From contig DASUOW010000083.1 of NCBI GenBank assembly GCA_036276435.1, forward strand, positions 1 through 36,189: DNA of 36,189 bases, written 5' to 3'. This DNA comes from Gemmatimonadales bacterium. GTDB taxonomy: Bacteria > Gemmatimonadota > Gemmatimonadetes > Gemmatimonadales > GWC2-71-9. The position numbers and the translations under genes are program-made. Positions 1 to 36,189 of this stretch are shown here, one piece after another (within the stretch, counting starts at the first letter, position 1; each line of letters begins with the position of its first letter). The notes beneath the pieces were generated by a model. That model did no database searches and had not been told where the DNA came from. It saw only the letters and a program-made list of their open reading frames with translations.

Positions 1-1701
<1,701 letters not shown>

Positions 1702-1719
1702 GCGGCCGCATCTCCAGCG

Positions 1720-2052
1720 ATGATCCTCCTGCGCACCGCGTCCCTCGACCTGCTGCTCGTGTCACCCCGACTGCTCCTCCTCAAGCACAGCCCGCGGTGC
1801 GGGGTCAGTCGCTGGGCGCTCGAGGAGGTGGAGCAGCTCGAGCGCGAGGGCGACGTGGGTCCCATCGCGATGGTGGATGTGGTGGCCGATCGGGAACTGT
1901 CGCAGGCGGTGGCCGACCGCATCGGGGTGCGGCACCAGTCGCCGCAGCTCATCTTCCTGGAGGAGGGGATCGTGCGCTGGCACATCTCGCACGGGGCCAT
2001 CACGGCCGACGCGGTCCGGCACCGCCTCTCGGGGGCACCGGACCGCGTGTAA
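1720..2052 (+). CDS. ytxJ: Bacillithiol-system monothiol thioredoxin-like protein YtxJ
   Basis: 110 aa. LKHSPRCGVS matches the YtxJ KHS-x-x-C-x-IS active-site motif. GVRHQSPQLIFLEEGIVRWHISHGAIT matches the YtxJ C-terminal block. 18 nt downstream of the previous gene. Confidence 0.8.
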   Translation: MILLRTASLDLLLVSPRLLLLKHSPRCGVSRWALEEVEQLEREGDVGPIAMVDVVADRELSQAVADRIGVRHQSPQLIFLEEGIVRWHISHGAITADAVRHRLSGAPDRV

Positions 2053-2064
2053 GGGAGCGGGGGG

Positions 2065-2538
2065 TCAGTTCAGCGCGATCGCGGTCGTGCTGTTGTCGAT
2101 GCTGCCGGCGTTGTCTTCCTGCCAGGTGGCCCACGTCAGGCGGCACCGGTCGGTGAAGTAGGTGTCGGGATGCCCGGGCTCGCGGAGGAGCGCGTGGAGC
2201 ATCTCGTGCCGCACCACCATCTCGTGCATCTGGTACTGCCCCGCGAGCACGATCTGGATGCGATCGCCGGTCTTCACCCGGATGCCGACCTTCTCGCCCT
2301 GCTCGGTCGGGAACGTGGCCACGTTCGGCACGACGTACCACTCGACGCGGGCCATGTTGCCGGACAGCTCCGAGCACTGGCTCGTCTTGTCCCACCACGT
2401 GACGTACGCCTCCGGGGCCGTGAAGGCCACGGCGCCATCGGGCAGCACGGGTGTGGGCTCGTGGGTGCAGCCGCCGGCGAGGAACGCGGCGAGCGCGAGG
2501 AGGGGGCCGCCGAAGCGGCGGTGCAGCGAGGTCTTCAT
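2065..2538 (-). CDS. Putative lipoprotein with zincin-like HExxH motif
   Basis: Trimmed to ATG at 2538 (MKTSLHRRFGGPLLALAAFLAGGC = signal peptide plus lipobox-like Cys). HEMLHALLREPGH metal-binding-like motif. High GC3. No family recognised from memory. Confidence 0.6.
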   Translation of the reverse strand: MKTSLHRRFGGPLLALAAFLAGGCTHEPTPVLPDGAVAFTAPEAYVTWWDKTSQCSELSGNMARVEWYVVPNVATFPTEQGEKVGIRVKTGDRIQIVLAGQYQMHEMVVRHEMLHALLREPGHPDTYFTDRCRLTWATWQEDNAGSIDNSTTAIALN

Positions 2539-2981
2539 CCGGGGAGCCCTCGGGCTCCGGGTACTGCCTGGCGTGGAACGCATCGCGTCTCCCACGCCCG
2601 ATAATCCTGCCTTCGGCACCGAGCTATCTCGCCGTCCTTCGTGGTACCCAGCGCGAGACCTCTAGTTTTGCGGCCCCGGATCACTCCGGGTGTGCTCTTA
2701 TCGGGCGATCAACAGATGGTTTCTTGACGTCCAACTCCCTGACGACGATTCAAGGTACGGGTCGGGCCGCGGGCGGTCAACAGGAGGTCACGATACTTGC
2801 CTAAGTCGTTGCATTGATTATTTTTACGCGTTCCCGCGCTGTTCGAATTTCGACTGCTATTCCGGGTGTATCGGTTCCGTTGTGGCCCCGCTGCCACGAA
2901 AAGCCGGGTCGGCGCGTCCCCGCCCGGGGACGACTCGCCGTCTCGACGTTTGACACCACCTCTCGCCGAGGTCCGACCCGC

Positions 2982-4550
2982 ATGAAGCGCGCGCTCGCCC
3001 GACTCGTCCTGCTCGCCCTCCTGACGGCGTCGCCCGCCGTCGCGCAGACCCTGCCGCAGTCCGACCCGGTGCTGGAGCGCATCTGGCGCCTGGGCAACGA
3101 CAGCTCGCAGCTGCAGCCCCTCGCGCAGGTGCTGCTCGACTCGCTCGGGCCGCGCCTGAACGGCTCGCCGTCGCACAAGGCGGCCAACGACTGGCTGGTG
3201 AAGACCTACGGCGGCTGGGGGATCACGGCGCGCAACGAGCAGTACGGCACCTGGCGCAGCTGGCGGCGCGGCATCACGCACCTCGACCTGCTGCAGCCGC
3301 GCGTGCGTTCGCTCGAGGCGATGATGCTCGCGTGGAGCGCCGGCACCAAGGGCAAGAAGGTCGAGGGAAAGGTGATCACGCTGCCCGACGTGGCCGACAG
3401 CGCCGCCTTCAGGGCGTGGCTCCCGTCGGCGAAGGGCAACTTCGTGCTCACGTCACTCGCCGAGCCGTCGTGCCGGCCCGATTCGTCCATCAAGCAGTTC
3501 GCGCTGCCGGCATCGTTCGAGCGCTTCACCAAGGAGCGCACCGCCGCGCGCGACGAGTGGCGCGCCCGCGTGCGCCGCACCGGCCTCAGCACCGACTCGC
3601 TGCACCTGGCGCTCGCGAAGGCCGGCGCCCGGGGCATCCTCACGTCGCTGTGGTCGCAGGGGTGGGGCGTCGACAAGATCTTCGGCACCCGCGTGCCCGA
3701 CGTGCCCGTGCTCGACGTGAGCTGCGAGGACTACGGCCTGCTGTTCCGGCTCGCCGAGAAGGGCCAGGGCCCCGTGGTGCGGCTCGAGGCCGAGTCGCAG
3801 ATGCTGGGCGAGCTGCCGGTGTTCAACACGATCGCCGAGATCCGCGGAACCGAAAAGCCCGACGAATACGTAGTGCTCTCGGCGCACTTCGACAGCTGGG
3901 ACGGCGGCTCCGGCGCCACCGACAACGGCACCGGCACGATGGTCATGATGGAGGCGCTGCGGATCCTCAAGCTCGTCTACCCCAACCCGAAGCGCACCAT
4001 CATCGTGGGGCACTGGGGCGGGGAGGAGCAGGGACTCAACGGCTCGCGCGCGTGGGCGGCCGATCATCCGGAGGTGCTGAAGGGCATGCAGGCACTCTTC
4101 AACCAGGACAACGGCACCGGACGAGTGCAGACCATCGGCCTGCAGGGCATCGTGGGCGCGGTGCCGCAGGTGGCGTCGTGGATGGCGCAGCTGCCCACCG
4201 AGCTCTCCACCGACATCAAGCTGCAGATCCCCGGCGCACCGGGCCGTGGCGGCACCGACAACGCGAGCTTCGTCTGCTACGGCGCGCCGGCCTTCGGCCT
4301 CAACTCCCTGCCGTGGGAGTACTTCAGCTACACCTGGCACACCAACCGGGACACCTACGACAAGCTCTTCTTCGACGAGCTGCGCGCCAACGCCATTCTG
4401 ACGGCGATGCTGGCGTATCTCGCCGCGGACGATCCGGTCACCGTCCCGCGCGACCGGCGCGTGATGCCGCCGGACCAGACCACGAAGCAGCCGCAATCCT
4501 GGCCCGACTGCACGCCGGCGGCGCGCAGCTCCCAGGAGAGCCGCCGCTAG
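2982..4550 (+). CDS. Secreted M28-family metallo-aminopeptidase
   Basis: Trimmed to ATG 2982 (MKRALARLVLLALLTASPAVAQ signal peptide). M28 zinc-ligand blocks LSAHFDSWDGGSGATDNGTG and GHWGGEEQGLNGS. The listed ORF start at 2814 lies in low-GC non-coding-like sequence. Confidence 0.9.
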   Translation: MKRALARLVLLALLTASPAVAQTLPQSDPVLERIWRLGNDSSQLQPLAQVLLDSLGPRLNGSPSHKAANDWLVKTYGGWGITARNEQYGTWRSWRRGITHLDLLQPRVRSLEAMMLAWSAGTKGKKVEGKVITLPDVADSAAFRAWLPSAKGNFVLTSLAEPSCRPDSSIKQFALPASFERFTKERTAARDEWRARVRRTGLSTDSLHLALAKAGARGILTSLWSQGWGVDKIFGTRVPDVPVLDVSCEDYGLLFRLAEKGQGPVVRLEAESQMLGELPVFNTIAEIRGTEKPDEYVVLSAHFDSWDGGSGATDNGTGTMVMMEALRILKLVYPNPKRTIIVGHWGGEEQGLNGSRAWAADHPEVLKGMQALFNQDNGTGRVQTIGLQGIVGAVPQVASWMAQLPTELSTDIKLQIPGAPGRGGTDNASFVCYGAPAFGLNSLPWEYFSYTWHTNRDTYDKLFFDELRANAILTAMLAYLAADDPVTVPRDRRVMPPDQTTKQPQSWPDCTPAARSSQESRR

Positions 4551-4566
4551 CGCAGGCCGCGTCAGG

Positions 4567-6450
4567 ATGGCCCTCCCCACGCTGGAGCTCCGCTGCCTCG
4601 GCGCGCCGGATGCACTGGTGGGAGGAGGGCCCGCGCCGAGCGAGGTGCGCTGGCGCAAGCATCTGGCGCTGCTCGTCTTTCTCGCGCTTGCACCGGGCCG
4701 GCGCGCCACCCGCGCCCGGCTGCACGCGCTCCTCTGGCCCGACGTGGACGAGGAGCGCGCCCGCCGCTCCCTGAACGAATCCGTCCGCCGCCTCCGTCTC
4801 GTCCTCGGCCGCGACCGGCTCCGCTCCTCGGGCGAGACGCTCGAGCTCGCCGGCGACGGCCTCGCCGTCGATGTGCTCGCCGCCCGGCTGCTGCGCGAGC
4901 CCGCGCCCCTGCCCGTGTTCCTCGACGGCTTCTCGCTCGAGGACGCGGAGCCGTTCAACGAGTGGGCCGACGCGGAACGCTCCCGAGTCCTCGCCCGCGC
5001 GGTGACGGAGGCGCTCGCGCACGGCGAGGACGCGCTCGACGCCTCGCGCCATCGAGAGGCCGCCGCCTGGGCCGGTGCGGTGCAGGCGCGCGAGCCGCTC
5101 TCGGTGCCCGCCACCGCGCTCCGCATGCGCGCCCTGGCGCTCGGCGGCGATCCGGGGGGTGCGCTTGCCGCCCATCAGGCGCACGTGGATGCATTCGCCG
5201 CGCTGGGCGAGCCGCCCGACCCGTCGCTGGCGTCCCTGGCGGCACGCGTGCGCGAGCGGACGGTCGGGGTACGTCGGGCGGCATCGGTGGCCCGTCCCCT
5301 CGTGGGTCGTGCGGCCGTGCATCGCCGGGTGTTCGGCCTGCTCGCCGATGCGCTCGCGGGGGCCACGAGCGTCGCCGCCATCGCGGGCGAGCCCGGCGCC
5401 GGCAAGTCGCGCCTCGTGGCCGCGCTCGTCGAGCGCGCGACGCTCGAGGGGGCATCGGCGCTCGCCGTCACGCCGATGGCGATGGAGCATCAGGCGCCCT
5501 GGTCTGCGCTCCGCAGCCTGCTGCGAGCGGGGCTCGCGCGTCTGGCCGGCGCGCCGGGCGCCTCGCCCGACGCGCTGGCGGTGCTCGCCTCGCTTGCGCC
5601 CGGCACCGTGCCGGCAACGCCGCGTGCGCCCACCGACGAGGGCGAGGTGGCCGCCGCGCTCCAGTCGCTGCTGCGTGCGGTCGCCGAGGAGCGGCCGCTC
5701 GTGCTGTCGCTCGACGACGCGCAGTGGGCCGACGGCGAGTCGGTGCGCGCGCTGCACGTGGCGGTGCGCGAGACGCCCGACCTGCCGCTCCTGCTGATCC
5801 TGACCCTGGAGCAGCCCACCCCCGACACCGGGGCGGCCCTGCTCACGCTGTTCCGCGACCTGGGTCGTCGCCTCGCCGGCGCGCTGGTGACGCTGGCGCC
5901 CTTCACCGACCTCGAGATCGCGGAGCTCGTGACGGTGTCGGCGTCATGGTGCACCACGCCCGCGGAGCGCGCCCGACTCGCGCGCCGCCTCGTGTTCGAG
6001 ACCGGTGGCGACCCGCTCCTGTGCGTGGCCCTGCTCGACTCGCTGCAGGAGCTCGTCGACGCGCGCGCCGACATGCTCGAGTGGCCGCCACCGCAACTCA
6101 CGCTCGAGAGCCCGCTCCCGGTGCCCGTGCCGGCGGTGCTGCACGCGATGCTGCTCGCGCGCCTCGCCCAGCTCGACCCGGCCGACCGCCGCCTCCTCGG
6201 CGCCGCGGCGCTGGCGGGACCCGCCGTGGACGAGGCGCGCGTGGCGGCGATGCTCGACGTCGACCGCGGCGCGGTGGCTGCGGCACTCGTGCGGCTCGAG
6301 CGCGCGGGCTTCGTGGAGGTGCACGGCGAGGGCTATCGCTTCCCGGCCGCCCTGCTCGCCACGCTGGTGAGCCACGCGTGCCTCGGCAGCGCGGAGCGGC
6401 GGCAGTTCGCGCGACTCGCGGGCGCCGGGACACGCGACGGCCGTTCCTGA
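4567..6450 (+). CDS. SARP/AfsR-type regulator: winged-helix DNA-binding domain + BTAD + AAA/NTPase domain
   Basis: N-terminal OmpR/SARP-like wHTH (LELRCLG...RRSLNESVRRLR). BTAD-like helical region. Walker A GEPGAGKSRLV and Walker B LVLSLDDAQWAD. Confidence 0.8.
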   Translation: MALPTLELRCLGAPDALVGGGPAPSEVRWRKHLALLVFLALAPGRRATRARLHALLWPDVDEERARRSLNESVRRLRLVLGRDRLRSSGETLELAGDGLAVDVLAARLLREPAPLPVFLDGFSLEDAEPFNEWADAERSRVLARAVTEALAHGEDALDASRHREAAAWAGAVQAREPLSVPATALRMRALALGGDPGGALAAHQAHVDAFAALGEPPDPSLASLAARVRERTVGVRRAASVARPLVGRAAVHRRVFGLLADALAGATSVAAIAGEPGAGKSRLVAALVERATLEGASALAVTPMAMEHQAPWSALRSLLRAGLARLAGAPGASPDALAVLASLAPGTVPATPRAPTDEGEVAAALQSLLRAVAEERPLVLSLDDAQWADGESVRALHVAVRETPDLPLLLILTLEQPTPDTGAALLTLFRDLGRRLAGALVTLAPFTDLEIAELVTVSASWCTTPAERARLARRLVFETGGDPLLCVALLDSLQELVDARADMLEWPPPQLTLESPLPVPVPAVLHAMLLARLAQLDPADRRLLGAAALAGPAVDEARVAAMLDVDRGAVAAALVRLERAGFVEVHGEGYRFPAALLATLVSHACLGSAERRQFARLAGAGTRDGRS

Positions 6451-6510
6451 CGGGTTGCATCTCGCATCCCCGGAACGGCCGTGCGCCCGTGCTGCCGGCG
6501 GGAGAGGGCG

Positions 6511-6771
6511 CTAACGCCGGCAGGACGATGGACCGGGCAGCAGGTCGTAGGCGAGCCGCAGGTTCTCCAGGCAGGGCGGGATCACCTCGCCCGTCGGAAC
6601 CGCCTGGCCGCCATCGCTACCACCGGCGCCGCGTCCACCGCTGGCGGGTCCTTCGGGCACCGTGCCCACGACGTTCGGGTCGAGGCCGTCGCTGGAGGCG
6701 TCCGGTCCGTTGGCGTCGCCGCAGGCGGCCAGGGCCGCCGCGGACAGGGCGAGGATGAGCTTGGCTCGCAT
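6511..6771 (-). CDS. Small putative lipoprotein (86 aa), Gly/Pro/Asp-rich
   Basis: Trimmed to ATG 6771, preceded on the minus strand by GGAGG plus a 5-nt spacer. MRAKLILALSAAALAAC lipobox. GC3 is high. No homolog recognised. Confidence 0.55.
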   Translation of the reverse strand: MRAKLILALSAAALAACGDANGPDASSDGLDPNVVGTVPEGPASGGRGAGGSDGGQAVPTGEVIPPCLENLRLAYDLLPGPSSCRR

Positions 6772-6970
6772 GGTGCCCTCCGAGGGTGATGTCGTCGTCA
6801 CGGGAGCCAGTCTACGACGCGGCGGCCAACTGGCGGCCAATCACAGGGCGAGCGGACTCAAGTGAATGAAGGTGCAAGAGTTGGAGGGCCGGCCGTTCCC
6901 GCCGGCTGGCCCAGCGACTAGCTTGGGGGCGGCCGATTCCGGCCGATCACTCCGCGGAGGCAGGCATCGC

Positions 6971-7906
6971 ATGATGCGCCAGGGACTGCTGTGGCTGTCC
7001 GAACAGAAGAACGTCTTCAACTTCGTGCGCCGGAACGGGGTCGCCCGCCAGTTCGCGTCGCGCTTCGTGGCCGGCGAGACGATCACCGACGCGGTGACCG
7101 CCGCCGTGACGCTCGCGAAGAAGGACATCACCTCCACCCTCGACCTGCTCGGCGAGAGCGTCACGCAGGGCTCCGAGGCGGAGGCGGCGGCCGAGCAGTA
7201 CGTGCGGATGGTCGACGAGATGGCGGCCCGCGGCGGGCTCGAGGTGAACGTCTCGGTGAAGCTCACCCAGATGGGCTTCGACATCGACGAGGAGCTCTGC
7301 CGGCGGAACGTGGTCCGCATCGTCGAGCGCGCCGCGGCCCACCAGGGGTTCGTCCGGCTCGACATGGAGAGCTCGGCCTACACCCAGCGCACGCTCGACT
7401 TCTTCGCGAAGCACATCCATCCCAATCACGGCGCCAATTGCGGCGTGGTGATCCAGTCGGCCCTGAGGCGCTCGGATGAGGACATCGAGCGCCTCATCGC
7501 CATGCGGGCGCGCGTGCGGCTCTGCAAGGGCGCGTACCTCGAGCCGGCGGCGGTGGCCTATCCCGAGAAGCAGGACGTCGACCAGGCGTTCATCCGCCTG
7601 ATGGAGCGCCTGCTCGATCGCGGCAACTACCCCGGCCTCGCCACGCACGACGAGGCGATGCTCACCCACGCACGGAAATACGTGCAGCGGCAGGGCATCG
7701 CGCCCGAGCGCTACGAGTTCCAGATGCTCTACGGCGTGCGGCGCGACCTGCAGGAGCAGCTGCGCGGCGCGGGACACGGCATGCGCGTGTACATCCCCTT
7801 CGGCACGCAGTGGTATCCGTACCTCATGCGCCGGCTCGCCGAGCGGCCGGCGAACATCGCGTTCATCCTGGGCAACATCGTGAAGGAGTCCGTGCCGGGC
7901 CTGTGA
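6971..7906 (+). CDS. Monofunctional proline dehydrogenase
   Basis: Trimmed to ATG 6971 (GGAGG 10 nt upstream). Proline dehydrogenase TIM-barrel blocks (DLLGESV, RLDMESS, VIQSALRRS, RLCKGAY, ATHD, EFQMLYGV). Confidence 0.9.
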   Translation: MMRQGLLWLSEQKNVFNFVRRNGVARQFASRFVAGETITDAVTAAVTLAKKDITSTLDLLGESVTQGSEAEAAAEQYVRMVDEMAARGGLEVNVSVKLTQMGFDIDEELCRRNVVRIVERAAAHQGFVRLDMESSAYTQRTLDFFAKHIHPNHGANCGVVIQSALRRSDEDIERLIAMRARVRLCKGAYLEPAAVAYPEKQDVDQAFIRLMERLLDRGNYPGLATHDEAMLTHARKYVQRQGIAPERYEFQMLYGVRRDLQEQLRGAGHGMRVYIPFGTQWYPYLMRRLAERPANIAFILGNIVKESVPGL

Positions 7907-7929
7907 CGGAATTCACGCTGGGCGGGTAC

Positions 7930-8217
7930 ATGGCGCAGCACGACCGCGCCGCGGCGTTCGGCGGAAGCGACGGGCATGCATACTCCGTGGACGTCTGGGT
8001 GGACGACGCGCCCGACGCGCGCGGCCGCTACGGCGCCGCGCTCCTCTTCATCCGCTGGAGCCCGGCCGGCGACCAGCCCGTGGGCCACGCCGAGTCGCCG
8101 GTGCTGGCCTGGGGCCGCACGCCCGACGAGGCGGAGGCCCGCCTCAAGGCGCTTTCCCTCTACGACGTGAAGCAGGCGCTCGACGACGCCATCGCGGCGC
8201 GGCCGGCGGGCTGGTGA
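7930..8217 (+). CDS. Hypothetical protein (95 aa)
   Basis: Trimmed to ATG 7930. High GC3. The stop TGA 8215-8217 overlaps the GTG start of rsgA (GTGA). No family recognised. Confidence 0.6.
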   Translation: MAQHDRAAAFGGSDGHAYSVDVWVDDAPDARGRYGAALLFIRWSPAGDQPVGHAESPVLAWGRTPDEAEARLKALSLYDVKQALDDAIAARPAGW

Positions 8218-9119
8218 GCCAGCTCACCGGGCTCGTGCTCGAGCGCGACGGCGCGAGCTACCGCGTGCTGGCCGACGGCGCCGAACTGCGCGCGGTGCTC
8301 CGCGGCAAGGCGAAGCGCGACATGCCGAAGGTGGTGGCCGGCGACCGCGTGCACCTCGAGCCCGAGCCGCAGGGCGGGCTGTGGGCCATCACCGGCGTCG
8401 AGACGCGCATGAACGTGCTCGAGCGGCGCGAACCGCACGGCCGCGGCGCCAGGCCCGTGGTGGCCAACATCGATCGCGTCTTCGTCGTGACCGCGGCGAA
8501 GGACCCCGATCCCGTCCCCTCCATCATCGACCGCATGCTCGTGCTCGCCGAGGCGAACGACATGCCGGTGGCCCTCGTCGTCAACAAGCTCGATCTCGAT
8601 CCCGGCACCGATCTCATCGCCCGCTACCGGCGCGCGGGCTACGAGGTGCTGCCGGTGAGCGTGCGCACGGGGGAGGGGCTCGGGGCCATCGCCGCGTGGC
8701 TGCCGGGCCACGCCAGCGTGGTGGCGGGCCCGAGCGGCGCCGGGAAGTCGAGCCTCCTCAACGCCCTGCTGCCGGGCCTGGTGCTCCGTACCGGCGACGT
8801 CTCCGAGCGCACCGGCCGCGGCAAGCAGACCACCGTGAGCGCCCGCATGGTGCCGCTGCCCATCGGCGGCTGGCTGGTGGACACGCCGGGCTTCAGCGAG
8901 GTGGGGCTCTGGGGGCTCGATCCGCGCGGGCTCGCGCAGTGCTTTCCCGAGCTGCGCGCGCTGCTCGGGCAGTGCCGGTTTCCGGACTGCACCCACCGCA
9001 CCGAGCCCGGGTGCGCCATGACGGCGGCGGCGCTGGATGGGCGCATCGCGCCCGAGCGGCTGGAGAGCTACCGGCTGCTGCTGCAGGAAGTGACGGACGA
9101 GAAGAAGGACTGGGAATAG
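8214..9119 (+). CDS. rsgA: Ribosome small-subunit-dependent GTPase A
   Basis: Circularly permuted GTPase order: NKLDL (G4) precedes GPSGAGKSSLLN (G1) and DTPGF (G3). C-terminal zinc knuckle CRFPDCTHRTEPGC. GTG start at 8214. Confidence 0.92.
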   Translation: MSQLTGLVLERDGASYRVLADGAELRAVLRGKAKRDMPKVVAGDRVHLEPEPQGGLWAITGVETRMNVLERREPHGRGARPVVANIDRVFVVTAAKDPDPVPSIIDRMLVLAEANDMPVALVVNKLDLDPGTDLIARYRRAGYEVLPVSVRTGEGLGAIAAWLPGHASVVAGPSGAGKSSLLNALLPGLVLRTGDVSERTGRGKQTTVSARMVPLPIGGWLVDTPGFSEVGLWGLDPRGLAQCFPELRALLGQCRFPDCTHRTEPGCAMTAAALDGRIAPERLESYRLLLQEVTDEKKDWE

Positions 9120-9141
9120 GCGGCAGGCGGCGACGCCGGCG

Positions 9142-9462
9142 TCACGTCCCCTTCTTCGTCCACCGATCCGCGTCCCGCGTCTCCACCTTGTCCATCATCC
9201 GGTCGAACGCCTGCTGCAGGTCGATGCCCTCGCGATTGGCCATGCAGATCAGCACGAAGATGATGTCGGCCATCTCCATCGCCATGTCGCCCTCCACCTC
9301 GTCCCGCTTCTTCGTCTTCTGTCCGAATCGATGGTTCACCTCGCGCGCCAGCTCACCCACCTCCTCGGTGAGGCGGCAGATGTTGGTCAGCGGGTGGAAG
9401 TAGCCTTCCTCGTACTGGCTGATCCAGGCGTCCACGCGGCGCTGGGCATCGTGCAGGGACAT
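9142..9462 (-). CDS. MazG-like nucleotide pyrophosphohydrolase (small single-domain type)
   Basis: 106 aa with the EExGE...E..D pattern (LTEEVGELAREV ... EMADIIFVLICMAN) typical of all-alpha MazG/YpjD-like NTP pyrophosphohydrolases. Confidence 0.85.
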   Translation of the reverse strand: MSLHDAQRRVDAWISQYEEGYFHPLTNICRLTEEVGELAREVNHRFGQKTKKRDEVEGDMAMEMADIIFVLICMANREGIDLQQAFDRMMDKVETRDADRWTKKGT

Positions 9463-9502
9463 GGGGCTCGGTGGCTGGAGGGTGGAGGCGCGGAGTGCGC
9501 CG

Positions 9503-10183
9503 TCAAGCGGTGAGCCAGCGAGCGGCCCATGTCTGCTGGAGCTCGCGGTCCGTCGGCGTGGCCACGCGCTCGTTCAGCCACTCGATGATCGCCGCGAAGC
9601 CCAGGCTCTTCGGGTCGTGCGCCAGATAGCCCGACACCACGCCGATGACGCGGAAGCCGTGGTGCAGTTGGAACGAGAGGGTCGGGTCGTGGAGGCGTTC
9701 GCGCACCACCTCGACGACGTACTCCTCCGCCGACATCCGGTCCGCCACGACGTGATAGCCGGCGAGCCGTGAGCCGGCGCGGATGCGCAGCAGGCCCAGC
9801 CGCTGCACCAGCGCGCAGCGCGCCTCGTAGAGCCGCGCCCCGATGCCGTGCCCGCGCCGCGCGGGGTCGACGATGATCTCCGCGCCGTAGAGCGTACGGC
9901 CCTGTGCCGGGTCGTGGTTCGTGAAGTATCCGCCGGCCGTGAAGTCGCGCCACGCGGCACGGATGTCGTAGTCGTCCCAGAAGATGATCAGGCTGGAGGC
10001 CATGCCCACCACCTGCTCGGCGCCCCCGTCCCGCAACGTCGCGACGAGCTGACCCTCCGGGAACACCGCGAGATGCGACGCGAGTTGTGCAGGCTGCCAC
10101 GACGCCCCGCCGCCGTACTCGCGCGCCGACAGCGCCACGAGCGCCGGGATGTCCTCCGGGCGTGTGGTCCGCACCCCGATCAC
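9503..10183 (-). CDS. GNAT-family N-acetyltransferase
   Basis: Trimmed to GTG at 10183, which overlaps the upstream stop (GTGA). GNAT motif A RRGHGIGARLYEA. The listed 527-aa ORF is an out-of-frame read-through of the nitrilase gene. Confidence 0.8.
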   Translation of the reverse strand: MIGVRTTRPEDIPALVALSAREYGGGASWQPAQLASHLAVFPEGQLVATLRDGGAEQVVGMASSLIIFWDDYDIRAAWRDFTAGGYFTNHDPAQGRTLYGAEIIVDPARRGHGIGARLYEARCALVQRLGLLRIRAGSRLAGYHVVADRMSAEEYVVEVVRERLHDPTLSFQLHHGFRVIGVVSGYLAHDPKSLGFAAIIEWLNERVATPTDRELQQTWAARWLTA

Positions 10184-11076
10184 AGGGTCACCACCTCCAC
10201 GCTGGCGAGCACCGCGGCGGTGGTCGTGCTGTCGCGCAGCGGCAGCACGGTGCCGTTGAGCCGGGACTCGCGCAGCGTCGCGAAGTTCAGCTCGCCGATC
10301 ACCATCATCTCCTGGTTGTAGTTGCCCTCCGCGAGGAGCCCGTCCCGGGCGAACGGGAAGTCGCTCGGCGTGAGGATCGCCGCCTGGCCGTAGTTCAGGT
10401 GCACCGCCGGCACCATCGGCAGCGAGCCCACCGTGGACGAGACGACGACGTACATCTGGTTCTCGATCGCGCGCGCGTGCGCACAGTAGCGCACCCGGAA
10501 GAACCCCTGACGGTCGTCGGTGCAGCTCGGCACCACGAGCAGGTCGGCGCCCGACAGCGCCGCGGCGCGCGCGATCTCGGGAAACTCCACGTCGTAGCAC
10601 ACCGCCACCGCGAAGCGCCCGAAGGGCGCATCGAACAGCCGCAGCCCGGAGCCCGGCGACACCATCCACTCCTCGTCCTCGAAGCGCGTCATGTGCAGCT
10701 TCCGCTGCGTGCCGATCATGCCCCCGGGGCCGAACACCTTGCACTCGTTGTGGAGCACGCCGGACTCGGGATCCACCACCGGGAGCGTCCCGCCCACGAT
10801 GTGGATGCGGTGCTTCGCGGCGAGGCCGCTCATCAGCTCGACGAACTGCGGCTCGTAGTCGGCCAGGAAGCGCAACTGCTCCTGGATGGGGCGGTGGATG
10901 TCGCCCAGCGTGAGGAGCTGAACGGTGAAGTACTCGGGGAACACTACGAGCTGGCAGCGGTAGTCCGCCGCGGTGTCGACCAGCGCCTCGACCTGCTCGC
11001 GGAACTGGGTCAGGTCGGTGACGGGGCGGATGAAGTACTGGAGGGCGCTCACGCGCAGGCGGTCGTACTGGGTCAC
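10180..11076 (-). CDS. Carbon-nitrogen hydrolase (nitrilase superfamily)
   Basis: Glu-Lys-Cys triad contexts VVFPEYF, RKLHMTRFE, AVCYDVEFPE. Start moved to GTG 11076, preceded by AAGGTGGA plus a 6-nt spacer. The listed TTG start at 11133 sits inside a 17-bp hairpin. Confidence 0.85.
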   Translation of the reverse strand: MTQYDRLRVSALQYFIRPVTDLTQFREQVEALVDTAADYRCQLVVFPEYFTVQLLTLGDIHRPIQEQLRFLADYEPQFVELMSGLAAKHRIHIVGGTLPVVDPESGVLHNECKVFGPGGMIGTQRKLHMTRFEDEEWMVSPGSGLRLFDAPFGRFAVAVCYDVEFPEIARAAALSGADLLVVPSCTDDRQGFFRVRYCAHARAIENQMYVVVSSTVGSLPMVPAVHLNYGQAAILTPSDFPFARDGLLAEGNYNQEMMVIGELNFATLRESRLNGTVLPLRDSTTTAAVLASVEVVTL

Positions 11077-11109
11077 GCGGGTCCACCTTGAAAGACTCCC
11101 GCGTATGAA

Positions 11110-11154
11110 ACGCGAACCGCCGGACGATCGCAAGGACCGTCCGGCGGTTCGCGT
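11110..11154 (-). terminator. Strong GC-rich hairpin downstream of the pilin operon (17-bp perfect stem, 11-nt loop)
   Basis: acgcgaaccgccggacg (11110-11126) pairs perfectly with cgtccggcggttcgcgt (11138-11154). Lies 16 nt after the stop of the 11171-12301 gene. Only a short T run follows, so it is not a canonical intrinsic terminator. Confidence 0.55.
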
Positions 11155-11170
11155 CAGGCCTGCGACCGGC

Positions 11171-12301
11171 TCAGTACGTCGGCCAGTTGTCCGTCCAGGT
11201 GTTCGCGATGCGCTGCCAGCCGCCGAGGCGGTTGAGGGCGCTCGCGATGTCGCAGGAGTTGTACTGCACGAGGAAGTTGCCGTTGCCCACCGACGATTCC
11301 GGCACCGTCATCCCCAGCTTCACGTTGAGGCCGCTGATCATCGTGCCCCAGACGCGCGTGGCCGAGCCCGAGACGGACGCCGCGCCGCCGATCAGCACCA
11401 CGCCGCGCCAGGTGATGTTCGTCAGGTCCGCGTTGCCGGTGACGATCAGCACGCCCTTCCCGTCGAAGTTGTCGCCGCTGTTCAGGTTGCCGTTGATGCG
11501 CACCACCGGCCAGTTGTTGTACTGCGCCGGGTTCGTGGGGATCGTGCCCGTGGACGGCGTGACGTTGCGGTTCACCAGGAAGTCCGGCTGCAGCATCGTG
11601 CCGTTCATGATGCTGGCCCAGTCGATGTCCACCTCGGCCTGCGCGGTGCCGGTCGGGCCGGCCGTGCCCATGTAGTCCGGGGCGTTGTCCGGGGCGCCGT
11701 CGATGTAGGCGCCGGGGTTGCCGCCGCCGCCGCTCTGGGCGTGCAGGCCGTCGGGCACCGCGACGCCGGGGATCACGTTGCTCGAGTTGCACGCGTCCAC
11801 GCCGCTCACCGTGCCCGAGGTGCCGTTCTTCAGCACGCCGTTGAGGCTGGTGAACGCCGCATCCACGTCGATCGACGCCGTCTGCCACTGCAGCAGCTGC
11901 GACACGGAGCGCTCGGCGACGGTGGCGCGCGCATCGTACCGCTTGGCGCGCGTGTAGCGGCCGAGCGAGCGGGCGGCGTAGATCGTGGGATCGCCGGGGC
12001 CCGAGGTGAGGTGCATCCGGTGCAGCGTCACGTTCGCCGTGCCGCCCGTCAGCGTGAACGTCTGCGTCGACGGGAAGGTGCTTGGCAGCGACGTCACCTG
12101 GAACAGGTAGCGCTCGAGGCCGGACTGGGCCACCATCAGCGCGCCGGTCTGCGCTTCCATGTCGGCCGTGGTGCGCTGCTCCGACGAGGAGCGCACGAAG
12201 CCGGCGGCCACCGTGATCGTGAGCAGCACCACGAGGAGCAGCACCAGCACGATCGTCGAGCCGCGGTCGTTGCGGAGCATGCCGCGCGGGGTCGGGGTCA
12301 T
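11171..12301 (-). CDS. PilX/GspK-like minor (pseudo)pilin, large C-terminal domain
   Basis: Trimmed to ATG 12301. N-terminus RNDRGSTIVLVLLLVVLLTITVAAG is a PilX/GspK-type hydrophobic helix lacking Glu5. 3 nt after the upstream stop. Confidence 0.7.
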   Translation of the reverse strand: MTPTPRGMLRNDRGSTIVLVLLLVVLLTITVAAGFVRSSSEQRTTADMEAQTGALMVAQSGLERYLFQVTSLPSTFPSTQTFTLTGGTANVTLHRMHLTSGPGDPTIYAARSLGRYTRAKRYDARATVAERSVSQLLQWQTASIDVDAAFTSLNGVLKNGTSGTVSGVDACNSSNVIPGVAVPDGLHAQSGGGGNPGAYIDGAPDNAPDYMGTAGPTGTAQAEVDIDWASIMNGTMLQPDFLVNRNVTPSTGTIPTNPAQYNNWPVVRINGNLNSGDNFDGKGVLIVTGNADLTNITWRGVVLIGGAASVSGSATRVWGTMISGLNVKLGMTVPESSVGNGNFLVQYNSCDIASALNRLGGWQRIANTWTDNWPTY

Positions 12302-12303
12302 GG

Positions 12304-13164
12304 TCAGTCCAGCCGGTTGAGGAAGAAGACGGACGTCACGAGGTTCGCCTGCTCGGGCGCCGAGCTCCCGCGCACCGTGCGCTCGCTCTCGCCGGCGAGC
12401 TGGATCTCGATGCCGCGCAGGTTGGCCAGCGAGGTCGGCACCGTGTCCGACGGCACGCGGTTGTTCAGGATGAAGAACCGGAAGCGGGCCGTGGTGTCGA
12501 ACGGCGCCACGAGCTCCTCCACGTCGTCGACCACCGGGTTGCCCGACTGGTCCAGCAGCTTCCGCCACAGCCCCCGGCGGCCCGGCACCGCGGCCGAGTT
12601 CTCGAAGGCGTACTCGATGTAGCGGATCAGCGTGATCGGCGTGCCGATGGCGGGCACCGTGGCGATGCTGCCCTGCACCCGCAGGACCGCGGCGCCGGGC
12701 ATGATCGTCATGTTGGCCGGCGAGCTGGTGCAGAGGGACGTGGTTCCCGCCACGGGCGGCGTGTTGTTCATGTAGTACGTGTACTGCCCGTCGAGCGCGT
12801 TGCGCACGGCGAAGCCGGTGTAACCCATGCCGTAGAGCGTGGCGTCCACCGGCATGAAGAGGGCGGTGATGTCGGACCCCGACGCCTGGCACACGAGGCC
12901 CATCGCGTACGGCACCCGGATGCGGATCCGGCTCGGCTCCGCCAGCAGCACCCCGTCGTGCGCGTCCGTCATGCGCAGCTCGGCGCCCAGGAAGTTCACC
13001 GCGGTGCGCGCCACGCCGCGCGCGCTGCGGGTCTGCTCCACCCGGTCGTTGAAGCGGGACTGCGTCACGAAGATCTGCAGCAGGCTCGCGCCCAGGATGG
13101 CGGCGAGCACCACGCCGATCAGCAGTTCGATGAGCGTGACGCCCCGGCGAGCGGCAAGGCGCAT
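12304..13164 (-). CDS. PilW/GspJ-like minor (pseudo)pilin
   Basis: Trimmed to ATG 13164. Prepilin signal MRLAARRG|VTLIELLIGVVLAAILG (G-1, E+5). Confidence 0.75.
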   Translation of the reverse strand: MRLAARRGVTLIELLIGVVLAAILGASLLQIFVTQSRFNDRVEQTRSARGVARTAVNFLGAELRMTDAHDGVLLAEPSRIRIRVPYAMGLVCQASGSDITALFMPVDATLYGMGYTGFAVRNALDGQYTYYMNNTPPVAGTTSLCTSSPANMTIMPGAAVLRVQGSIATVPAIGTPITLIRYIEYAFENSAAVPGRRGLWRKLLDQSGNPVVDDVEELVAPFDTTARFRFFILNNRVPSDTVPTSLANLRGIEIQLAGESERTVRGSSAPEQANLVTSVFFLNRLD

Positions 13165-13166
13165 GA

Positions 13167-13574
13167 TCAGGTCCCCCCGAAGTCGAGCGCGCCGACGTTG
13201 CTGGCGCGGTCGATGATGACGGTATCGGGCGCGATGAGCCCGGCGGTGAGCGGCCGCACGATGACACGCACCTGCTGCTGCCGGTTGCTGATGTTCGTGA
13301 CGGTGGTGCAGCGCTGGTACGCCCACGGCGCCGAGGTGGTGGTGTCGCAGCTGGTGCCCACCACCAGGGCAGCCGTGGGCAGCGCCGTGACGCGCGCGAG
13401 CTCGGAGCTCAGGAACACCGTCTGGTACGAGCGCACCGAGCTGAGCGTGTTGCGCTTCGCGGTGCGCATCGTCAGGCCGGCGAGCGCGACGCTCGCGATG
13501 CCGAAGATCACGATGGCGATCAGCACCTCGATCACGGAGAAGCCGCGCCGGGCGCGGCGGGACGGTCGGGTCAT
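13167..13574 (-). CDS. PilV/GspI-like minor (pseudo)pilin
   Basis: Trimmed to ATG 13574. Prepilin signal MTRPSRRARRG|FSVIEVLIAIVIFGIA. 135 aa. Confidence 0.75.
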   Translation of the reverse strand: MTRPSRRARRGFSVIEVLIAIVIFGIASVALAGLTMRTAKRNTLSSVRSYQTVFLSSELARVTALPTAALVVGTSCDTTTSAPWAYQRCTTVTNISNRQQQVRVIVRPLTAGLIAPDTVIIDRASNVGALDFGGT

Positions 13575-13588
13575 GGGTCGGGTGGTCC

Positions 13589-14047
13589 TCACGGGGAGGG
13601 CGGCGTGGTGATCCGCACGAAGCCGGCGCTCGACATCGTGATCCGCCGGGTCTTGCCGTCGACGGTGATGTCCACCTCGAGCGCCGCACTCAGGCGTCCC
13701 GGCGGCAGGATCGTCACCGTCGCGGGCGTGAAGGTCATCGACGTCACGGTGTAGGGCGTGCCGGCGCCGAGGCCGCGCTCGAGGCGCAGCGCGCCGTCGT
13801 TGAGCACGTCGTTGAGCCGGTAGATCCGGTTCGGGCAGTCGCACGAGAGGATCAGCGGCTGACGCAGCCGGCCGCCCGTGCTGAAGGCGTTCTCGAGGTC
13901 GGCGGCCACGATCGACGCGGCCCGGTCCACCTTCGACCGCGAGATCGTCGAGCCCACCTTCGCCACGGCCATCGTCGCCAGGATGCCGACGACGACCACG
14001 GTGAGGGCCAGCTCGATCATGGTGAAGCCACGTCGGGTCGTGCGCAT
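13589..14047 (-). CDS. FimT/FimU/GspH-like minor (pseudo)pilin
   Basis: Prepilin signal MRTTRRG|FTMIELALTVVVVGILA followed by a GspH/FimT-like AADLENAF segment. 152 aa. First gene of the four-gene string. Confidence 0.78.
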   Translation of the reverse strand: MRTTRRGFTMIELALTVVVVGILATMAVAKVGSTISRSKVDRAASIVAADLENAFSTGGRLRQPLILSCDCPNRIYRLNDVLNDGALRLERGLGAGTPYTVTSMTFTPATVTILPPGRLSAALEVDITVDGKTRRITMSSAGFVRITTPPSP

Positions 14048-14088
14048 CGTCGGGTGCCTTGAATTGGGGGTCGGTCGGCGAGGAATAG

Positions 14089-14104
14089 AGCAGGGGCTAT
14101 GCCC
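14089..14104 (-). promoter_or_regulatory. Candidate sigma-54 (-24/-12) promoter for the pilin operon
   Basis: Minus strand reads gGGCATagcccCTGCT. The GG and GC elements have the consensus 10-nt spacing (consensus TGGCACG-N4-TTGCW). About 40 nt upstream of ATG 14047. Confidence 0.25.
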
Positions 14105-14286
14105 GGGCGGGCGTATTCTTCAAGTCGTTGTGCGTCAATGAGTAAGGCGTTTCACGGTCCTGCCGGACCCTCTGGTTTTCGACCAGAAGCTGCAGCGGAC
14201 TGCAAGGAACCGCACGAGACTCGTCGCCGGAAGGGCCGGCGGCTACCTTATTCGGCTCGCCCCACCGTCCCACTGGAGAGCCCGTC

Positions 14287-14532
14287 ATGCGCAGCCGCGA
14301 ACGCATCCTCGAGAACCTCGAGGCCATCTACCGCGAGTCCTTCGACCGCGCAAAGGAGGCGGGCTCGGCGCCGGCCATGGTCGAGCTCGAGAGCGCCTTC
14401 ATGCGCGACCAGCTCATGTTCGAGATCCTGCTCGACATGCGCGACCTGTTCACCGTCGCCCCGGCCGCGGGCCAGCAGGGCACCACCGCGCTCGAGACCC
14501 TCGAGCGCCTCCGCCGACTCGCCAAGCGCTGA
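14287..14532 (+). CDS. Hypothetical helical protein (81 aa)
   Basis: GGAGA 7 nt upstream of the ATG. Very high GC3. 5 nt upstream of the amidohydrolase gene. No family recognised. Confidence 0.65.
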   Translation: MRSRERILENLEAIYRESFDRAKEAGSAPAMVELESAFMRDQLMFEILLDMRDLFTVAPAAGQQGTTALETLERLRRLAKR

Positions 14533-14537
14533 GCCCC

Positions 14538-16193
14538 ATGACGCCTCGCCCGCTCATCCTCGCCCTCGCCCTCGCGGCCGCCTGCGACCGCGCCGGCGCC
14601 CCCGCCGACCTCGTCGCCTACGGCCGCGTCTGGACCGGCGACAGCGCCGCGCCCTGGGCCCAGGCCGTCGCCACCCGTGGCGAGCGCATCGTCTACGTCG
14701 GTGACAGCACCGGCGCCGCCAGGCTCGTCGGCGAGCGCACCCGCGTCGTCGCCGGCGCCTTCGTGGCCCCAGGCTTCGGCGACGCGCACGTGCACTTCAC
14801 CGACGGCGGCTTCCAGCTGCAGAGCGTGGACCTCCGGCCCGCGCAGTCGAAGGAGGAGTTCATCCGACGCCTCGGCGCGTACGCGAAGACGCGCAAGCCC
14901 GGCGAATGGATCCTCGGCGGCGACTGGGACCACGAGAGCTGGGAGGGCGCCCCGCTGCCCGAGCGCAGCTGGATCGACTCGATCACGCCCGACAACCCCG
15001 TCTTCGTGAACCGCCTCGACGGCCACATGGCCCTCGCCAACTCGGCCGCGCTGCGCCTCGCCGGCGTCTCCGCGGAGACGCGCGACATTTCCGGCGGCGT
15101 CATCGTGCGCGACCTCGCCGGGGTGCCCACCGGCATCCTCAAGGACGAGGCGCAGGTCCCGGTCTACAACGTCATGCCGCCGCCGACGCCCGAGCAGATG
15201 GACTCGGCACTTGTGCGCGCCTCGCGCTGGGCCGCCTCGAAGGGCGTCACCTCCGTGGGGAGCGTCTCCGCCGGATGGGACCAGGTCGCCGCGCTGCGCC
15301 GCGCCCATGCCGCGGGCCGCCTGGGCACGCGCGTGAGCACCTACGTGCCGCTCAGCGAGTGGCGCGCAGCCGCCGAGACGCTCCGGGTGCACGGCGCGGG
15401 AGACGAGGTGCTGCGCGTGGCCGGCGTGAAGGCCTACGTGGACGGCTCGCTCGGCTCCACCACCGCGCTGCTCGAGCGACCGTACCTCGACGATCCGGGC
15501 AGCACCGGACTGCTCACCACCCCGCGCGACTCCCTCGCGAGCTGGGTCGGCCGCGCCGACTCGGCGGGCCTGCAGGTCGCGGTACACGCCATCGGCGACC
15601 GCGCCAACCGGATCGTGCTCGACATCTTCGATAGCGTGGCCACGGCACACGGGGCTCGCGACCGCCGCTTCCGGGTCGAGCACGCGCAGCACCTGCGTCC
15701 CGCCGATATCGCGCGTTTCGGCGCCCTCGGCGTCATCGCATCGATGCAGCCCTATCACATCGCGGACGACGGGCGCTGGGCCTGGAAGCGCATCGGTCCC
15801 GAGCTCACGCGCACCACCTATCCCTTCCGTTCGCTGCTCGACTCCGGGGCGCGTCTCGCGCTCGGCTCCGACTGGACCGTGGCACCCATCGATCCGCTCC
15901 TGGGACTCAAGGCCGCCATCACGCGCCAGACGCTCGACGGCAAGAATCCGGGCGGCTGGGTGCCGGAGGAGAAGATCTCGCTGGACGAGGCGCTCCGCGC
16001 CTACACGGCCGGCGAGGCGTTCGCCAACTTCGGCGACGAGGCGCGCGGCGTGCTCAAGGTGGGACGGCTCGCGGACATCGTGGTGCTCGACCAGGACCTC
16101 TCCGCCATTCCCGCGGAGACCATCGATCAGGTTCAGGTGCTGGCGACGATCATGAATGGGCGGGTCGTCTTCGATCGGTCGATGGGGCACTGA
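14538..16193 (+). CDS. Metal-dependent amidohydrolase (YtcJ/Amidohydro_3-like), lipoprotein signal
   Basis: MTPRPLILALALAAAC lipobox. GFGDAHVHF metal-binding HxH. VHAIGD, VEHAQH and LGSDW blocks typical of the amidohydrolase-3 group. Confidence 0.88.
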   Translation: MTPRPLILALALAAACDRAGAPADLVAYGRVWTGDSAAPWAQAVATRGERIVYVGDSTGAARLVGERTRVVAGAFVAPGFGDAHVHFTDGGFQLQSVDLRPAQSKEEFIRRLGAYAKTRKPGEWILGGDWDHESWEGAPLPERSWIDSITPDNPVFVNRLDGHMALANSAALRLAGVSAETRDISGGVIVRDLAGVPTGILKDEAQVPVYNVMPPPTPEQMDSALVRASRWAASKGVTSVGSVSAGWDQVAALRRAHAAGRLGTRVSTYVPLSEWRAAAETLRVHGAGDEVLRVAGVKAYVDGSLGSTTALLERPYLDDPGSTGLLTTPRDSLASWVGRADSAGLQVAVHAIGDRANRIVLDIFDSVATAHGARDRRFRVEHAQHLRPADIARFGALGVIASMQPYHIADDGRWAWKRIGPELTRTTYPFRSLLDSGARLALGSDWTVAPIDPLLGLKAAITRQTLDGKNPGGWVPEEKISLDEALRAYTAGEAFANFGDEARGVLKVGRLADIVVLDQDLSAIPAETIDQVQVLATIMNGRVVFDRSMGH

Positions 16194-16335
16194 CGGCGGC
16201 GAGTCCACACTTCGTAGGTGTATGCGCTACTACTAGCGATTTCAGTGGTTACATGACTCCGGTTCCGGGGGTATTTTGGTGAGACCCCCGGAGGCGCGCC
16301 TCCGCCCCTCGTCCACGCCACCGAGCGTTCCCGCC

Positions 16336-18468
16336 ATGGCCACGCGCACCCCGTCGAAGTCCAAGGCGCCCGCCTCGTCGCGCCTCGAGAAGACCGAGCT
16401 GCTCGACTTGTACCGCATCATGTACATGTCGCGACGCATCGACGACCGGGAGATCCAGCTCAAGCGGCAGAACAAGATCTACTTCCAGATCTCCGGCGCC
16501 GGCCACGAGGCGGTGCTCGCGGCGGCCTCGAAGGTCCTGCGCGCCGGGCACGACTGGTTCTACCTCTACTATCGCGACCGCGCACTGTGCCTGGGCCTTG
16601 GAATGACGGCCACCGAGCAGCTGTTGAGCGCGGTCGGCGCCGCCGACGACCCGAACTCGGGCGGCCGGCAGATGCCGTCGCACTGGGGCCACAAGGAGCT
16701 CAACGTCGTGAGCGTCTCGAGCCCTACCGGCACGCAGTTCGTGCAGTCGGTGGGCGCCGCCGAGGCGTGGCTGCGGCTGAGCCAGATGCCCGAGGACAAG
16801 CGGCCCGACGTGCCGTTTCACGGCGATGAAGTGGTCCTCTGCACCACCGGCGACGGCACCACGAGCGAGGGCGAGTTCTGGGAGGCGCTCAACAGCGCCA
16901 CCAACCTCAAGCTGCCCGTCATCTTCCTGGTCGAGGACAACGGCTACGCCATCTCGGTGCCCGTCGAGGTGAACACCCCCGGCGGCTCCATCTCGAAGCT
17001 GCTCACCGGCTTCCCCGGCCTCTACATCCAGGAAGTGGACGGCTGCGACCCCCTCGCGTCCTACGACACGATGGTCCGGGCGGTGGAGTACTGCCGCCAG
17101 CGGAAGGGGCCGGCCCTGGTGCACGCGCACGTGATCCGGCCCTACTCGCACTCGCTCTCCGACGACGAGGTGCTCTACCGTCCCTCGTCGGAGCGCGAGG
17201 CCGAGGCGGCGCGCGACCCGCTGGTGACGTTCCCGAAGCGGCTCCTCGCCGAGGGCATCGCCACCGAGGCGGAGCTCGAGGCCATCCGGGCGGCCGTGGA
17301 CGAGGAGGTGCAGGTGGCCGCCGACGTGGCGCTCGCCTCGCCCCAGCCGGCCACCAGCACCATCTACGACTACGTCTATTCGCCCGACGTCGACCCCACC
17401 TCAGACGGCTTCGACACCGAGGACGACCCGCGCATGACCGGGGAGCCCACCACCATGGTGGACCTCCTGAACTCGTGCCTCAAGGAGGAGATGGCGCGCG
17501 ATGGCCGCATCGTCATCTTCGGCGAGGACGTGGCGGATGCCAGCCGCGAGGGCAGCCTCGAGCAGGTGAAGGGGAAGGGCGGGGTGTTCAAGGTGACGTG
17601 GGGGCTGCAGCGCGCCTTCGGCAGCAACCGCGTCTACAACTCGCCGCTGGCCGAGGCCAACATCGTGGGCCGGGCCATCGGGCTCGCCACGCGCGGCATG
17701 AAGCCGGTGGTCGAGATCCAGTTCTTCGACTACATCTGGCCGGCCTACATGCAGTTGCGCAACGAGCTCGCGCTCATGCGCTGGCGCTCCAACAACGCCT
17801 TCGCGTCGCCGGTCGTGGTGCGGGTCACCTACGGCGGCTACCTGAAGGGCGGCGCCATCTACCACTCGCAGACCGGGGCGGCCCTCTTCACCGGCATCCC
17901 GGGCCTGCGCGTGGTGTGCCCGAGCACGGCGCTCGACGCCAACGGCCTGCTGCGCACCGCCATCCGCTGCGACGATCCGGTCATCTTCCTCGAGCACAAG
18001 CACCTCTACCGCCAGACCTACAACAAGGCGCCGAACCCGGGCCCGAACTTCATGATCCCCTTCGGCAAGGCGAAGGTGGTCCGGCCGGGCACCGATCTCA
18101 CCGTGATCACCTACGGGGCGGTGGTGCAGCGCTGCCTGGTGGCGGCCAAGGCGGTGGAGGAGCAGATTGGGGCGAGCGTCGAGGTGATCGACCTGCGCAC
18201 GCTCTCACCGGTCGACTGGGACACCATCTTCGCCTCCGTGCGCAAGACGAGCCGGGTGCTGGTGGCCTACGAGGATTCGCTCTCTTGGGGCTACGGCGCC
18301 GAGATCGCGGCCCGCATCGCCGACGAGGCGTTCCACTGGCTCGACGCACCGGTGCGCCGCCATGCGGCCACGGATACATTTGTGGCCTACGCCCCGGAAC
18401 TCGAAGACGTGATCCTGCCGCAGGTGGACTCCCTGCGTGCGTCGATGGAGTCCGTGCTCGCCGTCTAA
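16336..18468 (+). CDS. Fused 2-oxoacid dehydrogenase E1 component, alpha + beta subunits in one polypeptide (TPP-dependent)
   Basis: Trimmed to ATG 16336. E1-alpha region ([42 protein letters not shown]) is followed by an E1-beta transketolase-like region ([26 protein letters not shown]). Confidence 0.9.
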
Positions 18469-18484
18469 CCGCCAAGGAGGGCGC

Positions 18485-19336
18485 ATGTCCGCCCGGGCAG
18501 TCGCAGTTGCGATGGTGTTAGGGGTGTTCGCCGCTCGGCCGCTGGTGGGTCAGGCGCCCAGTCACCTCTACGACAAGTTCCAGGTCAGCGTCTCGGCGGC
18601 CGGGGTGATCCTCGGCACGACGGTGCGGCTGGACTCTGACGAGGGCGAGGGCACCGAGGTGGACTCGGAGGACGACCTGGGGCTCGAGCGGGTCGCCCTC
18701 CGGCCGCGGATCGGGTTCCGCTGGCGCCCCGGCCGACGGCACGAGATCGAGGCGTCCTACCTCTTCATCTCGCGCAGCGGCCTGAAGACGCTGGAGCAGG
18801 ACGTCACCATCGATTCGGTCACGTACGCCGCCGGCGCGGCACTCGAAAGCAAGATCGGCCAGAGCCAGCTCGGCGTGAACTACCGCTGGGCGATCCACGC
18901 GGCGGAGCGCTCGCAGATCGGCTTGAACGTCGGACTGGGCGCGACGTTCTTCGACGCGGACTGGCTCGGTTCGGCCAGCATCTCCAACGGTTCAGGCACC
19001 GTCGCCGACAGCGTGGCCTTCGAGCAGAGCCTGGTGGGCCCGTCACTGGCCATCGGCGCGTTCGGCCGGTGGCAGGTGGGTGCTCGCTGGTACGTCGAGG
19101 CCGAGCTGGGTGGTCTCTACGTCCCGATCGACAACATCAAGGCCAGCATCGTCCAGGGCGGCGCGGCGGTGCGCTACTTCCCGCTGGATTGGCTCGGCAC
19201 GGAGCTGGGATACAGCCTGAGCTCCACCAGGGTGAAGATCGATCAGAAGGAGGATCCGCTCATCGACCTCGGGGCGAGCGGCAAGATCAAGTACAACAAC
19301 CAGAACGTCCGCCTGGGACTCGTCGCGACCTTCTGA
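18485..19336 (+). CDS. Putative outer-membrane beta-barrel protein
   Basis: Trimmed to ATG 18485, preceded by AAGGAGG plus a 4-nt spacer. Signal peptide MSARAVAVAMVLGVFAARPLVGQA. Alternating amphipathic strands. C-terminal ...VRLGLVATF ends in an aromatic residue. Confidence 0.6.
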   Translation: MSARAVAVAMVLGVFAARPLVGQAPSHLYDKFQVSVSAAGVILGTTVRLDSDEGEGTEVDSEDDLGLERVALRPRIGFRWRPGRRHEIEASYLFISRSGLKTLEQDVTIDSVTYAAGAALESKIGQSQLGVNYRWAIHAAERSQIGLNVGLGATFFDADWLGSASISNGSGTVADSVAFEQSLVGPSLAIGAFGRWQVGARWYVEAELGGLYVPIDNIKASIVQGGAAVRYFPLDWLGTELGYSLSSTRVKIDQKEDPLIDLGASGKIKYNNQNVRLGLVATF

Positions 19337-19359
19337 CGAGGGCGCCGCGCGCCCTCGTC
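19335..19359 (+). terminator. GC-rich hairpin overlapping the OMP-like gene stop (11-bp stem, 3-nt loop)
   Basis: gacgagggcgc / gcgccctcgtc perfect stem. No U-tract follows. Its 3' arm merges into the outer arm of the palindromic element. Confidence 0.45.
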
Positions 19360-19527
19360 GTTGCGAGGAGCGAAGCGACGAAGCAATCCGGATGCAAAGA
19401 GCGGGACCCCGTGCACGCGCCCGGGGTCCCGCTCTTCGCACCCGGATTGTTCGGCCTTCGGCCTCACCAGCTCGCGCGTCGCGCTCGGTTGCCGTGTCCC
19501 TCGCTGCGCTTGCTCCTCGCAACGACG
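19356..19527. repeat. Nested palindromic intergenic element (about 172 nt), REP/MITE-like
   Basis: The outer 16-bp perfect inverted repeat cgtcgttgcgaggagc (19356-19371) pairs with gctcctcgcaacgacg (19512-19527). The inner 28-bp inverted repeat is 19384-19411 / 19422-19449 with 2 mismatches. Lies between convergent genes. No credible ORF. Confidence 0.6.
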
Positions 19528-19535
19528 CGGTCCCC

Positions 19536-21476
<1,941 letters not shown>

Positions 21477-21785
21477 CCGGTCGGTTGACCCCGCGCGGTC
21501 CGGGACGAGAGACAAGGGACGGCCTGGGAAGTTCCCAACGTCCTGCAGCCTCAGAATTTGCCTGCGCGCCATGTATCGGGCAACCGGTGAAGTCGATTCC
21601 ACTACGGTCGTCTTCATCCGAAGATTCACTTTGCACCGTACTGGACGCGGAAGTCGCCAAAACGGCAGGTTCCTTCCGAGGCTCGAGCCACATCGGCGGG
21701 TCGAGCCGAGCCACCCGGAGGGGCTCGCATCCCCCTTCGACGCGCAAGTCGTTGTCCGCCAACGGTTCCGTCTTTGGTACCCGCA

Positions 21786-21801
21786 TGGCACGGCCGGTGC
21801 G
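21786..21801 (+). promoter_or_regulatory. Candidate sigma-54 (-24/-12) promoter upstream of lon
   Basis: TGGCACGgccgGTGCg matches TGGCACG-N4-TTGC with correct GG/GC spacing. About 60 nt upstream of the lon ATG. Confidence 0.25.
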
Positions 21802-21861
21802 ACTGCATGTCCCGACTTGGATCCGGCGAACGCCGGTTCAGGATGGACGCAAGGAGACCCG

Positions 21862-24387
21862 ATGAGTGAACGACTGACGCTTCCCGTGCTCCCGCTGAGG
21901 GAAGTCGTGCTCTTTCCCGGAGTCGCTGCGCCGATCGGCGCCGGCCGCCCGGGTACCCTCCGCGCGATCGAAGCGGCGCTGACGACCACCGACAAGCTCG
22001 TCTTCGCCGTGTCGCAGCGGCAGAACGTCGAAACCGTGAACGCCGACGTGCTCTACACGATCGGCACCGTGGCGCGCATCGGCCAGATGCAGCGTGGCCT
22101 CGCCGGCGTGCAGCTGCTGCTGCAGGGCGAGTACCGCGCCATCGCCATGCACTACTTCGAGAAGGACGGCTACCTCGCCGCCGTGGTCCGGCAGGCCGAG
22201 GAGCTCTCGCCGCTCGCGCCGGAGGACCCGGCGTTCGTGGCGCTGCATCGCGAGGCGCGCGCCCGTGCCGCCGAGCTGGGCCAGAAGTCGGGCCTGCCGG
22301 AGGAAGTGGTGCAGCAGGTGCTTGCCGGCGTGAACGAGCCCGGCAAGTTCGCCGACCTCGTCGCCGGCTACATCGATATCAATCCCGCGCAGCGCCAGGT
22401 GCTGCTCGAGACGCTCTCCACCGAGGACCGGCTCCGCAAGGTGCTGGTGCACATCCAGCGGCAGATCAGCGTGCTCGACGCGCAGGAGGACATCAAGAGC
22501 CGCGTCCAGGAGGAGCTGGGCGAGCGGCAGCGCGAGATGCTGCTGCGCGAGCAGCTCAAGACGATCCGCAAGGAGCTCGGCGAGGACGACGAGGTCGGCG
22601 ATCTCGAGGAGCTGCGCGAGAAGCTCGAGAAGCGCGAGCTCCCCGAGGTGGTGCAGAAGGAGGTCGATCGCGAGATGGGCCGCCTCGAGCGCATCGGCCG
22701 CGAGTCGATGGAGTCCCAGGTCATCCGGACCTTCCTCGAGACCGTCGCCGAGCTGCCGTGGAACGAGCGCTCGGACGAGCACCTCGACCTCGCCCGTGCG
22801 CAGGAGATCCTCGACGAGGATCACTACGCCCTCGGCGACGTGAAGGACCGGGTGCTCGAGTTCCTCGCGGTGCGGCAGCTGCGGGAGCAGGCCGAAGCGA
22901 AGGACGCCGCGGCGGTCGCCGGCATCGACGAGGCGCCGACCACCACCGACCCGGCGTCGGAGAGCGAGTCCAAGGCGGCCGACGTGCCGTCGCCGCGCCC
23001 CACCCAGCAGACCGAGGGCGAGAAGCAGGCGAAGGGCCCGATCCTCCTGTTCGTGGGCCCGCCGGGCGTCGGCAAGACGTCCGTCGCCAAGTCGATCGCG
23101 CGCTCGATGGGACGCCAGTACGTGCGCATCTCCCTCGGCGGCGCGCGCGACGAGGCCGACATCCGCGGCCACCGGCGCACCTACGTCGGGGCCATGCCCG
23201 GGCGCATCATCGCCGGCATGAAGCAGGCGGGCACCAAGAACCCCGTCTTCCTGCTCGACGAGGTCGACAAGCTCGGCGTCTCGTTCCAGGGCGATCCCGC
23301 CTCGGCGCTGCTCGAGGTGCTCGACCCGGCGCAGAACGACTCGTTCGTCGACCACTACCTCGGCGTGCCGTTCGACCTGAGCGAGGTGCTGTTCATCGCA
23401 ACGGCCAACTTCATCCAGAACATTCCCGGCCCCCTTCTGGACCGCATGGAAGTGGTGGAGTTCGCCGGCTACACGGAAGGCGAGAAGCGCCACATCGCGC
23501 GGAAGTACCTCATCCCGCGCCAGCTCACCGAGAACGGGCTCACCGAGGCGCAGCTCGAGATCCGTCCCGACGCGCTGGGCGAGGTGATCAGCAACTACAC
23601 CCGCGAGGCCGGCGTGCGGCAGCTCGAGCGCGAGCTCGGCAAGCTGGCGCGCAAGGTGGCCCGCCGCATCGCGGCGAAGGAGACCGAGCGCGTCGTGGCC
23701 GACTCCGACCTCGTGCGGGCCCTGCTGGGCCGCCCGCGCGTGCACCCGGAGAAGGCGATGCGCACCGACCAGGCGGGCGTCGCCACCGGCATGTACTACA
23801 CGCCGTCGGGCGGCGACATCATGTTCGTCGAGGCGAGCACGATGCGCGGCAAGGGCGAGCTCGTCCTCACCGGCCAGCTCGGCGACGTCATGAAGGAGTC
23901 GGCACGGGCCGCCTGGACGTACGCGCGCTCGCACGCGGCGGGGCTGCGGATCCCGGACGACATGTTCGACCGCGACATCCACATCCACGTTCCGGCCGGC
24001 GCCATCCCGAAGGACGGTCCCTCGGCCGGCGTCACGATGGCCTCGGCGGTCATCTCCGCCCTCTCCGGGCGGCCGGTGCGCCACGACATCGCGATGACGG
24101 GCGAGATCACCCTGCGGGGCCGCGTGCTTCCCATCGGGGGCGTGAAGGAGAAGGTGCTCGGCGCGCTCCGCTCGGGCATCACCGAGGTCATCCTCCCGAA
24201 GGAGAACGAGGCCGACCTGGAGGACCTGCCGGAGGAGGCGCGCCAGCGGATGAAGGTCTACTTCGTCGAGGAACTCGGCGAGGTGCTCGCCCTCACCCTG
24301 CGCGGCGCGAGCTTCAAGGAGGGACGCCTGCTGTTCGGTGACGAGAATCCGCGGGATGTGAGTCCGCTGGCGGCGTTCCACCACTAG
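21862..24387 (+). CDS. lon: ATP-dependent Lon protease (LonA type)
   Basis: Trimmed to ATG 21862 (AAGGAG plus a 5-nt spacer). LON N-domain LPVLPLREVVLFPG. Walker A GPPGVGKTS. Walker B FLLDEVDK. Protease Ser in PKDGPSAGVTM and Lys in GGVKEKV. Confidence 0.97.
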   Translation: MSERLTLPVLPLREVVLFPGVAAPIGAGRPGTLRAIEAALTTTDKLVFAVSQRQNVETVNADVLYTIGTVARIGQMQRGLAGVQLLLQGEYRAIAMHYFEKDGYLAAVVRQAEELSPLAPEDPAFVALHREARARAAELGQKSGLPEEVVQQVLAGVNEPGKFADLVAGYIDINPAQRQVLLETLSTEDRLRKVLVHIQRQISVLDAQEDIKSRVQEELGERQREMLLREQLKTIRKELGEDDEVGDLEELREKLEKRELPEVVQKEVDREMGRLERIGRESMESQVIRTFLETVAELPWNERSDEHLDLARAQEILDEDHYALGDVKDRVLEFLAVRQLREQAEAKDAAAVAGIDEAPTTTDPASESESKAADVPSPRPTQQTEGEKQAKGPILLFVGPPGVGKTSVAKSIARSMGRQYVRISLGGARDEADIRGHRRTYVGAMPGRIIAGMKQAGTKNPVFLLDEVDKLGVSFQGDPASALLEVLDPAQNDSFVDHYLGVPFDLSEVLFIATANFIQNIPGPLLDRMEVVEFAGYTEGEKRHIARKYLIPRQLTENGLTEAQLEIRPDALGEVISNYTREAGVRQLERELGKLARKVARRIAAKETERVVADSDLVRALLGRPRVHPEKAMRTDQAGVATGMYYTPSGGDIMFVEASTMRGKGELVLTGQLGDVMKESARAAWTYARSHAAGLRIPDDMFDRDIHIHVPAGAIPKDGPSAGVTMASAVISALSGRPVRHDIAMTGEITLRGRVLPIGGVKEKVLGALRSGITEVILPKENEADLEDLPEEARQRMKVYFVEELGEVLALTLRGASFKEGRLLFGDENPRDVSPLAAFHH

Positions 24388-24407
24388 GGCGGAGGGGCGG
24401 AATACAG

Positions 24408-24440
24408 ACGAAGGGCTCCGAGAACATCGGAGCCCTTCGT
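24408..24440 (+). terminator. Hairpin downstream of lon (13-bp perfect stem, 7-nt loop)
   Basis: acgaagggctccg (24408-24420) pairs with cggagcccttcgt (24428-24440), 21 nt after the lon stop. The T-tract is weak (cattg). Confidence 0.6.
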
Positions 24441-24457
24441 CATTGATGGTGCACTTT

Positions 24458-24544
24458 GTCGTCCTGAGCGGAGCGAAGGACCGGGTTGCGGCAACGACCG
24501 ATCCCAACCGATGCGCCCCGATCCTTCGCTGCGCTCAGGAAGAC
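24458..24544. repeat. Palindromic intergenic element (87 nt) related to the one at 19356-19527
   Basis: Arms gtcgtcctgagcggagcgaaggac (24458-24481) and atccttcgctgcgctcaggaagac (24521-24544) form a 24-nt inverted repeat with 3 mismatches. It shares AGCGAAG and TCGCTGCGCT cores with the first element. The right arm overlaps the last codons and stop of the TrmB-like gene. Confidence 0.55.
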
Positions 24545-25221
24545 ACGGTCAATCCCCGTATCGCGAGCCCCGCCGCCGCCACGAACGTCGGCGACGTGCT
24601 CCAGTGCCCCGCCACCTCCGCCCCCTGCCGCGACGCGATCAGCGCCGTGCGGTCGTCGGTCACGCAGATGAGCGGCGCGCCCGGCCAGCCGTCGGTGTCG
24701 GTGACCGTCGTGATCGGTGCGAAGCCGAGCTGCGCCGGTCCTACCGAATAGAGCGCCAGCGTCACCCCCGCGGAGGCCGGCCGGCGCAACGCCGGGCCCA
24801 GCAGCGGAAAGGCCTCGGCGGGCGCCAGCAGCCGCACCGAACTCGTCGCGCGCGCCACGTCGTGCTGGATGAGCTGCAGGGCCCCGCGACTCGACGTGAC
24901 CTCGACGAGCGTTGGCGTGGCGGGAACGGCGACCGCCTCGAGTTCGGCCGTGAGCCGGTCGAGGTGACGGCCGTGATCGCCGGCGATGCGCGCCAGGAGC
25001 GCGCTGGGCGGCTCTGGGCGATAGCGCTTGGGGCGTCCGCCCTCCATGCGCGCCGCGCCCTTCGTGACCAGCCCCTCGAGCGCGCTATAGGCGTTGGCGC
25101 GCGCCAGGCCGGCCGACCGCGCGATGCCGTAGCCGGTGCCGGGGCCCTCCGTGAGGAGCACCTCGTAGACGAGGCTCTCGGTGGGCGTGAATCCGAACGG
25201 GGTGAGATCGAGTCGAGGCAT
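24535..25221 (-). CDS. TrmB-family (winged-helix) transcriptional regulator
   Basis: N-terminal LTPTESLVYEVLLTEGPGTGYGIARSAGLARANAYSALEGLVTKG is a TrmB-type wHTH. The C-terminal sensor-like domain is less conserved. Confidence 0.72.
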   Translation of the reverse strand: MPRLDLTPFGFTPTESLVYEVLLTEGPGTGYGIARSAGLARANAYSALEGLVTKGAARMEGGRPKRYRPEPPSALLARIAGDHGRHLDRLTAELEAVAVPATPTLVEVTSSRGALQLIQHDVARATSSVRLLAPAEAFPLLGPALRRPASAGVTLALYSVGPAQLGFAPITTVTDTDGWPGAPLICVTDDRTALIASRQGAEVAGHWSTSPTFVAAAGLAIRGLTVSS

Positions 25222-25347
25222 GGAGGTAGTATGTCAGACTACGCTCTGGCCCGCAATCGGCAGTCGGTCCGAATGCGACGTGGCGGGTATCGGGAGGATG
25301 GGCCGCGTTCCGGGCCCGCCTCACCTCCGCCAGCGAGAGTTGCCCCG

Positions 25348-26604
25348 ATGCCGTTTCGCCGTGCCGACGACCCGACCGCCCCTTCCGCGATCAGCCCGCT
25401 GCCCGCGCACTCGTTCATGTTCTGCACCGGCATCGAGTCCAGCTATCCGACCATCCGCACCCCCGACGGCCGGATCAAGCGTGTCGACGAGTACGAGAAG
25501 ACCGGGCACTACGTGCGATGGCAGGAGGACTTCCAGCTCGTGCGCGAGCTGGGCATCCCGTTCCTGCGTTACGGGCCGCCCTACCACCTCGCGCACCTCG
25601 GGCCCGGACACTACGACTGGAGCTTCTCCGACGTCACGATGGAGGAGCTGCGCCGGCTCGGCATCACGCCCATCGCCGACCTGTGCCACTTCGGCGTGCC
25701 CGACTGGGTGGGTGACTTCCAGAATCCCGACTGGGCACCGCACTTCGCCGAGTTCGCCGGCGCGTTCGCGCGGCGCTATCCCTGGGTGCGCTTCTACACG
25801 CCCATCAACGAGATCTTCATCTGCGCGACGTTCTCGGCGCTCAACGGCTGGTGGAACGAGTGCCAGACCAGCGACTACGCCTGGGTGACGGCGATCAAGA
25901 ACCTCTGCCGCGCCAACGTCCTCGCGATGCGCGCCATCTCGAACGCCGTCCCGGAGACCATCTTCATCCAGAGCGAGTCGTCGGAGTACTTCCACCCCGA
26001 GCATCCGTGCTGCATCGACCGCGCGCGCGGGCTGAACGAGCGTCGCTACGTGGCGCTCGACCTCACCTACGGCCTGCCCGTGTCGCTCGCCACGTACCGG
26101 TACCTCATGGCCCACGGCATGACGGAGCAGGAGTACGAGTGGTTCCGCACCAACGGGGTGCCGGCCAACTGCGTGATGGGCACCGACTACTACGTGACGA
26201 ACGAGCACTACGTGACGCCGGAGGGCAGCATCGTGCCGTCGGGCGAGATCTTCGGCTACTACGTGCTGACGCGGCAGTACTACGATCGCTACCGCCTCCC
26301 CGTGATGCACACGGAGACGAACTTCAAGGAGCCGGACGCGGTGAGCTGGCTGTACAAGCAGTGGGCGAACATCGTGCGGCTGAAGCAGGACGGCGTGCCC
26401 GTGGTGGGCTTCACCTGGTACTCGCTCACCGACCAGGTGGACTGGGACACGTCGCTGCGCGAGGATGCCGGACGGGTGAACCCGCTCGGGCTCGTGGATC
26501 TCGACCGGCGCATCCGCCCCGTGGGGCGGGCCTACCAGCAGCTCATCCGCGACTGGACGACGATGATGTCCACCAACAGCGCGATGATCCGCTGGGGCTA
26601 CTAG
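25348..26604 (+). CDS. Glycoside hydrolase family 1-like protein (divergent subgroup)
   Basis: (beta/alpha)8 GH1-like blocks: FMFCTGIESSYP, TPINEI (acid/base Glu context), HTETN (nucleophile Glu context), FTWYSLTDQVDW. Start set at ATG 25348 because codons 25231-25347 have many A/T third positions. The alternative ATG 25231 has GGAGG 4 nt upstream. Confidence 0.8.
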   Translation: MPFRRADDPTAPSAISPLPAHSFMFCTGIESSYPTIRTPDGRIKRVDEYEKTGHYVRWQEDFQLVRELGIPFLRYGPPYHLAHLGPGHYDWSFSDVTMEELRRLGITPIADLCHFGVPDWVGDFQNPDWAPHFAEFAGAFARRYPWVRFYTPINEIFICATFSALNGWWNECQTSDYAWVTAIKNLCRANVLAMRAISNAVPETIFIQSESSEYFHPEHPCCIDRARGLNERRYVALDLTYGLPVSLATYRYLMAHGMTEQEYEWFRTNGVPANCVMGTDYYVTNEHYVTPEGSIVPSGEIFGYYVLTRQYYDRYRLPVMHTETNFKEPDAVSWLYKQWANIVRLKQDGVPVVGFTWYSLTDQVDWDTSLREDAGRVNPLGLVDLDRRIRPVGRAYQQLIRDWTTMMSTNSAMIRWGY

Positions 26605-27707
26605 TCGAAGGTCAGCTCCCAGCCCAGGCTCTTCGCGATCAGCGCGAGGCGGAACGTCACGTCGATCTGCTTGCTCTCGGCCGACTTGTCGTCCGGCTGC
26701 AACGGGTACCAGTGGTGCGTGATGTGGTTGGAGGCCTTGGGCTGCGAGCGCAGCGGCTTCGGCGCCCAGATGCCGCGCTCGTCGACGTCCTTGAGCGTGC
26801 GCGCGAGCACCTTGGTGGCCACCGGTGCCCACTGCAGCGCGTGCATGCGCGAGAGCAGCGCGATGTAGTAGAGGGCGAGCGGCAGGTCCTTCGGCGTCCC
26901 CTTCGCGTCGGCCTCGATCGGGTCGCCGAGCAGGAGCTGCTGGGGCTTCATGGCCTTCTTGCCGAGCATGACGACGAACGACTTCTTCGGCGCCGGCTGC
27001 GCGAGGTAGTGGCCCAGCCGCTCGGTGAAGCCGGCGCGTTCCCGCTGCAGGTTCGGCATGTGCGCGATCATCGCCACCGAGTACCAGGTGGGCGGGAACG
27101 CCTCGGGGTGCAGGGCCGTGTACTTGCCGGAGCGCACGAACGGCTTCTCGGCCAGGGGGCTTCGCAGGAAGGTCGAGACGGCGTTGGCGATCTTGTGGGC
27201 CGCGCCGCGCAGGCGGGGGTCCTCGAGATGCCCCGCCTCGGCCAGCGCCGCCGCCGCGCCCTCGCGGAAGAGCTCGCGAACCCACGCCGCCACGGGCGGC
27301 TCCAGCTTGGTCGTCTTCTGGTACTCGTACAGCAGTGCCGGATCCTCATCGCGGGACAGCAGCCGGAAGAGGGTGCGGTCGGCCAGCTTGTAGGTCCGGG
27401 CGCTGAGGGGGTAGCCGAGCTCGACAAGTCGCCGGTACTGCGGGACGGTGCCGACTTCCTTGATGCCCTCCTTCACCGAGGGGGCGAGTCCGAGGAGGTT
27501 GCCACCCCAGATGCCGTTGTCCTTCTGCTTCTTGACGACGGCGGCGGCGACCTTCGACTCCACCAGGGCCTGCTGTGCCGCGGTCAACTGCTCGGGCGTG
27601 GCATGGCCGGGAGGCGCCAGCTCGCTCAGGGTGCGGTACCGGATGGCCTCGTTGCCGTGCTGCAGCAGCCACGTCAGCGGAACCCGGTGCGTCGTAGGCA
27701 GGTCCAC
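26601..27707 (-). CDS. Hypothetical all-alpha protein (368 aa), Lys-rich; function unknown
   Basis: GTG start 27707 preceded by GGAG plus a 5-nt spacer. High GC3 throughout. The single QKDNGIWGGN segment is reminiscent of alpha/alpha-toroid (prenyltransferase/cyclase-type) repeats, which is weak evidence. The stop overlaps the GH1-like stop. Confidence 0.6.
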   Translation of the reverse strand: MDLPTTHRVPLTWLLQHGNEAIRYRTLSELAPPGHATPEQLTAAQQALVESKVAAAVVKKQKDNGIWGGNLLGLAPSVKEGIKEVGTVPQYRRLVELGYPLSARTYKLADRTLFRLLSRDEDPALLYEYQKTTKLEPPVAAWVRELFREGAAAALAEAGHLEDPRLRGAAHKIANAVSTFLRSPLAEKPFVRSGKYTALHPEAFPPTWYSVAMIAHMPNLQRERAGFTERLGHYLAQPAPKKSFVVMLGKKAMKPQQLLLGDPIEADAKGTPKDLPLALYYIALLSRMHALQWAPVATKVLARTLKDVDERGIWAPKPLRSQPKASNHITHHWYPLQPDDKSAESKQIDVTFRLALIAKSLGWELTFD

Positions 27708-27758
27708 GGGAACTCCGTCCTTGGAGATGTCCGGGAAGGGGCAGCCGGAGCGGGCGCG

Positions 27759-27806
27759 AATATAGCCCGGGCCGGGTATTCGGACAATCTCGATTGATAT
27801 TGTCCG
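27759..27806 (-). promoter_or_regulatory. Sigma-70-like promoter with overlapping inverted-repeat operator for the 26601-27707 gene
   Basis: Minus strand has TTGTCC (27787-27782), a 17-nt spacer, then TATATT (27764-27759). The inverted repeat cggacaat (27781-27788) / attgtccg (27799-27806) with a 10-nt spacer overlaps the -35. The region is an AT-rich island in GC-rich DNA. Confidence 0.4.
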
Positions 27807-27868
27807 GCTTGCGAAATCATGTAAACTGTTGTCGAGTAAGCAGTTTATCCTGTGTGCTCAGTTTTCGT

Positions 27869-29503
27869 TCATGGCGCCGATCTGGCCCGTCCGGCATCGG
27901 CGAACTCGGACGTGCTGGCCCAGATGGGTTGGTTGGCGGCCGATGCCACCGCGAGCACGACACGGGCCACGACGCGCATCTGCTGCACCGCGCCATCCAC
28001 GGAGTAGGCGGGGAGCCACTCGTCCTGAGGCCGATGATATCGATCGGCGTCGTACGCCGCCCGCTGCGCCTTCCCCCAATCGGCGGGCCGTCCGACGAAG
28101 TCGAGCCCACTCGAGAGCGAAAGCGCCGGCACCCCCGCCTTCGCGAAGGGGAAGTGGTCGGAGCGGAAGAACGACCCGGTGATGCGGGCGCGCGGGTCGT
28201 CGACGACTCGCAGTCCTTCGGCGCGCGCGGCCTGCGCGAACACCGTGCCCAGCGAGGAGTGCTCCGAGCCCAGGGCGCCGATGTCGCGGGTGCGGCCGTG
28301 GAGATTGACGACGTCCACGTTCATCACCGCCACCAGGCGGCGCAGCGGCAGGGTGGGCCGGCGCGCGAACGCCTCGGAGCCGATCAGTCCCGACTCCTCC
28401 GCGCCGAACGCCATGAACAGCACGCTGCGCGCGGGGCGCACGCCGCTGGCGACGAACGCCTCGGCGAGGGCGAGCACGGCGGCGGTGCCCGACGCGTTGT
28501 CCTGTGCGCCGTTGTAGATGGAATCGCCATTCACGGGCTGGCCAATGCCGAGATGGTCGTAGTGGCCGCCCACCAGCACCGCCTCGTCGGCGTGCGGTCC
28601 CTTGCCGGGCAGTCGCGCCACGACGTTCGCGGTCTCGCTTCGCGTGAGGGTGCTTCGTACCAGCGCTCGCATCGTCACGCCGAGCGGCACGGCGCGGAAT
28701 CCCGGACGGGCCGCGGCCGCCGAGAGCCCGGCGAGGTCCTGGCCGCCGGCGGCGAGCAGCCGGCCGGCCGCCTCCTCGGTGAGCCATCCCGCGGCGAGCA
28801 GCGGCCCGGGCGTGCGCGCGAGGCGCACCTGCGTCTTGGACCACGAACCCATCACCGTGCTCCACGGATACGTCGCGCTCTCGGTGGTGTGCACCAGCAG
28901 GATGCCGGCGGCTCCCTGCCGCTCGGCCTCCTCGAGCTTGTAGGTCCAGCGACCGAAGTAGGTGAGCTCCCTGCCGCGGAAGAGGGTCTCGTCACGCAGG
29001 CCGGGGTCGTTCACCAGCGCCACGATGATCTTGCCCTTCACATCGGCGCCGGCGAAGTCATTCCACTTCGAGTCCCGCGCATCGATGCCGTAGCCGACGA
29101 ACACCACCGGCGCCAGGACCTCGACTTCCGGTTCGTCGCGCATCGACCACAGCACGTAGTCGTCGCGGTAGCGGAGCGCGCGGCGTTCGGGGGCCGTGAT
29201 CTCGAGTTCGGGCTGCGGGGTGTGGGTCACGACGGGGATGCGATGGAACCAGGTGCCGTCGTCGCCGGCCGGCTCGAGGCCCAGGCGGGCGAACTGCGCC
29301 GCGATGTACCTGGCGGCGAGATCCCCACCGCGCGTCGCCGGGGCTCGGCCCTCGAGCGCGTCGTCCGCGAGGAACGTCAGGTGGGCCTGAAGGGCCTCGG
29401 GCCGGATGGCGGACGCCAGGCGCGTCGCGGGCGGAGACTGCGCGCCGAGGGTCGGGGGCGCACCGAGGGTGATGGCGCAGAGGGCAGGCAGGAGCGAACG
29501 CAT
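27869..29503 (-). CDS. Secreted M28-family peptidase with PA (protease-associated) insert
   Basis: Signal peptide MRSLLPALCAITLGAPPTLGAQ. M28 blocks VLVGGHYDHLG, GAQDNASGTAAVL, FMAFGAEESGLIGS, SDHFPFAKAG. GGAGA SD-like motif 5 nt upstream. Confidence 0.9.
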   Translation of the reverse strand: MRSLLPALCAITLGAPPTLGAQSPPATRLASAIRPEALQAHLTFLADDALEGRAPATRGGDLAARYIAAQFARLGLEPAGDDGTWFHRIPVVTHTPQPELEITAPERRALRYRDDYVLWSMRDEPEVEVLAPVVFVGYGIDARDSKWNDFAGADVKGKIIVALVNDPGLRDETLFRGRELTYFGRWTYKLEEAERQGAAGILLVHTTESATYPWSTVMGSWSKTQVRLARTPGPLLAAGWLTEEAAGRLLAAGGQDLAGLSAAAARPGFRAVPLGVTMRALVRSTLTRSETANVVARLPGKGPHADEAVLVGGHYDHLGIGQPVNGDSIYNGAQDNASGTAAVLALAEAFVASGVRPARSVLFMAFGAEESGLIGSEAFARRPTLPLRRLVAVMNVDVVNLHGRTRDIGALGSEHSSLGTVFAQAARAEGLRVVDDPRARITGSFFRSDHFPFAKAGVPALSLSSGLDFVGRPADWGKAQRAAYDADRYHRPQDEWLPAYSVDGAVQQMRVVARVVLAVASAANQPIWASTSEFADAGRARSAP

Positions 29504-29542
29504 CCGGATCTCCGAATCTCCGAGGGATCAGGCTGGAAGCGA

Positions 29543-29576
29543 CATGGGTCGTCCGGCGAGAGCCGGACGACCCATG
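29543..29576 (-). terminator. Hairpin downstream of the cytochrome c gene (15-bp perfect stem, GAGA loop)
   Basis: catgggtcgtccggc (29543-29557), gaga loop, gccggacgacccatg (29562-29576). 21 nt after the stop at 29598. No clear U-tract. Confidence 0.6.
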
Positions 29577-29597
29577 CGTGACACGCCAAGGCAGGAC

Positions 29598-29987
29598 TCA
29601 GGACGAATGGCTGAGCGTCCAGACGTAGGCCGAGACGGCCTTCACATCCTCGTCGCTGATCTGCGAACCGCCCTTGGCCGGCATCGGGCCCTTGCCCAGC
29701 TTGGCCTCGCCGGCGGCGACGCCCTTGGTGACGAGCGCGACGATGCCCGCGAAGTCACCGTCCTTGACGTGCACCCACTCCTTGTCCGTCAGGTTCGGGC
29801 CGACGGCACCCTTGGCCTCGGGACCATGGCACGCGAAGCACAGCCCGGTGCCCTTGTAGATGGTCTTGCCCTTCTCCACCATCGCCGGCGTCACGCCCGC
29901 CGGCAACTTGGCCTGCGCAGCCGCCGGAGCGGCAGCAGCGACGGCCAGCGTGGCGACGAGAAGGCCGAGACGAGTCAGCGTCTTCAT
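29598..29987 (-). CDS. Small periplasmic class I c-type cytochrome
   Basis: Trimmed to ATG 29987 (GGGAG plus a 6-nt spacer). Signal peptide MKTLTRLGLLVATLAVAAAAPAAAQA. Heme motif CFACH. Distal Met candidate in GPMPAKG. Confidence 0.85.
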   Translation of the reverse strand: MKTLTRLGLLVATLAVAAAAPAAAQAKLPAGVTPAMVEKGKTIYKGTGLCFACHGPEAKGAVGPNLTDKEWVHVKDGDFAGIVALVTKGVAAGEAKLGKGPMPAKGGSQISDEDVKAVSAYVWTLSHSS

Positions 29988-30319
29988 GAACGACTCCCTG
30001 GGAATGGTTGGCGCGACACGGGGCATAGCCTCACGACATTTTACGTACGTCGCCCCGGAACACAAGGCTGCCGAGCGCATGCCTTGTACCACCCTCCAAC
30101 TCCCTATTCCGCCGAGCGAGCCGGGTTCCTGATGGTTCGATCCGGGACGATTTGTCCCCGTTCATGGACACTGCGGCTCGCGGAGGGTCAGGGCGCGGAG
30201 CGCCCCGGAGCCTTGTTTCGGCCGTGTCCGGCAAGCGCTGTACGTCCCTTGGCGCGGTTTCCTCCGTCCGCTACGATTCGCCGAGCCGACTTGAGACACC
30301 TGCCCTGGAGCCTGCCGAG

Positions 30320-30550
30320 ATGCTGGTCGCCATTCAGTACTGCGTCGTCTGAAACTACGAACCGCGAGCCGCCGGTCTGGTGGCTGAACTGGAAGCAGCC
30401 TTTCCCGGGGTGCAGACGCGGCTCGAGCCGTCGTCCGGCGGCGTGTTCGTCGTGACGGTCGACGGCGAGCAGGTGTTCTCGAAGAAGGCGGAGGGGCGCC
30501 ACGCCGAGCCCGGGGAAATCGTCGCACGCATACGCGCGCTGCGCGGCTGA
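30320..30550 (+). CDS. SelW-like / Rdx-family thioredoxin-fold selenoprotein, in-frame TGA (Sec) at 30350-30352
   Basis: Manual translation gives MLVAIQYCVV-U-NYEPRAAGLVAELEAAFPGVQTRLEPSSGGVFVVTVDGEQVFSKKAEGRHAEPGEIVARIRALRG. It matches the Rdx pattern I-x-YC-x-x-C/U ... G-x-F-x-V-x-VDGE ... GR-x-P-x-P-x-E. The TGA falls exactly at the second redox position (CVVU). GC3 stays high after the TGA. The ORF track ends at the TGA (30152..30352). Confidence 0.75.
30367..30385 (+). promoter_or_regulatory. Candidate bacterial SECIS hairpin
   Basis: AGCCGCC (30367-30373), loop GGUCU, GGUGGCU (30379-30385). The stem is 7 bp including one G-U pair. The loop begins 21 nt after the UGA and contains GGUC, as in the E. 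coli fdhF SECIS apical loop. Confidence 0.45.
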
Positions 30551-30567
30551 GCAGACCAAGGAGCAGG

Positions 30568-31647
30568 ATGCGCATTGCAGTCAACACGGGCGGCGGGGAC
30601 GCGCCCGGCCTCAACGCCGTCATCCGCGCGGTGGTGCTCGCGGCCCACCACCGGGGGTGGCAGACCTACGGCATCCAGCGCGGCTACGACGGCCTGCTGG
30701 CCTTCCAGGGCGTGGTGCACCTCGATCCCGACGACGTGCGCGGCATCACCAGCCAGGGCGGCACCATCCTCGGCACCACCAACCGCGGCAATCCGTTCCG
30801 CAGCGTGGCCACGCTGCCCGATGGCTCGCGGCAGGAGGTCGACCGCTCGGACGAGCTGATCGCCGCGTTCCGCGCGAGCGGCTTCGAGGCGCTCGTGGCC
30901 ATCGGCGGCGACGGCAGCCTGCAGATCGCGGCCGGCCTCGCGGCCAAGGGCCTGCCGGTGGTGTGCGTGCCCAAGACGATCGACAACGACGTCGCCGCCA
31001 CCGAGCAGACGTTCGGCTTCGACACGGCGGTGAACATCGCCACGGACGCCATCGACAAGCTCCACTCCACCGCCGAGAGCCACCAGCGCGTGATGGTGGT
31101 GGAGCTCATGGGGCGCGACACGGGCTGGATCGCGCTGCACAGCGGCATCAGCGGCACCGCGGACGTGATCCTCATTCCGGAGATCCCGTTCGACATCGAG
31201 AAGGTCTGCGACAAGATCCGCGACCGCGACGCCACCGGGAAGCACTTCAGCATCGTCGTCGTCGCGGAGGGCGCGCGCCCGGTGGACGGCGACGTGGAGC
31301 TGCTCGAACGCCGCGGCGCCGGCACGGTGGACCGCCTCGGCGGCATCGGCAGCAAGGTGGCGCACCTCATCTCCGAGCGCGTCGACAAGGAGGTGCGCTC
31401 GCTGGTGCTCGGGCACCTGCAGCGTGGCGGCTCGCCCACCACGTACGACCGGCTGCTCGGGCTCCGCTTCGGCACGGCGGCGGTGCAGGCCATCGCCGAC
31501 TGCGACTACGGCACCATGGTGGCACTCCGCGGCACTGGCATCGTGCGCGTGCCGCTCGCCGACGCGGTGGGCCGGCAGCGGAAGATCCCGCTCGACTCCG
31601 ACATCATCACCACGGCACGGTCCCTTGGAATCAGCCTCGGTGACTGA
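30568..31647 (+). CDS. pfkA: 6-phosphofructokinase (PfkA family; phosphoryl donor not decidable from sequence)
   Basis: GGGDAPGLNA, IGGDGS, PKTIDND and MGR motifs. AAGGAG 4 nt upstream of the ATG. Gly at the GGDGS position (ATP-type) but Lys in PKTIDND (PPi-type/group III). Confidence 0.93.
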   Translation: MRIAVNTGGGDAPGLNAVIRAVVLAAHHRGWQTYGIQRGYDGLLAFQGVVHLDPDDVRGITSQGGTILGTTNRGNPFRSVATLPDGSRQEVDRSDELIAAFRASGFEALVAIGGDGSLQIAAGLAAKGLPVVCVPKTIDNDVAATEQTFGFDTAVNIATDAIDKLHSTAESHQRVMVVELMGRDTGWIALHSGISGTADVILIPEIPFDIEKVCDKIRDRDATGKHFSIVVVAEGARPVDGDVELLERRGAGTVDRLGGIGSKVAHLISERVDKEVRSLVLGHLQRGGSPTTYDRLLGLRFGTAAVQAIADCDYGTMVALRGTGIVRVPLADAVGRQRKIPLDSDIITTARSLGISLGD

Positions 31648-33694
31648 GCGGGCCGCCACGCCCGCCCATCCCCCCACGCGCGCCGAGCCCGTGGTGGACG
31701 TGCTCCACGGCGAGCCCGTCCACGATCCGTATCGCTGGCTCGAGCAGGGCGACGCGCCCGAGGTGGCGGCGTGGACCGCGGCGCAGAACGCCTGCACCGA
31801 GGCGTGGCTCGCCGCGCGGCCCGTGCGTGCGACGATCCGCCGGCGGCTCGAGCAGCTGCTCGCCATCGGCAGCATCGGCACGCCCACGCCGGTGCACGGC
31901 CGCTACCTCTACCAGCGGCGCGACGGCGCGCAGAACCAGCCGGTGCTGTACGTGCGCGACGGCGTCGAGGGCGTCGACCGCGTCGCGGTGGATCCCAACA
32001 CGCTCGCCGCCGACGGCACCACGGCGCTCGACTGGTACCATCCGAGCCCCGACGGCCGGCTGCTCGCGTACGGCCTCTCCACCGACGGCAGCGAGCACAG
32101 CACGCTGCACGTGCTCGACCTCGGCACGCTCGCGCCGCTGCCCGACCGCATCCCGCGCACGCGCGCCGCCGACGTGGCGTGGCTCCCTGACGCGAGCGGC
32201 TTCTACTACACGCGCTACCCGGCGCCCGGCGAGGTGCCCGAGGGCGAGGAGCCCTACCACCGCGCGGTGTGGTTCCACCGCCTGGGCGACGATCCGGCGC
32301 ACGACGCGCCGGTCTTCAAGCCCGCGCAGAAGGAGCACTGGCCGGGCGTGTCGCTGTCCGAGGATGGGCGCTGGCTCATCGTCGGCGTCGCGCGCACCTT
32401 CGACCAGACCGACCTGTACCTCGCCGACCTCGCCAGCGGCGGCGAGCTCCTGCCGGTGGCGAAGGACCTCCCCGCGATCTTCGATGGACAGGTCGTGCGC
32501 GGTACGCTCTTCATCCGCACGAACGAGGGTGCACCGACCTTCCGCGTCTACGCCGCCGAGGTCGCGCGACCGGAGCGCGCCAACTGGCGCGAGGTGGTCC
32601 CGGCGCGTCCGGACGCCGTGCTCTCGAGCCTCGGTGTCACGCGCGAGTGCCTCGTACTCGACTATCTGGAGAGGGCCTCCGCGCGACTGTACCTCGCGGG
32701 GCTCGACGGACGCGACGTGCGAGAGCTGCCGCTGCCGGCCATCGGCAGCCTGTTCGGGCTGGGTTCGGAGCCGGACGGCACGGAACTCTTCGTGGGATTC
32801 TCGTCGTACACGGTGCCGCCGAGCATCTACCGCGTGGACCTCGTGAGCGGCGAGCGGCGGCTGTGGAAGCGGGTGGAGGCCGACCTCGAGCCGGAGCGCT
32901 TCGCGGTGGAGCAGGTCACGTACACGTCGCGCGACGGCACGCCGGTGACGATGTTCATGGTGCGCCGCCGCGACGTGGTGCCGGGCGCGGGCGCGCCGTG
33001 CTACCTCACCGGCTACGGCGGGTTCAACATCTCCATGACGCCGGCCTTCGCGCGGTCCCTGCTGCTGTGGCTCGAGCGCGGGGGCATCGTGGCGGTGCCG
33101 AACCTGCGTGGCGGCGGCGAGTACGGCGAGGGATGGCACCAGGACGGCATGCTCGGCCGGAAGCAGCACACCTTCGACGACTTCATCGCGGCCGCGGAGT
33201 GGCTGGTCGCCGAGCGATGGACCACGCCCGCCCGGCTCGCCGTCGCGGGAGGATCCAACGGCGGGCTCCTGATGGGGGCGGTGCTCACGCAGCGGCCCGA
33301 CCTGTTCCGTGCGGTGGTGATCCAGGTGCCGCTGCTCGACATGCTGCGCTACCACAAGTTCCTCATCGCGCGGCTGTGGATCCCCGAGTACGGCTCGCCC
33401 GACCATCCGGAGCAGTTCCGCTGGCTGCGCGCCTACTCGCCGTATCATCACGTGGTGGAGGGGACGCCGTATCCCGCGGTGCTCCTCGCCACGGCGGAGA
33501 GCGACAGCCGGGTGGACCCGATGCATGCGCGGAAGATGGCCGCGCGGCTGCAGCAGGCCACGTCGTCGGGGCGGCCGGTGCTGCTCCGCCTCGAGGCGAA
33601 GGCGGGCCACGGCGCGGGCAAGCCGCTGGCGAAGGTGCTCGACGAACTCACCGACACCTGGACGTTCATCTTTCACGAGGTCGGCCTCGCGTGA
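31640..33694 (+). CDS. Prolyl oligopeptidase (S9A serine peptidase)
   Basis: Start set at GTG 31640, overlapping the pfk end by 8 nt. N-terminal DPYRWLE motif. Beta-propeller region. Catalytic GGSNGGLL (Ser), D in ESDSRVDP and H in GHGAG. Confidence 0.92.
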   Translation: MTERAATPAHPPTRAEPVVDVLHGEPVHDPYRWLEQGDAPEVAAWTAAQNACTEAWLAARPVRATIRRRLEQLLAIGSIGTPTPVHGRYLYQRRDGAQNQPVLYVRDGVEGVDRVAVDPNTLAADGTTALDWYHPSPDGRLLAYGLSTDGSEHSTLHVLDLGTLAPLPDRIPRTRAADVAWLPDASGFYYTRYPAPGEVPEGEEPYHRAVWFHRLGDDPAHDAPVFKPAQKEHWPGVSLSEDGRWLIVGVARTFDQTDLYLADLASGGELLPVAKDLPAIFDGQVVRGTLFIRTNEGAPTFRVYAAEVARPERANWREVVPARPDAVLSSLGVTRECLVLDYLERASARLYLAGLDGRDVRELPLPAIGSLFGLGSEPDGTELFVGFSSYTVPPSIYRVDLVSGERRLWKRVEADLEPERFAVEQVTYTSRDGTPVTMFMVRRRDVVPGAGAPCYLTGYGGFNISMTPAFARSLLLWLERGGIVAVPNLRGGGEYGEGWHQDGMLGRKQHTFDDFIAAAEWLVAERWTTPARLAVAGGSNGGLLMGAVLTQRPDLFRAVVIQVPLLDMLRYHKFLIARLWIPEYGSPDHPEQFRWLRAYSPYHHVVEGTPYPAVLLATAESDSRVDPMHARKMAARLQQATSSGRPVLLRLEAKAGHGAGKPLAKVLDELTDTWTFIFHEVGLA

Positions 33695-33719
33695 CGCGCA
33701 GCCCGGCCCGGGAGCAGTG

Positions 33720-34244
33720 ATGATGCGCTCGACGACCCGAAACGGCGACCCCGCCGCGTACGCGCTCGCCATCCTGCGGGTGTGGGTGGGCCTCTGGTTC
33801 GCGAAGGCGATCGTGACGAAGATGAGCTTCGGGCTCCTCGGCGTCCTCCCCGGCGCGTCGCCGCGCTGGATCGAGACGATGCCGAAGATCATCGGCCGGC
33901 AGATGGCGGAGAACCCGATCGGCTGGTACAAGGCGTTCGTGGAGGGCACGGTGCTGCCGAACGCGGCGACCTTCGCGCACCTCACGGCGCTCGGCGAGGC
34001 GGTGGCCGGGATCCTCCTCGTGCTCGGCCTCTTCACGGGCGTGGGCTCGCTGATCGCGCTCCTGCTCACCATCAACTACGGCCTGGCCACCTGGCACATG
34101 TCGCCGGCGAGCCAGGGATTCCACTACACGCTGGCGGCGGTGATGGTGGCACTCTTCATCGGGCGGGCAGGGCTGACGTGGGGACTCGACGGCCTGCTGG
34201 CGGACCAGCGGCAGTGGTGGGGCGCGAAGCGCCCCTGGAGCTGA
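33720..34244 (+). CDS. DoxX/DoxD-like integral membrane protein
   Basis: Trimmed to ATG 33720 (GGGAG upstream). Four predicted hydrophobic helices with DoxX-like spacing. Family call is moderate. Confidence 0.6.
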   Translation: MMRSTTRNGDPAAYALAILRVWVGLWFAKAIVTKMSFGLLGVLPGASPRWIETMPKIIGRQMAENPIGWYKAFVEGTVLPNAATFAHLTALGEAVAGILLVLGLFTGVGSLIALLLTINYGLATWHMSPASQGFHYTLAAVMVALFIGRAGLTWGLDGLLADQRQWWGAKRPWS

Positions 34245-34769
34245 TCAGTACGCGCTGCGGCTCATGTTGAAGATCGCCGAGCCGTCCACCTCGCAATAGG
34301 CGTCCTTCTGGGTGTAGAGCACGCAGAACATCCCGTCCATCTTCCACCGGCGCCACCACATCAGCATCACGCCGCGATCGGCGCCGGAGAACCGTTCGTA
34401 GGGCCGCTCGCCATCGATCAGCGCGATGTGGGTGTGCACGGTGCCCTGATAGAGGGGCGGGCCGCAGGTGTCGATGGATGCCTGCGCCGAGACGCCGAGG
34501 GAGTCGGCGCTGGTGGGCTCGAGCGGCAGGACGCGCTCGACGAACACGGTGTCCTGGCGGATCACGCCGCCGATGCAGGCCACGTACTCGCGCTTCTCCG
34601 CCGAGCTGCGGGTCCACAGTTCGCGCAGGCCGGCGCTCACCTCGGGGACGAAGCGGAAGCGCGAGGGGTAGCGCTGGGTGGCCGGGGCCGGCGGCAGGGC
34701 GTTCTGGGCGCTCAGGCGCGCAGGCGTGAGCAGGACGGCCACGAGGAGCAGGTCGCGGAGACGGGGCAT
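34245..34769 (-). CDS. Secreted hypothetical protein with possible JAB/MPN-like metal motif
   Basis: Trimmed to ATG 34769. Signal peptide MPRLRDLLLVAVLLTPARLSAQ. E-x-x-x-C-x-G-G (EYVACIGG) then HTH-x13-SGAD resembles the JAMM pattern E...HxH...SxxD, but the spacer is longer than the classical one. Confidence 0.5.
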   Translation of the reverse strand: MPRLRDLLLVAVLLTPARLSAQNALPPAPATQRYPSRFRFVPEVSAGLRELWTRSSAEKREYVACIGGVIRQDTVFVERVLPLEPTSADSLGVSAQASIDTCGPPLYQGTVHTHIALIDGERPYERFSGADRGVMLMWWRRWKMDGMFCVLYTQKDAYCEVDGSAIFNMSRSAY

Positions 34770-34822
34770 CACGCTGATCCGTAAGGGAGCCACGTGATAC
34801 CCACGTCCCTGCGCCGGGTTCG

Positions 34823-35905
34823 TCAGGGCTTCGGGCCGATGGCGACGCCCCACGGCACGCCACCCGCCGGGATGGTCTTCGTGACGGTGAGCGTCTTCGT
34901 GTCCACCACGCTCACGTCGTTCGAGGGGCCATTGGCCGTGTAGAGCTTGCTCCCATCGGGCGTGAGCGCGATGCCCCAGGGGCGCTTGCCCACCGCCACC
35001 GAGCCCGTCACCGAATCGGTGGCGGCATCGATGGCCACCACCTGACCGGCGCGGCCGGTGCTCACGTAGATCGTCTTCCCATCCCGCGTCACCGCGATGC
35101 CCATCGGCTTCGCCTCGCCCGGCAGCTTGATGGTGCCGATCACCTTCCGCGACGCCACGTCCACGACCGAGAGCGACCCATCGGCCTCGTTGGTGGAGTA
35201 CGCCCGCGTGGCGTCGGGCAGGAATCCGACGCTGCGCGGCCGCATGCCCACCTTCACGCTGGTGGCCTTCATGCCGGTCTCGGCGTCGAGCACGGTGAGG
35301 TCGTGGTCGGTCTCGCCGGTGATCCAGACCGTCTTGCCGTCGGGCGACACGGTGACACCCTCGGGCTCGCGGCCCGTCTCCACCGTGGCCCGTACGGTGC
35401 CCGGGCCGATCTCCACGATCGAGGCGGTGCCCGCGTCCTCGTTGGAGACGTAGAGCAGCTGGCCGTTGGCCGAGATGTCGAATGCCTCGGGGTCGGAGCC
35501 GCCGGGGATCACCTTCGTCACGGCGCGCGTGGCGGCGTCGATGACGGCGATCCCGTCCTTCGACTTGTCGACCTTGAGCTTCTCGCACTCCTCGTCCGGC
35601 ATCGTCGGCGGGCACTTGGGGCTGCCGCTCAGCGCCACGAAGACCGTCTTGCCGTCGGGCGTCACCTTCACGCCACGCGGGCGCGTGCCGACGGCCACCG
35701 TCGCGACCACCGAGTCGGCGCCGGTGTCGATGATGGTGAGCTCGTTCGAGTCCTCGTTGGTCACGTACGCGAGGTAGCCCGGGCTCGCGGCGGCGGCGCC
35801 GGCGGCGGTGTCCTCGTGCCTGGCCTCCTTCGCGCACGCGGCGGCGAGGAGGAGGAGCGGGAGGCCGGCGAGGAGCCGGAACGGGACGGCGGAATCAGCG
35901 CGCAT
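34823..35905 (-). CDS. YVTN-family beta-propeller repeat lipoprotein
   Basis: Lipobox LLLAAAC. Repeated about 40-residue units YVTNEDSNELTIID, LYVSNEDAGTASIVE, AYSTNEADGSLSVVD, LYTANGPSNDVSVVD. Confidence 0.85.
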   Translation of the reverse strand: MRADSAVPFRLLAGLPLLLLAAACAKEARHEDTAAGAAAASPGYLAYVTNEDSNELTIIDTGADSVVATVAVGTRPRGVKVTPDGKTVFVALSGSPKCPPTMPDEECEKLKVDKSKDGIAVIDAATRAVTKVIPGGSDPEAFDISANGQLLYVSNEDAGTASIVEIGPGTVRATVETGREPEGVTVSPDGKTVWITGETDHDLTVLDAETGMKATSVKVGMRPRSVGFLPDATRAYSTNEADGSLSVVDVASRKVIGTIKLPGEAKPMGIAVTRDGKTIYVSTGRAGQVVAIDAATDSVTGSVAVGKRPWGIALTPDGSKLYTANGPSNDVSVVDTKTLTVTKTIPAGGVPWGVAIGPKP

Positions 35906-36185
35906 CGAAGATCGCCTTGTCCTTGTTGCGGGCGCCGTCGAGACCCTTCATGCGGTCCCGCCCGGTGACCCTGGTGAAGATGGCGCCGGCGACGTCGGCC
36001 TTGTCGAAATCGGCATCGGTGACGTCGGCGCCGGTGAAGTCGGTGCCCACGAGGTCGGCGTTGGCGAGGTTGGCGCCGACGAGCTTCGCGTCACGCAGCG
36101 AGGCGTAGGAGAAGTCGGCCTTGAACAGGTTCGTGCCCACGAGCGTGGCCCCGGTGAGGTCGGCGCTGACGAACTGCGCGCGCAT
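35895..36185 (-). CDS. Pentapeptide-repeat protein (may extend beyond window end)
   Basis: A(D/N)LxG/A-type pentapeptide repeats throughout (ADLTGATLVGTNLFKADFSYASLRDAKLVGANLANADLVGTDFTGADVTDADF). The stop overlaps the YVTN start by 11 nt. The ATG at 36185 is only 4 nt from the window edge, so the true start is uncertain. Confidence 0.75.
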   Translation of the reverse strand: MRAQFVSADLTGATLVGTNLFKADFSYASLRDAKLVGANLANADLVGTDFTGADVTDADFDKADVAGAIFTRVTGRDRMKGLDGARNKDKAIFDAR

Positions 36186-36189
36186 GACC

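Follow-up and report, generated by a model that had tools for sequence, protein, structure and literature searches.

The question raised by this locus is whether the TGA at 30350-30352 ends a reading frame or lies within one. In the list of open reading frames for the window (the whole 36,189-nucleotide stretch of DNA that was analyzed), the region is cut in two: one ORF at 30152..30352, whose tail reads MLVAIQYCVV, and a 56-aa ORF at 30380..30550 that begins with GTG. The sequence-only reading had joined that tail, through the TGA, to the sequence beyond it as a single gene of 76 aa, and all of its coordinates proved exact. As read from the sequence, the start codon is the ATG at 30320-30322 and Cys8 is encoded by the TGC at 30341-30343; in translation, the in-frame TGA at 30350-30352 is followed by 65 sense codons, up to the TGA at 30548-30550, and the read-through product begins MLVAIQYCVV[U]NYEPRAAGL. 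The features of the gene are the following:

30307..30310, + strand: GGAG, a putative Shine-Dalgarno-like site 9 nt 5' of the ATG, called from its resemblance to the consensus alone
30320..30550, + strand: predicted SelW-like (Rdx-family) selenoprotein gene, 76 codons including one in-frame UGA, with its terminal TGA at 30548-30550
30341..30352, + strand: predicted CVVU redox motif, Cys8-Val-Val-Sec11, aligned with the CxxC of 2fa8 and 3dex
30350..30352, + strand: in-frame UGA, very probably decoded as selenocysteine, judging by TGA conservation across relatives

The closest relative, L001, has AGGAGG where the window has the Shine-Dalgarno-like GGAG. Third-position GC in the window gene is 0.90 over codons 1-10 and 0.83 over codons 12-76, in keeping with the earlier claim that it stays coding-like past the TGA. 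It had also been predicted that standard gene callers would split or drop such a gene, and among the database relatives, 56-57-aa ORFs starting 3' of the TGA indeed account for 12 of 15. The ENA and JGI gene calls (P0001-P0014) systematically truncate the selenoprotein, with ORFs whose start, GTG or ATG, lies just past the Sec codon; the label that JGI puts on the truncated fragments is "selT/selW/selH-like putative selenoprotein".

Membership of the Rdx family, which had been put forward from the residue pattern, was examined by profile scoring of the 76-aa product with U written as C. It scores above the cutoffs of all three relevant models: 76.3 bits against a cutoff of 22.6 (E 2e-21) for Pfam Rdx PF10262, where residues 3-72 lie on profile positions 2-73 of 74, 92.3 against 88 for NCBIfam NF041051, and 68.1 against 34.2 for NCBIfam TIGR02174. 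The Rdx proteins 2fa8, 3dex, 2oka and 2obk of the PDB match the window protein at E values of about 1e-9, with their CxxC opposite CVVU. The TGA falls opposite the second Cys of YCTQC in 2fa8 and 3dex, and in two metagenome variants it is replaced by TGT (giving CVVC); its proposed identity as the second redox residue of a CxxC-type motif thus holds. As a stand-in for the window protein, an AlphaFold2 model was used of P0004, a Cys homologue with 65% identity (pLDDT 89.5). This model has the topology β1-α1-β2-β3-β4-α2, with elements E-H-E-E-E-(H)-H, and places the redox motif between β1 (residues 2-8) and α1 (residues 14-27); its top 23 matches in the PDB are all Rdx-family structures, with TM scores up to 0.89 (2fa8). 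On these sequence and model data, the product is predicted to be a small SelW-like protein of thioredoxin fold with a Cys8-x-x-Sec11 redox center, and its most likely role is that of a small thiol/selenol oxidoreductase.

When one genome was scanned for each GTDB species, 257 relatives came up; the comparison uses the best 80, which are without exception Gemmatimonadota MAGs. At the aligned codon, TGA is found in 80 of 80 loci (best 80 of 257), with the peptide conserved on both sides, and the protein is kept to its stop in all 80, in agreement with the proposal that coding continues beyond the TGA. Among the 81 sequences formed by these relatives and the window, a start codon stands ten codons 5' of the UGA in every one (ATG in 76, GTG in 5) and Cys8 is invariant (TGC in 75, TGT in 6). 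Most of the variation in the ten codons ahead of the UGA is synonymous, Val10 for instance being GTC, GTT or GTG, and downstream, too, variation is concentrated at third codon positions. A DNA pattern that allowed any base at the third position of the Sec codon was run over metagenome contigs and matched 121 times, on 120 contigs, with TGA in 121 of 121.

Protein searches brought up two single metagenome contigs that have TGT (Cys) at this codon, L081 at 594-596 and L082 at 673-675. Their SECIS hairpin, GGGCCGCC-GGTCT-GGCGGCC, is wholly intact, and the TGT codons reflect either read errors or a very recent change from Sec to Cys. In a third contig (L083, 1164-1166) the DNA has TGA, though the corresponding JGI protein, P0015, is written CVVW; the W is a translation-table artefact, which made a selenoprotein resemble a full-length ordinary protein.

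The RNA element proposed for the decoding of this codon lies immediately downstream:

30367..30385, + strand: bacterial SECIS-type hairpin, a candidate from RNAalifold and covariation, with a 7-bp stem and the 5-nt loop GGUCU at 30374-30378

The hairpin reads AGCCGCC / GGUCU / GGUGGCU, its stem begins 14 nt past the UGA, and it is present in both minimum-free-energy folds. Folding of single sequences over the hairpin region gave nothing better than shuffles (z = -0.79 and +0.27), so that the significance of the hairpin rests on comparative data. In an ungapped alignment of 81 sequences (the best 80 of the 257 relatives plus the window), the RNAalifold consensus is exactly the 7-bp helix and nothing else. 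In the same alignment, 98.1% of the cells are paired, against 16-59% with slid partners; four of the seven pairs show compensatory (double) changes, and the observed covariation was reached in 0 of 500 shuffles. The outer pair links two synonymous sites that change in concert, the third positions of the Arg16 and Ala22 codons; it is GC in 45 sequences, AU in 18 and CG in 8. Third-position entropy over codons 17-21 is 0.73, 0, 0.28, 0 and 0.17 bit, compared with 1.1-2.0 elsewhere at comparable four-fold codons, and the Gly19 codon in the loop is GGT in 75 of 81 despite a third-position GC of about 0.85, while Gly40 and Gly41 favor GGC. Since the hairpin lies inside coding sequence, its bases are under constraint at the protein and the RNA level at once.

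The second base of the loop is G in all 81 genome sequences and in 90 of 90 distinct metagenome sequences. Among those 90 (contigs L086-L205) the loops are GGUCU in 57, AGUUU in 10, AGUCU in 6, CGUGC in 4, CGUGU in 4 and GGGCU in 3, with others besides, and the stems survive double substitutions that change the amino acids, as in GGCCCUC-CGUGC-GAGGGAC, where AAGLAA becomes ALRARD. Set beside the SECIS criterion of PMC1088965, the element has its stem 14 nt after the UGA, a G in the loop, covariation and constraint at synonymous sites. The SECIS candidate that had been picked out at 30367-30385 from the single sequence is thus upheld by a stem kept in relatives, by covariation and by frozen synonymous sites. 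Rfam gave no SECIS or other family at the hairpin, either at the gathering threshold or at E values up to 10 over 30300-30450. The bacterial SECIS models of Rfam are each tied to a lineage and give low scores to short hairpins in coding regions, for which reason this miss is weak negative evidence.

The reference SelB-binding hairpin, the SECIS of Escherichia coli fdhF, offers a direct comparison, the fdhF sequence after its UGA having been verified as a 100% match to fdhF in 5419 genomes. Both elements have an apical GGUCU within the coding region just past the UGA; counted from the U of UGA it occupies +21..25 in fdhF and +24..28 in the window, where it lies one codon (3 nt) further from the UGA. 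The window has a GC-rich stem that pairs perfectly over its 7 bp and lacks the bulged U seen in fdhF. In a SECIS element, SelB makes its contacts with G and U of the loop.

If the TGA were instead a true stop, the real gene would be the 56-aa ORF from the GTG at 30380, and the first ten codons would be no part of it. That ORF stands in the ORF list and still scores 46.4 bits on Pfam Rdx by itself, and 12 database clusters are annotated in this 56-57-aa form. The GTG is not conserved, however: codon 21 is GCG in 75 of 81 sequences, and a start codon of any kind at codons 20-21 occurs in 8 of 81, too few for the 56-aa model to be the conserved gene. In most sequences the first in-frame ATG, GTG or TTG comes at codon 33 or beyond, where a start would remove β1, the CxxU motif and α1. 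Even the 56-aa product would be without strand β1, the redox motif and half of helix α1, going by the P0004 model, whereas the N-terminus adds 30 bits to the Pfam Rdx score and its ten codons are conserved in frame with synonymous variation, including the start and Cys8 in 81 of 81; a genuine stop here is accordingly very improbable. The TGA might also have arisen through faulty sequencing or assembly, or through recent nonsense mutation of a Cys codon (TGC or TGT), in a gene that is either a pseudogene or really of CxxC type, and the TGT of L081 and L082 is indeed one base apart from TGA. Its presence in 80 of 80 independent assemblies (best 80 of 257) and in 121 of 121 metagenome matches effectively refutes this, and a systematic error shared across ENA, JGI, NCBI and Logan sources is implausible. 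The protein downstream is moreover conserved to the stop in the 80 relatives, with third-position variation, and the hairpin is under RNA-level selection that a CxxC gene would not need, all of which leaves an error or a decayed gene with a negligible probability.

A little more room, though still not much, is left for read-through of the UGA with some other residue, be it Cys or Trp inserted by a near-cognate tRNA with stimulation by the hairpin, Cys carried on tRNA-Sec, or lineage-wide reassignment of the codon to Trp or Gly. Such an outcome, which is improbable overall, would fit with the lack of Sec machinery in the window and the related loci searched, and JGI writes W at the UGA codon in P0015; that W, however, comes from the translation table, as noted above. 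TGA is the commonest stop codon in the window, ending 13 of the 19 gene models (12 if selW's own stop is left out), and none of the others among the 19 has an internal TGA, which together indicate a standard genetic code and exclude a global reassignment. The UGA also stands at the catalytic Cys/Sec site of the Rdx family, and the GGUCU loop, its invariant second-position G and a spacing one codon off that of fdhF suit a SECIS bound by SelB, not a generic stimulator of read-through.

Selenocysteine insertion is thus the reading with which we continue. During translation, the UGA at 30350-30352 would not be read as a stop; the hairpin at 30367-30385, with its GGUCU loop, would serve as a bacterial SECIS element and recruit SelB.GTP.Sec-tRNA(Sec) to the ribosome, selenocysteine would be inserted at the UGA, and translation would run on to the TGA at 30548-30550. 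The hairpin would at the same time code for Arg-Ala-Ala-Gly-Leu-Val/Ala-Ala, at the start of helix α1, and the finished product would cycle between a selenenylsulfide and a reduced form. As far as sequence comparison can tell, this is very probably a genuine SECIS-dependent SelW-like gene with Sec at the UGA, with SelB as the presumed agent of insertion.

Genes for selA, selB, selD and tRNA-Sec were found neither in the 36-kb window nor in the roughly 200 related loci (about 1.3 Mb), all of which come from this same neighborhood, so that the negative says only that the sel genes are unlinked to selW. Within the window, Pfam searches of about 28 ORFs gave no SelA, SelB or SelD domain and ARAGORN gave no tRNA; over the related loci, tblastn with SelA, SelB and SelD of E. 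coli gave no match, and aragorn found no tRNA-Sec, a weak negative from a run without a positive control. Across some 200 independent sequences the UGA is never replaced and the RNA element is under selection, a pattern incompatible with a lineage that does not decode it, and on this evolutionary argument we infer that the organism has selABCD.

The loci were also scanned for further selenoproteins, as a TGA followed by a hairpin with a GGTCT loop; apart from selW and out-of-frame artefacts at its hairpin, this returned a single site, which looks non-coding (L021). Five sites came from a more general scan, for a TGA with a hairpin and coding signal to either side; they resemble neighboring genes in a common frame. 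Where ORFs of the window adjoin in the same frame, at 1699, 14139, 24385 and 26602, the stops are those of ordinary genes, and 1720-2052 (+ strand), considered as a second read-through, has an ATG of its own and is a distinct gene. The latter encodes a BrxC-type monothiol bacilliredoxin (PF11009, E 2e-23) and lies 18 nt past the TGA of a 3-hydroxyacyl-CoA dehydrogenase gene, in the same frame.

On its 3' side, selW is followed closely by a gene of glycolysis:

30568..31647, + strand: pfk, ATP-phosphofructokinase family (Pfam PFK, E 6e-104)

The gap between the stop of selW and the ATG at 30568 is 17 nt, just as the sequence-only reading had it, and the Pfam match confirms the identity of the neighbor. 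Among the best 80 of the 257 relatives, pfk lies directly 3' of selW in 60, about 190-250 nt past the UGA, and the remaining 20 have a DEAD-helicase-like gene in that place. A search of 29900-31800 in the window gave no terminator-like or promoter-like sites; with nothing of the kind between selW and pfk, co-transcription is plausible, and the two genes are probably transcribed together. The 5' neighbors of selW are a cytochrome c gene in the window and MCP, OmpA-like and DUF4015 genes in the relatives, a variety that speaks against a functional link on that side. One speculative extension is that SelW serves PFK or glycolytic flux as a dedicated redox partner or regulator, and is also a main reason for the retention of costly Sec machinery in a phylum of largely aerobic soil bacteria; the idea arises because SelW is near-universal and fixed for Sec in Gemmatimonadales (TGA in 201 of 201 sampled, the two TGT contigs having been found separately) and forms an operon with pfk in most. 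It is unlikely to be right as a whole, though if true it would hand bacterial SelW a concrete, testable partner.

Elsewhere in the window, a full-length c-di-GMP-I riboswitch (RF01051, 45.3 bits) was detected at 2612-2706 (- strand), directly 5' of a minus-strand ORF at 2065-2619; this ORF has no Pfam match and is read as a putative c-di-GMP-regulated gene. Two adjacent ORFs at 12304-14047 (- strand) carry prokaryotic N-terminal methylation motifs of type IV pilin-like character (PF07963), as weak matches.

Bacterial SelW-like selenoproteins have been known since 2005, with few Cys homologues (Zhang, Fomenko and Gladyshev 2005, PMC1088965; Zhang et al. 2006, PMC1794560). Those with CxxU made up the largest selenoprotein family of the Sargasso Sea survey, with 48 genes (PMC1088965), which bears out the earlier statement that the family is known in bacteria and that this is no new system; SECIS hairpins with a conserved loop G have been documented for them (PMC1088965, PMC1794560), and their role has been described as unclear (PMC1088965). 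The window protein resembles them (PF10262, TIGR02174 CXXU_selWTH, NF041051 SelTWH_Campy) in its size of about 75-80 aa, its N-terminal CxxU and its thioredoxin-like fold; in both, a small hairpin whose apical loop contains G comes directly after the in-frame UGA, and Sec forms outnumber Cys forms (PMC1794560). Unlike the members already described, it belongs to the Gemmatimonadota, known here mostly from soil, sediment and freshwater MAGs, and it forms a tight pair with pfk, seen in the 60 of 80 genomes mentioned (best 80 of 257).

By the P0004 model, the CxxC Rdx proteins Atu0228 (2fa8), SAV_2001 (3dex), a PA3341-like protein (2oka) and those of P. fluorescens (2obk) and V. cholerae (2p0g) superpose with TM scores of 0.82-0.89 and rmsd of 1.2-2.1 Å; they are about 100-108 aa long as expressed, whereas the window protein, at 76 aa, is minimal and would have Sec in the second position. 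Mammalian SelW (2npb) and MIEN1 (2ljk) belong to the same Rdx family, and SelW shares the CxxU; the likeness is weak but significant, with E 6e-4 for mouse SelW 2npb and a TM score of 0.71 for the P0004 model. Eukaryotic SelW relies on a SECIS in the 3'-UTR with SBP2/eEFSec, in contrast to the window gene, with its coding-region hairpin of bacterial SelB type.

Within the literature searched there is no report of selenocysteine or selenoproteins in Gemmatimonadota, Gemmatimonadetes or Gemmatimonas, nor any experimental demonstration that selenium is incorporated in this lineage, only incidental co-mentions, and the supplements of large Se-trait surveys hold no entry for Gemmatimonadota. The gene represents neither a new mechanism nor a new family, being a further member of the SelW-like selenoproteins; what is mildly new is limited to the pairing of selW with pfk and to Sec being fixed throughout Gemmatimonadales.

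Public metagenome protein sets miscall this gene as a 56-57-aa fragment, which hides its catalytic CxxU center, and a corrected annotation would mark the whole Gemmatimonadales clade as users of selenocysteine. The locus also provides a clean and deeply sampled case of a SECIS within coding sequence, under overlapping constraints from protein and RNA, and the conserved pairing of selW with pfk offers a possible handle on the function of bacterial SelW-like proteins.
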